Assembly: GCA_019455225.1 (NCBI GenBank)
Contig: JACFMU010000006.1
Location: forward strand, 7,561 to 71,560
Length of the DNA: 64,000 nt
Direction: 5' to 3'
Source: Candidatus Hydrogenedentota bacterium
GTDB lineage: Bacteria; Hydrogenedentota; Hydrogenedentia; Hydrogenedentales; CAITNO01
Shown: piece by piece, positions 1-64,000 of the stretch
Numbering within the stretch: the stretch's first letter is position 1
Layout: each line of letters begins with the position of its first letter
Translations under genes and position numbers: made by a program
The notes under the pieces: generated by a model
What the model was told of the DNA's origin: nothing
Databases searched by the model: none
Seen by the model: the letters and a program-made list of their open reading frames with translations, nothing else

Positions 1-1
1 T

Positions 2-352
2 CCGAGCATGTTCGGCATTGTCGCCCTCTCCGGCGTCGTGGTCAACGATTCTCTGGTCCTTATTGATTTCGCAAACAACCAGCACCGGCGCACAGGCGCG
101 GCCCTTCATGACGCCATCCACGCCGCCGCGATTCAGCGGTTCCGGCCCGTGCTGCTGACCACGCTCACCACCTTTGGCGGTCTCGCCCCGATGATCTTCG
201 AGACCTCGCGCCAAGCCCGCTTTCTCATCCCCATGGCACTCTCTTTGGGCTACGGCATCGTATTTGCCACTTTAATTACCTTATTGATTATCCCCTCCAT
301 GTACCTCGCCATGGATGATCTCACAAAATTGTTCACCCGCACCACGTCATAA
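2..352 (+). CDS. RND efflux transporter permease, C-terminal fragment (AcrB/CzcA superfamily). The 5' end lies outside the window.
   Basis: Translation [19 protein letters not shown]...[14 protein letters not shown]...[10 protein letters not shown] matches the conserved last TM helices of RND pumps. The ORF is open to the window edge. Confidence 0.8.
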
Positions 353-506
353 GTTGTGCCCGCAAGGCCGTCGCGCGCCCATATGCAGTGCCAAAGGACG
401 GGCGAAATCCATATGTTGATGTGACATTTCGCCGACCCACAATATTTGGTTGCAAAATCGCAAAGCTTCTGATACACTGGCGTTGTTGGTCAGAACAGGT
501 TTCCAC

Positions 507-3149
507 ATGGGAGCATTGGCTTTGGGCAAGGTCGGGCTTATCAGCGCGGAGTGGAAATATTACGCACTAGGGGTTGTGGTCTTTTTGCTGACCATGCTCC
601 TGATGGTGTCGTTGCTGACCGACGGCTTTGTGGCGGGGGAACAGGCGGGCCGTCCGCTTGACGGCATGCTTTCGGTGGGGAACATGCTTGGGCCGGTGGG
701 GGCCTTTGTCGCGGGTTCGCTCGCCTTTGTCGCCGGGGACGCGTCCCATGTCCTTTACGCCATCACCTTTATCTGGGTGTTGATGCTTTTCAGCCAGCGG
801 CCGCTGGACCGTCTTTTCACCCGGCTTGCGGGGCTGATGATTCTGGTCGGCGCGGTGGCGGGGATGCTCCACATTGATTTCACCTCCGGGTGGACGAACA
901 GTTTCGCCGGGGGCGCCTTTGGCGCGTTCATCGCGGAGCGGCTGCTCCTGCCGTATTTCGGGCGGGCGGGCGCCAATGTGATGGGGTGCATGCTGGCGCT
1001 GGTGGGGCTCCTGCTGGCCACGGACTTTCTCTTCATCCATCTACTGCTTTACGCGCAGCGCGCCCTGTTCCATGCGGGCCACCTCCTGCTGCTGGGCGGC
1101 GCGGCGTTTCTGGGCATGGGCGGCGGTTACCGCCGCTGGCGGACGAGCCGCCGTCTGGCGCGGGTGCGCGCCCGCGTGGCGCCCCGGCCCTCGGACGAGT
1201 CCCCCCTGGACGCCCCGCCCGAGGTGGAGGCGCCGGAATTCCCGCCCGCGACACGCTCCCCATGGAGCGGCGCAACCGTTGAGCCCGCCATCCACATCGG
1301 CCGGAGCATGCCCCCGGCGCCCGCGAAGGCCGCGGCACAGCCGGAGCCCGTTTCGCTGGAACTGCCCTTTGACGAGGTGCCCGAAGAGGCGCCGCCCGCG
1401 TCTCCGGCCATGGCGCAGGGGCAGGACGACGACATTTTTTCCGGCGGTGACGGCCTGGACGACATGGAGGACAGCCTGTCCATGCTGCGCGGCGCGGCGG
1501 AACCGCCGGAGGCGGGCATGCGGACCGTGTTCGCCAACGAGGCGGGGGACGGTACCAAGGCGGCGGCGGCGGCGGCGCCCGCGGCCAAGGCCGCGCGCAT
1601 CTCTTTTGACCTTCCGGCGCCCCGTCCCGTCCGCCGCAAGACGGCGGAGACCGACGAGCTGCCCGACGACTACGTTTATCCCAAGCGGTACACCCTGCCG
1701 CCCCTGGAGATGTTCCACCCGCCCGAGTGCCGCGTCATTCCTAACCTGACGGAGAAACTGCGCCGCACCAGCATGCTGCTGGAGGAGACCCTGCGGACCT
1801 TCGGCATCGAGGCGCGGGTGACGGACGTGACGCGCGGCCCGACGATCACGCGGTTCGAGCTCGAGCCCGCGCCGGGCATCAAGGTGAGCCGGTTCCAGGC
1901 CCTGACCGACGACATTGCGCTGGCGCTGGAGGCGACGGGGGTGCGCGTCGAGGCGCCCATCCCCGGCAAGGCGCGGGTGGGCATCGAGGCGTCGAACGAG
2001 GAGCGCGACCCGGTGGTCATCCGGGAGCTGCTGGAGCACCGGGACTTCACCAAGGGCAAGGGCAAACTGAACCTGGCCCTGGGCAAGGGCATCAGCGGCG
2101 GGGTGTGCATCGCGGACCTGACGCGCATGCCCCACCTGCTCGTGGCCGGGGCCACGGGCGCGGGCAAGACGGTCTGCGTGAAGTCGCTGCTGGCGAGCCT
2201 GCTTTTGCAGCACACGCCGGACGAGCTGCAACTGATGCTGATAGACCCGAAAATGGTGGAGCTCTCCATCTTCAACGACATCCCCCACCTCATCACGCCC
2301 GTCGTGACCGAGGCTAAGAAGGCCGCCACGGCGCTGACCTGGCTCATCAGCGAGATGGACGAGCGCTACCGCCTCTTCGCCCACCTGCGCGTGCGCAACA
2401 TCGAGGTGTACAACGAGAGCGTGGAGAACGGCGAGATCGAGCTGGAGGGCGGCGCGCACGCGGGGCAGTCGGTGAACGTGGTGCGCAAGCTGCCCTACAT
2501 CGTGTGCATCATAGACGAGCTGGCGGACCTGATGATGCTGGCGCGGGCAGAGGTCGAGGACTGCATCGCCCGGCTGGCGCAGCTTGCGCGGGCCGTGGGG
2601 ATTCACCTCATCATCGCCACCCAGCGCCCCTCCGTGGACGTGATCACGGGGGTCATCAAGGCGAACTTCCCCACCCGCGTCTCCTTCCAGGTGTCGTCAC
2701 GGGTGGACTCGCGCTGCATCCTGGACGAGATTGGCGCGGAGCGCCTGATCGGCATGGGCGACATGCTCTACCTGCCGGCGGGCCAGAGCAAGCCCGACCG
2801 CATCCAGGGCGCCTTTGTGGGCGACGACGAGATGAACGCCCTGGTCTCCTGGCTGAAACGGCAGGCGCCGCCGCAGTACCGGGACGAGATCGAGCGTTTC
2901 GGACGGGGCAAGGACGCCTCGGCGGAGTCCCCGGACGAGGACGACCCGCTTTTCGCGGACGCCGTCCGGGTGGTGCTGGAAACGGAGCAGGCCTCGATTT
3001 CAATGGTGCAACGGAGACTCCGTGTGGGGTATACTAGGGCCGCAAGGCTTATTGACATGATGGAGATGAAGGGGATCATCGGTCCCCACACCGGCAGCAA
3101 AGCGCGCGAAATTCTCGTGGACCCATCGGCAAGGGACGAAGTGGCATGA
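507..3149 (+). CDS. ftsK: DNA translocase FtsK/SpoIIIE
   Basis: N-terminal multi-TM region, Pro/Ala-rich linker, motor domain with Walker A (VAGATGAGKT) and Walker B (VCIIDELAD), and a C-terminal gamma winged helix (SISMVQRRLRVGYTRAARLIDMMEMKGIIGP). The start is uncertain. The ATG at 507 is preferred over the in-frame TTG at 450. Confidence 0.9.
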   Translation: MGALALGKVGLISAEWKYYALGVVVFLLTMLLMVSLLTDGFVAGEQAGRPLDGMLSVGNMLGPVGAFVAGSLAFVAGDASHVLYAITFIWVLMLFSQRPLDRLFTRLAGLMILVGAVAGMLHIDFTSGWTNSFAGGAFGAFIAERLLLPYFGRAGANVMGCMLALVGLLLATDFLFIHLLLYAQRALFHAGHLLLLGGAAFLGMGGGYRRWRTSRRLARVRARVAPRPSDESPLDAPPEVEAPEFPPATRSPWSGATVEPAIHIGRSMPPAPAKAAAQPEPVSLELPFDEVPEEAPPASPAMAQGQDDDIFSGGDGLDDMEDSLSMLRGAAEPPEAGMRTVFANEAGDGTKAAAAAAPAAKAARISFDLPAPRPVRRKTAETDELPDDYVYPKRYTLPPLEMFHPPECRVIPNLTEKLRRTSMLLEETLRTFGIEARVTDVTRGPTITRFELEPAPGIKVSRFQALTDDIALALEATGVRVEAPIPGKARVGIEASNEERDPVVIRELLEHRDFTKGKGKLNLALGKGISGGVCIADLTRMPHLLVAGATGAGKTVCVKSLLASLLLQHTPDELQLMLIDPKMVELSIFNDIPHLITPVVTEAKKAATALTWLISEMDERYRLFAHLRVRNIEVYNESVENGEIELEGGAHAGQSVNVVRKLPYIVCIIDELADLMMLARAEVEDCIARLAQLARAVGIHLIIATQRPSVDVITGVIKANFPTRVSFQVSSRVDSRCILDEIGAERLIGMGDMLYLPAGQSKPDRIQGAFVGDDEMNALVSWLKRQAPPQYRDEIERFGRGKDASAESPDEDDPLFADAVRVVLETEQASISMVQRRLRVGYTRAARLIDMMEMKGIIGPHTGSKAREILVDPSARDEVA

Positions 3150-3625
3150 AAGAGATGCAATTCCCGGGCCACCTGCTGCGCGAAGAGCGCGAGGCCCGCG
3201 GCCTGCGCCTCGACGAGGTGCGGCGGCACATCCATGTGCCCGAAGCATGTCTGGCCGCGTTCGAGGAGGGCCGCCTCTCCGATTTGCCCGTCAAGGCCTA
3301 CGCCGTCGGGTTCCTCCAGTCCTACTGCCGCTTCCTCGAACTGGACCATGAGCCCTTCACCGCCCAGTACCACGCCTGCCATGTGCGTTTGTCCCGGGGC
3401 GGGCGCGCCTTTCCCCGCATCAGCCGCGGACCCGCCGCGCCCGCGCGCCCCGCGCCCCGCTGGGTTTCCGAAGTGGTGACCTGGGGCACGGTGTGCGCCG
3501 TGCTGGTACTTGGCTGGTTTGCCTACTCCATCGTCGTCAAGCCCATGGCCGAGACCTGGCGCGGACGCGCCGAGGCCGGCACCGTCGAGATCACCCCGCC
3601 CTCCCATTTCGACGAGGACCGCTGA
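3146..3625 (+). CDS. HTH (XRE-like) domain membrane protein, RodZ-like N-terminus
   Basis: LREEREARGLRLDEVRRHIHVPEACLAAFEEGRLSDLPVKAYAVGFLQSYCRFL resembles the RodZ/DUF4115-type HTH region and is followed by one TM helix (VVTWGTVCAVLVLGWFAYSIVV). The ATG overlaps the ftsK stop (ATGA). Confidence 0.6.
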   Translation: MKEMQFPGHLLREEREARGLRLDEVRRHIHVPEACLAAFEEGRLSDLPVKAYAVGFLQSYCRFLELDHEPFTAQYHACHVRLSRGGRAFPRISRGPAAPARPAPRWVSEVVTWGTVCAVLVLGWFAYSIVVKPMAETWRGRAEAGTVEITPPSHFDEDR

Positions 3626-3775
3626 ACGCCCGGTTCGGGCGGCCTCATGGTCTGATCCCGCAGATTATGGCCGTTGCGGTGCTGTTTTTTCCGGTCAACA
3701 CCTTGCATCCCCCCCCCTTCACCGGGTACCGTGATTGAAACAATTCGGCCCGCGCCGGGCCCGGGAGTTTGCCTG

Positions 3776-4813
3776 ATGAACACGCTTCGCGTCGGTTTTG
3801 TGGGACTGGGCGGCATCTGCCGGCAGCGGCATCTGCCGGGGCTGCTGCGGCTGCCGGATATTGAACTGGCGGCGGTGTCCAACCGCAGCCGCGCCTCCGC
3901 GGCCGCCGCCGCCCTCGAGTTCGGCATTCCGGACATCCACGACCACTGGGAGGAGCTGGTGGCGCGGGACGACCTGGACGCAGTGTTCATCGGCACCTGG
4001 CCCTATATGCACCGGACCGTGTCCATCGCCGCGCTGGAGGCGGGGAAGCATGTGTTCTGCCAGGCGCGGATGGCCATGAACCTCCCCGAGGCGCTGGACA
4101 TGCGCGGCACGGCGCGGCGCGCCGGGAAAGTGGCCATGCTCTGCCCGGTGCCCTTCGGCCTGAGCGTGGACCGCACCATCGCGCGGATGCTCCGCGACGG
4201 GGTGATCGGCCCGGTCCGGCATGTCTCCGTGCGGAGTTTCTCCGGCGCGTGGACGGACCCGGAGGCGCCCATGACCTGGCGCAAGGACCACCGCCTCTCG
4301 GGGCTGAACATGCAGACCCTCGGCATGCACGCCGAAGTGCTCCACCGCTGGTTTGGGCCGACCCGCGCGCTCTCGGCCCACACCGCCATTTACACCCCCG
4401 AACGCCGCGACACGACGGGCGAGTTCCAGGAGGTGCAAATCCCCGACCAGGTCCTCATCAACGCGGTCATGGACAACGGCGTCGCGGCGCAGTATGTCAT
4501 CAGCGGCATGGCGGGCGTGGCGGGCGACAGCATTGACATCATGGGCGAGAAGGGCGCCCTCCACTACGACGTGGAACGGGACCTCCTTTTCCACCGCCGC
4601 GCCGGGGGCAGGCTGGACCCGGTCGAAATCCTGCCGGAGGACGCCTACGATGTGGCGCAGTGGCGCGTCGAGGAGGACTTCGTCCGGGCCGTCCGCGAGG
4701 GCGCCGAATACCACCCCGACTTCGAGGACGGCGTCCTGTACATGCGCGTGGTGCAGGCCGTGGCCGACAGCGCGGAATCCGGGGAGACGGTCCTGCTGGA
4801 CGAGGAGGACTGA
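3776..4813 (+). CDS. Gfo/Idh/MocA family NAD(P)-dependent oxidoreductase
   Basis: Rossmann motif LRVGFVGLGGICRQRHLP and the typical family length and architecture. Confidence 0.8.
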   Translation: MNTLRVGFVGLGGICRQRHLPGLLRLPDIELAAVSNRSRASAAAAALEFGIPDIHDHWEELVARDDLDAVFIGTWPYMHRTVSIAALEAGKHVFCQARMAMNLPEALDMRGTARRAGKVAMLCPVPFGLSVDRTIARMLRDGVIGPVRHVSVRSFSGAWTDPEAPMTWRKDHRLSGLNMQTLGMHAEVLHRWFGPTRALSAHTAIYTPERRDTTGEFQEVQIPDQVLINAVMDNGVAAQYVISGMAGVAGDSIDIMGEKGALHYDVERDLLFHRRAGGRLDPVEILPEDAYDVAQWRVEEDFVRAVREGAEYHPDFEDGVLYMRVVQAVADSAESGETVLLDEED

Positions 4814-4816
4814 ACC

Positions 4817-5179
4817 ATGGACAACGCCCCCGTCCCCGCCGAGTCCGATCCGGCGCATTTGGCCGAAACACAGCAGGCGCTGGTCGAGCACTGGCGCGTG
4901 CGCGGCACCGAATCGGAAACGCTCAACTGGGAACTCCTGCTCGAAACGCTGGAGGAGCGCATCCTCGACCTGCTGAAGAACAACCCGAACAAGCTGCTCG
5001 GCACCCTCTACGTGCTTGACATCTCCGAGCGCACCTACAACGAGGCGATGCGGCGGGACGGCATGGAGGCGCGGGCGCACGCCCTCGCCGAGGCCATCCT
5101 GCGGCGCGAGTCGCAGAAGATCGAAACGCGACGGCGCTACACGCCCCGCCCGCCGGAAATTGAGGACTGGATACGGTAA
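4817..5179 (+). CDS. hypothetical protein (120 aa)
   Basis: Starts 4 nt after the upstream stop, with GAGGAGG 9 nt upstream. Codon usage is consistent with the neighbours. No recognisable domain. Confidence 0.5.
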   Translation: MDNAPVPAESDPAHLAETQQALVEHWRVRGTESETLNWELLLETLEERILDLLKNNPNKLLGTLYVLDISERTYNEAMRRDGMEARAHALAEAILRRESQKIETRRRYTPRPPEIEDWIR

Positions 5180-5233
5180 AACAACGGGGGGGCCTGGGAA
5201 CGCCAATCTCCGATTGGCCTCTTTTGTCCGCCC

Positions 5234-5671
5234 CTACGGTGCCAGCCAGTTGAAAGGGTAAACGGGCAGGTTGCGGAGCACGCCGAAGAGCGCAGCCACC
5301 GACGCGATAACAATCACCCACTTCAGGTCCAGCCGCATGGGCATGTCCCGGCGCCATCCCGCCGCCTTCAGCGCATACACCCCAAACCACGCCCCGGCCA
5401 GAGGGAACACCACGAGCACCGCGAAGGCGTTCGCGGAGACCGCCTCAAGCACCCGCCCATGGAGCAGCGCGTGCAGCGCGCGCTGGGCACCGCATCCGGG
5501 ACAATGAAGCCCGGTCAGCCAGTGGAAGGGGCAGGGCCAGAACAGCCGCGAGGTGGCGGGGTCGCCCCAGTAGAACGCCCCGCACAGCGCCGCCAGCACC
5601 GCGCCCGGCAACAGCAGGGACCGCAGGGAGGGGTGTCCGGCAGGAGGCCCTGCTTTGGCGGGTTGTCTCAT
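5234..5671 (-). CDS. DUF2752 domain-containing membrane protein
   Basis: Contains the CPFHWLTGLHCPGCGAQRA motif (C-x3-G-x2-CPxCG-x-RA signature) and hydrophobic helices. Start placed at the MRQPAKAG methionine. The ORF remains open upstream to 5821. Confidence 0.65.
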   Translation of the reverse strand: MRQPAKAGPPAGHPSLRSLLLPGAVLAALCGAFYWGDPATSRLFWPCPFHWLTGLHCPGCGAQRALHALLHGRVLEAVSANAFAVLVVFPLAGAWFGVYALKAAGWRRDMPMRLDLKWVIVIASVAALFGVLRNLPVYPFNWLAP

Positions 5672-5944
5672 TGGACGGAGCGGACGGATCGGACGGGTTG
5701 GACAGGAGGCGGGAAAGGAATGGCCACAAAAGGCACAGGGTGGACGGGGTGCACATTCAATTGGCGTGTCAAGAACCTGGTATATGCGTCCACAAACTTC
5801 ACCCTTTCCAGCGTTCGGCAAACAAATCCGGTCGAAGGCGCCCTCCCAATATACGCGGAAATGGCTTGTGTTTCCAGCGCATCCGTGCTATAACAACGTC
5901 CATGGAAGTCCGCCATGCCGGTAGCCATAGAAGGAGGGTTTGCC

Positions 5945-6595
5945 ATGAGTCCGACTGCCGCCGTTTTCAAGCCGGGAGCGCTGATAACAAAATCCTGGGA
6001 TGTCTTCAAGGACAATCTGGGCCCGCTGCTGGGCGGGTTCGTGATCATGGTCGCGATACTCAGCGCCAGCGGTGTTGTCTATTTTGGGCCGCTGATTCTG
6101 GGCGGCCCCTTCGCGCTCGGGTACTACAAAATGGTCCGTGACGCCATCGCCGGACGCAGGGTCGAGATGGGGGACCTCTTCTACGGCTTCCACCACTTTC
6201 TGCCCGCCTTCCTCGCCTATCTCCTCATCTCCATTTTCTCCATTATCGGCACGTTGTTTTGCATCATACCCGGCATCCTCGTCGGCATCGTCTACGCGCC
6301 CGTCTACCTGTTCATCCTGGACGGGGAGAATGATTTCTGGCAGGCCATGGAGTCCAGCCGGAAAATGGTCATGGACAACTTCATGCAATGGCTGCTGCTG
6401 ATGGTCGTCCTGTTTCTTCTTAACCTGGGCGGCCTGCTCCTGTGCTGTGTGGGCATTCTTGTCACGGGTCCCATGAGCACCGTCATCATCGCCCTCGCCT
6501 ATGACCAGGAACTCGGCCTCGCCGCGATAAACACCCTCGCCACTCCGGTGGACTCCGCGATGGACGCGCCGCAGGACCCGCCGTTCGAGGGGTAA
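5945..6595 (+). CDS. uncharacterised integral membrane protein, tandem paralog A (possibly DUF975-like)
   Basis: About 216 aa with 4-5 predicted TM helices. AGGAGG RBS 7 nt upstream of the ATG at 5945. 50-60% identical to the next gene. Confidence 0.7.
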   Translation: MSPTAAVFKPGALITKSWDVFKDNLGPLLGGFVIMVAILSASGVVYFGPLILGGPFALGYYKMVRDAIAGRRVEMGDLFYGFHHFLPAFLAYLLISIFSIIGTLFCIIPGILVGIVYAPVYLFILDGENDFWQAMESSRKMVMDNFMQWLLLMVVLFLLNLGGLLLCCVGILVTGPMSTVIIALAYDQELGLAAINTLATPVDSAMDAPQDPPFEG

Positions 6596-6631
6596 ACACG
6601 CGAACAGCAACCACATCGGGGAGGCTTTGCC

Positions 6632-7297
6632 ATGAATCCGTCTCGTGTCGTTTTTTCTTCCGGAGACTTGCTGGATCAATCGTGGCGCATCTTCAAACAG
6701 AACCTTTGGCCCCTGCTGGGCGGGGCTTTGACAATATCGGCGCTCTCGGTTGCTGCCAACCTTATTGACTACTGGTCGCCTTTTGAATGGTCGTTTCTTA
6801 TTACCTGGTTATTCTATTTGGTCCAATTTGTCCTGTCCGGCCCGCTTATGCTCGGGTATTACAAGATGATTCGTTGCGCAGTTGCCGGACACCGGGTTGA
6901 ATTCACGGACATCTTCTACGGCTTCAGCCGATTTTTACCCGCGTTTTTCGCCAATTTTGTGATCGGGATTTTCACGGCCATAGGTTTTTTGTTCTGCATC
7001 ATTCCCGGCATGCTGGTTTCCCTTGTTTATCTCCCTGTTTATCTGTTCATTCTTGACGGGGAAAACGATTTCTGGAAGGCCATGGAAGCCAGCCGGAAAC
7101 TGGTCATGAACAACTTCACCCAATGGCTGCTGCTTGGCGTGGTTCTGTTCCTGCTTAATCTCGCGGGAATGCTCCTGTGCTGCGTCGGCGTCTTGGCCAC
7201 CATGCCCATGACTTTCATCGCCATCACCCTGGCCTATGAACAGGAACATGGCTGCGCCGCGATGGACGTGCCGCAGGACCCGCCGTTCGAGGGCTGA
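6632..7297 (+). CDS. uncharacterised integral membrane protein, tandem paralog B
   Basis: 221 aa. Shares the blocks LGYYKM, FYGF, FLPAF, FCIIPG, YLFILDGENDFW, CCVG and a C-terminal PQDPPFEG with paralog A. GGGGAGG RBS upstream. Confidence 0.7.
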   Translation: MNPSRVVFSSGDLLDQSWRIFKQNLWPLLGGALTISALSVAANLIDYWSPFEWSFLITWLFYLVQFVLSGPLMLGYYKMIRCAVAGHRVEFTDIFYGFSRFLPAFFANFVIGIFTAIGFLFCIIPGMLVSLVYLPVYLFILDGENDFWKAMEASRKLVMNNFTQWLLLGVVLFLLNLAGMLLCCVGVLATMPMTFIAITLAYEQEHGCAAMDVPQDPPFEG

Positions 7298-7333
7298 AGC
7301 CCGCCGAAAGATTTGGAAGGGCACTCCTTCCCT

Positions 7334-8524
7334 TTACAGCAGCGCCTCCAGTTCCACCAGGGCGGCGCGTGCGGCGGCCTCACATTCGAGCAGTTCCATG
7401 CGCGCGCGGTTGAACTCGTCGCGCGCGGCAATCAGCTCGAAGAGCGTGGCCCCGCCGATTTCCAGCGCCTTTTCAGCCGCCGCGCACACCTCCTGATACC
7501 GGGGGATTACCTCCCCGCGCAGGCGCGCGGCGGCGTCCAGCGCGGACGCGGCCTCTCCGCGGAGCTCCATCGCGCGGCGCAGTTCACCGCGCAGGGCCGA
7601 CTCATTTTCCGCCGCAAGGCGTTGCGCGCGCGCCCTCGCCGCCGCCACCGTTCCCTGGTTGCGGTCAAACAGCGGCAGGGCAATGCCCACCCCAAAATCC
7701 AGCGAGTTCGTGCCGGACGCGTTGTCACGGCGAAGCCCCGCGCGCAGGGTGGGTTCCGGAAATCCGGCGCGCCGCGCCGCCTCCGTCTCGGTTTTGGCCT
7801 GACCCTCACGGAGTACCCGCGCCGCATGGCGCGGCGTCGCCTCCAGGCGCGCGCGCAGGACCTCCGCCTCCGGCACTTCCTCCGGCGCGGGCGCAAGCGC
7901 ACCGGCGCACTCGGGCAGCGCGTCCGGCATCACGCCGCACAGTTCCGCCAGCCGCGCGCGCAGGGACTCCCGTGTCCGCCCCGCACGCGCCGCATCCGCG
8001 CGTCGGCGGCCATGCTCCGCGTCGGCCCGCATCGCGTCCATCTCCGGCGCGTCCCCCTTCTCATGCCGTACCCGCATGAGCCGGGCCGTCTCCTCCGCGT
8101 CCGCACGGGCGGCCTCAGCCAGCCGGACCCGTTCCCCGGCGGCAAGGGTCTCATGGAACAGCCGTCGGACCTCCGCCGCCAGTTCCTTTTGCAGCGCCCC
8201 GGCCTGCCGCTCCGCCGCGTCCACACCGAGCAGCGCGGCGCGGCGCGCCGCACGCCTTGCCCCGGACACCGGAAGCGTCTGGGAGACGCCCACAAGAAGC
8301 TCATGGTCATCACCGGAACGGAACGCCTCGACGCCCGCCTCGACTTCCGGATTGGGCGGCAGCCCCGCCTGCAGGGCCGCGCCCCGCTCCTCGTCGGTGG
8401 CGTGCCCCGCAGCGCGCAGGGCGGGATGCCCGCCCAGCGCCATGGCCACGGCCTCCCCGGCGGTGAACGTGCCCTGCGCGAACACCGGCAGGGCCGCCAG
8501 GATAAGCACCAGATATTTCGCCAT
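7334..8524 (-). CDS. TolC-family outer membrane efflux protein (CzcC/CusC-like)
   Basis: Signal peptide MAKYLVLILAALPVFAQ followed by an alpha-helical coiled-coil-rich sequence typical of outer membrane factors. Last gene of the RND operon. Confidence 0.8.
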   Translation of the reverse strand: MAKYLVLILAALPVFAQGTFTAGEAVAMALGGHPALRAAGHATDEERGAALQAGLPPNPEVEAGVEAFRSGDDHELLVGVSQTLPVSGARRAARRAALLGVDAAERQAGALQKELAAEVRRLFHETLAAGERVRLAEAARADAEETARLMRVRHEKGDAPEMDAMRADAEHGRRRADAARAGRTRESLRARLAELCGVMPDALPECAGALAPAPEEVPEAEVLRARLEATPRHAARVLREGQAKTETEAARRAGFPEPTLRAGLRRDNASGTNSLDFGVGIALPLFDRNQGTVAAARARAQRLAAENESALRGELRRAMELRGEAASALDAAARLRGEVIPRYQEVCAAAEKALEIGGATLFELIAARDEFNRARMELLECEAAARAALVELEALL

Positions 8525-8579
8525 TGCTCTTGTCCTCCATGCCGCCGCGTCACGGCGCGGGGCGGATTGTCTGTTCAAG

Positions 8580-11500
8580 TCACAGTTCACGGGCGGGCCT
8601 CCCCAGGCGCAGGTAGAGCGCGGGCACCACCAGCATGTTCAGCACGGTGGCGGAAATGAGACCCCCGATGATGACCACGGCCATGGGACTCTGAATCTCG
8701 TTGCCCGGCGCCTCGTGGGCCATCACCAGGGGGACCAGTGCGAGGCCTGTGGACACGGCGGTCATCAGCACGGGGACCACCCGCTCGACCGACCCGCGCC
8801 AGACCGCCTCGTGGAAATCCGTCACCCCCTCGCGGAGCTGGAGGTTTCGGATGTGGTTCAGCAGCATGATGCCGTTCCGCGCGGCCACGCCGAACACGCT
8901 GATGAACCCGATGATGGACGCGATGGAGAGCACCCCGCCCATGAGGAAGACCGCCGCCACGCCGCCGATGAGCGCCATGGGCAGGCTGAGCATCACAAAG
9001 ACCGCGTCGCGCAGGTTGCGGAAGGCCAGGCACAGCAGGGCCAGCACGCCCAGCATCACCGCGGCGCCCGCCGCCAGCAGCCGTTTCGACGCGGCCGCGG
9101 CGCTCTCGAACTGCCCGCCGTAATGCACGGCGTAGCCGGGCCTCCCCGCGACCAGCGGGTCCACCTTGGCGCGGATGTCCGCCACCACGGAGGCCACGTC
9201 GCGCCCGGCGGGGTTGCAGGTGACGAAGATTTTCCGCTGCACCTGGTCCCGGGTGATGATGTTCGGCCCGCTGCCCCGCGTGATTTCCGCCACATCCCCC
9301 AGGGGCACCACCGCGCCGGAGTCCGCCCGCAACGGAAGCTGCTCCAGACCGGCCAGCCGCCCGCCGGAGGGGTCGTCCACCCGCAGCGCCAGCTCATAGG
9401 CGTTTCGGCCCTCGTATATCCTGGACACGGGCGCGCCGTGCAGCGCGGCCCGGAGCGTCAGCCCCGCCTCCGTGAAGGGCACCCCGTGCCGCGCCAGCCG
9501 GTCCCGGTCAAAGCGCACGCTGATTTCAGGCACGTCCGTCTGTGGCTCCACCGCAAGGTCCGTCACGCCGGGAATGCCCGACATGGCCGCCCGCGCCTCC
9601 TCCGCCAGCTCGCGGAGGGTGTACAGGTCGTCGCCGGAAATTTTCACCGCGATGCCCGCGCGCGCGCCGGAGAGCATGTGGTCTATCCGGTGGGAAATGG
9701 GCCCGCCAATGCCGAAATTGATTCCCGGCACCGCGCCCAGCCGTTCGCGAATGTCCGCGAGCATCTCCTCCTTGGACCGCCCCGCGAGGGTGTAGGTCGC
9801 CTCGAACTCGGTGCCCTCGACACCCTGGGCGTGCTCGTCCAGCTCGCCGCGCCCCGTCTTGCGGGCCACGGAGGCCACCTCCGGGATGTCCATCAGAATC
9901 CGCTCCACCCAGCGCCCAAGGTGGTCCGACTCCTCCAGCGAGGTGCCGGGCAGGGTGTTGGTGATGACATTGAGCGCGCCCTCGTTGAAGTCGGGAAGGA
10001 ACGCCCGCCCCATGAACGAAAGCGAGCCCGCCGCGAGCAGAAAAACGGCCAGCACCGGCGCGGACACCAGCCAGGGATGCCGCAGCAGCGGCCGCAGCAG
10101 GGAGCCGTAAACGGCGCGGACCCTTGCCGCCACACCCGGCTCCAGGCCCTTTTTCACGGCGCGGCTGCGCGGGAGCAGCAGCGCCTCCAGCGCGGGGGTG
10201 AGGGTGAGCGCCACCAGCAGCGAGGCGAAGATGGAGACAATGTAGGCGGTACCGAGGGGGCGCAACAGCCGCCCCTCGACATTTTCCAGCGCGTAGAGCG
10301 GCAGGAAGACGACCGAGATAATCACCGTGGCGAAGACGATGGAGGAGCGCACCTCGGCGCTGGCCTCGTACACCACGAGCAGCGGGTTGCGGCGCGATGC
10401 CTCCGGCAGCCGCGCGTTCAGCCGGAGTCGGCGGACGGTGTTCTCCACGTCAATGACGGCGTCGTCCATGAGCGAACCGATGGCCACGGCAAGGCCGCCG
10501 AGGGTCATGGTGTTCACCGTGCCGCCGAAGGCGTGGATGGCGAGCACCGCGGCGATGATCGAAATCGGCAGGGCGGTCAGGGTGATCAGCATGGCCCGCG
10601 AACTCATCAGGAACAGCGCCATCACCAGGACCACCAGCACCGCGCCGTCACGGATGGCCAGGGCCACGTTCCGCACCGCCGTCCGGATGAAATCCGCCTG
10701 GCGCATCAGTCCGGTGTCGAGGGTCATGCCCTCCGGCAGCCGCGCGGCCTCCTCCGCAAACACCTTCTCCAGCACGTCGTCCAGCGCCAGCGTGTTGGCC
10801 TGCGGCTGACGCTGGACAAACAGCAGCACGGCCTCCCGGCCGTTGGCGGAGGCGGCGCCCCGGGCGGGCGCCACGCCCGGCCCCACTTCGGCCACATCGC
10901 CCAGGCGCAGCGGCACGCCGCCGCGCGCGGACACGACCACGGACTCAATCTCCGTGACCGTCCGGAGCCTGCCCAGACCGGTGACAAGATATTCCGTGCC
11001 GTTTTCCGAAACCACCCCGGCGGGCACGTTCCCGTTGTTTTCCCGCAGCGTGTCCGCAATCCCGGAAACGGTCAGCCCGTGGGCGGCCAGACGCCCGGGT
11101 TTGAGCCGGACCTGGTACTGCCGGTTCCCGCCGCCGACAGTCGTAACCTGCGCGATGCCGGGCACGGCAAGCAGGCGCCGACGCAGGACCTTGTCCGCAT
11201 AATCCTGCAGCTCCATCGGGGAATGCGACGCCGACTGGAGGGCGGCCAGCCGTATCTCGCCCATGAGCGAGGTGGGCGGCGCCAGCACGGGCGGCGACAC
11301 GCCCTCGGGCATTTCGGTGGCGGCCAGCGCGACCCGTTCGGCCACTATCTGCCGGGCCGTGTTCATGGCCTCGCCCCACTGGAACTCCGCCCAGACCACG
11401 GAGAAGCCGGGCATCGAGGCGGAGCGCACCCGCCGCACCCCCGGCGCGCCGTTCAGCGCGGTCTCCAGGGGATAGGTCACCAGGTTCTCCACGTCCGCCG

Positions 11501-11672
11501 GGGACATGCCGGAGGCCTCCGTGAGGGCGACCACCGTGGGGGCGGTCAGGTCCGGAAACACGTCCACGGACACGCCCGCGCAGACGATCACGCCGAAAAG
11601 GGTGAAGGCCGCCGCAATTCCCACCACCAGATACCGGTTGTCTACGGACCATTTTATGAGTTTGTCCATCAT
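8580..11672 (-). CDS. czcA: CusA/CzcA family heavy-metal efflux RND transporter
   Basis: 1030 aa. N-terminus MMDKLIKWSVDNRYLVVGIAAAFTLFGV...DVFPDLTAPTV and 12-TM RND architecture with two periplasmic loops. Conserved HME-RND motifs. Confidence 0.95.
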   Translation of the reverse strand: MMDKLIKWSVDNRYLVVGIAAAFTLFGVIVCAGVSVDVFPDLTAPTVVALTEASGMSPADVENLVTYPLETALNGAPGVRRVRSASMPGFSVVWAEFQWGEAMNTARQIVAERVALAATEMPEGVSPPVLAPPTSLMGEIRLAALQSASHSPMELQDYADKVLRRRLLAVPGIAQVTTVGGGNRQYQVRLKPGRLAAHGLTVSGIADTLRENNGNVPAGVVSENGTEYLVTGLGRLRTVTEIESVVVSARGGVPLRLGDVAEVGPGVAPARGAASANGREAVLLFVQRQPQANTLALDDVLEKVFAEEAARLPEGMTLDTGLMRQADFIRTAVRNVALAIRDGAVLVVLVMALFLMSSRAMLITLTALPISIIAAVLAIHAFGGTVNTMTLGGLAVAIGSLMDDAVIDVENTVRRLRLNARLPEASRRNPLLVVYEASAEVRSSIVFATVIISVVFLPLYALENVEGRLLRPLGTAYIVSIFASLLVALTLTPALEALLLPRSRAVKKGLEPGVAARVRAVYGSLLRPLLRHPWLVSAPVLAVFLLAAGSLSFMGRAFLPDFNEGALNVITNTLPGTSLEESDHLGRWVERILMDIPEVASVARKTGRGELDEHAQGVEGTEFEATYTLAGRSKEEMLADIRERLGAVPGINFGIGGPISHRIDHMLSGARAGIAVKISGDDLYTLRELAEEARAAMSGIPGVTDLAVEPQTDVPEISVRFDRDRLARHGVPFTEAGLTLRAALHGAPVSRIYEGRNAYELALRVDDPSGGRLAGLEQLPLRADSGAVVPLGDVAEITRGSGPNIITRDQVQRKIFVTCNPAGRDVASVVADIRAKVDPLVAGRPGYAVHYGGQFESAAAASKRLLAAGAAVMLGVLALLCLAFRNLRDAVFVMLSLPMALIGGVAAVFLMGGVLSIASIIGFISVFGVAARNGIMLLNHIRNLQLREGVTDFHEAVWRGSVERVVPVLMTAVSTGLALVPLVMAHEAPGNEIQSPMAVVIIGGLISATVLNMLVVPALYLRLGRPAREL

Positions 11673-11684
11673 GGCGGTGTCCCC

Positions 11685-13382
11685 CTAGTGCACGTGGGCC
11701 GAGCCGAGGCCCGAACCGGCAACCGAGGCCAACCGCACCAGATACGCGCCCTGCGACACCACCCGCTCGCCCGCCGCCACGCCGTCCAACACCTCCACCA
11801 TCACCCCGTCGCGGACGCCCAGGCGCACATTGCGCTTCTGAAAGCTCTCCCCCTCCAGCATCACATAGACCGTCGCGATGCCGTTCTCGTCCACCACCGC
11901 CGAGACCGGTATCCGGACGGCGTCCTCCACGCCCCGCCCGTCCGCCCAAACACTGAGCGACATGCCCACGGCAAGTCTTCCCTCCGCGTTGTCCAGATGG
12001 AAAAACAGCGGCGCCGTGCGCGTCTCCGGGTCTACCTTGGGCGCCATCCACGGTTCGGGCGCGCCCGCCGCCGGAACAACAGCCCGCAGCACCCCCCCTT
12101 CGCCGGGCAGCTCCAGCATGCCCGACGGCGGGTTCGCCAGCGCGGGAATCAGGGACTCCGGCGCGTGCGCCTCGACCAGCACGGTGCCCGCCCCGGTGAT
12201 GGTGAGCACAGGCGCGCCCGCGTCCACCAGCGTGCCCGGTCCGGCGTGAACCTGTGTCACTCGGCCGGTAATCGGGACGGAAACCACAGGGCGTGTCTCC
12301 GGTGGGGCCGGGGGCGCCGGGGCGCCGACACCCGACCGGGCCGCGCGGACACTCTCCGCCACACGCTCCGCCGCGCGGAGCATGGCGCGCGCCTCGTCAA
12401 GCGCGCTCCTGGCCGCGTCCACATCGCGCTGGGACCCCGCCCGCGCATCGAGAAGGTCCGCCGCGCGTTTCAGGGCGCGCTCGTGCTGCGCCACCAGCGC
12501 CCGCGCGCGGTCCGCCTCTCCGGCGGCCTCCGCCGCCCGCGTGTCGAGGTCCACCGTGAGAGACTGGCGGCCCTGGGTGTTCGCGTCGCGGGCAAGGGAC
12601 TCCGCGCTCATCGCGGCGGTGTCCACCCATGCCAGCGGCTGTCCGGCCTCCACCGCATCGCCAATCCGGGGAAAGGACGACATGCCCTCCGTCCTCAGCA
12701 CGCCCCCCAGGGGCGCCGCCGCCATGTTCTGCGTGTCGGGAGTGGGCACAACCCAGGCCGCCAAGCGGTGCCGCTCCACGACTGGACCCCGGTCTGCGGG
12801 AACTGTGACCACGGGCACCACCCACTGCTGCTCTTTGGTGAAAGAAATGGTGTTGGCCGGGCCCTCCTCATGCCCGTGGTCACGCTCACCGCCGGGACTT
12901 TGAACATCCAAGCCCTCCATCACGATTGTTTGCGCGCCGTCCTCCACGGAGACATCCAGGGCAATACGCCACTCGCCCGCCGTGGCGAATGCCGGGGATA
13001 TGGTGTAAATGCCGGAACGCCTCGGTGCGGCCTCCCCGGAAAACTCCGGACCGCCCCCGGCGGGGGCGGCACGGAAAGACACCTTTTCGGTCACGGGGAG
13101 ACCGGTCCGCACATGGGTCAGGTGGAGGAGAAAGTCCTGCGGGGCACCCGTTTCCAGGGGAGGGAACTCAGTGAACAACTCCAAGTCATCCGTCCAGACA
13201 CTGAGCGACTCATTGCCCTCGCCGTGGCCATGGTCGTGGGCTTCGGCACCGCCGCCATGTCCATGATCATGGGCGCCCGCCTGCTGTTTGGGAAGGCTGC
13301 ACCCGGCCGCCAATGCAACGCAAAACAATATGGCCGCGGCGGCAGCCCGTTTTTGTTTCAGGAAAATTACCCGAATCATCAT
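11685..13382 (-). CDS. efflux RND periplasmic adaptor subunit (CzcB/CusB-like) with His-rich N-terminal extension
   Basis: Lipoprotein-like signal (AAGCS). His-rich tract HDHGHGGGAEAHDHGHGEGNE plus a second DHGHEEG. Beta-barrel/lipoyl/coiled-coil adaptor core. Directly upstream of czcA. Confidence 0.85.
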   Translation of the reverse strand: MMIRVIFLKQKRAAAAAILFCVALAAGCSLPKQQAGAHDHGHGGGAEAHDHGHGEGNESLSVWTDDLELFTEFPPLETGAPQDFLLHLTHVRTGLPVTEKVSFRAAPAGGGPEFSGEAAPRRSGIYTISPAFATAGEWRIALDVSVEDGAQTIVMEGLDVQSPGGERDHGHEEGPANTISFTKEQQWVVPVVTVPADRGPVVERHRLAAWVVPTPDTQNMAAAPLGGVLRTEGMSSFPRIGDAVEAGQPLAWVDTAAMSAESLARDANTQGRQSLTVDLDTRAAEAAGEADRARALVAQHERALKRAADLLDARAGSQRDVDAARSALDEARAMLRAAERVAESVRAARSGVGAPAPPAPPETRPVVSVPITGRVTQVHAGPGTLVDAGAPVLTITGAGTVLVEAHAPESLIPALANPPSGMLELPGEGGVLRAVVPAAGAPEPWMAPKVDPETRTAPLFFHLDNAEGRLAVGMSLSVWADGRGVEDAVRIPVSAVVDENGIATVYVMLEGESFQKRNVRLGVRDGVMVEVLDGVAAGERVVSQGAYLVRLASVAGSGLGSAHVH

Positions 13383-13459
13383 GAATCTATCCTTTTCCGC
13401 CCGCAAAACGCACGGGCACACTTCGCATGCTTATGGGAATCAACCGAAGCGGAAAAGGC

Positions 13460-13927
13460 TCAGATAAGGAGGGGCAGGTGGAACCCCGCCACGGCGGGGG
13501 AGGAAGGCGGGGCAAAACGCATTGCCATAGCCCTGGACGGGCCGGCGTGGTCCGCATCAAGGGCGGGCAAGAAGACGCAGGGCGCATTAGAATCCGGGAA
13601 AAGCGCGCCCGGACCCTCCGGCGCGGAATCGTCCGTCACCCGCGCCAGAACAGGGGCGGGCCGCTCGAAATGAAACCGGCCATGATGATGACTGCCGTCC
13701 CCGCAAATGGCCCCGTGGTCCGGACAATGGTCACACGACGTATTTGTGTGCGCGTGCAGGGAGCAGGGGCACATGGGATGGGAAACAATTCCCTGGTCCG
13801 GGTCGTGGGTGTGGTCATGAAAACAGAGGCCGAAAGTTTCCAACGAAAAACACAGGGCAAGCGCCGCCATCAGCGCCCTTGCCAGATGGCCATGCCGTGA
13901 CAATGTGTTTTGAAATCTCAGAAACAC
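13460..13927 (-). CDS. putative secreted His/Cys-rich metal-binding protein (hypothetical)
   Basis: Signal-like N-terminus, then CFHDHTHDPDQGIVSHPMCPCSLHAHTNTSCDHCPDHGAICGDGSHHHGRFHFE. Lies immediately upstream of the efflux operon on the same strand. The C-terminal half is low complexity, so gene status is uncertain. Confidence 0.4.
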   Translation of the reverse strand: MFLRFQNTLSRHGHLARALMAALALCFSLETFGLCFHDHTHDPDQGIVSHPMCPCSLHAHTNTSCDHCPDHGAICGDGSHHHGRFHFERPAPVLARVTDDSAPEGPGALFPDSNAPCVFLPALDADHAGPSRAMAMRFAPPSSPAVAGFHLPLLI

Positions 13928-14007
13928 CGTCTGTCGCCTCGATTTCCTTTATTTCCTCTAAGATCCGTTAATTCAGGGAAACAACCTCGGCGGCGCAAGC
14001 GTTCCCC

Positions 14008-15042
<1,035 letters not shown>

Positions 15043-17754
15043 TCAGGCCTTTTTCTTCGCCGCCGCCTTTTTCGCGGGGGCCTTCCGCCGGACCGGCGCC
15101 TTCCGGGGCTTCTTTTCCGCCGCCGCCAACAGTTCCAACGCCGTTTCCAGGGTCACTTGTTCCGGGGGGCTGCTTTTGGGCAGTGTCGCGTTCACGGCGC
15201 CATTGGTCACATAGGGGCCGTAACGGCCCTCATAGACCTCGACGGGGGTGTCCGTGCCGGGCATCACGCCCAGCGCCTTGATCAGTTTCTTGGCGCGCAC
15301 GCCCTTGGGCTGCGCCAGCAGCGCCAGCGCGCCCTCCAAGTCAATGTTGAAGACCGCCTCCGGGTCCTTGGGCAGGCTGCGGAACTCGCCGTCGCAGCCG
15401 ACATAGGGGCCGTAGGGGCCGATGGTGGCCACCACGGGCTTGCCCTTTTCCGGATGCGCGCCAAGGTTGCGCGGCAGGGAAAGGTATTTCAGGGCCGTCT
15501 CCAGGGTCACCCTGTTCACGTCGGTGTCCTTGGGCAGGCTGGCACGCTTCAGTTTCGTCTTTCCCTCGGCCACCAGGCCCAGTTGCACATACGGCCCGTA
15601 ACTGCCGTTCAGGGCGTAGACATCCAGCCCCGTCTCGGGGTCCCGGCCCAGGCCCTCGCCGGACTTCGAGCGGTTCTCCAGCACCTCCAGCGCCTTTTCC
15701 ACGGTCAGCTCGTCGTAATAAAGGCCGGACGGTATGGAGGCGGTGTTCCCCTCGCCGCCCTCGCCCCGCTGGAGAAAGGGAACGCTCCGGCCCAGCCGCA
15801 CCACCAGGGGCTGGCCGTCCGGCGTCTCGCCCACGGGAATGACCGGATACTCGATGTCCGGCAACTGCGCCGCAATCTGCGGTTTCAGGCCCTGGCCGTA
15901 GTCGTGCCGGTCGCCGAAATAAAAGTCATGCAGGAAGGCCTGCCAGTCCTGGCCGCCCTCGGCGATGTTGTCGAGCACGTCCTCCATGCGGGCCGTGAAG
16001 CCCACGTCCACATACTCGCCGAAATGCCTGCGGAGCAGCAGCGTGACGGCGATGCCGAGATAGGTCGGGGCGAGGGCCTGGCCCGCGCGCTCGACATACT
16101 CGCGCGCCTGGATGGTGGAGATGGTCGGCGCGTAGGTCGAGGGCCTTCCGATGCCCTCCTCCTCCAGCCGCCGCACCAGGGAGGCCTCGGTGAACCGCGC
16201 GGGCGCCTGGGTCTCGTGCTTGACGGGCTCCACTTTTTCAATGGCGATGTCGCCGCCCGGCCCGGCGGTCATGCCCTCCCGCAGGGGGGGAAGCTCCGTT
16301 TCCTTCTGCAGCCCCTCCATCACCCGCAGGAATCCCGGAAACGTGACCACCGACCCGTTGGCGCGCAGGACCGCCGCGCGTCCGCCGTCCGCCGTCGCGT
16401 TGAAATCCACCACCGTCTTCAGCAGCTCGGCGTGGGCCATCTGCGAGGCGATGGTCCGGTTCCAGATGAGCCGGTACAGTTTCAGCTCCTCCGCCGTGAG
16501 GTACGGCGCCACCTGTTCGGGGGTTTTGTCCAAATGGGTGGGGCGGATGGCCTCGTGGGCCTCCTGGGCCATTTTCGACTTGGTCGTGTACTGCTGGCGG
16601 TTGTGGTACCGTTCCCCGAAGAGCCGTTTGATCATCGCCTCCGCCTCGCGCAGCGCCTTCTCGCTGAGGACCACCGAGTCCGTTCGCATGTAGGTGATGA
16701 GCCCCTCGCGCTCGCCCCCGCCCAGGTCCACGCCCTCATAGAGCCGCTGGGCCACCTGCATGGTCCGGCGCGGGGCGAAGCCGCAGGCCGACGAGGCCGC
16801 CTGCTGCAGCGTCGAGGTGATGAACGGCGGCTGCGGCCGCTGCCGCGCCTCTTTCTGGTCCACCGCGCCCACACGCCAGGGCGTGTTGGCCGCCAGCGCC
16901 CCGGCAACCGCGCGCGCGCCGGCGGCGTCCAGCCAGGTCACCCGGTCCCCGTTGGAGCCCTTCAGGCCGCCCGTGGCCGCGTCAAAATCCTTGCCCTGCG
17001 CCACGCGCTGCCCGTCCAGACTGACCAGCGTGGCGGTGAACGGCTTGCCACCGGCGGAGAGGGCCGCGTCCACGTCCCAGTACTCCGCCGTGTGGAAGGC
17101 GCGCCGCTCCTCCTCGCGCTCCACCACCAAACGCACCGCCACGCTCTGCACCCGCCCGGCGCTCAGCTTGGTCCGCACCTTTTTCCACAGCACCGGCGAG
17201 AGCTCGTAGCCGAAGAGCCGGTCCAGAATGCGGCGCGTCTCCTGCGCGCGGACCAGTTGGTCGTTCAGCCCGCGCGGCGAGGCCATGGCCTGGTCAATGG
17301 CCGTCTTCGTAATTTCATGGAAGGCAATCCGGAAAAAAGGCACCTTCGGTTTGAGCTCCTCAAGCAGGTGCCAGCTTATGGACTCCCCCTCGCGGTCCTC
17401 ATCCGTGGCCAGCACCACTTCATCCGCGTCCTTGCACAGTTTTTTCAATTCGGTCAGGTGTTTCCTGCTCTCTTTCTGCGCAACATAGACCGCCTTGAAC
17501 CCGTTGTCCACGTCCACCCCGAGGCGCGCCCAGGGCTTGTCCTTGTACGCGGGGGGAATGTCGCCCGCAGACTGGGGCAAATCGCGCACGTGGCCGAAAC
17601 TCGCCACGACTTTATAGTCACGTCCCAGAAATTTGCCGATGGTCTTGGCCTTGGCCGGGGACTCCACAATTACCAGTTTCAATGGATGGTTCCTTTGTCG
17701 TGTGGGACGAATCCGGGCCGCCCTTTTGGCAAAAAAGGGACCCGTCCTCTGCAA
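15043..17754 (-). CDS. topA: DNA topoisomerase I
   Basis: Toprim (VIVESPAKAKTIGKFLG), the catalytic Tyr region, multiple C-terminal GPYGPYV topoisomerase repeats, and a Lys-rich tail (KKPRKAPVRRKAPAKKAAAKKKA). The exact start is uncertain. Confidence 0.9.
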   Translation of the reverse strand: MQRTGPFFAKRAARIRPTRQRNHPLKLVIVESPAKAKTIGKFLGRDYKVVASFGHVRDLPQSAGDIPPAYKDKPWARLGVDVDNGFKAVYVAQKESRKHLTELKKLCKDADEVVLATDEDREGESISWHLLEELKPKVPFFRIAFHEITKTAIDQAMASPRGLNDQLVRAQETRRILDRLFGYELSPVLWKKVRTKLSAGRVQSVAVRLVVEREEERRAFHTAEYWDVDAALSAGGKPFTATLVSLDGQRVAQGKDFDAATGGLKGSNGDRVTWLDAAGARAVAGALAANTPWRVGAVDQKEARQRPQPPFITSTLQQAASSACGFAPRRTMQVAQRLYEGVDLGGGEREGLITYMRTDSVVLSEKALREAEAMIKRLFGERYHNRQQYTTKSKMAQEAHEAIRPTHLDKTPEQVAPYLTAEELKLYRLIWNRTIASQMAHAELLKTVVDFNATADGGRAAVLRANGSVVTFPGFLRVMEGLQKETELPPLREGMTAGPGGDIAIEKVEPVKHETQAPARFTEASLVRRLEEEGIGRPSTYAPTISTIQAREYVERAGQALAPTYLGIAVTLLLRRHFGEYVDVGFTARMEDVLDNIAEGGQDWQAFLHDFYFGDRHDYGQGLKPQIAAQLPDIEYPVIPVGETPDGQPLVVRLGRSVPFLQRGEGGEGNTASIPSGLYYDELTVEKALEVLENRSKSGEGLGRDPETGLDVYALNGSYGPYVQLGLVAEGKTKLKRASLPKDTDVNRVTLETALKYLSLPRNLGAHPEKGKPVVATIGPYGPYVGCDGEFRSLPKDPEAVFNIDLEGALALLAQPKGVRAKKLIKALGVMPGTDTPVEVYEGRYGPYVTNGAVNATLPKSSPPEQVTLETALELLAAAEKKPRKAPVRRKAPAKKAAAKKKA

Positions 17755-18023
17755 AAAGCAAACGCTGAACTGAAAACTTCATCACAATCCCACCCCCAAT
17801 TGCAAACCTTGGACGCAATCAGGAGCGAAACCGGCCGCCCAATCCCAAAGATTCGCCGCCGGATTCTCCGGCGTCACAGCCCATGCCTCTTGACCCATTG
17901 GACAGGCCGGAGTGTAAGAAAACAGACATATCCACTGATTGATTCACGCCCACGACCCCGGAACCGCAAAGTTGGTCTGGCGGTCTGCACCGCCGGTGTT
18001 TCCCCATGACAGCGGCCCGCACT

Positions 18024-19175
18024 TTATCTTCCCCAACCCTCCATGAGAACCCGTTCGGCGTTGCCGCCGAGGAATTTTTCCACCTGCGCTTCGGTGTACC
18101 GTCTCAGCATCGCCTCCCGGAGGGCGGTGTAGCCGCGGGGGGAGCGGAGGTCTTTGGGTACAGTGGTGAAACCGTCCAAGTCGGAGCCCATGGCCACGAC
18201 ATTCTCGCCGCCGTGCTGCATGAGGAAATCCATCGCGCCGATCATGGTTTCCACCCCGGCGTCGGGGCGTCCGGCCAGGTGGGGCTGGTAGACCATCATG
18301 ACGCCGACGACCCCGCCGGTCTCCGCAATCCCCCGGATGTCCTCCGGCAGGGGGTCGCCCCGGTTTTTTCCCATGTCGGGGACGCAGGTGTGGGACATGA
18401 GGACGGGCCGTTTCTTGGGGTGGCGGCGGGCCATGTCAATCACCTCGCGGCGGAATTCCGGCGTGCCGTGGGTGGGGTCCACCATGATGCCGACGTCAAG
18501 GAGTTTCTCCACCAGTTCGCGGCCCCAGAAGGACATGCCCGAGGCGTTCTGGCGCTTTTTGCTGAAACAGCCCACGGCCAGCCGGGTGCGCGGATCACTG
18601 GAAAAGACATCCGTGCAGCCCCCCGCCTCGTTGGGGTAAAGGTGCGGGACGATCATGTAGCAGACCCCGCGCGCGGCCAGTTCGTCCACCATGCCCAGGT
18701 CGCCGTTCAGATGGTGCGCCCCCTCGACGGCGTGGATCATGCAAAGTTTGCCCGCGCCCGTGATGCGTTGCATGTCCGCGCGGCTACGGGCCACCTCGAC
18801 CACGTCGCCACGGTGTTTCCGCGTCTCGGCAACCATCTCCTCCGCGAAGTCCAGGTACTCCATGAGCAGTTCCCGGGGGTCGGCAACGGCGAGGTGCCTG
18901 GCGCGGGGGAGCATTTTCGTGAGGAGTCCCAGGGGCCAGATGTCGGCGAACATGGGCCGCTCCACGGCGTAGGCCGCGCAGACAAAGGTCTTCACCCCGC
19001 CCGCCAGCAGGGCGTCCAAGTCCACGCGCATGGACAGGGGGAAGAACCCCGACGGCGGGTTATGGGCCCTCCAAAACCTGGTCCGGAACATGTACGCCTT
19101 CAGCGAGGGGTGCGTGTGCAGGTCCACCACGCGGAACCGCGGGTCGTTTCCGGACGGGTTGGCGGTGTCGGCCAT
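18024..19175 (-). CDS. membrane dipeptidase (peptidase family M19)
   Basis: VVDLHTHPS...VVGVMMVYQPHL...VAMGSDLDGF are renal-dipeptidase family motifs. An alternative start at 19196 would overlap the upstream rloB-like stop (ATGA). Confidence 0.8.
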   Translation of the reverse strand: MADTANPSGNDPRFRVVDLHTHPSLKAYMFRTRFWRAHNPPSGFFPLSMRVDLDALLAGGVKTFVCAAYAVERPMFADIWPLGLLTKMLPRARHLAVADPRELLMEYLDFAEEMVAETRKHRGDVVEVARSRADMQRITGAGKLCMIHAVEGAHHLNGDLGMVDELAARGVCYMIVPHLYPNEAGGCTDVFSSDPRTRLAVGCFSKKRQNASGMSFWGRELVEKLLDVGIMVDPTHGTPEFRREVIDMARRHPKKRPVLMSHTCVPDMGKNRGDPLPEDIRGIAETGGVVGVMMVYQPHLAGRPDAGVETMIGAMDFLMQHGGENVVAMGSDLDGFTTVPKDLRSPRGYTALREAMLRRYTEAQVEKFLGGNAERVLMEGWGR

Positions 19176-19192
19176 GGCTGTTCCCTCTGGTG

Positions 19193-19792
19193 TCATGCGC
19201 TCAAAATTTTTCCCACCAGCCTGTAAACGGTGGTGCTGCCGGGCTCGTGCGGCCAGTCTTCGCAGGGGGGCGTGTCGCGGCGTTTGGCCCGGCGAATGGC
19301 CTCCTCCACCATTTCCCGCGAGATTATGCCTGAAGGAATTCCCTTGTCATAGTTTGGAAGACACTTCCTTAAACGCAGAACACAGGCATTGCCATCGGCA
19401 ACGCCTGCGCCATCCTCGAAGTGAAGCAGCAGCCAATATTCAAAATTGGGGTTGCTCAATGCAAGCGAGTAATTGGCCCCGGTCGTTGACCAGTCATGCA
19501 GTTCCCTAATCTGTTCGTCCGTCCATTGGTCCTTGTCCACGACCAGCCAGGCCTCATCAGACCGCCCCAACGTGTTTGTGGCCAGGTGGTCCCTCATTCG
19601 CTTCAACGCCTGCAAAGGCGAACTGTTTTGGTTGCCTTTTATGCAGAACACTCTGGCCGTTGAGGACATGTCCCTGAACAGGCGAAAATATTGGGGTTCC
19701 GTTTTGAAGCCCTCGGCGGCGATGACAAACAGCCTCACATACCGCCGCCTGCCCATCGGCCTCCGAAAACTTCTGCTTTTTTGCGGCATCAA
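19193..19792 (-). CDS. RloB-like protein (AbiLii-like, Toprim-like)
   Basis: N-terminal [14 protein letters not shown] matches the RloB family signature (C-E-G-x-TE-x-x-YF). 199 aa. Lower GC than flanking DNA. ATGA overlap with the upstream ATPase gene. Confidence 0.8.
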
Positions 19793-21135
19793 CCACTCCC
19801 CTTGGCGCTGCGGACAGGTTTCAGGCCTGTGCCGGCCCCCACCAGCATAATATAAGGCACCCCGCCGAGACGACCCTGAAGATAACTTTTCCGGAGGTCC
19901 TTGTCATAACGGACATCCTTGTATTCGCTGAATGAAACCAGGCTCGACGCGCCCAGTACGTTCTTCTCAGCCACCCACATCTCATCCCGGCGAAACAACT
20001 GCTGGTCCATAAGCAGGACATCATGGGTCGTAAGAAGCAACTGGGCCCGGCTTTCCGGTCCACAACAGGACAGGTACGATTCAAGCAGGTGCCTGGTCAG
20101 CAGGGTGTGCAGGCTGCGGTCAATCTCGTCAATGACATAAACCTTTGTGGAATTTACGGAGGACATGTCCAAAAAGGCGGGCAGCAGATCTATGATTCGC
20201 TGCGAGCCGTCCGACTCCAGGCTTATGTCAAATGAAGCCTCCGTTCCATCCGCTTTCGGATGATAGGCGACCAGTTTTTTTGCAAGCAGCTCGCCGTTTT
20301 TTCGGGTAATAAAAACACGTTCAATCGGCGATTCATTGCGCAACCGGGCACCCCCCCCCTCCTTGACCTTTTCTTGGATAATATTCCTTTCGTGCTCGGA
20401 AAGGGGTATGTTTTTGTACGGAATGGCTTCACCGCCCAAACGCTCTATTCCAGTATCAAGCTGCGGCAACAGTTCATTCATCCTTACATACAACGGATGT
20501 TCCTCATCCAGAAACCAGTCAAATGTCTCAAATCTTGAGTCGGGACCAATAAGCCTCAGCGTGTTCTTAAACCACTCATATACCGGCCGGAAATGATTCA
20601 TCTTTTGGGAGACCGAGTTGGTCAAGAAAAGCTGGTTGTCCCTCGTACCCTTAAACACAATCGGCAACGATGTGTCGTTCTTGAGAGAACCATCGAAATC
20701 GGCCTCACCCCCCTCGCGCTCATACAAAACCCGCTCGCTGGCGCTGTTCACTTGCACGAGTTTCTCTTCGAGGACGCATTCACGGGTGACTGCAAAGCTG
20801 AACTCGTAAATGGTCTCATCCGCCAATATCTCAAAGGTGAAGCGTGTGGGCTTCCCAAGGCTTTTGGCGTCAAGCCGGAACGGCTCGACCAGGATGGGGC
20901 TGTCGGGCTGGGTGCCGTCAACGACCAGTTTCTTGGCAAAATTCAGCGCCTTGAAAAAGTTTGTCTTGCCCGAGGCGTTGCCGCCATACAAGGCCGCAAT
21001 GGGGAGGACGGAAGTCTTGTATTTCTCCAGCTTTGGCAGGCGGTCCCGGTGCTGGCGCTCCCGGCTGGCAATCATCGAGAAAGTAACGGAGTCCCGGAAG
21101 GACATCCAGTTTTCAAGGGTGACGCGGATAAGCAT
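19789..21135 (-). CDS. AAA family ATPase (AAA_21/ABC-like, RloA/AbiLi-like)
   Basis: P-loop [20 protein letters not shown] signature-like [10 protein letters not shown], Walker [13 protein letters not shown], and an H-loop TTHD. 448 aa. AT-richer than the surrounding sequence. Confidence 0.85.
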
Positions 21136-21330
21136 TGTGTGGCACCTTGCGTGATATAACTGTTATTAACCGCAACAAGTGTACACTCTTTTAGGTTATT
21201 TGTCAACGATTACGAGATTTTTTCTCACAAACACTGACTGTCACGCGATGCAAGGCTTTTCGCAGTGTTCCAAGATTCTTCACGCGGCCAGACACGCCCA
21301 CTCCGCTCCGCCCCCGTCATTCCCGCGCAC

Positions 21331-21536
21331 GGGGCCTTCCCAAAACCCCAGTTCCGCGCAACAGACAGGATTTTCCACAACACGCCCAACCCAAGGCCGT
21401 CATTCCCGCGCACGCGGGAATCCAGTGATACCAACAGGTTACGCCGACCCTGCCGCTCTGGATTCCCGTTTTCACGGGAATGACGGGGGGTGGTTTCGTG
21501 TCCTTTTCCCTGGTCCAGACCTTTCTGGAAGGCCCC
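21331..21536. repeat. MITE-like element copy 1 (about 206 bp) with terminal inverted repeats GGGGCCTTCC(C)AAAA
   Basis: Left end GGGGCCTTCCCAAAACCCC, right end CTTTCTGGAAGGCCCC. The interior contains the hairpins GTCATTCCCGCGCACGCGGGAATC and GGATTCCCGTTTTCACGGGAATGAC. About 85-90% identical to the inverted copy at 51396-51605. Flanked by the half palindromes CGTCATTCCCGCGCAC and TTTCACGGGAATGACGG. Confidence 0.75.
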
Positions 21537-21624
21537 TTTCACGGGAATGACGGAAAAAGAGTTTCCTGAGTCTTGCTGAAGTGTGAAACTATCGGAAAGT
21601 CCTGCCGCGGATTTTGGGGCGCGC

Positions 21625-22196
<572 letters not shown>

Positions 22197-22200
<4 letters not shown>

Positions 22201-23684
22201 GATTCGAGCCCCTTCTCGGCGAAGTCCACGGCCTTGAAGAGGGCCATGGCCTTGTTGACGGTTTCCTCGTACTCGCGGTCCGGGTCGCTGTCGTAGACAA
22301 CGCCCGCGCCGGCCTGCAGGTAGGCCGTGCCGTCCTTCACCACCATGGTGCGGATGAGGATGCACGTGTCCATCTCGCCGTCGTAGCTGATGTAGCCGCA
22401 GCCGCCCGCGTAGGGGCCGCGCCGGTCCGGCTCCAGTTCGTCTATGATCTCCATGGCGCGGATTTTCGGCGCGCCGCTCACGGTGCCCATGGGGAAGGTG
22501 GCGGCCACGGCGTCCAGGGCGTCGCAGTCCGCGAGCATTTTCCCGGCCACCTCGCTGACAATGTGCATCACGTGCGAGTAGCGCTCGATGACCATGAGCT
22601 TCCCAGGCACGGGCGCGACGGTTCCCGGCTCGCTGATGCGGCCCACGTCGTTCCGGCCCAGGTCCACCAGCATCAGGTGCTCGGCGATTTCCTTCTCGTC
22701 CGCCAGCAGCTCCTTCTCCAGCGCGAGGTCCTCCTCGGGCGTCGCGCCGCGCCTCCGCGTGCCCGCGATGGGCCGCACCATCGCCCGGCCGTTCTTCACC
22801 TGGGTCATCACCTCGGGGCTGGACCCCACCAGGGAGAACTCGGGGAACTGGAGGAGGAGCATGTAGGGCGAGGGGTTGATGCAGCGCAGCGCCCGGTACA
22901 GGTTCACCGGGCTGGCGCCCACGGGACGGCGGAATCGCTGCGAGAGGACCACCTGGAAGATGTCGCCCGCGCAGATGTACTCCTTCGCCGCGCGCACGGC
23001 GCCGCAGAAGGCCTCGCGGCTGAAGTTGGACTCGACGGGCACCTCCTCGACGGCGTTGTGCAGGCGCTCGGTGGAAACCACCAGGGGCCCGCGCAGGCGC
23101 TGCTCGATCTCGTGAATTTTGCGCAGGGCCTCGTTGTACACCGCGTCGGCCGGCCCGCTCACATGGGCGTTCGACACGATCTGAATCTTGTTCTTCACGT
23201 GGTCGAAGATCAGGATCGTGTCGGTAATCATGTAGTAGAGGTCGGGCAGGTTGAGCGGGTCGGGGTTGTCGTCCGGCAGCTTCTCGAAGAAGCGGACCTG
23301 GTCATAGGAGATGTAGCCGACCGCCCCGCCGTGGAAGGCGGGCAGGCCCGGCACGGGCACCGGCTCGTACTGTTTCATCAGGGCGCGCAGCTCGTTCAGG
23401 GGGTTGTCCGAGGTGAACTTCTCCTCCACCCCGTCGCGGACGATGACCCCCTCGCGGCCCTTGGAACGGAACACGATGGAGGGGTTCGCGCCCAGGAACG
23501 AGTACTGGCCGATGGTGTCGGCCTTCTCGACGCTTTCCAGCAGGAAGGCGAAGGTCTGCCCGCGGGACAGTTTCAGGTACGCCGTGACCGGGGTTTCCAG
23601 GTCGGCGAGGATTTCTTTGCACACCGGCACCACGGCGTTGGGCCGGGAAAGCCGCCGGAATTCTTCAAGGCTGGGGTAAATCAT
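22197..23684 (-). CDS. trpE: anthranilate synthase component I
   Basis: Chorismate-binding enzyme motifs (FRRPVGASPVNLYRALR, GAVGYISYD, GAPKIRAMEII). Start set at the second ATG (MIYPS), which has AAGGAG 7 nt upstream. The in-frame ATG at 23699 is an alternative. Confidence 0.9.
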
Positions 23685-23863
23685 GGGATGCTCCTTCATT
23701 CAACGCGCCGCGCGCAGCCGCGCGGGGTCAGTCGGGACCAATGTTGCAACGCAAAGACAGGGGGGAGGTCAGTCAGGCCCTTGCGGACCGACGCCATCGG
23801 TGGACGCGCTGCTCTTGGTGGAACATCCCAAAATCTCCATGGCGGCCGCCGGCCGCAGTGCGG

Positions 23864-24640
23864 TTAGAATCTCACAGGAACACCGTGTTTTGCAAGATAT
23901 TCCTTCGCCTCCAGGATGCTGTGCTCCTGGAAGTGGAAGATGGAGGCGGCCAGGGCCGCGTCCGCGCCGCCCTCCTGCAGGGCCGCGCGCAGGTGGTCCA
24001 GCGTGCCCGCGCCGCCGCTGGCGATGACGGGAATCCCGACGCTGTCCGCGATGGCCCGGGTCAGTTCGATGTCGTAGCCGTCCTTGGTGCCGTCGCAGTC
24101 CATGCAGGTCAGTAGGATTTCCCCGGCGCCCCGACGCTCCGCCTCGACTGCCCAGGCGACGGGCTCAAGGGCCGTGGCCCGGCCCCCGTCGCGCCCGCCG
24201 TGGCTTTTCACGTAATAGCCGCCGCCCTCGGACTCGGGGCGCTTTTTCGCGTCAATCGCCACCACGATGCACTGCGCCCCGAAACGCGACGCCGCGCGGC
24301 TGATGAAGTCCGGGTTCTCAATGGCCGGCGTGTTGATCGAGACCTTGTCCGCGCCCGCGTTCAGCATGCGGCGGATGTCCTCGATGGTGCGGATGCCGCC
24401 GCCCACGCAGAGGGGCATGAAGACCTGCTCCGCCGTGCGGCGCACCACGTCCAGCATGGTCTCCCGGTTGTCCGTCGAGGCGCGGATGTCCAGGAAGACG
24501 ATCTCGTCCGCCTTCTCCTCGTCGTAGCGCCGGGCGATCTCGACGGGGTCCCCGGCGTCGCGCAGGCCCAGAAACTGGACCCCCTTTACGACCCGGCCGT
24601 CCGCCACATCTAGACACGGTATGACACGTTTGGCAAGCAT
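23864..24640 (-). CDS. hisF: imidazole glycerol phosphate synthase cyclase subunit
   Basis: [23 protein letters not shown]...CVGGGIRT...VIASGGAG are canonical HisF motifs. Confidence 0.9.
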
Positions 24641-24864
24641 GGGAAACTTCCTTGCTGGTGGAAAAACAGGGGTATTGTACAAAAAACACGGGGGTGGTGT
24701 CATGAAGCGGGGCTTCCGCGCCGGAAAGCGGCCGCCACACCCCCCAAAAATGAGGGTGGCCCCCCGTTGTGCCGGGGGGCCGGCATGTGCTCACGAGAGA
24801 CATGCGCAAGGGTTTCACCAGTACAGACCCTTCGCGCACCGAGCCGGTTTCACCGGAACCGCGG

Positions 24865-27780
24865 CTACTCGATAAACACGTCGTCCAGAGTCAGTTCTCG
24901 GATTTCGCCGAAGGCCTTGAGCGCCTCCATGGGGATGCGGGCGCGGTCGCCGACGATGGAGATCAGTTTCGGACGGTTGGCTATCGCCTCCTGCTGGAAC
25001 CCGGACACCATCTCCAGGCTGCCCCGGTCGAGAATGGCCTGATACCAGCCGGGACGCGGGTCGCTGAGGAGTTCCCGGCGTTCCCAGCCGCGCACGGTGC
25101 CGATGACGCCCCGGAACCCGATTTTCCCGGTCCGGTAACTGGTCACCAGGCCCTCTTTGGCCGCGTCGAAGCGGGCCTGCTCCAGGGGCATGTTGTCGAG
25201 CAGGTCCACAAAGGCGGCGAGCGCGTCGGTGGTCTTGTCGGCCTGGGTCTGGATGACTCCGAGCATGATGTCCTGGTCGCGGCGGGCGCGCCCGACGTTG
25301 TACCGGGCCCCGGCCATGTAGGCGAGCGCGCGGGCCTCGCGCAGTTCCTGGAAGACAATGCCCGCCATGCCGTCGGCAAAGTAGCTGTTGTAGAGCTGCA
25401 CCTCGGGGCTGCGTTCGGGGTCATAGAGCCCACCGCCAAACTCAATCTGGACATGGGCCTGGGCCGCCTCGCGCTGCAGGGTCCAGACCTGGGCGGTCTC
25501 CGGCGCGCGCACCCTGCGGTAAACAGGGGGGGGCGTGTCGTCCAGCAGCCCCTTCACGGGGTGGAGCCGCCGGACCGTGTCCATCACGCGCTCCAGGGAG
25601 AGGGTGCCCGTGTAGGACACGGACTGGCGGGAGGCCATGGCGGTGCGGATCACCCCCTGCAACTCCTCCGCCGTCAGGGCGCGCACCCGGTCGGCGGGGG
25701 GCATCCGCCGGAAGGGGGAGTCCTCTCCGTAACGGTGGAACTGGACAAGCGCCTCCGCCATGGTGGCCATGTCCTTGCGGGCGTCCTCCCGCTGGCGCAG
25801 GAGGTTGGCCTTGAGCTGCTCCAGCGCCTCCGGCTCGACGGCGGGGTTCCAGGCCAGGTCCATCAGCAGCGCCACGGAGGCCTCGAAATTGGCGTCCAGG
25901 CCGGTGAGGGAGAAGAAGGTCTCGTAGTCGTCCGCGCCCACGGAGAAGGTGGTGCCGAGCTTGTACCACTCCTGCTGAAGCGCCTCGGCCGCCAGGCTCT
26001 TGGTGCCCGACAACTGCATCAGCCGCGCCGCAATTCCGGAAAGGGGGTCGTTGTTTCCGCCCCGCTCCACGGCGATGGAAAAGGAGAACACGTCGTTCAT
26101 GGGGTTCTGAACGTGGTAATAGGTGACGCCGCGGCCGTCCTCACGGCGGGCATAGTCGCGGCCCTCGCGGATATAGCGCGGCTCCATGGGCTTCGCGGGC
26201 ATGGCCATGATTTCCGCCGCAAAAGGCGAAAGGCGCGTGCCGTCTATCTCGATCACCGCCAGGGGGGGCTTCTCCACCTGGGGCGACGGCCTGGGCGCGT
26301 CCTCGCGGAAGCCCGCCACATAGCCGCCGCTGAAATACTCGTTGGCGACCCGGATAACGTCCTCGCGGGTGACTTTCCCCATCCGCTCGATGAGGGCCGA
26401 GGCGCGCTCCCACGGCTCGAAGGCTATCCATGCGGAGCGCATGGCGTCCACCCGGCTCACGTCCGACTCCAGGCCCGTCTTCTCGTTTCGCTTGTAGTCG
26501 TTGATAATGGCGGGGATGAGCCAGTCGCCGAACTCCCCGCGCTTGATGAGGTCCAACTGGTCCAGCAGCAGCCGCTCGACCTCCTCCATGGTCTGGCCGG
26601 GCTTGGGGATGCCGTAGAGGTACTGCGCGCCGTGGTCGTTCATGGGCTGGGGAAACGCGCCCGCCTGGAGCACGGCCTGGCGCTGGTTCAGGTTGATGTT
26701 GATGAGTCCCGCGGAGGCGTTGTCCAGCAGCATGTCCACCATCATCAGCGCCTCGGCGTCGGGGTGGCCGCGCGGCGCGGTGCGGAAGGCCAGCAGCACG
26801 AACTCCTCCGCCTGGTAGGGCACCCGCACCTCCTCGCGCGCCTGCGGCGCGGGGTCGTCCCAAGTGGCGCGCTCCGGCAGTTCGCGCGGTTCCAGGGACG
26901 AGAAACACTCGTCTATGACCGCCATGGTCTCGCCGGCGTCAATGTCGCCCGAGATGAATATGGCCATGTTGTTCGGCACATACCAGGCCCTGTAGAACTC
27001 GTGCAGGTTGCGCAGGGACGGGTTTTTCAGGTCCTCCACCGTTCCCAGGGTGGGCTTCTGCCCGTAGGGGTGTTTTTTGAAGAGGGCGGCGTTCACGGCA
27101 AGCTGGATGACCCGGTTCTTGTTGTCCAGCGCCCGGTTCATCTCCTCGTAGACCGTCTCCAGCTCCGTCTGGAAAAGGCGGAAGACGGGCCGGGCGAAAC
27201 GGTCCGCCTCGATGGCGGCCCACTGCCGCAGCATGTTCGAGGGCAGGTCTATCTTGTAGACCACCTCCTCGTGCCAGGTGTGCGCGTTCAGGGCGCGGCC
27301 GCCCAGGGCGCGGTAAAGCCGGTCGAGCTCGTTGGGCGCGGCGAACTTCGCCGCCTCGACGGAGACCTCGTTTATCTGCCGGTACAGCGCCGCGCGGCGC
27401 GCGGGGTCCCGCTCGCGGAAATGCTCCTCATAGAGCGCCTCGATTTTGTCCAGCAGCGGCTTCTCCGCGGAGAAGTCCACCGTGCCCAGCCGCTCGGAGC
27501 CCTTGAAGAGCAGGTGCTCCATGTAATGCGCCAGCCCCGTCGAGTCGTCCGGGTCGTCCTTGCTCCCCGCGCGCACCGCTATCTCCGCGTAAAAGCGCGG
27601 CGTGTCGTGGTTTTCCGAAAGGTACACCTCCAGGCCGTTGTCCAGCCGGAACCGGCGCACGCCGAGGGGGTCGTCCGGCAGGGGGCCCGCCACCTCCTGC
27701 CAGCCTGCGGCCGCGGCAAGGCAAAAAGGCGCGGCCAGCGCCAACAACAGGGAGAACCGGACCAAGAAACGCATCCGCAT
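24865..27780 (-). CDS. secreted M16 family zinc metallopeptidase (two tandem insulinase-like halves)
   Basis: Signal peptide MRMRFLVRFSLLLALAAPFCLAAAAG, inverted zincin motif HYMEHLLFKGS, and 971 aa with duplicated M16/M16C domains. Confidence 0.85.
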   Translation of the reverse strand: MRMRFLVRFSLLLALAAPFCLAAAAGWQEVAGPLPDDPLGVRRFRLDNGLEVYLSENHDTPRFYAEIAVRAGSKDDPDDSTGLAHYMEHLLFKGSERLGTVDFSAEKPLLDKIEALYEEHFRERDPARRAALYRQINEVSVEAAKFAAPNELDRLYRALGGRALNAHTWHEEVVYKIDLPSNMLRQWAAIEADRFARPVFRLFQTELETVYEEMNRALDNKNRVIQLAVNAALFKKHPYGQKPTLGTVEDLKNPSLRNLHEFYRAWYVPNNMAIFISGDIDAGETMAVIDECFSSLEPRELPERATWDDPAPQAREEVRVPYQAEEFVLLAFRTAPRGHPDAEALMMVDMLLDNASAGLININLNQRQAVLQAGAFPQPMNDHGAQYLYGIPKPGQTMEEVERLLLDQLDLIKRGEFGDWLIPAIINDYKRNEKTGLESDVSRVDAMRSAWIAFEPWERASALIERMGKVTREDVIRVANEYFSGGYVAGFREDAPRPSPQVEKPPLAVIEIDGTRLSPFAAEIMAMPAKPMEPRYIREGRDYARREDGRGVTYYHVQNPMNDVFSFSIAVERGGNNDPLSGIAARLMQLSGTKSLAAEALQQEWYKLGTTFSVGADDYETFFSLTGLDANFEASVALLMDLAWNPAVEPEALEQLKANLLRQREDARKDMATMAEALVQFHRYGEDSPFRRMPPADRVRALTAEELQGVIRTAMASRQSVSYTGTLSLERVMDTVRRLHPVKGLLDDTPPPVYRRVRAPETAQVWTLQREAAQAHVQIEFGGGLYDPERSPEVQLYNSYFADGMAGIVFQELREARALAYMAGARYNVGRARRDQDIMLGVIQTQADKTTDALAAFVDLLDNMPLEQARFDAAKEGLVTSYRTGKIGFRGVIGTVRGWERRELLSDPRPGWYQAILDRGSLEMVSGFQQEAIANRPKLISIVGDRARIPMEALKAFGEIRELTLDDVFIE

Positions 27781-27871
27781 GGGTAGCCTCCTTTCGCTGT
27801 GTCAGACCGCGCCCATTGTACGCGCGGGGGCGCGCGCCGCGCATCTGGAAGAAGGCGTAACCGGCAAACAC

Positions 27872-28741
27872 CTATTTTTTCAGCCGGTTGACCGCCTCCA
27901 CCACGGAAAACACGTCGCCCTGCTCATAAAAGTCCACGGTGATGAAGTTTGGAATGCGCCCGATTTCCCGGACGCATTTCATGACCCGGTCCATAAAGAA
28001 CGGGTTGCTGTTCGCCGCAAGGGCCAGATGGCGGCGGGGGGTGGGCTGGGATTTCAAAAAATGGTTGAGGTTGAGCAGGGCATTGGTCTTTTCGCCCCGG
28101 TCCAGGCGGCAGTCAAACTCCTCCAGCGAGCCGGGATACCAGGGCGTGTCCCACATGTGTTTCCACATGGGCAGCAGCCAGTCCTGGTCACCGCAGTTGC
28201 GGTCGTACAGGACCACCACCCGCCGGTTTGCGGCGATCATCTCCCCCAGCGTCGGCCAGGGGTCTCCAAGCCGCTGGGCGTGGCAGAGGTCCAGCATGCC
28301 GCTTTCACGGAAGTCCCGCGCCAGATGCTCAGGGTCCGGCACAGAACCCTCCACCAAGAGGGCGACGACCTCGCGCGGGTGCGCGTCGAGGAACTCCCGG
28401 ATTTCCACCAGCCCCTCCACCAGTGTCTGGCTGCCCAGACGGCAGAATCCATGGCAGAGCATCAGCCGGCCGTCCTCGACATGCACGTCGAGCATGACGG
28501 CCCGGATGCCGTCCTCCAACTGGCGGCGCATGCGCCGGTCCTGGTTGGGGAAGAAATATCCCGCCTCCCGGCTGGACATGCCGTTGTGGGTGCAGGCGAA
28601 GGCAACCTGATCAAAGGGGCGCCCGCAGAGTTCCGGCATGCCATTGCAGGGTTCGCAGGGCTCGTCGGGCCGGGCCGCGCCGCAGGCCAGCAGGACGGCG
28701 GCAGTGAGAATGAACCTTGACGGAAACAAGTGTTTGGACAC
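27872..28741 (-). CDS. secreted PI-PLC X-domain-like phosphodiesterase
   Basis: Signal peptide, a HNGMSS...RAVMLDVHVEDGRLMLCHG X-box-like catalytic His region, and a TIM-barrel phosphodiesterase length. Confidence 0.55.
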   Translation of the reverse strand: MSKHLFPSRFILTAAVLLACGAARPDEPCEPCNGMPELCGRPFDQVAFACTHNGMSSREAGYFFPNQDRRMRRQLEDGIRAVMLDVHVEDGRLMLCHGFCRLGSQTLVEGLVEIREFLDAHPREVVALLVEGSVPDPEHLARDFRESGMLDLCHAQRLGDPWPTLGEMIAANRRVVVLYDRNCGDQDWLLPMWKHMWDTPWYPGSLEEFDCRLDRGEKTNALLNLNHFLKSQPTPRRHLALAANSNPFFMDRVMKCVREIGRIPNFITVDFYEQGDVFSVVEAVNRLKK

Positions 28742-28797
28742 GCGGGGGCCTCCTGCAAAATTCGGTGTGTGACTGTTTGGGAAGCGGACCGCAACGC

Positions 28798-29619
28798 TCA
28801 GGGGGCCGCATTCCCGTTTTCGGACGGGTCCCGGCCCGTTTCGGTTTCATTTTCCAGCAGCACGTCCGCCGTCTCCGAGAGTTCCATCCCCTCGGTGAGG
28901 GCGAAATTGCCGTGGCGGAGAAACTGCGCGCAGAGCAGCGCCACATGGCGGCTGTTCATGATGAACGTGTGCGCGTGGTGGACCAGCACCCAGTCCTTCA
29001 TGCCCGCCAGCCGGGTGCTGTCCACCGTGACAACCCCGTCGTTCGGCTCCTTGAACGTGACCGACTGGCCGCGGTCCCCGGCGATGACGCCGAACTCGAC
29101 CTCGGGGACGGGCAGGCCCGCATAGAACTCCGCCGAGGCGAGCTGCTGGCCGCTGTCGCCGGTGAACCACCGATAAATGGGGTTGTCCTTGAGCGCGCGG
29201 GCCAGTTCGGCGGGCTGGTTGGGCGGCGCCAGCATCACAATGCGGCCAAGCCCCGGCGGAAACCCCCGCTTGAACCCGTTCCGGATGATGATGTTTCCCA
29301 GGGAGTGGGCCACCAGATGGTACCTGGCGCCCGGCGCCACATTCTCGTGGACAAACTCGCGCAGGGAGTCCGAAAGGGTGTCCAGCGATTTCGAGTGGGT
29401 GACATAGGGGAAGTTCAGCGTTTTGAACCCCGCCTGGCGCAGGCGCGTGTCCAGCACCCACAGCGAGGCCCGGCCCCGTCCCATGCCGTGAAGCAGCACC
29501 ACCGTCTCCGCGTCTCCGCCCGTGCCCGGCTCCGGTTCCGCCCCGGCGCGCCCTCCGGAACACAGCACGGCGGCGGCGAGTGCCGCCGCAAATGCGGCTA
29601 TGCGGACGCTTCTGGGCAT
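28798..29619 (-). CDS. secreted alpha/beta hydrolase (lipase/esterase-like)
   Basis: Signal peptide MPRSVRIAAFAAALAAAVLC, oxyanion region VVLLHGMG, and a nucleophile elbow AHSLGN (GxSxG). Start chosen at the ATG preceding the signal peptide. Confidence 0.7.
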   Translation of the reverse strand: MPRSVRIAAFAAALAAAVLCSGGRAGAEPEPGTGGDAETVVLLHGMGRGRASLWVLDTRLRQAGFKTLNFPYVTHSKSLDTLSDSLREFVHENVAPGARYHLVAHSLGNIIIRNGFKRGFPPGLGRIVMLAPPNQPAELARALKDNPIYRWFTGDSGQQLASAEFYAGLPVPEVEFGVIAGDRGQSVTFKEPNDGVVTVDSTRLAGMKDWVLVHHAHTFIMNSRHVALLCAQFLRHGNFALTEGMELSETADVLLENETETGRDPSENGNAAP

Positions 29620-29794
29620 GATATGGACACTTTTCCTCTCCGCGTGAAAGCGGTGAACCGGGACACACCGCCGGATTATAGGCAGAGCCCGCCCTTCCCG
29701 GCAAACTTGCCCCGAACGGCGCGCCCCTGTGCTATTATATCCGCCGCCGCATGCGCCATGCGGCAAAACGCAACCCCCCGTCAAGGAGCATGTC

Positions 29795-30553
29795 ATGTCA
29801 AACCGCCCCATCGGCGCCGTCACTTTTGATCTGTGGGACTGCCTCTTCCGCGACGACTCGGACGAGCCCAAGCGCGCCGCCGCCGGACTGCCGCCCAAGC
29901 CGAAGGCGCGGCGCGACCTGCTCCATTATTATCTGTCAAAACACGCGCCCGTGGACCGCACCCTGTCGGACCTGGCCTTTGACGTGTCCGACGCCGCCTT
30001 CCGCAAGGTGTGGCACGACCAGCATGTGACCTGGTCTGTGGCCGAGCGGATGCGGGTGCTGCTCGCCGGGCTCAAGCGCGAACTCCCGGAGGACGACTTC
30101 GCGGCGTTTGTGGACGCCCTCGAGCGCATGGAGCTGGAATACCGGCCCGACCCCGCGCCCGGCGCGGTGGAGGCGCTGGCGCGTCTCCACGGGAAATACC
30201 CGCTGGCCATCGTGTCCGACGCCATCTTCACGCCCGGCCGCAACCTCAGGACCCTGCTCGACGGCGCGGGCATGCTCCAATATTTCGACTACTTCGTGTT
30301 CTCCGATGAGATCGGCCACTCCAAGCCCCACCCCGCCGTGTACGAGTCGGTGGCGGGCCACTACGGCATTCCCCTGGCGGACATCGTCCACATCGGCGAC
30401 CGGCCCCACAACGACCTCGGCGGTCCCCACGCCGTGGGCGCGCGCGGCGTGCTGCTCACCGTGGTGCTGGACCGTCCCCTGGACGGCCACACGCCCGACG
30501 CGGTCTGCGCGGACTATGCGGACCTGCCGGACATTCTCGCGGGCATGGAGTAG
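29795..30553 (+). CDS. HAD family hydrolase
   Basis: Motif I FDLWDCLF (DxD-like) and motif IV GDRPHNDLGG. AAGGAG RBS 7 nt upstream. Confidence 0.8.
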   Translation: MSNRPIGAVTFDLWDCLFRDDSDEPKRAAAGLPPKPKARRDLLHYYLSKHAPVDRTLSDLAFDVSDAAFRKVWHDQHVTWSVAERMRVLLAGLKRELPEDDFAAFVDALERMELEYRPDPAPGAVEALARLHGKYPLAIVSDAIFTPGRNLRTLLDGAGMLQYFDYFVFSDEIGHSKPHPAVYESVAGHYGIPLADIVHIGDRPHNDLGGPHAVGARGVLLTVVLDRPLDGHTPDAVCADYADLPDILAGME

Positions 30554-30857
30554 GCGGCCGCACAGGGCAACGACTGGGTACAGCCACCGGCGCGGGAATG
30601 GGCATCCTCTCCGAGCCGTGGCCATGTACCGCGCCGTTGGCAGTCCCCTGATGCTTTCACATAACGCCAAGGGGACTGGCTCACGGCGCGCCAACGGCCC
30701 CAACACCATGTCCACACCCCCAACTTGCGCGCCGGGTGCCTGTACCCAAACCCGTTACACTTCTCCGCATTCTTCCCCGTTTGCCTCGGGAACGGCCCCT
30801 GTGTCATGCTGGACGCCGCATGCGGTGCGCCACAACCCCGCACCCGGAGGAGCCGTC

Positions 30858-32108
30858 ATGTCCGATAAAACCACCCGCCGCGATTTCCTGAAAACCGCCA
30901 CCGCCGCAGGCACCGCGGCCATCGCCATGAACGCCGCGAGCTACGCGCGGGTTGTGGGCGCCAACGAGCGCATCGGCATCGGCCTCATCGGCTGCGGCGA
31001 CCGCGGCCGGGGCGCGCACATGCCCGGCGTCCACCGTTACGACAAGGAGCTGAACGCCGCGTTCACGGCGGTCTGCGACGTGTGGAAACCCATGCGCGAG
31101 GAGGCCGCGGCCATCGCGAAGGACTGGTACGGCGCGGACCCGAAACAGTTCGTCAATTACCAGGAACTGATTGACTGCCCGGACGTGGACGCCGTGATGA
31201 TCGCCTCGTGCGATCACCAGCACACACGCCACCTCAAGGCCGCCGCCGCCGCGAAAAAGGACGCCTACTGCGAGAAGCCCCTCTCCATGGACCTGGAAAG
31301 TCTGAAGGAGGCCTGCGACGCGGTGAAGGAGAACGGCACCATCGTCCAGATTGGCACCCAGCTCCGCAGCCTGCCCAGCATGACCGGCGCCCGCGAGCTC
31401 TACAAGACCGGCATCCTCGGCAAGGTGGGCCGCATCGAGCAGATGCGCAACGACCCCCGCCCCTACTGGTACGGCCGCGTGAAGGAGGCCCGCGAGGAGG
31501 ACGTGGACTGGAAAGGGTTCCTCATGGACCGGCCCATGCGCCCCTTTGACGCCGTCCAGTTCACCGGCTGGTACGGTTACCGCGACTTCTCCGACGGCGC
31601 GGTGCCGGGTTTTGGCAGCCACTTCATAGACCTGGTCCACTACATCACCGGCGCCACCTTTCCGACCAGCGCCGTGGGCATGGGCGGCGTCTTCACCTGG
31701 CAGGACGACTATCATTTCGACTGCCCCGACCACGCCGAGGTGCTGTGGACCTATCCCGAGGGGTTCATGGTGGCCTACTGCACCAATTTCGGCAACGGCT
31801 CGGGCGACAGCTTCAAAATCTTCGGCAACGAGGCCTCCATGGACCTCGTGAACTGGGACAAGCCCTTCGTGTACACCGACGGCGCGGGGCGCCCCGGCGC
31901 GAAGGCCGAAAAGACGCCCGTCGAAGACGTGCCCACCCCCGACCACATGCAGAACTGGCTCCAGTGCATGCGCGACCGCAGCACACCCAACGCCTCCATT
32001 GACGCGGGATACCAGCACGCCGTCGCCGTGATTATGGCCATGAAGGCGCTGGACTCGGGCCGCCGCCAGATTTACGACGCGGAGAAGCGCGAAATCCGCG
32101 AGGGCTGA
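30858..32108 (+). CDS. Gfo/Idh/MocA family oxidoreductase with twin-arginine signal
   Basis: MSDKTTRRDFLKTATAAGTAAIAMNA Tat motif followed by a GIGLIGCGDRG Rossmann fold. Confidence 0.85.
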   Translation: MSDKTTRRDFLKTATAAGTAAIAMNAASYARVVGANERIGIGLIGCGDRGRGAHMPGVHRYDKELNAAFTAVCDVWKPMREEAAAIAKDWYGADPKQFVNYQELIDCPDVDAVMIASCDHQHTRHLKAAAAAKKDAYCEKPLSMDLESLKEACDAVKENGTIVQIGTQLRSLPSMTGARELYKTGILGKVGRIEQMRNDPRPYWYGRVKEAREEDVDWKGFLMDRPMRPFDAVQFTGWYGYRDFSDGAVPGFGSHFIDLVHYITGATFPTSAVGMGGVFTWQDDYHFDCPDHAEVLWTYPEGFMVAYCTNFGNGSGDSFKIFGNEASMDLVNWDKPFVYTDGAGRPGAKAEKTPVEDVPTPDHMQNWLQCMRDRSTPNASIDAGYQHAVAVIMAMKALDSGRRQIYDAEKREIREG

Positions 32109-32132
32109 GGCCGGGCCGGACGCGGCGCCCGC

Positions 32133-33056
32133 TCAGTTCGGAATGATGCGCACCCTGGAGAAATAACCCGGATGGTCGCTTAGCTGGACTTGCCGGCCCT
32201 TCTCGGTGAACTTGTCGTCCAGCATGACCGTTTCGAGCGTCTCGATGCGGTACCGCGGCTGGGGCACCCAGAAGATGTGGTCTATGCGGCTGGGTATGGC
32301 CATCGCCCGCTCGAGGGACAGCTCCTCCACCAGCCGGTCATACTCCGGCTCCCCGGCGCGGCAGTTCATGTCCCCGACAAAAAAGACCGGACCCGTGCCC
32401 GTGCCGGCTTCCCGGATAAACGCCGCCGCCTCGCGCATCTGCTCCGCGCGCACCAGCTTGTACGCCGGGTTGCCGTAGCCCGCCTGGGCGTGGGTGTTGA
32501 AAAAGTCCATGACACCGCCGCCCGGCAGCGCTATGCGGGCCAGGCCCACCCCCTTGCCCGCAAGCCCGTCCCCCTCCCAAAACCGGTATGCCGGGGCGTG
32601 CGCCGCGTACCGGTGAAACCAAACCTCTTCCAGGGGCCACGCGCTGGATATCATCACCCCGCTCCCCACGTTGGCGCTCGGATAATACTGGTGGTGCTGA
32701 AGCCGTGTGAGACGCTTGAGCTCCGAGACGAGCAGCTCACGGTCCGCCGGCACAAAGGCCTCCTGGAATCCCACCACGTCCGGGTCCAGCTCCGCCAGAC
32801 GGCCGGCTATCGCGCGCATCCGCGCCGGACGGTCCCGGCCCACCACCCACAAGGCCTGGATGTTGAACGTCACCAGCTTCACCTCGACCGGTTCTGTGAG
32901 CGCCGCCGGGGGTGTTTTTAAGAGGGCGCTCTTCCCAAAATCCGTGTCCACCCCCACCCATCCGTTCCGGGCCAGACGCCAGCCGAAGAAAAGCACGGTC
33001 ATCACCACCAAAAGGCCAAACAGCAGCGCGCCCCGAACCAGCAACAGTTTCAGCAT
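32133..33056 (-). CDS. endonuclease/exonuclease/phosphatase (EEP) family protein, membrane-anchored
   Basis: N-terminal TM helix, LVTFNIQ...GFQEA...FFVGDMN...SDHPG EEP catalytic motifs (sphingomyelinase/phosphatase-like). Confidence 0.75.
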   Translation of the reverse strand: MLKLLLVRGALLFGLLVVMTVLFFGWRLARNGWVGVDTDFGKSALLKTPPAALTEPVEVKLVTFNIQALWVVGRDRPARMRAIAGRLAELDPDVVGFQEAFVPADRELLVSELKRLTRLQHHQYYPSANVGSGVMISSAWPLEEVWFHRYAAHAPAYRFWEGDGLAGKGVGLARIALPGGGVMDFFNTHAQAGYGNPAYKLVRAEQMREAAAFIREAGTGTGPVFFVGDMNCRAGEPEYDRLVEELSLERAMAIPSRIDHIFWVPQPRYRIETLETVMLDDKFTEKGRQVQLSDHPGYFSRVRIIPN

Positions 33057-33256
33057 GAGAACGCTCCTTCGTTTTCCTCACCTTGCACAGTAAGACTCAG
33101 GGCGTTTCCGCCAAGTTTCACCGGCAGGATGAAACTGGAGCATTTGCCATGCTGATCATTTTTATAACTGGCCACAAGGGAGCAATGACACCAGGAAGCA
33201 ATGCGGCTGCGTTGGATTTGGGCCTATTGGCAACACACCCCGAAGGGGTGAAGGAG

Positions 33257-33446
33257 ATTAGCCGGTGGTTGAGCGAAGCGACACCACCGGAAAAAATGGC
33301 CACACAAAGGCACCCCGTCAGGGGTGCGGGAGCACCGCACAGGGGGCCATGCCCGGACATGTTCTGGCGTCCTGCACCCCTGCCGGGGTGTGGTGGTTCT
33401 TGGGTCATTCTCCCGGTGGTGTCGCTTCGCTCAACCACCGGCTAAT
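33257..33446. repeat. perfect 34-bp inverted repeat pair (ATTAGCCGGTGGTTGAGCGAAGCGACACCACCGG) flanking a 122-bp structured core
   Basis: Arms at 33257-33290 and 33413-33446 are exact reverse complements. Each arm is itself a hairpin (CCGGTGGT...ACCACCGG). The core carries the palindromes CACCCCGTCAGGGGTG and CACCCCTGCCGGGGTG. Intergenic between two minus-strand genes. Confidence 0.8.
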
Positions 33447-33515
33447 GTCCCTCATGCCTCCGGCATGGAAATGCCCGTACAAGCACACCCGCACACTTTG
33501 GACGGCCCCCTTCCC

Positions 33516-36242
33516 CTACTCCTTCACAAAAACCGCCTGCACCTCGTCGCCTACGGGTTTGCAGAGGGTGAAGCCCACTTTCCGGCAAAGGCGGTGCATG
33601 GGGGTGTTTTCGGGGTGGATCACGCCGATGACGCGGGATATTTTCTCGTCCCGGGCCACGTCGAGGAGGTGCCGGAGCATGGCCTCTCCCAGTCCCTGGC
33701 CCTGCACGGCGTCGCTGACAACGAGGGCGAAATCGGCGTCGTTGGTGCCGTGGATACGAACGATGCGGCTGATGGCGAGGATGCGGTGCCCGCCGGTGTC
33801 GGGGTCCCGCGCCTCGGCGACCAGGCCAATCTGCCGGGCGTAGTCAATGAAGCACATCTGCGACAGGCGCTCGTGGCGGATGCGCTGGTCAAAGGAAAGC
33901 AACCGCAGGTAGCGGAAGTAGACGGTCTCGCTGGAAAGGGTCTTGTGGAAGGCCACCAGCATGCCCTCGTCCTCGGGGCGGATGGGGCGCATGGTCAGGC
34001 GGGTGCCGTCCTTGAGCACGGCCTCGCGGGTGTACCGTGCGGGATAGGGCCGGATGGCGGGTTTGGGCAGGGTGTCGTCCGCCACGTCCGCATCATGGAG
34101 CACTATCCGCGCGTCGAGCGCCTCGATGCGCTCCGCGGTGGCGAACAGGGGGTTGATTTCAATCTCGCGGATGCGGGGCAGGTCCACCACCAGGTCGCCG
34201 AAACTGACCAGAATCTGCTCAAGGCGCTCCATGTCCACGGCGATGGAGCCGCGCGCGCCGCTCAGGGCGCGGCTGATGCGGGTGCGCTCCATGGTGCGCC
34301 GCGCGAGGGTCGTGTTGACGGGGGGCAGGGCGATGGCGCGGTCGCGCAGCACCCCGGCCAGGGGTCCGCCCGCGCCAAACTCGATGCAAGGGCCGAACTG
34401 CGGGTCCACAAAGGCGGCCAGCACGATCTGGTACCCGGCGGTGCGGACCGCCGGACGGATGCTCACCCCGTCGGCGCGCGCCTCCCCGGCGTTCTCCATG
34501 AGCTGGTCAAAGGCGCGGCGCGCCTCGTCGGCGTTTATCTGGCTGAGCTGGCGAATGGGAATCTGGAGGTCGCAGGTGACGGGCGAGCCGTTCAGTTTCA
34601 TGGAGACGGGCCAGCCAAGCGCCTCCGCATGGGCCGCCGCCTCGTCCGCGCTGCGCGCCACCAGTGACGGCGCCACGGGCAGGCCGTAGGCCGAAAGCAC
34701 CGCCTTGCTCTCCTCCTCGGTGAGGCTGACACGCCCGCGCGCGCGGGCCCCCTCCACAATCCGCCGGGCCTCCTCGCGCGCCTCGCCGCCCTCTCCGGAG
34801 AGGGGCTGCGCCGTCTCGTACAGGCCGCGCAGGGCGTAACTGTAGCGCCACATGGCGGCATAGACCCGCGCCGCCGCGTCGGGATAGGCGAAACACGGGA
34901 CCAGATGCTCTGTGAGAATCCGCGCGCCCTGGGCCACGGCCTCGCCGCCCATCCAGCTCGCGATGACGGGCTTGCCGTGGCCCCGGTCCATGCGCCCGAC
35001 CGCCTCGGCCGTGGCGGTGGGGTCGGTGGTGGCCTGCGGGGTGAGAATGACCAGCATCCCGTCGTTGGCCGGGTCCTTGGCGACGGCCGCAAGCGCGGCG
35101 GAATAGCGGTCCGGATCGGCGTCGGCCACCACGTCCAGCGGGTTGTTCCTGTTCCAGTAGGAGGGCAGCACCGTGTTCAGCTCGTCCATGGTTGCCGGGG
35201 AGATGGGCGCCAGTTCGCCGCCCGCCCTGACCAGGGCGTCCGTGGCGAGGATTCCCGGCCCCGCCGCATTGCTGACAATGGCCAGCCGGGGCCCCCTGGG
35301 CCTGGGCTGCTTGCCCAGGGTGTCGGCCATGGCGAAGAGGGTCTCCACGTCGTCCACCCGGAGCACGCCGCAGCGCATGAGCGCGGCGGCCAGCACCGCG
35401 TCGTCCCCCGTGTCCGTGGAGGTGTACGCCGAGTGCCGCGCGGCGCGCGCGCCCGACTCGGTCTGCCCCGCCTTCAGCACGATGATGGGCTTGGTGAGCG
35501 CCACTTCCCGGGCCGCGGACAGGAAGGAGCGCGCGTCGCCGATGGACTCCATGTAGATGACGATGCTTTTGGTCTTCGGGTCATCGCCCAGGTAATAGAT
35601 CAGGTCGCTCCACTGCACGTCCACCATGGCGCCGAAGGACACAAATTTGCTGAACCCCGTCTTCGCGCGGAAACTCCAGTCGAGCACGGAGGCGCAGAGC
35701 GCCCCGCTCTGGCTGATGAACCCCACCGACCCCTTCAGGGCAATGTTGGCGGAATACGCGGCGTTGAGGCCCCGCATGGGGTTCATGATGCCCAGGCTGT
35801 TCGGCCCGATGACCCGGATGCCGCCCCTGCGCGCCCGCTCCCTGATTTGCGCCTCAAGCGCGCGGCCCGGCTCGCCCCGTTCGGTGAATCCCGCGGAGAC
35901 GATGATGGCCCCGCCCACCCCGGCGGCCGCACAGTCGTCCAGCACGCCGGGCACGGTGGCGGCCGGGGTGACAATCACGGCCAGGTCCAGCGGATACTTG
36001 ATGTCCGACAGCCGGGCGTGGGCGTGAACGCCGAGCACCTGGCGGCGCGACTGGTTCACCGGGTACACCGCGCCGCCGAAGGGGCTGTTAAGAATGTTCC
36101 AGAACACCTTCCTGCCGACGCTGCCGGGGCGCTCCGACGCGCCCACCACGGCAATCGAGCGGGGCTTGAAAAAGGCGTCGAGGGAATGCCGTGTCTCCCC
36201 CTCCTGTTCCGCTCCATACTGCAAATGCTGCGGTCCGGGCAT
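33516..36242 (-). CDS. bifunctional NDP-forming acyl-CoA synthetase / GNAT acetyltransferase (Pat/PatZ-like protein lysine acetyltransferase)
   Basis: N-terminal CoA-binding and succinyl-CoA-synthetase-like domains ([18 protein letters not shown]-grasp) fused to a C-terminal GNAT ([11 protein letters not shown]...[10 protein letters not shown]). Start at MPGPQHL, with alternatives further upstream. Confidence 0.85.
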
Positions 36243-36436
36243 GGATACTCCTCGCATTGGGACTGGCCGGGGCGATTGTACCATACCCGGACCGGTGGAA
36301 CCGGAGTTTGAAAAAAGTTGCCAGTCCGTTGAAAAAATGACGTTGCGGACATGAAAAAGACATGGATGAGGTGGTACCCTTTGCTCCCTGTCGAAGGTTA
36401 TGCCTGTCGTCTCACCCAACAACAAGAGGAATCCAA

Positions 36437-37756
36437 ATGAACCGTTTCAGACAGTTCTGCACAGGACGTTTTAGCGTCTTTTTTTTCGCGGCGACACTGT
36501 TTTCCCTGTCCGTCCTGGCGGATGCGCCCCGCAACATCATTCTCATGATAGGCGACGGGATGGGGCACAACCACGTGCTGGCGGCGGATTATTATGAACA
36601 TGGGGAGACGGGAAAACAGGCCTATCAGCATTCCGGGTTTCACGCGCTGTCCATGACCACCTTTCCCGCCGGCGGCTCTTATGACCCGGAAAAGGCCTGG
36701 AACGACCCAAAATATCCACCCCGTGGCGTCACGGACTCGGCGGCGGCGGCTACGGCGCTAAGCACGGGCGCCAAAACCAAAAACGGAATGATTGGGCTTG
36801 GCCCCGAGGGTGAACCCCTCGAGACCATGGCGGACTTTGCCAAAAAAACCGGCAGGGTAACCGGACTGGTGACCACCGTGCCGGTGACACACGCCACCCC
36901 CGCCGGTTTCGCGGCGCACAAGCAAAGCCGAAACCTGTACACGGAGATTGCCAACGAGATTATCGAGGAGTCGCCTGTCGTGGTGCTCATGGGCGCGGGC
37001 CACCCCGAATACGACAATAGCGGCAAGCCCGTCGAAAACACCGACGAAAAATCGTTTCAGTATGTCGGCGGCGCCGAAATGTGGGAGCGGCTGAAGTCGG
37101 GTGCGCACCCGGAATGGCAGCTCATCCAGGAACGCGCCGACGCAGTGCGCCTCCAAACAGAAAAGGCGGATAAAAACAAGGTCATCGGCGTGTTCAAGGC
37201 TGAGGCGACCCTGCAGGCGGGGCGTGAAAGCGCGGACGGGGAGCCGCGTGATGACGCGCCATACGCGACACCGCTCCGTGAGGATGTGCCCTCCCTGTCT
37301 GAAATCTCACAGGCCGCGCTGAATCATCTGACCAACACCGGCAAGGGATTCTTCCTCATGATCGAGGGCGGAGCCATTGACTGGACCAGCCATAACAACG
37401 CGCTGGGCAGGATGATTGAGGAGCAGACCGGGTTCAACGGCGCCGTGTCGTCCGTGGTGGCGTGGATAGAAGAGCATGGCGGGTGGGAGCAGAATCTCCT
37501 GATCATCACCGCAGACCATGAGACAGGTTATTTGAAAGGCCCCGACAGCGCGGCGGATGTGGAAAACAAAGGCGCGGGCAACCTGCCCGGCGTGGTGTGG
37601 ACAGCCAAGGGGCACACGAATTACCTGGTGCCGTTTTATGTGCGCGGCGCGGGCGGGGAAGAATTTGTGAATCGCGCCACCGGCAACGACCCGGTTCGCG
37701 GAAAATATATTGACAACACCGATGTGGCCAAGGGAATCCGGGAAATCTGGAAATAG
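36437..37756 (+). CDS. alkaline phosphatase (PhoA family), secreted
   Basis: Signal peptide, then [10 protein letters not shown] and [12 protein letters not shown] (active-site Ser motif). AGAGGA RBS upstream. Confidence 0.85.
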
Positions 37757-37767
37757 TCTTTTCTTGT

Positions 37768-37820
37768 AAAAACAAGGCCCGCAACACCCAAACATGGGAA
37801 TTGCGGGCCTTGTTGTTTTC
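37768..37820. terminator. bidirectional intrinsic terminator between convergent phoA-like and dnaN
   Basis: 13-bp stem ACAAGGCCCGCAA / TTGCGGGCCTTGT with a 16-nt loop, flanked by an A-tract (AAAAA) on one side and a T-tract (TGTTTTCC) on the other. Confidence 0.65.
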
Positions 37821-37827
37821 CGGAACG

Positions 37828-38940
37828 TCAGATGCGGATGGGCATCACCACATTCACATAACTGTCTGAAGGCGCGTCCGTGTAAGGCTTGATGATGCCG
37901 GGACTGCTGGTGTCTTTGAGCAGCAGGCAGACCTTTTCGGTGTCAATGTTGCGCAGCACATCGAGAATAAACGCGGGGTTGAAGGCAATCTCCACGCTGT
38001 CGCCGTCATATTCGACCGGAGTGCAGTCCTCGTATTCGCCCACTTCCGGGGTTTTCACGATGACCCGCATCATGCCGCTCTCAATAGCCAGACGGACATT
38101 GCGGAAACGGTCGTTGGTCATGGCCAGGGCAAGACGCATGATCCGCTCGAAGGCCTCCACTGTGAGCGCAATTTCCTTGTCGTGTTTCTTGGGGATGACT
38201 GTCTCGTAGTTTGGAAAATTGCCCTCAATCAACGTGGAGGACGTGGTGAGATTTTTCATGAAGAAGCCAATCTGGCTTTCCTCGACACAGACACCGACCG
38301 TCTGCTCATCATCCGAACCAAGAAGCGACAGCAACTCGTGGATCATTTTGGCGGGAACAATCACCTTGAAGTCCTGCGATGAATCCATGAGATCGTCCGT
38401 CTTGGCGAGGCTCATGCGGCGGCCGTCAGTCGCCACCACGGTCAATATCCCGGCCTTGAATTCAAGGAGAAGACCGGTCAGGTTGTAGCGGGACTGATCG
38501 GTGCAGATGGCGAACACGGTCTTTTGAAAGAGTTTCTTCAGCATTCCCTGCTTAAAGACCATCGGCTCCACATCCCCAAATTTCCGGATTGGGGGGAACT
38601 CTTCCGGAGGCATGCTGAAAAGCCTTGTCTCCATCTGGCCGCAGGTAAGGCTGATGACGTTGTTTTCCTGCAAGTCCAGGGTGATGTCGGCGTCTGGAAG
38701 CTCGCTCAGCAGCATGGCCAGACGCTGGCAGGACACTGTGAGCGCGCCGGGGCGCTCCACAGAGCAATCCACCACGCAGACCGTGCTAATCTTTAGGTCC
38801 GTGCCGGAAATGGTCACAGACGAGTCTCCCGTTTCCATCAGCACCTGCGTGAGAATGGACAGTGAACTCTTTGCGGCCACAACGCTCTTGAGCTTGCCAA
38901 CCGCTTCCTGTAAATCGTGTTTTGGGAGGGTGATACGCAT
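37828..38940 (-). CDS. dnaN: DNA polymerase III beta sliding clamp
   Basis: 370 aa with three beta-clamp domains. MRITLPKHDLQEAVGKLKSVV... is a typical DnaN N-terminus. Confidence 0.95.
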   Translation of the reverse strand: MRITLPKHDLQEAVGKLKSVVAAKSSLSILTQVLMETGDSSVTISGTDLKISTVCVVDCSVERPGALTVSCQRLAMLLSELPDADITLDLQENNVISLTCGQMETRLFSMPPEEFPPIRKFGDVEPMVFKQGMLKKLFQKTVFAICTDQSRYNLTGLLLEFKAGILTVVATDGRRMSLAKTDDLMDSSQDFKVIVPAKMIHELLSLLGSDDEQTVGVCVEESQIGFFMKNLTTSSTLIEGNFPNYETVIPKKHDKEIALTVEAFERIMRLALAMTNDRFRNVRLAIESGMMRVIVKTPEVGEYEDCTPVEYDGDSVEIAFNPAFILDVLRNIDTEKVCLLLKDTSSPGIIKPYTDAPSDSYVNVVMPIRI

Positions 38941-39645
38941 TCGGTGTCTCCGTCAAGCCCCTGCGTGGGGATAAGTTTTGTCTCTTTATATGGGAATTGT
39001 TGTTTATAGATCAAGTCTTAAGAGTAATAGGCCTGTTAGGACTCTTAATAACTGTTTTAAGTTGTTTTATTGCAACGGGTTGTCCAGTGGATAGCATGGG
39101 GATGGTTTTGCCAGTCCAGTCCCTCTTATCCCCATTCCCTGTGGAAGCGGTCATGACCCTTTGGATTAACCCTGAAAAATGTGGAGAAACAGCCAAGGTT
39201 ATCCAGATTTTGCCCGTGTTTTCTCCACAAGTGGTCTTGCAGTGATGTTCCACGGATTTTTTTGGCCTGTTATCCACAGGACATTTTCTTGCAAACATTC
39301 AACTTACATGATTTCCACGGGCTGTTGTCAACAGCGCGTGGAACGGTTTTCCATATCAGGAACAGACTCTTTTTACACCATGAAAAAAAATGTTGTAACA
39401 CACTGAAAATAAAGAAGTTATATAAAGAAATCTTTCCAGTCAAATGTGCCGAAAAAATTCTTTAAGTCAGTCTTTGCCAAGAAGTTGCGTCAAAGTCCGC
39501 ATCCATCAGGCCTGACGCGGGTGTGGTGCGATTCACCGCTTTTCCACAGTCTATCCACATTACGGTGGGCCGAACCTCACCCTGCCATGGACACATGCTA
39601 GCAAAGACACCTTGAAAAAGCAACCTATCTTGAGCAATGCGCCGC
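38941..39645. other. putative chromosomal replication origin (oriC): AT-rich region with a DnaA-box cluster upstream of dnaN
   Basis: Perfect DnaA box TTATCCACA at 39270-39278. One-mismatch boxes at 38966-74 (TGGGGATAA), 39180-88 (TGTGGAGAA), 39199-207 (TTATCCAGA), 39219-27 (TTCTCCACA), 39540-48 (TTTTCCACA) and 39551-59 (CTATCCACA). AT-rich putative DUE at 39361-39470. Gene-strand bias flips at this locus. Confidence 0.55.
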
Positions 39646-41580
39646 CTAATCGCGAATAACGCGAAAATATTCTTCAGGTGCCGCGATTCCGGCCAAAATT
39701 TTCTGGCGGCAACGTTCCGCCATGGATTTGAACGCTGACAAGTCAGCCGATTCGCGGATGTCAGCCTCCGCAAGAATGACTTTTCTTATGTCCGAAGTAA
39801 CCTCAAACACCTCAAAGATACCGGTTCGGCCAAGATTTCCCGTGTAATGACAGGCCGGGCACCCGTTGCCCCTGAAAAGTTTGGCGGTTTTTTTGGGAAG
39901 GCCCAGAGATTCCAGCAGAGCGACGGTTGGTTTGAAGGGTTTTCGGCATTCAGGGCAAATTTTGCGAATCAGACGCTGTCCGATGACTGCGGTCAGCGCG
40001 CTGGAGATCAAGTATGGCGGGATGCCCATGTTGCGGAGGGTGCCCAGCGCCTCCAGGGCGTCATTGGTATGGAGGGTGCTGAAGACCAAATGTCCGGTCA
40101 TCGCCGCGCGAATGGCGATGTGGGCGGTTTCCTGGTCGCGGATTTCCCCCACAAGCAGCACGTCAATGTCCTGCCGCAGGGAGGCGCGCAGGGTGCTGGC
40201 AAAGGTGAGCCCAAGATCGGTGTCCACCTGCACCTGGTTGATTCCGGGCAACTGGTATTCAACAGGGTCCTCCAGGGTGACAATGCTCTCGGTCATCACG
40301 TCCTTCTGGTTCAGCGCCGCATACAGGGTCGTGGTTTTCCCGCTTCCCGTGGGGCCGGTCACGAGGACCATGCCGTAGGGCTGCCGCACAAGACGGAGTA
40401 TTTTTTCCTCGTCCTCCTTCTCCATGCCAAGGTCCTTGATGCCGGAAAGAACGGAGGACTGGTCGAGCAGCCGCAGCACGGCGCGCTCGCCGAGGAAGGT
40501 GGGAAGCGTGGCAACGCGGATGTCCAGGGTTTTTCCGCCCAGGGTGTCGCTGAAATGGCCGTCCTGCGGGTGCCGTGTCTCCGTGATGTCCATGTCCGCC
40601 AGAATTTTTATCCTGGAAACCACGGCATTGTGCTGGGTGCGGGGAAGGCTCATCACGTCATGAAGGACGCCGTCAATGCGGTATCTGACGCGCGTTTCCG
40701 GCTCCTGCGGATCGAGGTGGATGTCCGTGGCGCCCGCGTTGACCGCGCCCTCGAGAATGGTGGCGACCATTCTGACAATCGGCGCGCCCTCGGCCTGTTT
40801 GGCCACTTCGGCGAAACGGGCCAGTTTGTCCCGTTGCACATCGGTGATTTGCAGCGCGGCATCCTCCGAAGCGGCGCCTGATTCAGCCTGTTTCACCAAC
40901 GGCGGTTTTTCAGCCCCGGCAATTACTCTTTCCGGCTCATCAGCGGCGAGTTCCCTGTAACGCGCCCGAATTTCCCCCTCCAGGTCATCGCACGCCGTCA
41001 TCACCGAATGAATCCGTTTTCCCAGCAGCACACCCGCCTCGCGGGCGCGCTCCCTTGCCTGGGAAGTGGTGACCAAAACCACGAGCCGGTCGCCGTTCAG
41101 GTGGAGGGGAAGCATCCCGTTTTTAACGGCCATGGATTCCGGGACCGCCTCGAGGGCCTCCGCGTCGCTGGGCGACTGGTCCACGTCGGCATATTCGGCG
41201 CCGTACTGTTCGGCCAGGGCCATCCCAATCTCACGGCTGCTGACAAACCTCTTCTCAAGGAGAATGCTGCCCAGCAGCCGCCCGCTTCTCTTCTGTTCGG
41301 CCAGCGCCTGGTCAAGCTGTTTTTTTGAAAGGCATTTGCGGCGCAGCAGGGTTTCGCCAAGCGTTTGGTGGGCGCTGTGGGCCGAGCGGGAGTGAAACTC
41401 GTACCGCAGCACGTTCTCAAGCGTCTCAAAGCCGATCTTTCGGTTTTGAATGAGCGACTTGTACCACGGGACCCCGCTTCGGGCTTCGGTCTCCCTGGCC
41501 TGGGCCAGTTCCTCGCGGGTGATGAGTTCCTGTTTGATCAGTTCCTCGCCGCTGTCCGGGGTGCTGGTCTGGTTTTCCAT
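39646..41580 (-). CDS. type II secretion / type IV pilus assembly ATPase (GspE/PilB family)
   Basis: Tandem N-terminal T2SSE_N domains, Walker A GPTGSGKTTT, Asp and His boxes, and a tetracysteine motif CPECRKP...CPACHYTG. Confidence 0.9.
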   Translation of the reverse strand: MENQTSTPDSGEELIKQELITREELAQARETEARSGVPWYKSLIQNRKIGFETLENVLRYEFHSRSAHSAHQTLGETLLRRKCLSKKQLDQALAEQKRSGRLLGSILLEKRFVSSREIGMALAEQYGAEYADVDQSPSDAEALEAVPESMAVKNGMLPLHLNGDRLVVLVTTSQARERAREAGVLLGKRIHSVMTACDDLEGEIRARYRELAADEPERVIAGAEKPPLVKQAESGAASEDAALQITDVQRDKLARFAEVAKQAEGAPIVRMVATILEGAVNAGATDIHLDPQEPETRVRYRIDGVLHDVMSLPRTQHNAVVSRIKILADMDITETRHPQDGHFSDTLGGKTLDIRVATLPTFLGERAVLRLLDQSSVLSGIKDLGMEKEDEEKILRLVRQPYGMVLVTGPTGSGKTTTLYAALNQKDVMTESIVTLEDPVEYQLPGINQVQVDTDLGLTFASTLRASLRQDIDVLLVGEIRDQETAHIAIRAAMTGHLVFSTLHTNDALEALGTLRNMGIPPYLISSALTAVIGQRLIRKICPECRKPFKPTVALLESLGLPKKTAKLFRGNGCPACHYTGNLGRTGIFEVFEVTSDIRKVILAEADIRESADLSAFKSMAERCRQKILAGIAAPEEYFRVIRD

Positions 41581-41700
41581 GGCAATGGCTCCAGGCTGAC
41601 GCCTTGTTGATTATAGCCCCGCCGGATACCGGGCACAAAACGGCTTTCCGGGCGGGGCGCGTGGTAGAATGAACACCCTGAAAGGACGGCATTCACCGGC

Positions 41701-42162
41701 ATGGGCGAAAAAATCATCACCACCAACCGCAAGGCGTTCCATGAGTACCATGTGCTGGACCGCGTCGAGGCGGGCATAGCGCTGCAGGGCACCGAGGTGA
41801 AATCCCTGCGGATGAAGGGCTCCATGCAGTTGAAGGACTGCTATGTGGACTTCGAGCGGGGCGAGGCGGTCCTGGTGGGGGCGCACATCAGCCCCTACGA
41901 GATGGGGAACATCTACAACCACCCGCCGGAGCGCCCGCGCAGGCTGCTGCTTCACAAGCGGGAAATACTGAAACTTTCCGCGAAGGTGGCGGAGAAGGGC
42001 CTGACCGTGGTGCCGTTGAGCGTGTATTTCAAGAAGGGCCGGGTGAAGATAGAACTGGGGCTGTGCCAGGGCAAGCACACCTTTGACAAGCGCGCCTCCA
42101 TCAAGGAGCGGGAAAGCCGCCGCGAGATGGACCGCGCGGTCAAAATGGTCAGGCGGGGGTAG
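41701..42162 (+). CDS. smpB: SsrA-binding protein
   Basis: IITTNRKAFHEYHVLDRVEAGIALQGTEVKSLR...LLLHKREI is the canonical SmpB sequence. Confidence 0.95.
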   Translation: MGEKIITTNRKAFHEYHVLDRVEAGIALQGTEVKSLRMKGSMQLKDCYVDFERGEAVLVGAHISPYEMGNIYNHPPERPRRLLLHKREILKLSAKVAEKGLTVVPLSVYFKKGRVKIELGLCQGKHTFDKRASIKERESRREMDRAVKMVRRG

Positions 42163-42167
42163 GGGCC

Positions 42168-42599
42168 GTGCAGCGCGCGCAGGGCGGCGCACGCCCGCTT
42201 CTGGTCGGGCGGCCGATCCAGATTCAGCCGTATGACATAGACTTTGCGGCCCATGTGAACAACGCGGTGTATGTGCGGTGGCTCGAGGACCTGCGCATGG
42301 ACATGCTGCGCGCCTACTGTCCCATGCGCCCGCTCATGGAGGAGGGCCTCGCGCCGGTCGTCGCCGCGACGCACATCCGCTATGTAAAGCCGCTGAAACT
42401 GTTCGACGCGCCCGTGGGGCGCATGTGGTGCGCCGAGATGGGCCGGGCGACGCTCACGCTGGAGGCGGAGATTGCCGTGGGGGACACGGTTTACACCGCC
42501 GCGACGCAGCGCGTGATGATGGTCAACTGGCAAACGGAAAAGGCGGCCCGGGTGCCGCTGGAACTTCGGGAACGATTCGCGCGGGAGGCGGGGCCATGA
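42168..42599 (+). CDS. acyl-CoA thioesterase (hotdog fold, 4HBT/YbgC-like)
   Basis: IQPYDIDFAAHVNNAVYVRWLEDLRMDMLRA is a hotdog thioesterase signature. GTG start. The stop overlaps a truncated CMD-like ORF. Confidence 0.75.
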   Translation: MQRAQGGARPLLVGRPIQIQPYDIDFAAHVNNAVYVRWLEDLRMDMLRAYCPMRPLMEEGLAPVVAATHIRYVKPLKLFDAPVGRMWCAEMGRATLTLEAEIAVGDTVYTAATQRVMMVNWQTEKAARVPLELRERFAREAGP

Positions 42600-42675
42600 C
42601 CAGACGGACCGGGAGCGGGCGGATGGAGCCCTTCAAGAAAAGGACCTACCGGAGTTTTGGCGAGTTGTGGCGTTG

Positions 42676-42760
42676 CAAGCCTGCGGAGAGGCAATGTAGG
42701 CCTGCAATGAGGCGTTGCAGGCTTGAAACGAGGCATTGGAAGCCTGAAATACGACTGATG
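42676..42760. repeat. four degenerate ~21-bp tandem repeats at the island junction
   Basis: Units CAAGCCTGCGGAGAGGCAATG / TAGGCCTGCAATGAGGCGTTG / CAGGCTTGAAACGAGGCATTG / GAAGCCTGAAATACGACTGATG. They follow a 75-bp fragment homologous to the CMD gene start at 46925. Confidence 0.5.
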
Positions 42761-43070
42761 AAACGAGAGGAAAGGCTCATAAACACAACACTGACAGAAG
42801 GATACGAATCATGGCGCAATTTCCGAGGGACCGAAGCCCAGTGGATGGACTGTAAGGATGAGGTTCTTATGCCTATCCGCATAACATGCCGAGCGAAATG
42901 GAATGGCAAACGACAAGGCACTGAAAGAAGAAGACTTATTGCGACTTTGGGGAGTTTCCCAAAGGGGTCTTATCCGGACAGGAACGAAGAAACCTGCATC
43001 TTATGCGGGTCCATCTAATTATTGTTAGCCCGAAACTACGTCAAGGAAACCCAAGGAAGCCAATTGCGCC

Positions 43071-44270
43071 ATGGAAAGCAAGTCGCTGAACCGAGGCCTC
43101 GGCGCCGCGAAGGCGGCCAAACAGGACGAGTTCTACACCCAGTACGTCGACATCCAGAAAGAGGTCGAGGCCTACCTGGAGTTCGACCCCGACACCTTCC
43201 GCGACAAGGTCGTTTACTGCAACTGCGACGACCCCTTCGAGAGCAACTTCTTCAAGTACTTCGCCGCCAACTTCAACAAGCTAGGCCTCAAGAAGCTCAT
43301 CACCACCAGCTACGACGGCTCCCCCATCGCCGGTCAGCTCACCTTGTTCCCGGAATACGACGAGGGGAATGGCAAGCGCCAGAAGCCCAAGGCGCTCGCC
43401 GTCATCCTCGACCATGTGAAAGATGAGGACGGAGACGGCGCGGTGAACATAGACGACGTGAAACTCTTTCTCAAGCGTAACAAGGCCGCACGGATAGCCT
43501 TGAAAGGAGAAGGCACGTACCCCGGCGGCGACTTTCGCAGCCCCGAGTGCATCGCGCTCCTGAAAGAGGCGGACATTGTCGTCACCAACCCACCCTTCTC
43601 CCTCTTTCGCGAGTACGTCGCGCAACTCGTGGAGCACGGGAAGAAGTTCCTCATCATTGGGAACAAGAACGCGATCACCTACAAGGAGATATTCCCGCTC
43701 ATCAAGGAGAACAGGCTATGGATGGGAGTAACGCCGATGGGCGTCGACATGCTCTTCGACGTACCAGAGCGAGTAGCGAAAGCGATGGTCGCTGCGGGAA
43801 AAAAGGGGAGCAACTACAGGATCGTCAACGGCAAGGTAATGGGCCGGTCTACTTCGGTCTGGTTCACAAACCTGGACCATGGCCGCCGCCACCAAAAGCT
43901 GCCCCTCATGACCATGGAGGACCACTTAAGGTTCAGTAAACACAAGGAGATCAAGGGCAAGGCGGCCTACGACCGGTACGTCAACTACGACGCAATCGAA
44001 GTTCCGTACACCGACGCGATCCCCAGCGACTACGATGGCGTCATGGGCGTCCCCATCTCTTTCCTCGACAAGTACAACCCTGACCAGTTCGAGATTCTGG
44101 GATCAAGCATGACCCTCAGTGTTCCGATGTCCCAGTTCGCAAAAAAGGGAAGCTACTTGCAAGGCGGGCCGCGTTTCTACATTGACAATGGCGACGGAAG
44201 TTATCGCCGGATGTACGACAGAATCGTCATCCGCCACCGCGCCCGGACAGCAACAGGGAGGAAAAAGTGA
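43071..44270 (+). CDS. N6-adenine DNA methyltransferase, EcoRI-methylase-like family
   Basis: N-terminal [16 protein letters not shown] block (DEFYT), catalytic NPPF motif ([14 protein letters not shown]), and 399 aa. Lower GC than flanking DNA. AGGAAG RBS upstream. Confidence 0.75.
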
Positions 44271-45436
44271 AGACCACGCTAAGAACCGACATCACGGTCG
44301 CCGATATCTGCGACGAGTTTGTGTACAACGATTTTGAGGGCAAAGGGTTGTTCGGGCTGAGCGGAAAGCTCACCATCCAGCCGGAGTACCAGCGCAACTA
44401 TATCTATAAGGACATCGAAGGCGGCAAGAAAGAGCAGGATGTGATCCATTCGCTGCTCAAGGAGTATCCGCTCGGGCTGATCTACTTCAACAAAGTCGGC
44501 GAGGACAAGTTCGAGGTGCTGGACGGCCAGCAGCGGATCACCAGTATCGGACGGTTCGTTACGAACAAGTTCGCGATCATGGATAACGGCAACCCGAAGA
44601 ATTTCGACAGCCTGCCCGCCGACCAACAAGCCACGATTCGGGACTCGAAATTGCTGATCTACGAGTGCGAGGGCACGGAGACCGAGATTAAGCAGTGGTT
44701 TGAGACGATCAACATCGCGGGCGTGCCGCTCAAACCGCAGGAACTCTTGAACGCCATCTATTCCGGCCCGTTCGTAACCCTTGCGAAGACGGAGTTCAGC
44801 AACAGCCAGAACGCGAACATCCAGAAGTGGAGCGCCTATGTCAGGGGCAGCGCGAACCGGCAGGAGTTCCTGGAGCGGGCGCTGGACTGGGTGAGCCAGG
44901 GCGATATCGGCGGCTACATGAGCGCTCATCGCAACGACAAGAGCATCAATGAGCTGAAGACCTACTTTAACAGCGTGATCGACTGGGTTTCAACCGTGTT
45001 TGTCGACGTTCTCCCAGAAATGAAGGGACTGGAGTGGGGCAGGTTGTACGAGGAGCACCACGGCAAGTCCTACGATCCAAAGAAGATGTCGGACGATGTA
45101 AAAGAACTCGCCGCCGATGACTGCGTGAAGAGCCGCAAGGGAATTTTCGAGTTTCTATTAGGCGGATTCGTCGATACGAAGTTGTTGGACGTCCGGGTGT
45201 TCGACAAGCCGGTAAAGCGGGCCACATACGATAAGCAGACGCAAGCCGCCGAGGGCAAGGGCGAGTCCAACTGTCCGCTCTGCGCGATTGGGCACGATGC
45301 GAACCAGAGTAGGATCTATAAGTTCGAGGAAATGGACGCCGACCACGTTTCCGCGTGGAGCAAGGGCGGCGAAAGCTCCGCCAAGAACTGCCAGATGCTC
45401 TGCGTTACCCACAATCGGGCCAAAGGTAATCGATGA
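44267..45436 (+). CDS. DUF262 (ParB-like nuclease fold) - HNH endonuclease fusion protein
   Basis: N-terminal DUF262 signature [18 protein letters not shown]-terminal HNH motif CPLCAIGHD...[13 protein letters not shown]...[18 protein letters not shown] start overlaps the methyltransferase stop (GTGA). Confidence 0.8.
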
Positions 45437-45732
45437 TATGGGCGTGCTACAGCCCGGCGCGCCCCCTCATGGAGGAGGGGCTTGCGCCGGTCGTCGCCGC
45501 GACGCACATCCGCTACTTGAAGCCGCTCAAACTGTTCGACGCGCCCATGGGGCGGATGTGGTGCTCCGAAATGGGCCGGGCGACGCTGACGCTTGAGGCG
45601 GAGATTGTGGTGGGGGACGCGGTCCACACCACCGCGACACAGCGCGTGATGATGGTCAACTGGCAAACGGAAAAGGCGGCCCGGGTGCCGCTGGAACTGC
45701 GCGAATCCTTCGCGCGGGAGGCGGGGTTATGA
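45433..45732 (+). pseudogene. truncated duplicate of the acyl-CoA thioesterase 3' portion
   Basis: Bases 45450-45732 are about 90% identical to 42330-42599. The fragment encodes only the C-terminal ~95 aa (PLMEEGLAPVVAATHIRY...), begins at the stop of the HNH gene, and lacks the catalytic N-terminal half. Confidence 0.6.
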
Positions 45733-46928
45733 TGGGGCAACAAGAGCGGCGGGCGCTGCTCCGGATGAAACCGGAGACACTGTGGGAGGGCGAGCCGCGC
45801 CTGGGCAGCGCCTACGGCGAGGAGGAAATCGAGGCGGCGGTGGCGGCGATGCGGGACTCGCGGGACGTGGGCCGGGGCTTCTCCGGGCCGGAGATTGCCG
45901 CGTTCGAGGAGGCCTTCGCGGCCTATGCGGGCACACGGCACGCGGTGGCGCTGAACAGTTGCGGGCCGGGCCTGGACTTGGCCATGCGCATGCTGGACCT
46001 CCAGCCGGGGGACGAGGTGATTGTCCCGGCGATAAATTTTGTGGCGTCGCCCCTGGCGGTGGCGGGCGCGGGCGGACAGGTGGTGTGGGGCGAGGTGGAC
46101 CCGGCCACCCTGCAACTGGACCCGAACGACGTGGAGCGGCGCATCACGCCGCGCACACGGGCCATTTTCCCGGTACACATGAACGGGCTGGCGGCGCCGA
46201 TGGATGATTTTCTGGAGCTGGCCCGGCGGCACCCGCATGAAAAACACGGGCCGCCGGCGGTCATCGGCGACGCGGCGCGGGCCTGCGGCGGGGAGTACAA
46301 GGGGGAGAAACTGGGCAAACACGGGTTGCTGACGGTCTTTTCGTTCCACACCATGAAGAACATGGTGACCCTGGGCGAGGGCGGAATGGTGACGACCGAC
46401 GACGACGACGCGGCGCGGTTCATCCGCTCGTCCCGCTTTTTCGGCTTCGACGACATGGAGCGGTGGGGCTCGTCCTTTGTGATGACGAATGTGCAGGCCG
46501 CCGTGGGGCTGGTGCAGTTGCGGAAACTGGACGGGTTCATCGCGGCGCGGCGGCGCCTGGCCCGCGACCGGACGGAAATGCTGGCGGGCGTGCCGGAGCT
46601 GACCCTGCCCCATGAACCGCCGGACTGTCTGCACACTTATTACTTATACACGTGTCTTGTGTGCCGGGAATGGGCCGGGGAGACGCGGGACCGCCTGATG
46701 CGGATAATGGACGAGCGCTTCGGCGTGCGCCTGCTGGTGGCGAACAGGCCCGCCTATGAGGCGCACGCCTACCTGCGGCGGCACACGGCGGGGCAGTCGC
46801 TGCCCCTGTCGGAGGAGCTGGGCGCGCGGCTGTTTTGCATTCCGACGCATCCGGCCATGTCCGACGAGGACAACCGGTACATCGCGGCGGCCATAATCGA
46901 GTGCGTGGAGACACTGCGCGGGGAATGA
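45729..46928 (+). CDS. DegT/DnrJ/EryC1/StrS family PLP-dependent aminotransferase (ArnB-like)
   Basis: 399 aa. Motifs GDEVIVPAINFVASP and FSFHTMKNMVTLGEGGMV (PLP Lys region). Confidence 0.9.
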   Translation: MMGQQERRALLRMKPETLWEGEPRLGSAYGEEEIEAAVAAMRDSRDVGRGFSGPEIAAFEEAFAAYAGTRHAVALNSCGPGLDLAMRMLDLQPGDEVIVPAINFVASPLAVAGAGGQVVWGEVDPATLQLDPNDVERRITPRTRAIFPVHMNGLAAPMDDFLELARRHPHEKHGPPAVIGDAARACGGEYKGEKLGKHGLLTVFSFHTMKNMVTLGEGGMVTTDDDDAARFIRSSRFFGFDDMERWGSSFVMTNVQAAVGLVQLRKLDGFIAARRRLARDRTEMLAGVPELTLPHEPPDCLHTYYLYTCLVCREWAGETRDRLMRIMDERFGVRLLVANRPAYEAHAYLRRHTAGQSLPLSEELGARLFCIPTHPAMSDEDNRYIAAAIIECVETLRGE

Positions 46929-47431
46929 CCCGCGCCGGGAGCGCGTCCATGGAGCCCTTCAGGAAAAGGACCTACCGGAGCTTTGGCGAGTTTGCCGCCG
47001 ACCTGCGTCATCTTTGGGCGCGGCGGAAACAGGTGCGCAGGCTGACGAGCGGGAAGGGGCTTGACCCGGCGTTTCGCGAGCGCATCATGCTTGCGGTGAC
47101 ACGGGTGAACGCGTGCCGGTTCTGCACCTTCGCGCACAGCCGCGCGGCGCTTCAGGCGGGCATGACCAGGGGCGAGGTGGACACCCTGCTGGGCGGCGGA
47201 TTTGGGGACTGTCCGGAAAGCGAGCTGCCCGCCGTGCTCTATGCGAAGGACTGGGCCGAGGCGGGCGGGACGCCGGACCCGGAGGCGGAGCGGCGTCTGG
47301 CGGAGACCTACGGGGAGGAGGCCGCGGCGGACATTTTGCTCGCACTCCGCATCATCCGCGCCGGAAACCTCACGGGGAACACGGTGGACTGTTTTCTGCA
47401 CCGTGTCTCGTTTGGCCGCCTGGGAAAGTGA
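46925..47431 (+). CDS. carboxymuconolactone decarboxylase (CMD/AhpD-like) family protein
   Basis: VTRVNACRFCTFAHSRAALQAG matches the CxxC/H motif of AhpD-like CMD proteins. ATGA overlap with the DegT-like gene. Confidence 0.75.
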   Translation: MTRAGSASMEPFRKRTYRSFGEFAADLRHLWARRKQVRRLTSGKGLDPAFRERIMLAVTRVNACRFCTFAHSRAALQAGMTRGEVDTLLGGGFGDCPESELPAVLYAKDWAEAGGTPDPEAERRLAETYGEEAAADILLALRIIRAGNLTGNTVDCFLHRVSFGRLGK

Positions 47432-47456
47432 GTTTGTTCTGCTATAATCGCCGCCT

Positions 47457-48464
47457 ATGAAACTGATCATACAAATCCCCTGCTACAACGAGGAGGCGAC
47501 GCTGGGCGTCGCGCTGGACGCGCTGCCCCGGTCGGTTCCCGGCGTGGATGTGGTCGAGTGGCTGGTGGTGGACGACGGGTCCACGGACCGGACGGCGGAG
47601 GTGGCGCGGGGGCACGGCGCGGACCATGTGGTGCGGTTCCGCGCGAACAGGGGTCTGGCCAGCGCGTTTATGGCGGGGCTGGACGCCTGCATCACCCGCG
47701 GCGCGGACATCATCGTGAACACGGACGCGGACAACCAGTACAACGCGGGGGACATTCCGGCGCTGATTGCGCCCATCCTGCGGGGCGAGGCGGAGATTGT
47801 GGTGGGGGCGCGGCCCATCAATGAAATACAGCACTGGTCCATGCTGAAGAAGCTCCTGCAAAAGGCGGGGTCCTGGGTGGTGCGCATGGCCAGCCGGACC
47901 AATGTGCCCGACGCGCCGAGCGGTTTCCGCGCCATGACCAGGGACGCGGCGCTGCGTCTGAACGTGTTCGGCGAGTACACCTACACCCTGGAGACCATCA
48001 TCCAGGCGGGCCGGAAAAACATGGCCATCACCTCCGTGCCGGTGCGGACAAACCCCGACCTGCGGCCCTCGCGGCTCATACACAGCATACCCGCGTACCT
48101 GCGGCGCTCCCTGTTCACCATCGCGCGCATTTTAATGACCTACCGGCCCTTCCGTTTCTTTGCCATCCCCGGCGCCGGGCTTTTCCTGCTCGGAACGCTT
48201 CCCGCCCTGCGCTTTCTCTATTTTTACTCGCAGGGGTACGGCAACGGGCACATCCAGTCCCTGCTCTTCGGCATTCTTTTCATGGGCACCGGCGCCGCCC
48301 TGGTGGTGGTGGGGCTCCTGGCCGACCTGGTGGGGGTCAACCGGCAGTTGCTGGAGGAAGTCCGGTGGCGGCTGCGCCGCATGGAACTGCGGCTCCAGGA
48401 AGAGCGGACGGAGGGGGAGAAAGGGGAGGCGCAACAGGCCGGGGGGGAGACTCAGGGAAGGTAG
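47457..48464 (+). CDS. family 2 glycosyltransferase, polyprenyl-phosphate sugar transferase type (ArnC/GtrB/DPM1-like)
   Basis: IQIPCYNEEATLG...VVDDGSTDRT...TDADNQ GT-A motifs plus two C-terminal TM helices. Confidence 0.85.
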   Translation: MKLIIQIPCYNEEATLGVALDALPRSVPGVDVVEWLVVDDGSTDRTAEVARGHGADHVVRFRANRGLASAFMAGLDACITRGADIIVNTDADNQYNAGDIPALIAPILRGEAEIVVGARPINEIQHWSMLKKLLQKAGSWVVRMASRTNVPDAPSGFRAMTRDAALRLNVFGEYTYTLETIIQAGRKNMAITSVPVRTNPDLRPSRLIHSIPAYLRRSLFTIARILMTYRPFRFFAIPGAGLFLLGTLPALRFLYFYSQGYGNGHIQSLLFGILFMGTGAALVVVGLLADLVGVNRQLLEEVRWRLRRMELRLQEERTEGEKGEAQQAGGETQGR

Positions 48465-48985
48465 TTCCGGGGATTGACCGGCGTGCCGTTCCGGCGCACC
48501 TCGTAATGGAGGTGGTTGGTGGTCGCGTTTCCGCTGTGCCCCACCTCGCCGATGATCTCGCCCCGCTGCACCTCCTGGCCCACTTCCGCATGGCGTTTCG
48601 AGAGGTGCCCGTAGGCGCTGGAGAGGCCGTTGCCGTGCTCGACCACGATGATCTGGCCGTAGGCGCCGCTGCTAACCGCGGAGACCACGGTTCCCGAGGC
48701 CGCACTGCGCACCGGCGTCCCGAGGGGGGCCACAATGTCCAGCCCCTTGTGGCGGCGGCTTCGGCCCCGCCGCACCCCGTATTCAGAGCTGACATAACTC
48801 TGGGGATGCTCCACCGGCCAGATGGCGGGGTGGTTTGCAGGCGTTTTCGCGGAGGCGCGGTCCGGTTTCGAGCACATCGGTTTGGCCCAGGGGGCGCGAA
48901 GATGCGCGCACCCGCCGCCCAATGCAAACACCGCCAGACACAAGACCAGCGCGGCAGCCCTAGTGCGTTCAGCCCTAAAAATCAC
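48452..48985 (-). CDS. M23 family metallopeptidase (LytM domain) lipoprotein
   Basis: HKGLDIVAPLGTPV...GHSGNATTNHLHYEV are M23 motifs. Lipobox LAVFALGGGC. GTG start with AAGGGAG upstream. An alternative ATG at 49060 would add 25 residues. Confidence 0.7.
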   Translation of the reverse strand: MIFRAERTRAAALVLCLAVFALGGGCAHLRAPWAKPMCSKPDRASAKTPANHPAIWPVEHPQSYVSSEYGVRRGRSRRHKGLDIVAPLGTPVRSAASGTVVSAVSSGAYGQIIVVEHGNGLSSAYGHLSKRHAEVGQEVQRGEIIGEVGHSGNATTNHLHYEVRRNGTPVNPRNYLP

Positions 48986-49097
48986 GAATTGGGGTACTCC
49001 CTTTGGACAGTATGGAAGGGAATCTACCACAGGTTTTTGCGAATAATCAACCTTTGGCAAGAATTATCCGTCAAGAGTTTACCTGCCGGGGGAGGGT

Positions 49098-49210
49098 GAA
49101 TACGGGGGTGTGGACAGAGTGGACCGGAGTGGACGAAGTGGGCCTGACATGCCTTGCAAGGCCACATCCATCCAGTCCACTCTGTCCACGCCGTCCACGC
49201 CGTCCACCCG
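49098..49210. repeat. inverted arrays of GTGGAC-type 9-bp tandem repeats (long hairpin)
   Basis: GTGGACAGAGTGGACCGGAGTGGACGAAGTGGG ... GTCCACTCTGTCCACGCCGTCCACGCCGTCCACCC. Located between the dnaK stop and the M23 peptidase start. Confidence 0.6.
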
Positions 49211-49227
49211 TTTCTGTTCTTTGGCGG

Positions 49228-51129
49228 TCAGTTGTTGACCACCGTGAAATCGGCGTCCATGGTGTTGTCGTCTCCGCGGGGCGCCGTGCCGCAGGCACCG
49301 CCGCCGCAGTCGCCTCCGGCGCAGCCGGCCGCGGCGGAGGCGTTGCGGTACATCGCCTCGGCCATTTTGTGCGAGGCGCGCTCCACTTCGCCCATGGCGG
49401 ACTCCATGGCCGTTGTGTCGTCCCGTTTCAGGGCGTCGCGGAGGCCGTCCAGGGCGCGCCCCACTTCCGCCTTCGCGGCGGGCTCCAGTTTGTCCCCGTT
49501 CTCGGCCAGGGTCTTTTCCGTGCTGTAGAGCGTCTGGTCGGCGCGGTTGCGGACCTCGATGGCGTGTTTGCGCTCCTGGTCCTCGCCCGCGTGCTGCTCG
49601 GCGTCGCGGACCATCCGCTGGATTTCGCTTTCCGAGAGCCCGGACGACGCCTCGATGCGGATTTGCTGCGCCTTGCCCGTGGCCAGGTCCTTCGCGGACA
49701 CATGGAGGATGCCGTCGGCGTCCAGGTCGAAGGCCACCTCGATTTGCGGCAGGCCGCGCGGCGCGGGCGGGAGCCCCTCGAGGTTGAAGCGGCCCAGGGT
49801 GCGGTTGTGCGCGGCGAGTTCGCGCTCGCCCTGCAGGACATGCACCGTCACCGCCGTCTGGCCGTCCTCCGCCGTGGAGAAGACCTGTTTCTTCGAAACG
49901 GGGATGGTGGTGTTCCGCTCGACCAGCTTGGTGAAGACGCCGCCGAGGGTCTCAATGCCGAGGGAGAGCGGGGTCACGTCCAGCAGGAGCACGTCCTTCA
50001 CCTCGCCCGAGATGACCCCGGCCTGGATGGCCGCGCCCAGCGCCACCACCTCGTCGGGGTTCACGCCCCGGTGCGGCTCCCTGCCGAAGAGCTCCTTCAC
50101 GATGCCGCCCACGGCGGGCATGCGGGTCATGCCGCCCACCAGGATGACCTCGTCAATGTCCGAGGCCTTGAGCCCGGCGTCCTTGAGCGCCCGGCGGCAC
50201 GGCTCCTTGGTGCGCTCCAGCAGGTCCGCGCAGAGCTGCTCCAGTTTCGCGCGCGTCAGGGTGAGGTTCAAGTGCTTCGGTCCGGCGGCGTCCGCCGTGA
50301 TGAACGGCAGGTTCACGTCCGTTTGAAGCGTGGAACTGAGCTCGCACTTGGCCTTCTCGGCCGCCTCCTTCAGGCGCTGGAGCGCCATGGGGTCTTTCCG
50401 CAGGTCAATGCCCTGTTCGCGCATGAACTCGTCCGCGAGCCAGTTGATGACCGCCCCGTCAAAGTCGTCGCCGCCAAGGTGGGTGTCGCCGTTGGTGCTC
50501 AGCACCTCGAAACTGTCGTCCTCGATGGCGAGGATGGAGATGTCGAAGGTGCCGCCGCCCAGGTCATACACGGCCACCTTCTCGTTCTTCTTCTTGTCCA
50601 GGCCGTAGGCGAGCGCGGCCGCGGTGGGCTCGTTGACGATGCGCAGCACCTCCAGCCCCGCGATGCGGCCCGCGTCCTTGGTCGCCTGCCGCTGCGAGTC
50701 GTTGAAGTACGCCGGGACGGTGATGACCGCCCTGTCCACCTTCTCGCCCAGATAGGCCTCCGCCGACTCCTTCAGCTTCTGGAGTATCATCCCGGAAATC
50801 TCGGGGGGACGGTAGGCGCGGCCCTGGACTTCCACCTGGCAGTCACCGGACGCGGCCCGGCTCACCCTGTAGGGGACCCGCTCGCCGGCCACCTCGTCAT
50901 GCCTGCGCCCCATGAAGCGTTTGATGGAAAAGACGGTGTTCTGGGGGTTGGTCACGGCCTGGCGGCGGGCGGTGGTTCCCACAAGCCGTTCGCCGTCCTT
51001 GGTGAACGCCACCACGGACGGGGTGGTTCGCGCGCCCTCGGGGTTGGTAATCACCACCGGGTCGCCGTTTTCTATCACCGCAACGCACGAGTTGGTCGTG
51101 CCCAGGTCTATGCCGATTGTTTTTGCCAT
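49228..51129 (-). CDS. dnaK: molecular chaperone DnaK (Hsp70)
   Basis: [18 protein letters not shown]...DLGGGTFD...[11 protein letters not shown] are Hsp70 signatures. Confidence 0.97.
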
Positions 51130-51395
51130 GGTATGTGTCTCCCTATTTAATTGTGGCCGGCTCTTGGCTTGCCCACAGATGGTTTATTTCCACGGCGTTG
51201 ATTCCGCATCTTGCATGCCAGCGGCGGCCATGACAAAGCCATTGTCATAACATTCTGTGAATGAATGGGTTATGCGGTGCCACCCACATGCGCGCCCGGT
51301 CTTTATTGCGTGCCGGGGTGTTTCATTAAAGAACGCATTTGTGCCGAATTGACACGTTCATGATTGGGAAGGATGCAGGCAGTCTTTTCAGCCTT

Positions 51396-51605
51396 GGGGG
51401 CCTTCCAAAAAGATCACAACCAGAGAAAAGACCAAGAAACCGCCACTCCGTCATTCCCGTGAAAACGGGAATCCAGAGATGCAGGAATGGCGTAACCTGT
51501 TGGTATAACTGGATTCCCGCGTGCGCGGGAATGACGGCTCCGGGTTGGGCTTGTGGTGGAAAATCCTGTTTGTTGCGGAGAACTGGGGTTTTTGGAAGGC
51601 CCCCC
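51396..51605. repeat. MITE-like element copy 2 (about 210 bp), inverted relative to copy 1
   Basis: Ends GGGGGCCTTCCAAAAAG and TTTTTGGAAGGCCCCC. The interior hairpins GTCATTCCCGTGAAAACGGGAATC and GGATTCCCGCGTGCGCGGGAATGAC and the GGCGTAACCTGTTGGTATA core are the reverse complement of the 21331-21536 copy. Confidence 0.75.
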
Positions 51606-51646
51606 TGGAACCCATGCCGGATATTGGAGTGAGGCGCGCCCATGCT

Positions 51647-51675
51647 TTGACAATTTAACGGCAATGGTGTAGAGT
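51647..51675 (+). promoter_or_regulatory. candidate sigma70-type promoter for the hybrid histidine kinase gene
   Basis: TTGACA, a 17-nt spacer, then TAGAGT. About 220 nt upstream of the ATG at 51897. Confidence 0.4.
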
Positions 51676-51896
51676 TTTTTTTGGCCCTGTACGTTTATCC
51701 GCACGGGTTTGTGAAAAAGTTGTCTTTTGTGCGGGGATTGCGTTGCGGAGCGGCTGGTGGGGTTTGCCGCCCAGAGGGATCGGTGAATTCCCAATGCCGG
51801 TGTTTTTTCCTGAAGCCCGTTTTCGCGGTGCGTTGGACATACAGTCGGGGTTGTTTTCAAGGCGGGCCCCGCCGCCTAAATTTTAGGAGGCATTGC

Positions 51897-54527
51897 ATGG
51901 TTGCGGAAGTTGAACTCACGGCGGAACAGGCAACCCTGTTGGTGGTGGACAGCGACGCGGGGCAGCGGACGGCCATGGTCGGCGTGCTCGAGAGGTCCGG
52001 ATATGCGGTGCTTCAGGGTGAGAGCGCGTCAGCCGCCCTTTCCCTGACCCATGCGCACCGCCCGGTCATCGTCCTTCTGGAAACGGCCCTGCCCGACGGC
52101 GACGGCTGGGAAGTGGCCCAGGCAATCAAGTCCGACCCGGCGCTGGCCGGTGTTTTTGTCATTCTCCTGTCCTCCGCCGACTCGGACGGTGAAAGCCGGT
52201 CTGTTGAGCGCGGTGACGGGCTTGCGGACGGGCACATAGTCCAGCCCGTTTCCCCGAAAGTGCTGCTCGGCTGGATAGAGACCTTCATGCGCATCCAGAC
52301 AGTGCAGTCGGCCCTGCGCGCCGGGGAGGAAAAGTTTCGGTCCCTTTTCAGGAACACGGACGCGGCGGCCTGTCTGTGCGAGGTGGTCCATGAGGGGGGC
52401 CGTGTGGCGGACTACCGTGTCTTGGATGTCAACCCGTCTTTCGAGAAAATCACCGGGCTGGACAGGGGGCGCGCCGTGGGCGCGCTGGCGTCGGTCTTGT
52501 ACGGGATGGAGGAGGCGCCCTTTCTGGGGGCCTGCGCCGTTGTCGCGGAGACCGGGGAGCCGGCCAAATTTGAGAAACTTTTCGCGCCGTTGGGCAGGCA
52601 TGTGCATGTCACCCTGTCCTGTCCTGGCCGGGGCCGTTTTTTAATGGTGTTCTCCGATGTGACGGAGCGCAGGCAGTCGGAGGAGGAGCTGAAAAAACTG
52701 GGCGGCATGCTGGCAGGCCAGGCCGGACCGTCCGGGCCGGAGGCTGCGGCGGCCGCCGGGGGCCGTTATGTGGATTTGGCCGCGCAGAACCGGGACGGGC
52801 TTATCTTGGGGGCGTTGGGTTCGGGGCGGCTTGACAGCATCGCCGAGGAATATCTGGACCTGCTCGGCACGACCTTTTTTGTCTGCGAGGGTTCCGGCGC
52901 CTATGCGGTCCGGAAACTGGCGTCGTCCTGGTGCCGTGTCATGGACGAGGCGTCGCGGAAACTGTGCGGCGCCCAGGACAACACCACCGCGCTGGAGTCC
53001 GGAAAATGGCTCTGCCATGAGTCCTGCTGGACGGAGGCGTCAAAGCGCGCCATAAAGGAGCGTGTTCCAGTGGACATGGAGTGCAGCGGCGGTGTCAAGA
53101 TTTACACCGTGCCGGTGCTTGCGGGGGGTGAGGCGGTGGGCGCGGCGGGTTTTGGGTACGGGGACCCGCCGGCGGACCCGTCACAGCTCGAGTCGCTGGC
53201 CGCCGCCCACGGACTGGAGGCGTCTGAACTGGCGGCGGCGGCGGAGGAGGCGCGGGGCAATGCTTCGGACCTGGTCGCCATGGCCAAAAGCCGCCTCCAA
53301 ACCACCGCGCAGTTGATAGGCTCGCTGGTGGAGGTGTGGCGGGTCGAGGAGCAGCGCCGCCAGTTGGAGAGCCATCTCCGCCAGGCCCAGAAGGTCGAGG
53401 CCGTCAGCCGGCTTTCGGGCGGCATGGCGCACGACTTCAACAACATGCTCAATGTGGTGCTCGGCTACGCCGACATGGCGCTGATGAAACTCGCCCCCGG
53501 AGACCCGGTCCGCGATGACATCCACGAGATTGTGAAGGCCAGCCAGCGGTCCGCGGACCTCGCCCGGCAGCTCATCGCCTTCCTTGGGAGCCAGGACGCG
53601 GAGCCGAAGGTGCTGGACATTAACGACGCGACCGCGGGCATGCTGAAAATGCTTGGAAAGATGATCGGCGAGGACATCCGCCTGGTTTGGAAGCCGGGCC
53701 GGAATGTCTGGCCGGTCCGGATGGACCCGGCGCAGTTTGACCAGATTCTGGTGAACATGGCCGCCACCGCGCGGGACGCCATCGAGGGGACGGGCAAGGT
53801 GGTGGTGGAGACCGTCCCGATGGAGGTGGACGAGGCCTACTGCGCCGCGCATCCGGGGGTGCTTCCCGGACAATATTCGCTGCTGGCGTTCAGCGACAAC
53901 GGCCGGGGCATGCCCCGGGAGGCGGTCGAGGAGATTTTCAAGCCCTTCGCCGCCGATGATGTCCTCGGAAGGGAGGCGGGGCTTGGCCCCGCCACGGTGT
54001 ACGGGATTGTGCGCCAGAACGGCGGGTTTATCAGTGTTTACAGCGAGCCGGGGCACGGCACCACCTTCAAAATCCACCTGCCCCGCCATCATGAGGAGTC
54101 GGCGCAGAAGGGGGGTGCGTCGCCTGCCGCGGCGCAGCCCAAGGCGGTGACCGGCTCGGAGACGGTGCTGCTGGTCGAGGACGAGGCGTCCCTGCTCCAG
54201 CTCAGTGAAAAACTGCTGGCCTCGCTGGGCTACAAGGTGCTCGCCGCCAACAGCCCGGTGCTTGCCCTGCAAATGGCCCAGAACCATCCCGGGAAAATAG
54301 ACCTGCTGCTTACGGACGTGGTGATGCCCGAGATGAGCGGGCCCATTCTGCGAAAGCAGATGAGCCTTCTGCTGCCGGATGTCAAATGCCTGTACATGTC
54401 CGGATACACGGCCAATGTGATTGCGAACCGGGGCATGATTGGGGAGGACGTCCCCTTTCTCCAGAAGCCGTTCTCGCGGTCCGAACTTGCCGCGAAAATC
54501 CGCGAGGCCCTTGGCGCGGACGCCTAG
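51897..54527 (+). CDS. hybrid sensor histidine kinase with N-terminal and C-terminal receiver domains
   Basis: N-terminal REC (LLVVDSDAGQR...VLLETALPDGDGWEV), PAS-like region, HisKA H-box (GGMAHDFNNMLNVVLGYADMAL), HATPase_c (G-boxes GLGPATVYGIV), and a C-terminal REC (VLLVEDEASLLQ...LLLTDVVMPEMSG). AGGAGG RBS upstream. Confidence 0.9.
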   Translation: MVAEVELTAEQATLLVVDSDAGQRTAMVGVLERSGYAVLQGESASAALSLTHAHRPVIVLLETALPDGDGWEVAQAIKSDPALAGVFVILLSSADSDGESRSVERGDGLADGHIVQPVSPKVLLGWIETFMRIQTVQSALRAGEEKFRSLFRNTDAAACLCEVVHEGGRVADYRVLDVNPSFEKITGLDRGRAVGALASVLYGMEEAPFLGACAVVAETGEPAKFEKLFAPLGRHVHVTLSCPGRGRFLMVFSDVTERRQSEEELKKLGGMLAGQAGPSGPEAAAAAGGRYVDLAAQNRDGLILGALGSGRLDSIAEEYLDLLGTTFFVCEGSGAYAVRKLASSWCRVMDEASRKLCGAQDNTTALESGKWLCHESCWTEASKRAIKERVPVDMECSGGVKIYTVPVLAGGEAVGAAGFGYGDPPADPSQLESLAAAHGLEASELAAAAEEARGNASDLVAMAKSRLQTTAQLIGSLVEVWRVEEQRRQLESHLRQAQKVEAVSRLSGGMAHDFNNMLNVVLGYADMALMKLAPGDPVRDDIHEIVKASQRSADLARQLIAFLGSQDAEPKVLDINDATAGMLKMLGKMIGEDIRLVWKPGRNVWPVRMDPAQFDQILVNMAATARDAIEGTGKVVVETVPMEVDEAYCAAHPGVLPGQYSLLAFSDNGRGMPREAVEEIFKPFAADDVLGREAGLGPATVYGIVRQNGGFISVYSEPGHGTTFKIHLPRHHEESAQKGGASPAAAQPKAVTGSETVLLVEDEASLLQLSEKLLASLGYKVLAANSPVLALQMAQNHPGKIDLLLTDVVMPEMSGPILRKQMSLLLPDVKCLYMSGYTANVIANRGMIGEDVPFLQKPFSRSELAAKIREALGADA

Positions 54528-54733
54528 GGCGCGGTTTTCACGGCCGGCGGCACCGGCGGCGTAACTCCTTGCGCGGCAATAGTTGCGCCGCGTTCCGCAC
54601 AAATGCTATACTTCCCCCGTTTTTAACTTCACAGAGACGCCTTCCCGGCGCGCGCCGGGGGTGGATTCGGGTGTCCGGCCCGTGGCCGGATGAATCCATG
54701 CGTCTCAAGGCACAACCCGAACGGAGGAGTATC

Positions 54734-55594
54734 ATGGCCATCGTCACCATGCGCGAGCTGCTGGAGTCCGGCATACATTTCGGGCACCAAACCCGCCGCT
54801 GGCACCCCAAAATGTCCCGTTACATCTACGGGCAGCGCAACGGCATCTACATCATCAACCTTCAGCACACCCTGCGCCAGCTCTACAAGGCGTACGGCCT
54901 CGTCCGCGACACCGTCGCCCAGGGCGGCCACGTGCTGATGGTCGGCACCAAGCGCCAGGCGCAGGAGCCGGTGCAGCGCGAGGCGGAGCGCTGCGGCATG
55001 TACTATGTCAACAGCCGCTGGCTCGGCGGCACGCTGACCAATTTCCGCACCGTGAAGCAGAGCATCACGCGCCTCACCCAGCTCCAGGAGCTGGAGACGG
55101 ACCCCGAGGCGGAGAAGAAGCACACCAAGAAGGAGCTGGTGCTCCTGCGCAAGGACCGCGTCAAACTCGAGCGGAACCTCCTCGGCATCCAGAAGATGCC
55201 CGGCACCCCCAGCGTCGTCTTCGTCATTGACGCCAAGCGCGAGGACATCGCCGTGAAGGAGGCCCAGCGCCTCCACATCCCCTGCATCGGCGTGGTGGAC
55301 ACCAACTGCGACCCCGAAATGGTGGACCTGCCCATCCCCGGCAACGACGACGCCATCCGCGCCGTGAACCTGTACTGCAAGATTATTGCCGACGCGGCCA
55401 TCGAGGGCCGGATGCGCGCCGAGAAGGTGCGCGCCGACCGCGAAGAGGACATGATGGCCAGGACCGAGGGCTCGGATGAGGAGGCCGCGGCCCCCGCCGC
55501 CGGCGACACCGTGGACGAAAACTATGACCGGGCCTACGACGGGGAGCCCGTCGCGGTGGATGAGCCCGCGGAAGCCGCCCCGGCCGCCGAGTAA
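54734..55594 (+). CDS. rpsB: 30S ribosomal protein S2
   Basis: MRELLESGIHFGHQTRRWHPKM...VVDTNCDP is canonical S2, with an acidic C-terminal tail. GGAGG RBS. Confidence 0.95.
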   Translation: MAIVTMRELLESGIHFGHQTRRWHPKMSRYIYGQRNGIYIINLQHTLRQLYKAYGLVRDTVAQGGHVLMVGTKRQAQEPVQREAERCGMYYVNSRWLGGTLTNFRTVKQSITRLTQLQELETDPEAEKKHTKKELVLLRKDRVKLERNLLGIQKMPGTPSVVFVIDAKREDIAVKEAQRLHIPCIGVVDTNCDPEMVDLPIPGNDDAIRAVNLYCKIIADAAIEGRMRAEKVRADREEDMMARTEGSDEEAAAPAAGDTVDENYDRAYDGEPVAVDEPAEAAPAAE

Positions 55595-55632
55595 CCCCCG
55601 AACCGAAACGGAAGAACAAGGAAACGACAACG

Positions 55633-56298
55633 ATGAGCATTTCTGCTGCCGAAGTGAAAGAACTGCGCGACGCCACCGGCGCCGGCATGATGGACTGCAA
55701 GCGCGCCCTCACCGAGAACAACGGCGATTTTGACGCGGCGGTCAAGTGGCTCCGCGAGAAGGGCATGGCGAAGGCCGCCAAGCGCGCCAGCAAGGTGGCC
55801 TCGGAGGGCGCGGTCGCGTCCTACATCCACATGGGCGGGAAAATCGGCGTGCTGGTCGAGGTGAACTGCGAGACCGACTTTGTGGCGCGGGGCGAGGACT
55901 TCCGCACCCTGGTCAACGACATCTGCCTCCAGATTTGCGCCTCGTCCCCCCGCTGGATTCAGCGCGAGGACGTGCCACAGGCCGAGTACGACGCCGAAAT
56001 GGAGGTCTATGTCCGGCAGGCGATGGAGACGGGCAAGCCCGAGCAGATTTGCCGCAAGATCGCCGAGGGGAAAATGAGCAAGTGGTACAGCGAGGTCTGC
56101 CTGCTGGAGCAGCCCTTCGTCAAGGACGACAAGAAGACCATCAAGGACCTCGTGGCCGAGCTCACGGGCAAGTGCGGCGAGAAACTGGCCGTCCGCCGCT
56201 TCGTCCGCTTCGAGCTGGGCGAGGGCATCGAGAAGCCCGTGTCCAACCTCGCCGAAGAGGTGGCGGCTGAGCTGGCCAAGGCCGAAAACAAGGGGTAA
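55633..56298 (+). CDS. tsf: translation elongation factor Ts
   Basis: [42 protein letters not shown] is the EF-Ts UBA-like N-terminus. Confidence 0.95.
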
Positions 56299-56309
56299 AT
56301 CCTTTGGAA

Positions 56310-57023
56310 ATGCCGGTTTACAGGCGTGTGCTGCTCAAGTTGAGCGGGGAGGCCCTTCAGGGCGCCTCCTCCGGCGGCATTGACTCCGCCACGGTCGGGC
56401 GTTTCGCGGACGAGCTGGCCGCGGCCGCCAAGGAGGGCGTGCAAATCGGCCTCGTGGTGGGCGGCGGCAACATCTTCCGCGGCGCCGAAGGCGCCGAGAC
56501 GGGGCTGGACCGGCCCACCGGTGACTACATGGGCATGCTCGCCACGGTGATCAACGCCCTGGCCATCCAGGCGGCGGTCGAGGCGCGGGGTGTGCCCACG
56601 CGGGTGCTCAGCGCCATCGAGATGCCCCCGGTCGCCGAGCGCTACATCCGCCGCCGCGCCACGCGCCACCTGGACAAGGGCCGCGTGGTCATCTTCGCGG
56701 CGGGCACCGGCAACCCCTTTTTCACCACGGACACCGCCGCCGCGCTGCGCGCCAATGAAATCGGCGCGGAGGTGCTGCTGAAGGCCACGAAGGTGGACGG
56801 CGTCTACGACGCGGACCCGAAGAAAGACCCCGGCGCCAAACGTTTCACCACGCTGGGCTTCACCGAGGTGCTCTCGCGGAACCTCCGCGTGATGGACGCC
56901 ACGGCCATATCCCTGTGCCGTGAGAACCAGTTGCCCGTCATCGTCTTCGACCTGACACAGCCGGGCAACATCCTGAAAGTGCTTCATGGCGACCCCATTG
57001 GAACGCTGGTAAAGGGAGACTGA
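56310..57023 (+). CDS. pyrH: UMP kinase
   Basis: [13 protein letters not shown]...[12 protein letters not shown]...[18 protein letters not shown]. An upstream in-frame TTG at 56304 is an alternative start. Confidence 0.95.
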
Positions 57024-57026
57024 GAC

Positions 57027-57587
57027 ATGCCGCACAACGCCACGATGAACGACGCCCGGGACAGGATGGACAAGAGCGTGGAGGCCTACCGCCAGGAACT
57101 CGGCAACATCCGCACGGGCCGCGCGAGCGCGGGCATGCTGGACATCGTCGAGGTGGAGGTCTACGGCTCGAAGATGAAGATCAACCAGCTCGGCACGGTC
57201 ACCGTGCCCGACGCGCACTGCATCGCCATTGACCTCTGGGACAAGTCCCAGATCAACACGGTGGAGAAGGCCCTGCGCGCCTCGCAGTTGAACGTCAACC
57301 CGTCCAACGACGGCAGGGTCATCCGCATCCCGATTCCGCCGCTCACCGAGGACCGCCGGAAGGACCTGGTGAAACTGGCCGCGCGGCTGGCCGAGGAGGC
57401 GCGGGTCGCCATCCGCAATGTCCGCCGCCACGCCATTGAGGCCATCAAGGCGCACCAGAAGGACGGCGACATCCCCGAGGACGACGCCCACCGCATGTCC
57501 GACGAGATACAGAAACTGACGGACAAGCACATCGAGTCCATAGACGCCGCCTTCAAGTCGAAAGAGGCGGACATCATGGAGGTGTGA
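57027..57587 (+). CDS. frr: ribosome recycling factor
   Basis: RTGRASAGMLDIVEVEVYGSKMKINQLGTVTVPD...LTEDRRKDLVK. AGGGAG RBS. Confidence 0.95.
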   Translation: MPHNATMNDARDRMDKSVEAYRQELGNIRTGRASAGMLDIVEVEVYGSKMKINQLGTVTVPDAHCIAIDLWDKSQINTVEKALRASQLNVNPSNDGRVIRIPIPPLTEDRRKDLVKLAARLAEEARVAIRNVRRHAIEAIKAHQKDGDIPEDDAHRMSDEIQKLTDKHIESIDAAFKSKEADIMEV

Positions 57588-57625
57588 GCGCGGAGATGAC
57601 CGGAAAGGCTTGAACACTTATTGGG

Positions 57626-57674
57626 CCGCCGCGGACGGGATGCGCGAAACACCCCGCCCGCGGCGGTTTGTCTT
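57626..57674 (+). terminator. possible intrinsic terminator after frr
   Basis: 9-bp GC stem CCGCCGCGG / CCGCGGCGG with a 23-nt loop, followed by TTTGTCTT. The loop is unusually long, so this call is weak. Confidence 0.35.
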
Positions 57675-57728
57675 GAGGGGACGGCTTGGACCGCCCCCGC
57701 CCCAACCTGGAACAATGGAAAACGCCGC

Positions 57729-58495
<767 letters not shown>

Positions 58496-58499
<4 letters not shown>

Positions 58500-59380
58500 G
58501 CGGCGGGGCGGAGAAGAAGGGCGGGAACACGGCGGTCCGCCTGGGCACGGCGCTGGTTCTCGGGCCGCTGGCGCTGGTGCTCATCTGGGTGCCCGCGCTG
58601 CAAATCCCCCTCATCCTCTTCGTGGCCTTCCTGGTCTTCCAGGGGCTGCGCGAGTATTGCGGCATGCTCGGGGCGCTGGGGCTGCCCACCATGCGGCGCA
58701 CGGTCCTTGCTGCGGGCACCTGCGTGATTCTCTGGAACGGGGGCATGGTGCTGACCGACTGGAACGGGTGGGCCTCGCACCCCGTGGTCACCGGCCTTTC
58801 CGCCGCGTTCATGGTCATCGCCGTGATGCACCTGCTGAACCCCGTCCACAGCCTGCACGCGCTCGCGGCGGACGTGTTCGGCGTGGCCTATGTGGCCGGC
58901 CTGGGCTCGTACCTGGTCATCATACACGGCTGGGAGGGCATGGGCCCCGGCCTGGTCACCCTGCTGCTGGTGGCGGTGGTCTTCTCCGACACGGGCGCCT
59001 ACTTCGTCGGGCGCGCCTTCGGCAGGCACAAACTCGCCCCGCGCACCAGCCCGAAGAAAAGCTGGGAGGGCGCCTTCGGCGGCGTGCTGGGCGCGGTTGC
59101 CGCGACGGCCGTCCTGCTCCTGCTCATCCGCGCGTTTGGCTGGGAGGCGTCCTACCCGCTGGCGGGCTGGGCCGTGTACCTTCCCCTGGCGGCGGCCCTG
59201 TCGGTGGTGGGCCAGTTCGGCGACCTCATCGAGTCCATGCTCAAGCGCGAGGCCGGGGTCAAGGACTCGGGCACCCTGTTCCCGGGCCATGGCGGCGTCC
59301 TGGACCGCTGCGACGGCATCCTCTTCGCCGCGCCCGCCCTCTATTACCTTTTTTACGGCCTCATCGCCCTGCTGGGGTGA
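58496..59380 (+). CDS. cdsA: phosphatidate cytidylyltransferase
   Basis: Multi-TM protein with the CTP_transf_1 signature SMLKREAGVKDSGTLFPGHGGVLDRCDG. ATGA overlap with uppS. Confidence 0.9.
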
Positions 59381-59419
59381 GCGGGGCCGTCCGGCAAACA
59401 CGCAAAGGAACCACGGAAC

Positions 59420-60544
59420 ATGTATGAAGTCGAGGCGCAGCAGGCGGGCGAGTTTCAGACCCGGCTCGCCGGGCTGCGCAAAAGCCTGAATGTGGAGAGC
59501 GTCAAGGGCGACATCGCCGAACTCGAGCAGCGGATGGCCGTGCCCGGTTTCTGGGACGACATGGAGTCCGCCCAGAAGGTGGTGCAGCAGCTCAAGGCGC
59601 TGAAGGCCGTGGTGGGCGCGCCCGACGAGCTCGCCCGCGAGATCGAGGACGCCTCGACGATGGTCGAGATGGGCGTCGAGATGGAGGACGAGTCCGTCGC
59701 CTCCGAGATCGCCGGCATGCTCGGGCGCATCGAGGCGAAACTGCACCGCCTCGAGCTCAACAGCCTGTTCCAGGACCCCCGCGACACCAAGACCGCCATG
59801 GTGAACGTCCACCCCGGCGCGGGCGGCACCGAGTCCTGCGACTGGGCCATGATGCTCTACCGCATGTTCACCCGCTTCTGCGAGCTGCGCGACTTCACGG
59901 TCGAGGTGCTCGACTTTCAGGACGGCGAGGAGGCGGGGCTGAAAAGCGCCTCGCTGCGGGTCTCCGGGCCCTACGCCTTCGGCACGCTGAAGTCCGAGGA
60001 CGGCGTCCACCGCCTGGTGCGCATCTCCCCCTTCGACTCGGCGGCGCGCCGCCACACCTCCTTCGCGGCCATCGAGGTGCTCGCCGAGGTGGACGAGGAC
60101 ATCGAAATCGAGATCAAGGAGGACGACATCAAGATGGACGTGTTCCGCTCGAGCGGCGCGGGCGGCCAGAAGGTGAACAAGACCAGCTCGGCCGTGCGGC
60201 TCACCCACCTGCCCACGGGCATCGTGGTCTCCTGCCAGATCGAGCGGTCCCAGCACCGCAACCGCGACACGGCCATGCAGATGCTCAAGGCCAAGCTCTA
60301 CGACATCGAGATGAAACGCAAGGAGGCGGAGCTCAGCGCCGCCCGCGAGGGGCAGCAGGACGTGGCCTGGGGCAGCCAGATTCGCAGCTACGTCCTCCAC
60401 CCCTACCAGATGATCAAGGACCACCGGACCAACGCCGAAACGGGCAACGTGGACCGCGTCCTGAACGGTGAGCTCGACCTCTTTGTCGAGGCCTACCTCA
60501 AGTGGAACCTCGAGCGGAAGAGCGGGGTCAGGGACGACGACTAA
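59420..60544 (+). CDS. prfB: peptide chain release factor 2, encoded without the programmed +1 frameshift
   Basis: SPF tripeptide (RISPFDS), GGQ (SGAGGQ), and RF-2-type domain 1. A single continuous ORF from the ATG with no internal in-frame TGA near codon 25. Confidence 0.9.
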   Translation: MYEVEAQQAGEFQTRLAGLRKSLNVESVKGDIAELEQRMAVPGFWDDMESAQKVVQQLKALKAVVGAPDELAREIEDASTMVEMGVEMEDESVASEIAGMLGRIEAKLHRLELNSLFQDPRDTKTAMVNVHPGAGGTESCDWAMMLYRMFTRFCELRDFTVEVLDFQDGEEAGLKSASLRVSGPYAFGTLKSEDGVHRLVRISPFDSAARRHTSFAAIEVLAEVDEDIEIEIKEDDIKMDVFRSSGAGGQKVNKTSSAVRLTHLPTGIVVSCQIERSQHRNRDTAMQMLKAKLYDIEMKRKEAELSAAREGQQDVAWGSQIRSYVLHPYQMIKDHRTNAETGNVDRVLNGELDLFVEAYLKWNLERKSGVRDDD

Positions 60545-60578
60545 CCGCCCAATGCGCGGCGGATACGGAGATGGCACC

Positions 60579-62114
60579 ATGACGGACGAAAACATCCACG
60601 ACGGCGGGGACGCGCGGGAGCACCACGGCGCCGAGGCGGAACTGCGCAGGCACCGCATTCTGAAGCTGGAGCGCATCCGGGAGCGCGGCGACGAGCCCTT
60701 CAAGTACGCCTGCGTCCGCACCCACCTCATCGGCGCGGCGCGGGACGCCTTCGAGGAGATCGAGCGCGGCGCCGAACCGGACTCCGGCCCCGAACTGCCC
60801 GGCGTGCAGCTTGCCGGGCGCGTCACCGCGCGCCGCGTCCAGGGCAAGAGCGCCTTTCTGGACCTGCGCGACGAGACCGGGCGCATCCAGATTTTCCTCG
60901 GCGAGAAGCAAATCGGCGGGGAGGCCTACGACCACCTGAAGGACCTCGACATCGGCGACTTCATCCACGCCGAGGGCGCGGTGAAGCGCACCCGGCGCGG
61001 TGAAATCACCCTCTTTGCCGGGGAGTACACCTTCCTGGCCAAGTCGCTGAAGGCCGCCGCCGAGAAGTACCACGGCCTTTCCGACGTGGAGACCCGGTAC
61101 CGCCAGCGGTACCTGGACATGGTCGCGAACCCCGAGGTGCTCGATGTGTTCAAGCGGCGCGTCCGCATGGTCGCCGTCATGCGCGAGTGGCTGAACGCGC
61201 GGGGCTACCTCGAGGTCGAGACGCCCATGCTCCACCCCATCCCCGGCGGCGCCACGGCCCGGCCCTTCATCACCCACCACAACACCTACGACTGCGACCT
61301 GTACCTGCGCGTCGCGCCCGAGCTCTACCTGAAGCGGCTCATCGTCGGCGGATTCGACAAGGTCTTCGAGATCAACCGCTGCTTCCGCAACGAGGGCGTG
61401 GACACGCGCCACAACCCCGAGTTCACCACCATGGAGCTCTACGAGGCCTACCAGGACTACCTCGGGCTCATGGACGAGACGGAGGAGATGCTCTGCCACG
61501 TCATCGGCGCCGTTGTCGGCGGGGAGACCTTCGAGTATCAGGGGCGCCAGATTTCCATCGCGCGGCCCTGGAAGCGCGTCGCCCTGCACGAGGCCATCCG
61601 CCAGTATGCGGGCATAGACTTGGAGGCCACCCGCGACCGCGGGGAGGCCGCACGGCTGGCGCGGAGCGCCGGGGTCGAGGTGGACCCCACCATGGGCTAC
61701 GGCAAGATTGTGGACGCCGTCATGTCCGAAAAGGTCCAGCCCAATCTTGTCCAGCCGACGTTCCTCTACGATTACCCCATAGAGATTTCGCCTCTGGCCA
61801 AGAAGAAGCGCGGCAACCCCGCCCTCACCGAGCGGTTCCAGCCCTTCATCGCCTGCCTCGAGGTCGGCAACGCCTTCTCCGAGTTGAACGACCCCATAGA
61901 CCAGCGCGAGCGCTTCGAGGCCCAGGCCGCCCTCCGCGACGCCGGCGACGACGAGGCCCAGTTCCTCGACGAGGACTTCATCACCGCCCTGGAGGTCGGC
62001 ATGCCCCCCACCGCCGGACTCGGCATCGGCATGGACCGGCTGGCCATGCTGGTGACCAACTCCGCGTCCATCCGCGAGGTCATCTTCTTCCCGCAGTTGA
62101 GGACGCTGGCGTAG
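60579..62114 (+). CDS. lysS: lysine--tRNA ligase (class II)
   Basis: N-terminal OB anticodon-binding domain, class II motifs (FRNEGVDTRHNPEFTTMELY; GLGIGMDRLAMLVT). GGAG RBS. Confidence 0.95.
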   Translation: MTDENIHDGGDAREHHGAEAELRRHRILKLERIRERGDEPFKYACVRTHLIGAARDAFEEIERGAEPDSGPELPGVQLAGRVTARRVQGKSAFLDLRDETGRIQIFLGEKQIGGEAYDHLKDLDIGDFIHAEGAVKRTRRGEITLFAGEYTFLAKSLKAAAEKYHGLSDVETRYRQRYLDMVANPEVLDVFKRRVRMVAVMREWLNARGYLEVETPMLHPIPGGATARPFITHHNTYDCDLYLRVAPELYLKRLIVGGFDKVFEINRCFRNEGVDTRHNPEFTTMELYEAYQDYLGLMDETEEMLCHVIGAVVGGETFEYQGRQISIARPWKRVALHEAIRQYAGIDLEATRDRGEAARLARSAGVEVDPTMGYGKIVDAVMSEKVQPNLVQPTFLYDYPIEISPLAKKKRGNPALTERFQPFIACLEVGNAFSELNDPIDQRERFEAQAALRDAGDDEAQFLDEDFITALEVGMPPTAGLGIGMDRLAMLVTNSASIREVIFFPQLRTLA

Positions 62115-62117
62115 GGC

Positions 62118-62240
62118 GTGTGGTGGACATGGTGGATCGGGTGGACGGCTGAAACGGGTCGCCCGTTCAGTCTATCCCGTCCACCTCGTCCACTCCGTCC
62201 ACCCCGTCCACCTCGTCCACTTCGTCCACTCCGTCCTCTC
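62118..62240. repeat. inverted arrays of 9-bp GTGGAC-type repeats around a small hairpin; the right arm lies inside the mutY 3' coding end
   Basis: Left arm GTGGTGGACATGGTGGATCGGGTGGACGG, centre CTGAAACGGGTCGCCCGTTCAG, right arm seven units of CGTCCACYN (62178-62240) that encode GVDEVDEVDGVDGVDEVDGID on the minus strand. Confidence 0.6.
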
Positions 62241-63309
62241 CCCCGAGATTGGCCAGCAGCGGCAGGAACTTGTGGTTGGCCTTGGGGAAGGCCAGGGTGT
62301 GGAACTCCTCCGGCGCGACCCAGCGCAGTTCGGTGTGGGCATGGGGCCGGGGCTCGCCTTCCACCAGCGTGCAGCGGTAGACGGACAGCACGATCTTGAA
62401 GTGGGTGTAGGCATGGCGGACGGAGGCGACCAGTCCGCCGATCTCCACCCCGACGCCCAGTTCCTCGCGGCATTCGCGGGCGAGTGCCTGGCGGTGGCTT
62501 TCGCCCGGGCAGACCTTGCCGCCGGGGAATTCCCACAGCCCGCCGAGCAGCCCCTCCGGAGGGCGGCGTCCGACAAGGTAGCGCCCGTCGCGGAGTATCG
62601 CGGCGGCGACTATCTCCTGGACAGGCACGGCCTTCTTCGGCTTGCGCACGGGCAGCCCGGCCTCGATGCCCGCCTCGCGCGCGCGGCACAGGTCCGCAAC
62701 GGGGCATCCGTCGCAGAGGGGCCGCCGGGGCACGCAAATCCGCGCGCCGAGTTCCATCATGGCCTGGTTGAAGTCGCCGGGGTCGCGGCCGGGCACAAGC
62801 TGCCCGGCGATGCGCCACAGGTCCCGCTCGACGGCGGGCTCGTCTATGCAGTCGGCGATGTGGAAGAGGCGCGAGAGGACACGCTTCACGTTGCCGTCCA
62901 GAACGGCGACACGCTCGCCGAAGGCGATGCTGGCGACGGCGGCGGCGGTGTAGCGGCCCACACCGGGCAGGAGCTGGAGGGTGGCGGCCTCCTCGGGGAA
63001 ACGGCCGCCGTGCTGGTCGCGCAGGATGCGCGCGGTCTGGTGGAGGTTTCGCGCGCGGGTGTAGTAGCCGAGCCCTTCCCACTGCTTGAGGACGGCCTCC
63101 TCGGTGGCGCCCGCCAGGTCTTCCAGTGTGGGGAAGGCGCTCAGGAACCGCTCATAGTAGGGCATGCCCTGGTCCACGCGGGTCTGCTGGAGCATGATTT
63201 CAGAGAGCCAGACGCGGTAGGGGTCGCGGGTGCGCCGCCAAGGCAGGTCGCGGGCCTCGGCGCGGAACCACGCCAGGAGAGCGGCGCGCAGGGTGTCAAT
63301 CTCTTTCAC
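62167..63309 (-). CDS. mutY: A/G-specific adenine DNA glycosylase with NUDIX-like C-terminal domain and an acidic repeat tail
   Basis: HhH-GPD (LPGVGRYTAAAV), Fe-S cluster Cys (CVPRRPLCDGCPVADLC), and a MutT-like domain. The C-terminus GGEDGVDEVDEVDGVDGVDEVDGID is encoded by 9-bp tandem repeats. Confidence 0.9.
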   Translation of the reverse strand: MKEIDTLRAALLAWFRAEARDLPWRRTRDPYRVWLSEIMLQQTRVDQGMPYYERFLSAFPTLEDLAGATEEAVLKQWEGLGYYTRARNLHQTARILRDQHGGRFPEEAATLQLLPGVGRYTAAAVASIAFGERVAVLDGNVKRVLSRLFHIADCIDEPAVERDLWRIAGQLVPGRDPGDFNQAMMELGARICVPRRPLCDGCPVADLCRAREAGIEAGLPVRKPKKAVPVQEIVAAAILRDGRYLVGRRPPEGLLGGLWEFPGGKVCPGESHRQALARECREELGVGVEIGGLVASVRHAYTHFKIVLSVYRCTLVEGEPRPHAHTELRWVAPEEFHTLAFPKANHKFLPLLANLGGEDGVDEVDEVDGVDGVDEVDGID

Positions 63310-63338
63310 AGGCCCGCAACACTTTCGCCGATAGGCGT

Positions 63339-63535
63339 GAACGCCTTTTCTTGCTCTTGCTCTTTATCTTGCTCTTGCTCCAAATCCCCAAACGGGTCTC
63401 CCACACTCGGCCACCTCTTCTTTGGCTGCCGGCGTGTGCTTAGTTGTCTTGGACAGCATCTTCACCACAGGAAAGAGCCGAACTTTACCGGCAAACAAGA
63501 GTAGAGCAAGAGCAAGAGCAAGAGCAAGAAAAAGA
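63339..63535. repeat. inverted (GCTCTT)n / (AAGAGC)n hexamer microsatellite arms flanking a 120-bp spacer
   Basis: CTTGCTCTTGCTCTTTATCTTGCTCTTGCTCC at 63339-63380 versus AGAGCAAGAGCAAGAGCAAGAGCAAGAAAAAG at 63500-63535. Upstream of the mutY start. Confidence 0.6.
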
Positions 63536-63568
63536 ACGAATGTCCCTGCGTCAATCGGCCAATCTCCC

Positions 63569-64000
63569 TCACAGGGGCGCGATTTCCGGGGGAAGGGTCT
63601 CACCCAGGGGCTTCAGGGGGCATTCAGCGTAGAGCGCCTTGAGCCGGGCGGCGTGTTCCGGGCCGAGTGCGGCGTAGGCCGCCAGCGCCGTGCGCACATC
63701 ACGCTGTTCGACCTCGGGGTAGTTTAGGCGGTTGGCGGGCGTGCCGTCCGCCAGCAGGGGCGGATTCGAGAGCTCCCCGGCATATCTTTCCATCAGGCGC
63801 AGGAGTTTGGGCGCGTTCATCACGGACGGCGCGGGCACGCGTTCCCGGTAATGCTCGACGAACGACTCGGGGCCGTGGCTCCAGTTCCAGGAGGTGTGCC
63901 CCGCGAAGGGGAGCGGCCCGCCCTCGTCCATGTAGAAGAGGGACCACTGGTGGTCGGGGCTCCAGGCCCGGTCTATCTTTTTCTGCTTCACTTTGGGCAT
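63569..64000 (-). CDS. hypothetical protein (at least 143 aa; the N-terminus may lie beyond the window)
   Basis: Open minus-strand frame from the window edge (an ATG sits exactly at 64000) to the stop at 63569. Coding-like composition. No recognisable domain. Confidence 0.5.
   Translation of the reverse strand: MPKVKQKKIDRAWSPDHQWSLFYMDEGGPLPFAGHTSWNWSHGPESFVEHYRERVPAPSVMNAPKLLRLMERYAGELSNPPLLADGTPANRLNYPEVEQRDVRTALAAYAALGPEHAARLKALYAECPLKPLGETLPPEIAPL

Follow-up and report, generated by a model that had tools for sequence, protein, structure and literature searches.

The AbiL system, which consists of AbiLi and AbiLii, was reportedly described by Deng et al. in 1999 on the Lactococcus lactis plasmid pND861, and RloA/RloB are said to have been described by Miller et al. 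in 2005 at type I restriction-modification loci of Campylobacter jejuni. AbiL has been grouped among the ABC ATPase plus TOPRIM systems (PMC11464382); phage resistance has been assayed for the lactococcal prototype alone, and the mechanism is without experimental work there too (PMC13064643). PARIS pairs the ABC ATPase AriA with the DUF4435 Toprim nuclease AriB, OLD and Gabija GajA carry their ATPase and Toprim domains on a single chain, and the Septu ATPase PtuA has an HNH nuclease as its partner.

We describe here a pair of genes in a window of 64 kb (the whole stretch of DNA that was analysed), and compare it with these systems. First, as in AbiL, there are two adjacent co-oriented genes, the first for an ABC ATPase of about 450 residues and the second for an RloB-type protein of about 200; PADLOC calls AbiLi and, adjacent on the same strand, AbiLii, the combination by which PADLOC and DefenseFinder define AbiL, and with matches to PF13304 and PF13707 above the curated cut-offs this bears out the AbiL-type assignment of the preliminary description. 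However, the pair is only remotely related to AbiL and belongs to a separate, tightly conserved clade, and it is chromosomal, beside housekeeping genes, whereas AbiL of L. lactis is on a plasmid. Secondly, as in C. jejuni, a full-length member of the Pfam RloB family is paired with an ATPase, but the vicinity has no restriction-modification genes, hsd or otherwise, with trpG, trpE and hisF on one side and the M19 dipeptidase gene and topA on the other. Thirdly, the pair shares with PARIS an ATPase of the AAA_15/21 group, a separate effector of the Toprim superfamily and frequent carriage by phages, although the effector here is RloB rather than DUF4435, and not of the AriB type; by analogy, we regard PARIS as the best mechanistic model for the pair. 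Finally, the ATPase fold is like that of Thermus OLD (6p74) and Septu PtuA, and the ATPase-nuclease logic is common to both, but here ATPase and putative nuclease are encoded by two ORFs divided by a stop codon, unlike OLD and GajA, and the partner is RloB rather than the HNH nuclease of Septu. Within a very widespread AbiL-type family the pair is unremarkable, except that its core is replaced by a foreign allele in a sister strain.

Layout and expression signals of the two genes

Both ORFs lie where the preliminary description had them, on the minus strand upstream of the dipeptidase gene. From the ORF list and the family scans, the AbiLi-like ABC ATPase gene occupies positions 21135..19789 (448 aa), and the RloB (AbiLii-like) gene, encoding a putative Toprim-type nuclease effector, occupies 19789..19193 (198 aa). 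The junction between them, read directly from the sequence, is GGTTGATGCC, with TTGATG at 19787..19792 on the minus strand, such that the ATPase stop codon TGA overlaps an ATG start by 1 nt (TGATG) or a TTG start by 4 nt (TTGA). The translational coupling proposed earlier is therefore present, but not through an ATGA motif, which occurs where the RloB stop meets the longest-ORF dipeptidase start (19196). The length of 199 aa given earlier for the second protein is possible with the TTG start at 19792; the ATG at 19789, chosen by the gene callers, gives 198 aa, has a GGGGAG Shine-Dalgarno sequence 6 nt ahead of it, and is at the equivalent of the position used in loci L001 and L002.

A candidate promoter, TTGACA-17 nt-TACACT, is located at 21178..21206 on the minus strand, 43 nt upstream of the ATPase ATG, and agrees with 10 of 12 consensus positions in a consensus scan. 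Both hexamers are identical in the window, in the sister strain L002 and in L009, with five substitutions in the spacer between them, and the Shine-Dalgarno-like AAGGTG at 21143..21148 (minus strand, 7 nt before the ATPase ATG) is conserved in L002 and L009 as well. A palindrome at 21167-21198 that overlies the -10 region was considered as an operator and rejected, its arms not being conserved in L002.

The ATPase ORF also contains a tract of nine G residues (20351..20359, minus strand, within codons for E-G-G-G), one of only two homopolymers of at least 9 nt in the 64 kb. This tract could allow on/off phase variation; its length is equal in L001 and L009, and thus no variation in length is seen.

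The ATPase and its RloB partner

The ATPase matches Pfam AAA_21 (PF13304) over the full profile at 5.4e-38, above the curated cut-off, and the PADLOC AbiLi profile (PDLC02335) with an E-value of 1.3e-77 and 259 bits. Among 33 homologues its Walker A (G51-GNASGKT58), Q168, signature (E307-SDGSQR313), Walker B (D336-E337) and H371 are invariant, and the Walker A, Q-loop, signature, Walker B/D-loop and H-loop together with the fold place it among the Rad50/SMC-like (AAA_15/AAA_21) ABC ATPases. Foldseek searches with an AlphaFold2 model (pLDDT 75.5) return Rad50 (7e-9), PtuA of Septu and retron systems (1e-8) and the OLD nuclease 6p74, in a range from 7e-9 to 2e-6. The AriA profile is matched too (2.5e-33, positions 1-304 of 304), but this looks like a generic match because the profile length and the protein range (46-377) are equal to those of the AAA_21 match. 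The ATPase shares only about 26% identity with an 'abortive phage resistance protein', so annotated in a Lactococcus prophage, and with the products of 'abiLI' genes of small enterobacterial plasmids.

The second protein belongs to the RloB family, as had been claimed, matching Pfam RloB (PF13707) over profile positions 1-195 of 195 at 4.9e-33 (115.4 bits against a cut-off of 31.5) and PADLOC AbiLii (PDLC02337) with an E-value of 5.1e-25; in PADLOC and Pfam searches extended even to E ≤ 10 these two were its only matches, with no AriB profile among them. Residues E26, D78-E79, D85, S112-N113-P114, F116-E117 and W119 are invariant among 37 homologues, and K86 and D87 are conserved in at least 90% of them. 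In a structural model (pLDDT 70.5) strand 1 (residues 19-25) leads into E26 and strand 3 (79-85) into D85-K86-D87, giving the Toprim-superfamily pattern of a glutamate after strand 1 and DxD after strand 3 within an alpha/beta fold. This pattern has been described for RloB, which has been assigned to the Toprim superfamily (PMC12065111). A Foldseek search of the PDB with the model gave no significant match to Toprim or OLD structures, no solved relative came out of HMM searches, and the PDB copy that was searched yielded no RloB structure. With no such structure among those entries, this uniform clade is a good target for learning how ABC ATPase plus RloB systems sense and kill.

Compared with L009 the ATPase has a dN/dS of 0.06 and is under purifying selection. 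This bears on the proposal that what survives here is an inactive relic of a formerly mobile module, kept only by chance, which we consider very unlikely. Both ORFs are full length with all catalytic motifs intact, substitutions fall in the spacer and spare the promoter hexamers and Shine-Dalgarno sequence, and the replacement allele of L002 (see below) is also intact. These observations, together with the low dN/dS, outweigh the frameshift-prone nature of the 9-G tract, the loss of RloB in some relatives, and the finding that within the window no mobility genes or flanking direct repeats surround the pair, all of which speak for a remnant.

Composition, spread and allele replacement

The two genes have a GC content of 0.53-0.56 and a GC3 of 0.66-0.67, as compared to 0.64-0.67 and 0.87-0.93 for the neighbouring trpE, trpG, M19 and topA genes. 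On this evidence the pair is judged foreign to the genome and horizontally acquired, in keeping with the AT-richer block noted in the preliminary description. Homologues are found in 482 species-representative genomes of more than 12 phyla with a patchy distribution, and the clade is uniform, with lengths of 448 and 198 aa and a flat 63-71% identity throughout, on prophages as well. An RloB homologue is located directly downstream of the ATPase gene at 67 of 80 genome loci, with one further case masked, and at all 19 close viral loci; because 9 of 77 assessable loci lack an intact RloB, the ATPase can persist alone. Viral carriage extends to 20 IMG/VR contigs, and in one prophage the pair sits between primase and integrase/terminase genes.

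The foreign composition does not reflect a recent, strain-specific insertion, however, since the pair is resident at the same site in all three of the closest relatives found. Four more distant organisms have dipeptidase homologues (58-72% identity) but lack the pair next to them, and synteny is not conserved there either; with this absence and the non-native GC, the pair is not one that all relatives carry at native GC, as the opposing view would have it. No empty site was found in a close relative: a dipeptidase scan of genome contigs gave no match, a similar scan of metagenome contigs gave one relative at 58%, and exact-protein look-ups returned only contigs already known. The evidence for absence thus comes from the four more distant organisms.

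A comparison with the sister strain L002 reveals a mosaic. In a core of 1.16 kb (20716..19556, minus strand), encoding ATPase residues ~141-448 and RloB residues 1-~78, the identity between the window and L002 is 52-68%, as against 95-100% on both sides, and the L002 version of the ATPase part of the core has a GC of 0.40 and a GC3 of 0.34. The right breakpoint falls inside an invariant motif. A more distant lineage carries the core allele of the window at about 99% identity. Strains with flanks that are 97-100% identical thus differ in the core while a more distant lineage shares the window allele, which points to recombinational allele turnover at a fixed chromosomal site, as is typical of defence loci. 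Each core has about 66-71% identity to all of the homologues sampled, and the two have 66% identity to each other, so that no donor of either can be identified among these.

The three natural alleles at one site delimit a block of 1.16 kb exchanged in one piece; this is a natural candidate for the determinant of specificity and of the ATPase-nuclease interaction. Alone, the pair would be one more AbiL-type locus, with correct annotation as the main gain. A more elaborate reading, which we put forward tentatively and with some doubt, is that the site is a fixed chromosomal 'defence slot' in which the core is repeatedly overwritten, combined with phase variation at the 9-G tract and transcription of the dipeptidase gene driven by the pair. 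The specificity-determining part may then be the core, with the ATPase insertion domain and C-terminal lobe and the N-terminal half of RloB, and the overwriting may occur by homologous recombination with foreign, probably phage-borne alleles, anchored on the nearly invariant family motifs.

Proposed function and flanking sequences

We think it quite probable that the pair is an intact, horizontally acquired AbiL-type two-gene module that acts in abortive infection, most likely as a toxin/sensor system, by analogy with PARIS and with Toprim toxins that are neutralised by ATPases. Toprim domains of the OLD type are relatives of RloB, and translation-blocking Toprim toxins are neutralised by AAA proteins (PMC10440598). 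We infer complex formation, trigger, substrate and phage protection along the following lines. An oligomer of the ATPase would keep the RloB nuclease inactive until a phage cue shifts the state of the ATPase in an ATP-dependent manner; RloB, freed or activated, would then act as a nuclease, probably on RNA or tRNA and possibly on DNA, and the cleavage would halt phage production at the expense of the cell.

It is unlikely, by comparison, that the pair is a selfish toxin-antitoxin module, with RloB as toxin and the ATPase as antitoxin, such that loss kills the cell and there is no real anti-phage benefit. Pairs of an AAA ATPase and a Toprim toxin have acted as toxin-antitoxin systems in toxicity-neutralisation assays (PMC10440598), the putative antitoxin gene comes first and is coupled to the putative toxin gene, and the spread across phyla and mobile elements fits a selfish element too. 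However, a system can both behave as a toxin-antitoxin pair and defend against phage, as PARIS does; allele replacement between near-identical strains is predicted by diversifying pressure from phages and is not required by addiction, and the position among prophage accessory genes is typical of superinfection-exclusion cargo.

Against an anti-phage role, the setting is not a defence island, with trpE/trpG, hisF, an M16 peptidase gene, the M19 dipeptidase gene and topA as neighbours. The dipeptidase gene (18024..19175, minus strand; Pfam Peptidase_M19 at 5e-45, GC3 0.87) is co-oriented with the pair and downstream of it, and its closest named homologues, at about 53% identity, are in Hydrogenedentota metagenome-assembled genomes. 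The preliminary description allowed that the RloB stop overlaps a dipeptidase start at 19196, but this is the less likely gene model. The start is more probably the ATG at 19175, which follows the RloB stop after a 17-nt spacer with a AGAGGGAA Shine-Dalgarno sequence, and gives the 383 aa chosen by the gene callers, in agreement with homologues of 382-383 aa. There is no terminator-like site on the minus strand in this gap. Co-transcription of the dipeptidase gene by read-through from the pair is plausible on these sequence features, and the pair may now drive transcription of this downstream housekeeping gene. A further promoter-like site is present within the RloB gene, at 19350..19323. The dipeptidase was also considered as a third component of the system and ruled out, since it is next to the pair at none of 80 other loci and its GC3 is native.

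The close packing against a co-oriented gene without a terminator-like site, together with the shared site in three close relatives and the resemblance of the ATPase model to Rad50/SMC heads, could be taken to indicate a host housekeeping pair for DNA maintenance, a Rad50/RecF-like ATPase and a Toprim nuclease in an operon with the dipeptidase. This is extremely unlikely given the GC3 of 0.66 against 0.87-0.93 in host genes, the absence of the pair beside the dipeptidase homologues of the four more distant organisms and of the dipeptidase at those 80 loci, and the patchy cross-phylum distribution at flat identity with carriage by viral contigs.

In the spacer between trpG and the ATPase gene there is a nested palindromic repeat element (21300..21560, no strand) with inverted repeats I1 and I2, which marks the boundary without belonging to the module. 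The window gave no hits in Rfam and tRNA scans. Four CGTCATTCCCG units lie at 21315-21552, and the window has 8 matches to this unit as compared to 2.3 expected. The palindromic repeats noted earlier at the end of the block are thus real but are not a signature of this insertion, as the element recurs elsewhere in the genome; insertion scars and an RNA element were ruled out by the empty Rfam and tRNA scans, by the recurrence at 51.4 kb and by the one-sided position, the far side of the pair having no counterpart of the repeat. The copy at 51.4 kb spans 51447-51610, and in L002 the element is shorter.

Identity and proposed function of the pair

The two genes of the pair share one orientation, on the minus strand, between trpG and the M19 dipeptidase gene (18024..19175, minus strand). 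By ORF reading, the first (21135..19789) encodes a 448-aa ATPase that matches the full Pfam AAA_21 profile (5.4e-38) and PADLOC AbiLi (1.3e-77), and the second, beginning at TTG 19792 or ATG 19789 and ending at 19193, encodes a protein of 199 or 198 aa, the latter form matching Pfam RloB (4.9e-33, profile positions 1–195 of 195) and PADLOC AbiLii (5.1e-25). These matches confirm the preliminary description of an AbiLi/AbiLii-type pair with an RloB-family partner, which is correct in its observation and main interpretation, while its account of the junction motif, the dipeptidase start and the repeats is amended here. Neither protein is covered by an NCBIfam model. AbiL-type pairs are already a known kind, to which this one adds a further member, and it is probably a functional module of that type.

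Across 33 aligned ATPase homologues the Walker A motif (G51-GNASGKT58), Q168, the ABC signature-like motif (E307-SDGSQR313), the Walker B residues D336-E337, and H371 are invariant. Among 37 RloB homologues the invariant residues are E26, D78-E79, D85, S112-N113-P114, F116-E117 and W119, with K86 and D87 at least 90% conserved. For the ATPase, an AlphaFold2 model (pLDDT 75.5) finds by Foldseek Rad50 heads, Septu and retron PtuA, cohesin SMC heads and a Thermus OLD nuclease (E 7e-9 to 2e-6); that the genes form a housekeeping repair pair is nonetheless barely credible. The RloB model (pLDDT 70.5) has four beta-alpha units, with strand 1 (19–25) followed by E26 and strand 3 (79–85) by D85-K86-D87. 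This arrangement is the catalytic pattern described in the 2025 study that assigned RloB to the Toprim superfamily (PMC12065111), in agreement with an earlier HHpred-based statement (PMC10440598). Foldseek with this RloB model gave no significant match in the PDB, nor did profile searches of PDB sequences for RloB relatives give any, and a viral RloB-like protein was the sole match in BFVD.

AbiL is classed among the ABC ATPase plus TOPRIM defence systems (PMC11464382), and Toprim toxins, with effects like those of translation-targeting RNases, are neutralised by AAA proteins (PMC10440598); according to a 2026 review, how AbiL and RloAB act is still unknown (PMC13064643). The best model for the pair is the toxin/sensor scheme of PARIS, although for a PARIS-like mechanism specifically, argued by analogy, we put the chances at about even. 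Coupled translation would yield the ATPase first, with RloB synthesis keeping pace, and an ATPase oligomer would sequester RloB. A phage cue, combined with ATP binding or hydrolysis, would free or activate the nuclease, which would then halt the infection. Here we infer complex formation, trigger and substrate, and likewise any protection against phage. A purely selfish toxin-antitoxin module, for which the same toxin and AAA partner would serve, is an unlikely reading.

Gene junctions and expression signals

The sequence at the ATPase/RloB junction is GGTTGATGCC, in which the ATPase TGA stop overlaps the RloB ATG by one base, or its TTG by four; the coupling there is thus not through the ATGA that had been proposed. 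ATG 19789 is preceded, 6 nt upstream, by a GGGGAG Shine-Dalgarno sequence, and gene calls made independently, on contigs that match the window exactly or are related to it, take this start. An ATGA does sit at the RloB stop, where the longest dipeptidase ORF begins (19196), and the two genes had been suggested to overlap at this position. However, ATG 19175 is the better dipeptidase start: it is preceded by AGAGGGAA, gene callers choose it to give a 383-aa protein, and the homologues are mostly 382–383 aa. With this start, a 17-nt spacer separates the RloB stop from the dipeptidase. A site scan found no terminator-like site on the minus strand between these genes, and co-transcription of the dipeptidase with the pair is plausible; a promoter-like site within RloB (19350..19323) offers an alternative.

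The scan also places a promoter-like site on the minus strand (21206..21178; TTGACA-17 nt-TACACT) 43 nt upstream of the ATPase ATG, which has an AAGGTG Shine-Dalgarno sequence 7 nt before it. Both hexamers and the Shine-Dalgarno sequence are the same in the window, in the sister strain (L002) and in a more distant lineage (L009) while the spacer has substitutions, which supports, but does not prove, the reading of this site as a real promoter. An imperfect 20-nt palindrome (21167–21198; TAACC...GTGTACAC...GGTTA) overlaps the putative -10 hexamer; it is probably not an operator, its outer arms not being kept in L002.

Within the ATPase ORF there is a 9-nt G homopolymer (20351–20359; minus-strand GGGGGGGGG), one of only two runs of at least 9 nt in the 64 kb. 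Such a tract could switch the ATPase on and off by frameshifting; no length variation was seen between the window, the identical contig L001 and L009, and the L002 allele lacks the tract.

Allele turnover at a fixed site

The pair is foreign to the host genome and, as first noted, AT-richer than its neighbours, with GC of 0.53 (ATPase) and 0.56 (RloB) and GC3 of 0.66 and 0.67, against GC of 0.64–0.67 and GC3 of 0.87–0.93 for trpE, trpG, M19 and topA, whose identities Pfam confirms. Very long plus-strand ORFs (15016–18009, 18006–19226 and 24769–27786; 406–1005 aa) are shadow ORFs antisense to topA, the dipeptidase and an M16 peptidase, as expected at a genome GC3 near 0.9, rather than genes. 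Beside dipeptidase homologues of four more distant organisms (58–72% identity) the pair is absent and the neighbours are unrelated; synteny is not conserved there either, so that none provides a clean empty site.

The pair is not an insertion peculiar to one strain: it occupies this site in three related contigs. L002 has the same gene order (trpG, spacer, ATPase, RloB, M19, topA, epimerase) and flanks 97–100% identical to those of the window, with a sharply bounded block (20716..19556) of only 52–68% identity. Identity accordingly changes within each gene, from 95.3% to 66% between the 5′ and 3′ parts of the ATPase and from 57.5% to 97% between those of RloB, and is 99% in the dipeptidase and 98.2% in topA. 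The ATPase portion of the L002 block has a GC of 0.40 and GC3 of 0.34, and so arrived recently from a low-GC donor. Its right breakpoint falls in DNA coding for an invariant family motif, which suggests homologous recombination anchored on the family's most conserved stretches. No donor can be named, as the window and L002 cores share 66% identity, and each shares 66–71% with every other sampled homologue. A third allele, on a 1-kb contig (L111; GC 0.47), shares 75% identity with the window and 81% with L002.

The L009 pair is 98–100% identical to that of the window and its dipeptidase only 86–98%; synonymous divergence is 0.063 (ATPase) and 0.030 (RloB) versus 0.206 (dipeptidase), and the shared allele is thus younger than the split of the two lineages. 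The ATPase dN/dS of 0.06 indicates purifying selection, as judged from these sequences, and it is very improbable that the pair is an inactive remnant. Between L009 (3318–7133) and the window (18030 and below), similarity is lost immediately past the stop codon of the dipeptidase. Beyond it L009 has genes for 177-aa and 54-aa proteins and a GDSL lipase where the window has topA, which means that either a rearrangement took place or the three-gene block moved. Apart from the mosaic of alleles at one fixed site, the pair has nothing out of the ordinary.

The trpG–ATPase spacer (21136–21620) contains a repeat element (21300–21560), a nested pair of palindromic units whose termini, CCGTCATTCCCG...CGGGAATGACGG, can form hairpins (CCGTCATTCCCG-N-CGGGAATGACGG). 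The repeats reported beside the pair are present, but they lie on one side only, with a further copy at 51447–51610, and give no evidence for the pair's mode of arrival. They belong to a repeat family found in this genome and differing from strain to strain: the window holds 8 occurrences of the motif where 2.3 would be expected, and L002 has just a single 88-nt unit at this site (L002 624–711). Rfam and tRNA scans of the window, repeat element included for Rfam, gave no match.

Distribution of homologues

The relatives of the pair differ from those of its host. There are more than 2,400 ATPase and about 1,900 RloB homologues, with identities of 64–76% and 57–76% among the best 120 listed, near-identical contigs being set aside, and a search of 1.84 billion proteins with the RloB profile yields 7,596 cluster representatives (E ≤ 0.001). 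With one genome scanned per species, 482 genomes encode a close ATPase relative; the 80 loci kept show a flat 63–71% identity and come from Pseudomonadota, Thermodesulfobacteriota, Planctomycetota, Bacteroidota, Chlorobiota, Chlamydiota, Verrucomicrobiota, Latescibacterota, Hydrogenedentota, Acidobacteriota, Actinomycetes and others. RloB lies directly downstream in 67 of the 80, plus one masked case; three others are ended by a contig edge and nine lack an intact RloB. The ATPase also occurs on 20 IMG/VR viral contigs, with RloB adjacent in the 19 close ones, and one widespread allele, 71% identical to that of the window, lies within a prophage, flanked by primase and integrase/terminase genes. 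A Lactococcus prophage 'abortive phage resistance protein' and the 'abiLI' genes of enterobacterial plasmids show a similarity of only about 26%.

Several Latescibacterota loci have the ATPase homologue without RloB, followed instead by a 605-aa second AAA_21/AAA_15 ATPase (L064, 7436–9253) or a HipA_C kinase-like protein (L066, 7438–8511), which suggests partner swapping or a defence-island context. Identity to the window's proteins is flat regardless of phylum, about 63–71% for the ATPase, and the two alleles within one species, at 66%, are as distant from each other as from those of other phyla. The family looks star-like, a pattern that may reflect saturation under strong constraint or heavy shuffling by transfer.

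Follow-up and report, generated by a model that had tools for sequence, protein, structure and literature searches.

The 64-kb window analysed here (the whole stretch of DNA, 64,000 nucleotides, from a Candidatus Hydrogenedentota bacterium) contains a 705-bp gap between two minus-strand genes, dnaN and a gene for a PilB/GspE-family ATPase (Table 1). The gap is 44% GC, compared to ~65% across the window. The dnaN product matches Pfam DNA_pol3_beta, _2 and _3 and scores 267 bits against the TIGR00663 equivalog model (cutoff 138). The ATPase scores 63.6 bits against NF053729 (cutoff 38) and falls below the PilB and GspE equivalog cutoffs; an earlier note on this DNA had called the neighbour gspE/pilB-like, which agrees with its T2SSE and MshEN domains. 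The ATPase gene is an orphan, with no pilus or secretion genes alongside. An Rfam E-value scan of 37500-43200 placed no RNA family in the gap, and its three weak matches all lie just downstream of dnaN, far under their gathering scores. A scan of the window for tRNA and tmRNA genes returned none.

The plus strand to the right of the gap carries smpB, rpsB, tsf, pyrH, frr, uppS, a release-factor gene and lysS; the minus-strand exceptions there are dnaK and the PilB-like gene. From an AcrB/CzcA-type pump through dnaN, most ORFs that have a coding signature run on the minus strand, as does topA. Because it carries topA, dnaK, rpsB-tsf-pyrH-frr and lysS, we take the window to be chromosomal rather than plasmid DNA. 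No DnaA homologue was found in the window by tblastn (E<=1e-3) with an E. coli DnaA query, a fragment to which Pfam assigns Bac_DnaA and Bac_DnaA_C.

Table 1. Features in and beside the gap between dnaN and the PilB-like gene (positions in the window)
Feature	Position	Strand	Remarks
dnaN (DNA polymerase III beta clamp)	37828..38940	-	reads away from the candidate origin
Candidate oriC	38941..39645	.	gap between dnaN and the PilB-like ATPase gene
Ribosome-binding site of dnaN, GGAGA	38947..38951		
DnaA box TTATCCCCA	38966..38974	-	between proximal AT-rich stretch and dnaN ribosome-binding site
Proximal AT-rich stretch, candidate DNA unwinding element	38970..39018	.	conserved TTTATATATAAAAA in relatives
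Possible dnaN promoter, TTGATC and TATAAA	39009..39014 and 38985..38990	-	read by eye; overlaps proximal AT-rich stretch
Whole proximal module (box pair, GC cluster, trios, start of AT-rich stretch)	38997..39052	-	conserved 56-mer
DnaA-trio-like repeats	39019..39030	+	5'-TAAGAGTAATAG-3' = 3'-GAT AAT GAG AAT-5'
GC cluster GGC between boxes and trios	39031..39033	-	PWM columns 19-22; counterpart of the B. subtilis GGCC gap
Degenerate tandem boxes TTATTAAGA (3 mismatches) and GTCCTAACA (5 mismatches)	39034..39051	-	
25-nt motif copy 3, CAACCCGTTGCAATAAAACAACTTA	39058..39082	-	at -142; between a box and the proximal box pair
DnaA box CTATCCACT, 2 mismatches	39086..39094	-	aligned with a conserved TTATCCACA in relatives
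Central DnaA-box array	39126..39229	.	conserved box-like columns in the gap alignment
Central-array box TTATCCCCA	39126	+	
Central-array box TAATCCAAA, 2 mismatches	39160	-	
Central-array box TTCTCCACA	39180	-	
Central-array box TTATCCAGA	39199	+	
Central-array box TTCTCCACA	39221	+	
Left arm of inverted pair around the perfect box, TGTTCCACG	39246..39254	+	
Perfect DnaA box TTATCCACA	39270..39278	+	conserved box at about -333
Right arm of inverted pair around the perfect box, CGTGGAACG	39337..39345	+	
Distal AT-rich stretch	39361..39470	.	28% GC; overlaps 25-nt motif copies 1 and 2
25-nt motif copy 2, TAACTTCTTTATTTTCAGTGTGTTA	39396..39420	-	invariant TAA and TTA columns
25-nt motif copy 1, CAACTTCTTGGCAAAGACTGACTTA	39463..39487	-	at about -545 in relatives
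Distal tandem DnaA boxes TTTTCCACA and CTATCCACA	39540..39559	+	starts 11 bp apart
Promoter-like TTGCTT-N17-TAGCAT, TG at -15/-14	39595..39623	-	reads toward the boxes and dnaN
Orphan PilB/GspE-family ATPase, MshE-type c-di-GMP motif	39646..41580	-	T2SSE 2e-124 and MshEN

Matches to the DnaA box TTATCCACA with at most one mismatch number 14 in the window, where ~4 are expected, and eight of these fall within 38966-39559. The eight comprise one perfect and seven one-mismatch boxes on both strands, in line with the one perfect and at least six one-mismatch boxes in both orientations that the earlier note had read. Dinucleotide-preserving shuffles of the AT-rich gap alone (n=3000) contained 0.20 +/- 0.44 such boxes, and none reached eight. 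With up to two mismatches allowed there are twelve boxes, spread over 600 bp of the gap.

A scan with the DnaN protein, limited to one genome per species, yielded 34 loci in relatives with DnaN 44-61% identical to that of the window; most are labelled Candidatus Hydrogenedentota and several are filed under Nitrospiraceae or Nitrospirales. At 31 of the 34 loci, dnaN is preceded by a PilB-like gene in the same orientation. Identities of 54-68% make its product no less conserved in the phylum than DnaN. The gap between the two genes measures 583-890 bp at 29 of these 31 loci and is AT-richer than the locus as a whole, while the outer flanking genes vary from species to species. In the two closest relatives, a 3.5-kb (L002, 6517-10000) and a 1.3-kb (L003, 5188-6487) insert holding one to three extra ORFs lie between the PilB-like gene and the box cluster. 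At another locus (L001, 48% GC, labelled Nitrospirales), the box cluster and a near-perfect unwinding module are present and the PilB-like gene is absent upstream (of 9185). None of the 34 relatives encodes a DnaA homologue within 10 kb of the locus. An exact-protein look-up with the DnaN of the window gave an 8.9-kb contig and no other, which adds nothing on the chromosomal context.

The distances of the boxes from the dnaN ATG are conserved, at about -610/-600, -333, -246, -162 and -108. The distal tandem pair recurs in most relatives, and most also have a box 325-341 nt upstream of dnaN, where the window has its perfect box. Two relatives (L001 and L016) share with the window a box about 28-31 nt upstream of the dnaN ATG. 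In an unbiased count of 8-mers over the 35 orthologous gaps, DnaA-box words rank first: TTATCCAC is present in 28 and TTTTCCAC in 25 of the 35, against about 0.8 expected. Since this non-coding layout is kept despite such divergence of the proteins, the gap must be under selection.

In most of these relatives, GC skew changes sign across the locus. With loci set so that dnaN is on the plus strand, 24 of the 26 relatives with enough flank had a higher skew on the side of dnaN than beyond the PilB-like gene (Wilcoxon p=4e-6). Plus-strand genes of the relatives have a mean skew of -0.005 to the left and +0.054 to the right (p=1e-6), and minus-strand genes of -0.045 and +0.021 (p=1.5e-6). Because the shift is seen within each gene strand, it is not an effect of gene orientation. 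In 30 of 31 relatives, the skew of dnaN also exceeds that of the PilB-like gene, which has the same orientation. G is in excess on the strands diverging from the gap, which is the sign of an origin rather than a terminus.

The cumulative G-C curve of the window declines from ~6 kb onward and reaches its minimum at 33554, 5.4 kb left of the gap; it then stays nearly flat to ~41.6 kb before rising. The minimum sits at the 3' end of a gene (33516-36425) for a large fusion of ADP-forming acyl-CoA synthetase domains to a C-terminal GNAT acetyltransferase, resembling the protein acetyltransferase Pat. Since the curve is flat from 33554 to ~41.6 kb, skew within this genome places the switch only to ~8 kb. 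Cumulative skew over the whole replicon had been proposed as a check on the origin; in the window alone its minimum is not at the gap and its flat floor spans the gap, and the curve is compatible with the gap as the origin without pinning it down. The earlier note had also pointed to a switch in gene-strand polarity (18 of 22 genes on the minus strand to the left, 19 of 22 on the plus strand to the right). Such a switch is roughly present in the window, with counts that we did not reproduce exactly. In the relatives, ORFs from a crude caller gave no significant switch (65 minus and 72 plus on the left, 100 plus and 81 minus on the right), and we therefore treat it as a local feature of this genome.

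Alignment of the gaps and a position weight matrix (PWM) revealed a conserved 56-mer that ends ~55 nt before the dnaN start. It contains, in order, two co-oriented TTTTCCAC-type boxes, a short GC cluster, a block with 3-nt periodicity (phylum consensus CTAyTACTACkACTACTT) and an AT-rich run, TTTATATATAAAAA. The layout was derived from a PWM of all 35 sequences, window included; a separate PWM trained on the 34 relatives alone scored 37.5 bits at 38997-39052, and the next-best site in the window on either strand scored -0.5. In relatives (e.g., L001, L024, L028 and L034), TTATCCAC/TTTTCCACA pairs occupy exactly the positions to which the degenerate tandem boxes of the window align. Within the adjoining AT-rich stretch, 38972-39011 (25% GC) is one of the two least stable 40-mers in the gap. 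A cATAAGAG motif is conserved in relatives ~45 nt before the dnaN ATG.

The order and orientation of the module (co-oriented boxes, GC gap, 3'-GAT-5' repeats, then AT-rich DNA) are those of the basal unwinding system, defined after Richardson 2016 and Pelliciari 2021. The published rule for this system asks for a box with <=2 mismatches within 16 bp of >=3 NAN trios, and allows at most 2 and at most 4 mismatches in the two boxes (PMC8287927). Because both of its boxes are degenerate (3 and 5 mismatches), the conserved site of the window lies outside this rule, with a spacer of 12 nt and four trios. The rule carries little weight here, since 41% of shuffled gaps comply with it. When a stricter threshold of four trios was applied, the module site was retained in four relatives (L001, L002, L003 and L024).

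A second conserved element of the gap is a 25-nt motif with the pattern YAA-N4-YTG-N12-TTA, present in three co-oriented copies. Copies 1 and 2 are always 66-67 nt apart in relatives, and, boxes aside, no block of the gap is better conserved than copy 2. Compared with the reverse-complemented IHF consensus YAANNNNTTGATW (that of E. coli), the three copies of the window agree at 7, 8 and 7 of the 9 specified positions; an IHF site is defined by a match to WATCAANNNNTTR. These sites, with their IHF-like core, probably bind a DNA-bending protein that shapes the initiation complex. No IHF or HU homologue was found in the window or within +/-10 kb of the relatives' loci. A hairpin formed by TAAG...CTTA motifs was considered and rejected; by eye, only TAA and TTA can pair with each other consistently.

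From these observations we predict that the gap is a DnaA-dependent chromosomal oriC directly upstream of dnaN, with dnaA encoded elsewhere, and put the probability of this reading at about 0.85. The gap has what is commonly sought in an oriC: a box cluster, an adjacent AT-rich stretch, a change of skew sign and a replication gene (dnaN) next door. An origin beside dnaN without dnaA is also what the earlier note had proposed, and the proposal gains from the conserved box layout, the skew flip in the relatives and the B. subtilis-type module. Initiation could proceed as follows. DnaA would occupy the stronger boxes (the distal pair at 39540-39559, the perfect box at 39270 and the central array at 39126-39229), from which a DnaA oligomer would extend toward the dnaN-proximal module. 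There, the co-oriented degenerate box pair and the GC cluster would guide ATP-DnaA onto the plus-strand trinucleotide repeats at 39019-39030, and loading onto these trios would open the adjacent AT-rich stretch at ~38970-39018, as in the basal unwinding system of B. subtilis. A bending protein at the three co-oriented, fixed-spacing 25-nt sites would shape the complex. Forks would then leave both ways, with transcription of dnaN co-directional with its fork. The binding of DnaA, the choice of the AT-rich stretch that melts and the bending protein are the parts of this scheme that we infer.

There are two AT-rich stretches at which such an origin could open, and they are equal in instability (both about 28% GC). 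The earlier note had favoured the distal one, at 39361-39470, as the unwinding element; its AT-richness was confirmed, while its role in unwinding passes to the conserved module at 38970-39052, which we regard as the likelier site by about two to one. In the alternative, the origin is correctly placed and unwinding starts in the distal stretch, leaving the proximal AT-rich block as a promoter of dnaN only. This is unlikely, although the distal stretch does hold the least stable 40-mer of the gap (39396-39435, 20% GC), and the permissive rule finds there a box, TTTTCCATA, at 39347 with an 11-nt spacer and three NAN trios. An IHF-like site adjoining an unwinding element would also recall E. coli oriC. 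However, the 39347 box and its trios are not kept in relatives, and the distal tandem boxes point away from the distal stretch, the wrong orientation for the unwinding system. A conserved trio block is found only at the proximal site; what is conserved in the distal stretch is the pair of 25-nt motifs at fixed spacing, which looks like a pair of protein sites. We place melting beside dnaN because the distal stretch holds these IHF-like copies in relatives, and the distal stretch itself would be a region bent by protein.

A more doubtful alternative, to which most of the probability left over from the oriC reading falls, is that the origin lies elsewhere, for example beside dnaA, and that the gap is either a DnaA-controlled regulatory region of dnaN or a titrating locus of the datA/DARS type. 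Several features would suit it: the distances of the boxes are fixed relative to the start of dnaN, the -35/-10-like pair overlaps the proximal AT-rich block, cATAAGAG is kept near the ATG in relatives, and the promoter-like element at the far end of the gap also reads toward dnaN. E. coli datA, too, combines DnaA boxes with an IHF site. But promoters and origins commonly overlap, so that the promoter-like features fit an origin equally, and twelve boxes over 600 bp exceed what a promoter operator needs. A regulatory region would leave unexplained why skew flips with the polarity of an origin at exactly this block, in 24 of 26 species and independently of gene strand, and why a 3-nt periodic trio block is oriented there as in the B. 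subtilis unwinding system. A datA/DARS-type locus is likewise at odds with the presence of both an unwinding-type module and a skew switch. Finally, the cluster might be a chance by-product of composition, the box itself being fairly AT-rich and the gap far poorer in GC than the genome. This is scarcely credible, since no composition-matched shuffle reached the observed count and species with such diverged DnaN proteins have these boxes at matching positions.

The promoter-like element at 39595-39623 lies 22 nt downstream of the PilB-like stop codon. Apart from the window, 11 relatives have this element or a close variant at -666 to -688, and in relatives a GC-rich stretch follows it. A generic sigma-70 promoter scan reported nothing in the gap, neither this element nor the dnaN-proximal pair. 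The element may be a relic of a dnaA-type promoter or the source of an origin-activating transcript.

The perfect box is bracketed by TGTTCCACG and CGTGGAACA, an inverted pair whose arms are 91 bp apart and, taken together, make up a parS site in two halves. Of the 35 gaps, 17 contain the 8-mer GTTCCACG/CGTGGAAC, compared to 0.5 expected. The arms could be weak variants of the DnaA box or ParB/parS half-sites. The window contains no full parS site, even with 2 mismatches allowed. The two closest relatives do have canonical parS palindromes, TGTTNCACGTGNAACA, ~1 kb downstream of dnaN (L002:12109-12124 and 12200-12215; L003:8622-8637).

A reading that would join these elements, and which we offer as a long shot, is that the origin belongs to one functional cassette with the orphan gene for the c-di-GMP-binding PilB-like ATPase, a cassette kept intact throughout the phylum. 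The promoter at 39595-39623 would fire through the boxes toward dnaN, possibly as the relic of a dnaA promoter that stayed behind when dnaA left a two-part origin of the B. subtilis type, and through the three phased IHF-like sites and the split parS-like half-sites, nucleoid proteins would be linked to initiation, possibly together with surface or c-di-GMP signalling.

The origin of B. subtilis is bipartite, with dnaA between its two parts. Its incC, between dnaA and dnaN, presents box #6, box #7, GGCC, CTACTATTACTTCTACTA, AT-rich DNA and dnaN in the same succession as the gap analysed here (PMC6669920, PMC8287927). Pelliciari et al. 2021 write this module in Table S2 as 3'-AATAGGTGT TTAGGTGT CCGG GATGATAATGAAGATGAT-5' (PMC8287927), the complement of which is TTATCCACA AATCCACA GGCC CTACTATTACTTCTACTA. 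The phylum consensus of the trio block agrees with CTACTATTACTTCTACTA at ~15 of 18 positions in the same orientation, and the B. subtilis type of unwinding layout is widespread (PMC8287927, PMC6669920). Unlike in B. subtilis, all elements lie in a single ~700-bp gap without dnaA, and the module boxes of this genome are degenerate (3 and 5 mismatches).

Cyanobacteria as a rule have their origin beside dnaN and encode dnaA elsewhere, an arrangement established experimentally in Synechococcus elongatus (PMC2650636, PMC7198777), whose module unwinds in vitro with its own DnaA (PMC2650636, PMC7198777, PMC8287927). The oriC of S. elongatus PCC 7942, and that predicted for cyanobacteria in general, resembles the present locus in occupying a gap beside dnaN, in its separate dnaA and in its TTTTCCACA-type boxes. 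The S. elongatus module consists of tandem boxes, a 4-nt GC gap and GAT trios (top strand TTTTCCACA TTTTCCACA GCCC CTACTACTACTG), and the module of the window is similar in order and orientation (Table S2, PMC8287927). The two differ in that Hydrogenedentota is an unrelated phylum, in which a conserved PilB-like ATPase gene borders the gap on its other side and the gaps use both TTATCCACA and TTTTCCACA, plus TTATCCCCA in the high-GC lineage. Moreover, the S. elongatus origin is experimental, whereas that of Hydrogenedentota is predicted from sequence. With origins of this kind, next to dnaN and lacking dnaA, already established in cyanobacteria, the present one adds little conceptually.

The oriC of Sorangium cellulosum was likewise predicted beside dnaN and not dnaA, in a high-GC genome and with a TTATCCCC-type variant of the box (PMC2650636); the two TTATCCCCA boxes of the window are comparable to this variant. 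The S. cellulosum prediction concerns one genome and comes without a described conserved module or partner gene. With E. coli oriC the gap shares DnaA boxes of graded quality and a site for a bending protein (IHF-like and putative here). E. coli oriC is flanked by gidA and mioC, is remote from both dnaA and dnaN and contains a single main IHF site, unlike the gap with its three co-oriented putative sites and their conserved extra TTA at position 23-25.

We know of no experimentally studied representative of Hydrogenedentota, and a full-text literature search found no report on an origin or closed genomes of this phylum. The Hydrogenedentota origin appears to be undescribed so far, as do the constant pairing of this origin with an orphan PilB-like gene and the phased 25-nt sites. 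A conserved origin signature could serve as a marker for ordering and orienting metagenome-assembled genomes, for estimates of growth rate from read depth and for building shuttle vectors. It would also add a deep-branching phylum to the evidence that the layout of box pair, trios and AT-rich unwinding region is ancient.

Two regions of lower GC elsewhere in the window hold genes of a different kind. At 43071-45436 (GC 0.56-0.59), beside smpB, a gene for an EcoRI-type adenine methyltransferase adjoins one for a GmrSD_N/HNH nuclease, and the region looks like a small restriction or defence islet. A patch at 19193-22365 (GC 0.55) carries a gene for an AAA_21 (AbiEii/OLD-like) ATPase at 19789-21135 and is possibly another defence islet.

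Follow-up and report, generated by a model that had tools for sequence, protein, structure and literature searches.

A putative Type II restriction–modification cassette that probably entered a Candidatus Hydrogenedentota chromosome with homologous DNA of a sister lineage

Restriction–modification (RM) complexes have reportedly been found inserted with long target duplication, in work said to be that of Nobusato and colleagues in 2000, and homology-facilitated illegitimate recombination during the uptake of foreign DNA is said to have been reported by de Vries and Wackernagel in 2002. Campbell-type single-crossover insertion-duplication involves a circular molecule that carries a homology arm. 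The insertion of RM complexes with long target duplication is a published pattern (Furuta, Abe and Kobayashi 2010, PMC2853133), for which the criteria were homologues of R and M, an insert of <20 kb without mobility genes, direct repeats of >30 bp, and a single-copy match in an insert-free relative (PMC2853133). The repeats of each published case hardly differ from one another (e.g., 417/423) and lie at the same distance from the genome used for comparison (PMC2853133). Furuta et al. (2010) also proposed "release and re-invasion" steps for RM systems and stated that evidence for them was lacking (PMC2853133). Homology-facilitated illegitimate recombination is also described in PMC3240628.

The locus compared here with these systems lies in a 64,000-nt stretch of a Candidatus Hydrogenedentota bacterium genome (GCA_019455225.1 JACFMU010000006.1:7561-71560), hereafter the window, in whose coordinates all positions are given. 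Our preferred explanation, with a probability of about 0.68, is that an RM cassette was inserted between a thioesterase gene (TE) and a DegT gene together with homologous DNA of a sister lineage, via a circle or a repeat-flanked unit and chromosomal recombination. The gene calls at the locus were supported by a Pfam profile search, and the features are as follows:

41701–42162, + strand: smpB, resident left flank (Pfam SmpB, E 4e-58)
42168–42599, + strand: intact 4HBT-type acyl-CoA thioesterase gene (TE), resident allele (Pfam 4HBT_2 and 4HBT)
42329–42599, + strand: left repeat copy, the 3' 271 nt of TE, resident type (267/271 vs. L001 and L002)
42500–42509, + strand: donor-type patch of three sites within the otherwise resident left copy
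42600–46845, + strand: entire tract of donor origin (CMD 5' fragment, X, M, R, TE 3' fragment, DegT)
42596–42666 (71 nt), + strand: 5' fragment of a CMD-family gene, donor type, its ATGA shared with the TE stop
42596–43018, + strand: chimeric ORF, 24 CMD codons followed by read-through into the spacer
42667–43023: spacer X, 357 bp, 49% GC
43024–45461, + strand: RM cassette core, delimited by nucleotide homology common to unrelated carriers and by GC
43071–44270, + strand: EcoRI-family N6-adenine DNA methyltransferase gene, M (Pfam EcoRI_methylase, E 1e-123; PADLOC MTase_II, E 2e-100)
44267–45436, + strand: DUF262 (GmrSD_N) plus HNH endonuclease gene, R (Pfam GmrSD_N and HNH; PADLOC REase_II, E 3.5e-92, full length)
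45462–45732, + strand: right repeat copy, a donor-type 3' fragment of TE without codons 1–53
45729–46928, + strand: intact DegT/perosamine-synthetase-type aminotransferase gene (Pfam DegT, E 6e-87)
46925–47431, + strand: intact CMD-family gene, resident type (Pfam CMD)

The empty-site set comprised six contigs of related lineages (L001, L002, L003, L005, L095, and L126). The first four carry an uninterrupted smpB–TE–DegT–CMD–GT2 order without the cassette, L095 (a ~87% lineage) carries TE–DegT–CMD–GT2, also without it, and in L126, a short contig that ends within DegT, DegT directly follows TE. A sequence-only reading of this DNA had called for such a synteny comparison, and the cassette-free, uninterrupted order is what the comparison returned. 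The SmpB protein of the window is identical in L001, L002, L003, and L005, the intact TE (annotated at NCBI as MBW7863121.1) matches L001 at 428/432 nucleotides, and the resident CMD gene is 97% identical to that of L001. Compared with these relatives, there are five mismatches in the last 1,400 nt of the left flank of the tract and six in 500 nt of its right flank, and collinearity with the empty-site relatives extends for at least 8.6 kb in the left flank and at least 4.5 kb in the right. The surroundings of smpB are often variable; for example, a Type I RM system sits beside this gene in L123 and L125. Additionally, the locus is a mosaic at the population level, with CMD and GT2 switching between L001-type and L002/L005-type blocks, and the window holds further patches that are ~10% diverged, such as 38198–38397.

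The inserted non-homologous DNA spans 42667–45461 (2.8 kb) and contains only M, R, and an ORF without a family. The start of R overlaps the stop of M as GTGA, and, as expected of a Type II RM system, the two genes are adjacent, co-oriented, and co-occurring across genomes; judged by its domains, the DUF262–HNH protein is a putative Type II restriction enzyme. M precedes R in 27 of the 28 other cassette loci, the pair is also found on plasmids, and the search for a solved or characterised homologue of either the methyltransferase or the endonuclease returned none. The cassette (43077–45461) shares 88% nucleotide identity with L088, L089, and L091, and homology to L087 and L092 begins at 43024–43025. 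Its GC content is 56.6% in the core and 49% in spacer X, against 64.6% for the window. The spacer opens with a 21-nt tandem repeat of three to four units (42666–42750); it shows no similarity to the DNA upstream of the cassette in the 28 other carriers, and searches of it gave no Rfam match, no protein family, and no promoter above background. Pfam and PADLOC detected no recombinase gene in the tract, and neither 42667 nor 43024 forms an inverted repeat pair with 45461, as the ends of an IS or transposon would. Among the 28 other cassette contexts, flanking direct repeats were only weak or short, the best being 185 nt at 76% in L103; therefore, insertion with long target duplication is not a habit of this cassette.

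Two pairs of direct repeats bracket the insert, both far beyond chance. The repeat search paired 42314–42599 with 45447–45732 (286 nt, 89%), and BLAST paired 42326–42599 with 45459–45732 without gaps (274 nt, 90.1%, E 5e-107), in agreement with the ~90% identity of the TE 3' repeat estimated in the sequence-only reading. The TE homology proper begins at 42329 on the left and 45462 on the right; bases 45437–45461 were assigned to the cassette because they are common to unrelated cassette carriers (L088). Over these limits, 244 of the 271 positions are identical between the copies. The second pair joins 42609–42666 to 46935–46992 (58 nt, 90%), or, with three gaps in BLAST, 42588–42666 to 46918–46992 (79 nt, 85%, E 1.5e-18). 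The claim that the sequence following the first TE copy is a diverged CMD start was thus borne out: from the ATG onwards, the fragment can be aligned with every CMD start compared, in frame and with one extra codon, and its ungapped 58 nt (42609–42666) are 88–90% identical to resident CMD starts. The junctions likewise read as had been proposed, TE–CMD start on the left and TE fragment–DegT–CMD on the right.

The ancestry of these pieces differs. The left TE copy matches L001 at 267/271 positions (98.5%), and the right copy at 240/271 (88.6%), with codon differences from the relatives of 13–15 synonymous and 9–10 non-synonymous, and no stops, frameshifts, or indels. DegT differs from L001 at 103 of 1200 nucleotides (~9%; 65 synonymous and 21 non-synonymous codons) and is of the donor allele up to 46845, its final ~80 nt being identical to the relatives. 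Accordingly, the mismatch profile stands at 5–16 per 100 nt over 45462–46845 and then drops to 0–1. The homologous parts of the tract are thus ~10–12% diverged from the relatives, with adjoining flanks that are far closer. The synonymous bias, the intact DegT, and the in-frame CMD fragment suggest that the foreign alleles evolved as working genes. DegT distances (window vs. L001, 103 nt; window vs. L095, 160; L001 vs. L095, 117) place the donor in a separate lineage.

Donor-type DNA runs unbroken on both sides of the cassette, in the circularly permuted order CMD 5'–X–M–R–TE 3'–DegT, with resident DNA outside; therefore, the left TE copy is the resident allele and the right copy the donor allele. 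Because the two copies are a resident and an imported allele, "segmental duplication", the label given in the sequence-only reading, is a misnomer. That reading was right to involve a related donor allele and to argue against a recent target-site duplication; its option of an old rearrangement failed, the extension of the tract through DegT to 46845 escaped it, and so did the mechanistically informative feature, the permuted order in which the donor pieces surround the cassette. The left copy is not wholly resident: at the patch sites it agrees with the right copy (A, AA), in contrast to L001, L002, L005, and the outgroup L095 (G, GG). The patch (42500–42509) is assigned to the 59-nt identical run between the TE copies (42507–42565), and it reflects either gene conversion between the copies or heteroduplex repair; in both cases, the two TE copies have interacted.

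The data show the insertion, its empty sites, the ancestry of the individual segments, their precise limits, and the lack of a recombinase gene; from there, we infer a circular or tandem intermediate, an order of events, and a route of DegT loss as follows. The cassette (the EcoRI-family M and the DUF262–HNH R, with the 357-bp spacer ahead) would have arrived within ~10–12% diverged homologous DNA, on a molecule carrying the cassette and one contiguous homology arm, from TE nt 161 through DegT to CMD nt 71. This molecule may have been a circle, or an equivalent repeat-flanked arrangement may already have existed in the donor. A single (Campbell-type) crossover would then generate the observed permuted order, which is the structure described as insertion with long target duplication. 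On the right, the exchange maps to the last ~80 nt of DegT, with the point mapped to 46845–46950. On the left, the joint lies in the ATGA (4 nt) by which stop and start overlap, and both partners carry GCGGGG two bases before it; this junction microhomology can be read directly in the sequence. The left arm holds TE 3' and CMD 5' and is missing DegT, so the two complete arms predicted by the Campbell model are not found. As a Campbell event alone predicts a complete left arm with DegT, this account must invoke a further deletion or an illegitimate join. The resident DegT expected in the left repeat may have been a redundant copy that was later deleted through microhomology; alternatively, entry may have occurred in one step by homology-facilitated illegitimate recombination, the right end being exchanged through homology and the left end joined illegitimately.

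When compared to the described systems, the locus resembles insertion with long target duplication in its R and M pair lacking a mobility gene, its insert of <20 kb (2.8 kb here), its repeats of hundreds of bp (271–274 and 58–71 nt), and its GC content below that of the host, and the repeats align to single-copy sequence in the insert-free L001, L002, L003, L005, and L095. It differs in that its repeats are 90% identical, the left being resident and the right of donor type, and in that the duplicated segment would be 1.55 kb, with a left copy that lacks the DegT portion. A Campbell insertion is matched by the circularly permuted arm, by the resident outer and donor inner segments, and by the exchange point at 46845–46950; however, there is no replicon or plasmid backbone, one arm is incomplete, and the circle would have to be deduced from the arrangement. 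Homology-facilitated illegitimate recombination shares one end in homology (the DegT end), a second end at a 4-nt joint with ATGA and GCGGGG microhomology, and the replacement of the resident DNA between the joints (DegT), but it needs a CMD fragment already to the left of the cassette in the donor; here it is indistinguishable from a deletion at a later time. The junctions also recall integrative islands that bring a copy of the 3' end of the gene (tRNA, tmRNA, or protein-coding) targeted by their integrase, in that one junction has an intact gene and the other a displaced 3' fragment; here, however, there is no integrase, the polarity of ancestry is reversed, and the repeats are 10% diverged without an identical core. 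Movement of a cassette with homologous flanks is a known route, seen here in an unusually clear form.

On the preferred reading, the locus would give a view at base-pair resolution, from an uncultivated phylum, of a defence cassette without mobility genes passing between diverged lineages, carried by homologous DNA and recombination machinery that belong to the host itself. Because the repeats differ in ancestry, an arrival on donor arms can be told from an in-place duplication; the near-identical repeats of the published cases do not allow this. A further and tentative suggestion, which we regard as possible rather than probable, is that the 3,133-bp unit (TE 3', CMD 5', spacer, M, and R) is a present or recent recombinase-free circular RM form with a chromosomal homing arm, moved between ~10% diverged lineages by excision through the flanking repeats and Campbell-type re-entry. 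If true, it would be a natural footprint of the "release and re-invasion" of an RM life cycle. Regarding annotation, the thioesterase fragment and the chimeric CMD ORF are by-products, as had been proposed: ORF 45433–45732, a 99-aa "hypothetical protein" at NCBI (H3C30_01775, P0248), is a thioesterase C-terminal fragment by Pfam, and ORF 42596–43018, without a Pfam or PADLOC family, is probably a by-product of the junction as well. The DegT gene of the strain is a foreign allele.

Among the other explanations, the least poorly placed, though still unlikely, invokes two independent events, namely an allelic replacement of the TE 3' end and DegT from a diverged lineage and a separate cassette insertion that fell by chance at the tract edge. 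Such replacements are plausible in a locus that is visibly mosaic in the population and in a window with other ~10% diverged patches, but this account leaves unexplained both the donor-type CMD 5' fragment beyond the cassette and the existence of a second TE 3' copy, and it has to contend with donor-type DNA that is continuous on both cassette sides.

An assembly artefact, i.e., a strain chimera in the metagenome-assembled contig or a mis-threaded combination of an empty site and a free 3,133-bp cassette circle, appears somewhat less likely again. The source is a metagenome-assembled genome, and the threading of the two repeat copies relies on the deposited assembly and parsimony. In the k=31 graph, each of the two runs that are identical between the paired copies (32 and 59 nt) forms a 2-in/2-out node, exactly where the Logan contigs break, so threading as a circle and an empty site is topologically possible. 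However, these runs are shorter than ordinary read lengths, and the Logan contigs L004, L006, and L007 (SRR12344472), produced by a second assembler, are 100% identical to the window and cover both novel junctions; single contigs hold the resident TE end with the CMD fragment, and the cassette end with the donor TE fragment. As deposited, the left copy is resident-type bar the three-site patch and the right copy is all donor-type, whereas the alternative threadings turn both TE copies chimeric, and even under the circle threading the chromosome keeps the donor-type DegT.

An old in-genome segmental duplication at cassette insertion, with copies drifting ~10% apart, would account for two direct repeats that bracket the insert like a target duplication, and we consider it very improbable. 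Its divergence is wholly one-sided (left 98.5% vs. right 88.6% to the cassette-free relatives), the changes in the supposed pseudogene copy lean synonymous, without stops or indels, and the adjoining functional DegT is diverged to an equal degree. Moreover, relatives with 98–100% identical flanks lack the insert, so the insertion event is young. Least credible of all is integrase-mediated site-specific integration of a small island with the TE 3' end as attP, in the manner of islands targeting tRNA or tmRNA genes: the displaced 3' fragment at one end and the intact gene at the other resemble attL/attR and smpB neighbourhoods are often variable (L123, L125), but an integrase or other recombinase is absent from the insert and the non-collinear DNA, no tRNA or tmRNA gene lies within the window, neither an identical core site at both ends nor a cognate recombinase encoded elsewhere was found, the polarity is reversed in that the intact gene keeps its resident 3' end and the displaced fragment is foreign, and the foreign tract takes in a whole extra gene, DegT.

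The search for the donor returned no genome with the cassette at the TE/DegT locus. None of the closest other lineages (L095, L121, and L126) resembles the foreign alleles more closely than the resident lineage does, and the DegT homologue search gave nothing between 83% and the resident 90% cluster. With the TE fragment, L121 (95% at the amino acid level, only 89.8% in nucleotides) and L126 were retrieved, neither of which is the donor. A GTDB scan with DegT reached at most 81% amino acid identity, with the homologues in unrelated contexts, and a metagenome scan with CMD yielded two loci only, which were uninformative. In one more distant species, smpB–TE is kept and the downstream genes are different. 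A natural TE–CMD adjacency in the donor was considered and rejected, as L001, L002, L003, L005, and L095, from lineages ~10–14% apart, all have DegT in between. When L126 and L121 were checked for the same adjacency, the former showed TE followed by DegT, while the latter holds a DegT remnant between the two genes, reduced to ~110 nt at the 5' end and ~45 nt at the 3' end, and this remnant shows that DegT loss occurs naturally in the clade.

The region analyzed here lies on a contig of 72.8 kb from a metagenome-assembled Candidatus Hydrogenedentes genome deposited at NCBI, in which an intact 4HBT thioesterase gene (TE) is followed by a restriction-modification (RM) cassette and by a second, partial TE. 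The sequence-only reading had described repeats of about 90% identity around this cassette, and pairwise BLAST recovered them as described: 42326–42599 matched 45459–45732 over 274 nt without gaps (90.1% identity, E 5e-107), and 42588–42666 matched 46918–46992 over 79 nt (85%, E 1.5e-18). Both pairs were also recovered by a separate repeat search of the window. The genes, assigned by Pfam, were the following:

41701–42162, smpB
42168–42599, intact 4HBT thioesterase (TE)
43071–44270, EcoRI-family adenine methyltransferase (E 1e-123), between the repeats
44267–45436, GmrSD_N/DUF262 and HNH protein, putative endonuclease, between the repeats (also PADLOC)
45433–45732, C-terminal fragment of TE
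45729–46928, DegT
46925–47431, CMD-family gene
next after CMD, GT2 gene

The putative endonuclease gave a full-length match to the PADLOC Type II REase model (E 3.5e-92), and the ORF at 42596–43018 matched no family in Pfam or PADLOC.

An exact SmpB protein look-up returned contigs L001, L002, L003, and L005, which come from other samples. All four carry smpB, TE, DegT, CMD, and GT2 without the cassette; they align with the window at 97.6–98.1% until 42599, and the alignment is picked up again at 45459. The more distant L095 (~87%) has the same gene order, and the synteny comparison proposed in the sequence-only reading gave an uninterrupted TE-DegT-CMD-GT2 arrangement in all five, and on the short contig L126 DegT lies directly after TE. 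Because the site is uninterrupted in these relatives and TE leads into DegT in L126, the cassette is a recent insertion.

The two TE copies have different ancestries. The left copy is identical to L001 and L002 at 267 of 271 sites and represents the resident allele, and the 1,400 nt leading up to the left junction carry just 5 mismatches to L001. Of the 271 sites in the right fragment, 31 differ from L001 and L002, and foreign-type divergence extends past the repeat, with 5–16 mismatches per 100 nt through DegT until 46845 and 0–1 thereafter. Codon changes in the TE fragment are 13–15 synonymous versus 9–10 non-synonymous with zero stops, those in DegT are 65 versus 21 with the gene intact, and the left CMD fragment represents an allele that keeps the frame, has one additional codon, and is ~10% diverged from all CMD starts compared; the foreign alleles bear the signature of evolution under purifying selection. 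For DegT, pairwise differences were 103 nt between the window and L001, 160 between the window and L095, and 117 between L001 and L095, distances that place the donor in a separate lineage, and homologue searches with DegT, the TE fragment, and CMD in GTDB and metagenomes returned no donor genome. These distances and the ancestry of the copies contradict in-place drift after an old duplication. Of the options raised from the sequence alone, recombination with a related donor allele was right, the right copy and DegT being foreign; an old rearrangement is at odds with the one-sided divergence, the purifying selection, and the separate donor lineage, and the term segmental duplication does not fit a resident allele paired with a foreign one. 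Inside the resident left copy, a three-site patch at 42500–42509 is of donor type, where L095 sides with the other relatives; this patch suggests that the two copies have exchanged sequence, and would mark either gene conversion or heteroduplex repair.

The foreign tract spans 42600–46845 overall, and the limits of the cassette core within it were set by comparison with unrelated carriers. Its parts are:

42596–42666, CMD 5' fragment
42667–43023, spacer, 49% GC, with a 21-nt tandem repeat at its start
43024–45461, cassette core, 57% GC versus 65% for the window
45462–45732, TE 3' fragment
up to 46845, foreign part of DegT

On the left, homology to the carriers L087 and L092 begins at 43024–43025, while on the right homology to the carrier L088 extends 25 nt beyond the endonuclease stop, to 45461, and TE begins at the next base. 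GenBank labels 45433–45732 as a 99-aa hypothetical protein (H3C30_01775), which comprises 10 residues from the cassette tail and the C-terminal 89 residues of the foreign TE, the N-terminal 53 being missing. No homologue of the 357-bp spacer was found upstream of the cassette elsewhere or in Rfam. At its left edge, right after the CMD fragment, 3–4 units of the 21-nt repeat (42666–42750, consensus GAGGCATTGCAGGCCTGAAAT) were located, and none of 28 other loci has this repeat upstream of the cassette.

Our preferred reading, to which we assign a probability of about 0.68, is that the RM cassette was imported together with donor homology arms, as an unusually informative case of an already known type of event. 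TE nt 161 to CMD nt 71, with DegT in between, forms one unbroken stretch in every genome compared. At this locus the donor form of that stretch is divided and lies in permuted order about the cassette, with the CMD 5' end on the left, the TE 3' end and DegT on the right, and resident DNA outside both. From this order we infer that a molecule bearing the cassette beside one contiguous homology arm recombined with the chromosome by a single crossover; the incoming molecule could have been a circle, or a donor arrangement with the cassette already bracketed by direct repeats of the arm. Kobayashi's group has described an outcome of this kind, for RM systems of all types, as 'insertion with long target duplication', and proposed it as one stage in the life cycle of RM units, which insert, are amplified or released via the repeats, and re-invade (PMC2853133). 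The right-hand exchange lies between 46845 and ~46950. The left junction, in contrast to a simple Campbell event, lacks the resident DegT: the joint is ATGA, where the TE stop overlaps the following start codon, and the sequences at the ends of TE (GGCGGGGCCATGA) and DegT (GCGCGGGGAATGA) have in common GCGGGG, two bases, and then ATGA. The redundant resident DegT may have been removed later by microhomology deletion, or entry may have occurred in one step, with homologous exchange at the right and an illegitimate join at the left. In the related lineage L121 (~89.5% nucleotide identity; 1206–1472), DegT has been lost, with ~110 nt of its 5' end and 45 nt of its 3' end remaining, which indicates that DegT is dispensable and variable in the clade; the deletion leaves an 88-aa fusion ORF between TE and CMD.

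Separate arrivals of the foreign alleles and of the cassette are unlikely, as two independent imports leave unexplained both why a donor-type CMD fragment lies beyond the cassette and why there is a second TE copy. An assembly artefact, in which an empty chromosomal site and a 3,133-bp circle were wrongly joined, is less probable still. Logan contigs assembled from run SRR12344472 show 100% identity to the window: L004 reaches to 42380, L006 covers 42536–45513 and contains both novel junctions, and L007 starts at 45669. The breaks fall exactly at identical runs of 32 and 59 nt common to both copies, which is how a genuine two-copy repeat should break in a k=31 graph. Taken alone, this graph would also permit the empty site and circle, but both repeat copies would then be of mixed ancestry, whereas in the deposited threading the left copy is resident-type save for the three-site patch and the right copy is wholly donor-type. 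On this assembly comparison, the integrated structure probably stands as deposited, with small residual doubt. Integrase-mediated integration is barely credible, given that there is no recombinase and that the polarity is wrong, the intact gene retaining its resident 3' end. A transposon origin was rejected, with neither terminal inverted repeats nor a short target-site duplication present, and a donor in which TE naturally adjoins CMD was looked for among the relatives and not found.

The cassette is highly mobile. Its endonuclease shares 85–89% identity with over 100 clusters of proteins belonging to Acidobacteriota, Planctomycetota, and further phyla, and the cassette itself occurs on contigs from other metagenomes (88% nucleotide identity), in 25 IMG/VR viral contigs, and on plasmids (~68% nucleotide identity). 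At this locus the cassette is accompanied by no integrase, transposase, terminal inverted repeat, tRNA, or tmRNA. Long flanking repeats were absent from the other copies (28 other contexts), so the mode of entry is a property of this event and not a habit of the cassette. Across the carriers compared (43071–45436; L087, L088, L092, and L096–L120), the DUF262-HNH endonuclease is better conserved between phyla (up to 89% aa) than its partner methyltransferase, which is mosaic, with blocks more than 90% identical broken by a replaced block at ~aa 225–262 and, in L087, a different C-terminus as well. Such a pattern is atypical of classical Type II pairs, and the mosaicism may reflect the swapping of specificity modules. 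In L088 (6838–8004), the methyltransferase of an 88%-identical cassette copy is out of register over ~aa 156–225, suggesting compensating frameshifts or an inactivated gene.

Regarding the neighborhood, 14 matches to the DnaA box TTATCCACA, with up to 1 mismatch allowed, occur in the window versus 4 expected by chance, 8 of the 14 being clustered at 38966–39559, a 39–45% GC intergenic region with dnaN on one side and a T2SSE/MshEN ATPase gene on the other; this is a likely replication origin, at a distance of ~3 kb from the insertion. On the right side of the foreign tract (46947–47646), blocks of L002/L005, L001/L003, and L005 type alternate every few hundred bases, pointing to frequent homologous recombination in this population. 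Among strains of a more distant species that has the conserved smpB-thioesterase pair, L123 (1–5043) and L125 (331–3302) have a Type I RM system (HsdR, PDDEXK_3, HsdM/S) directly upstream of smpB, and ferritin and heme-biosynthesis genes occupy that position in others (L122 and L124); RM genes may have landed repeatedly in the smpB neighborhood.
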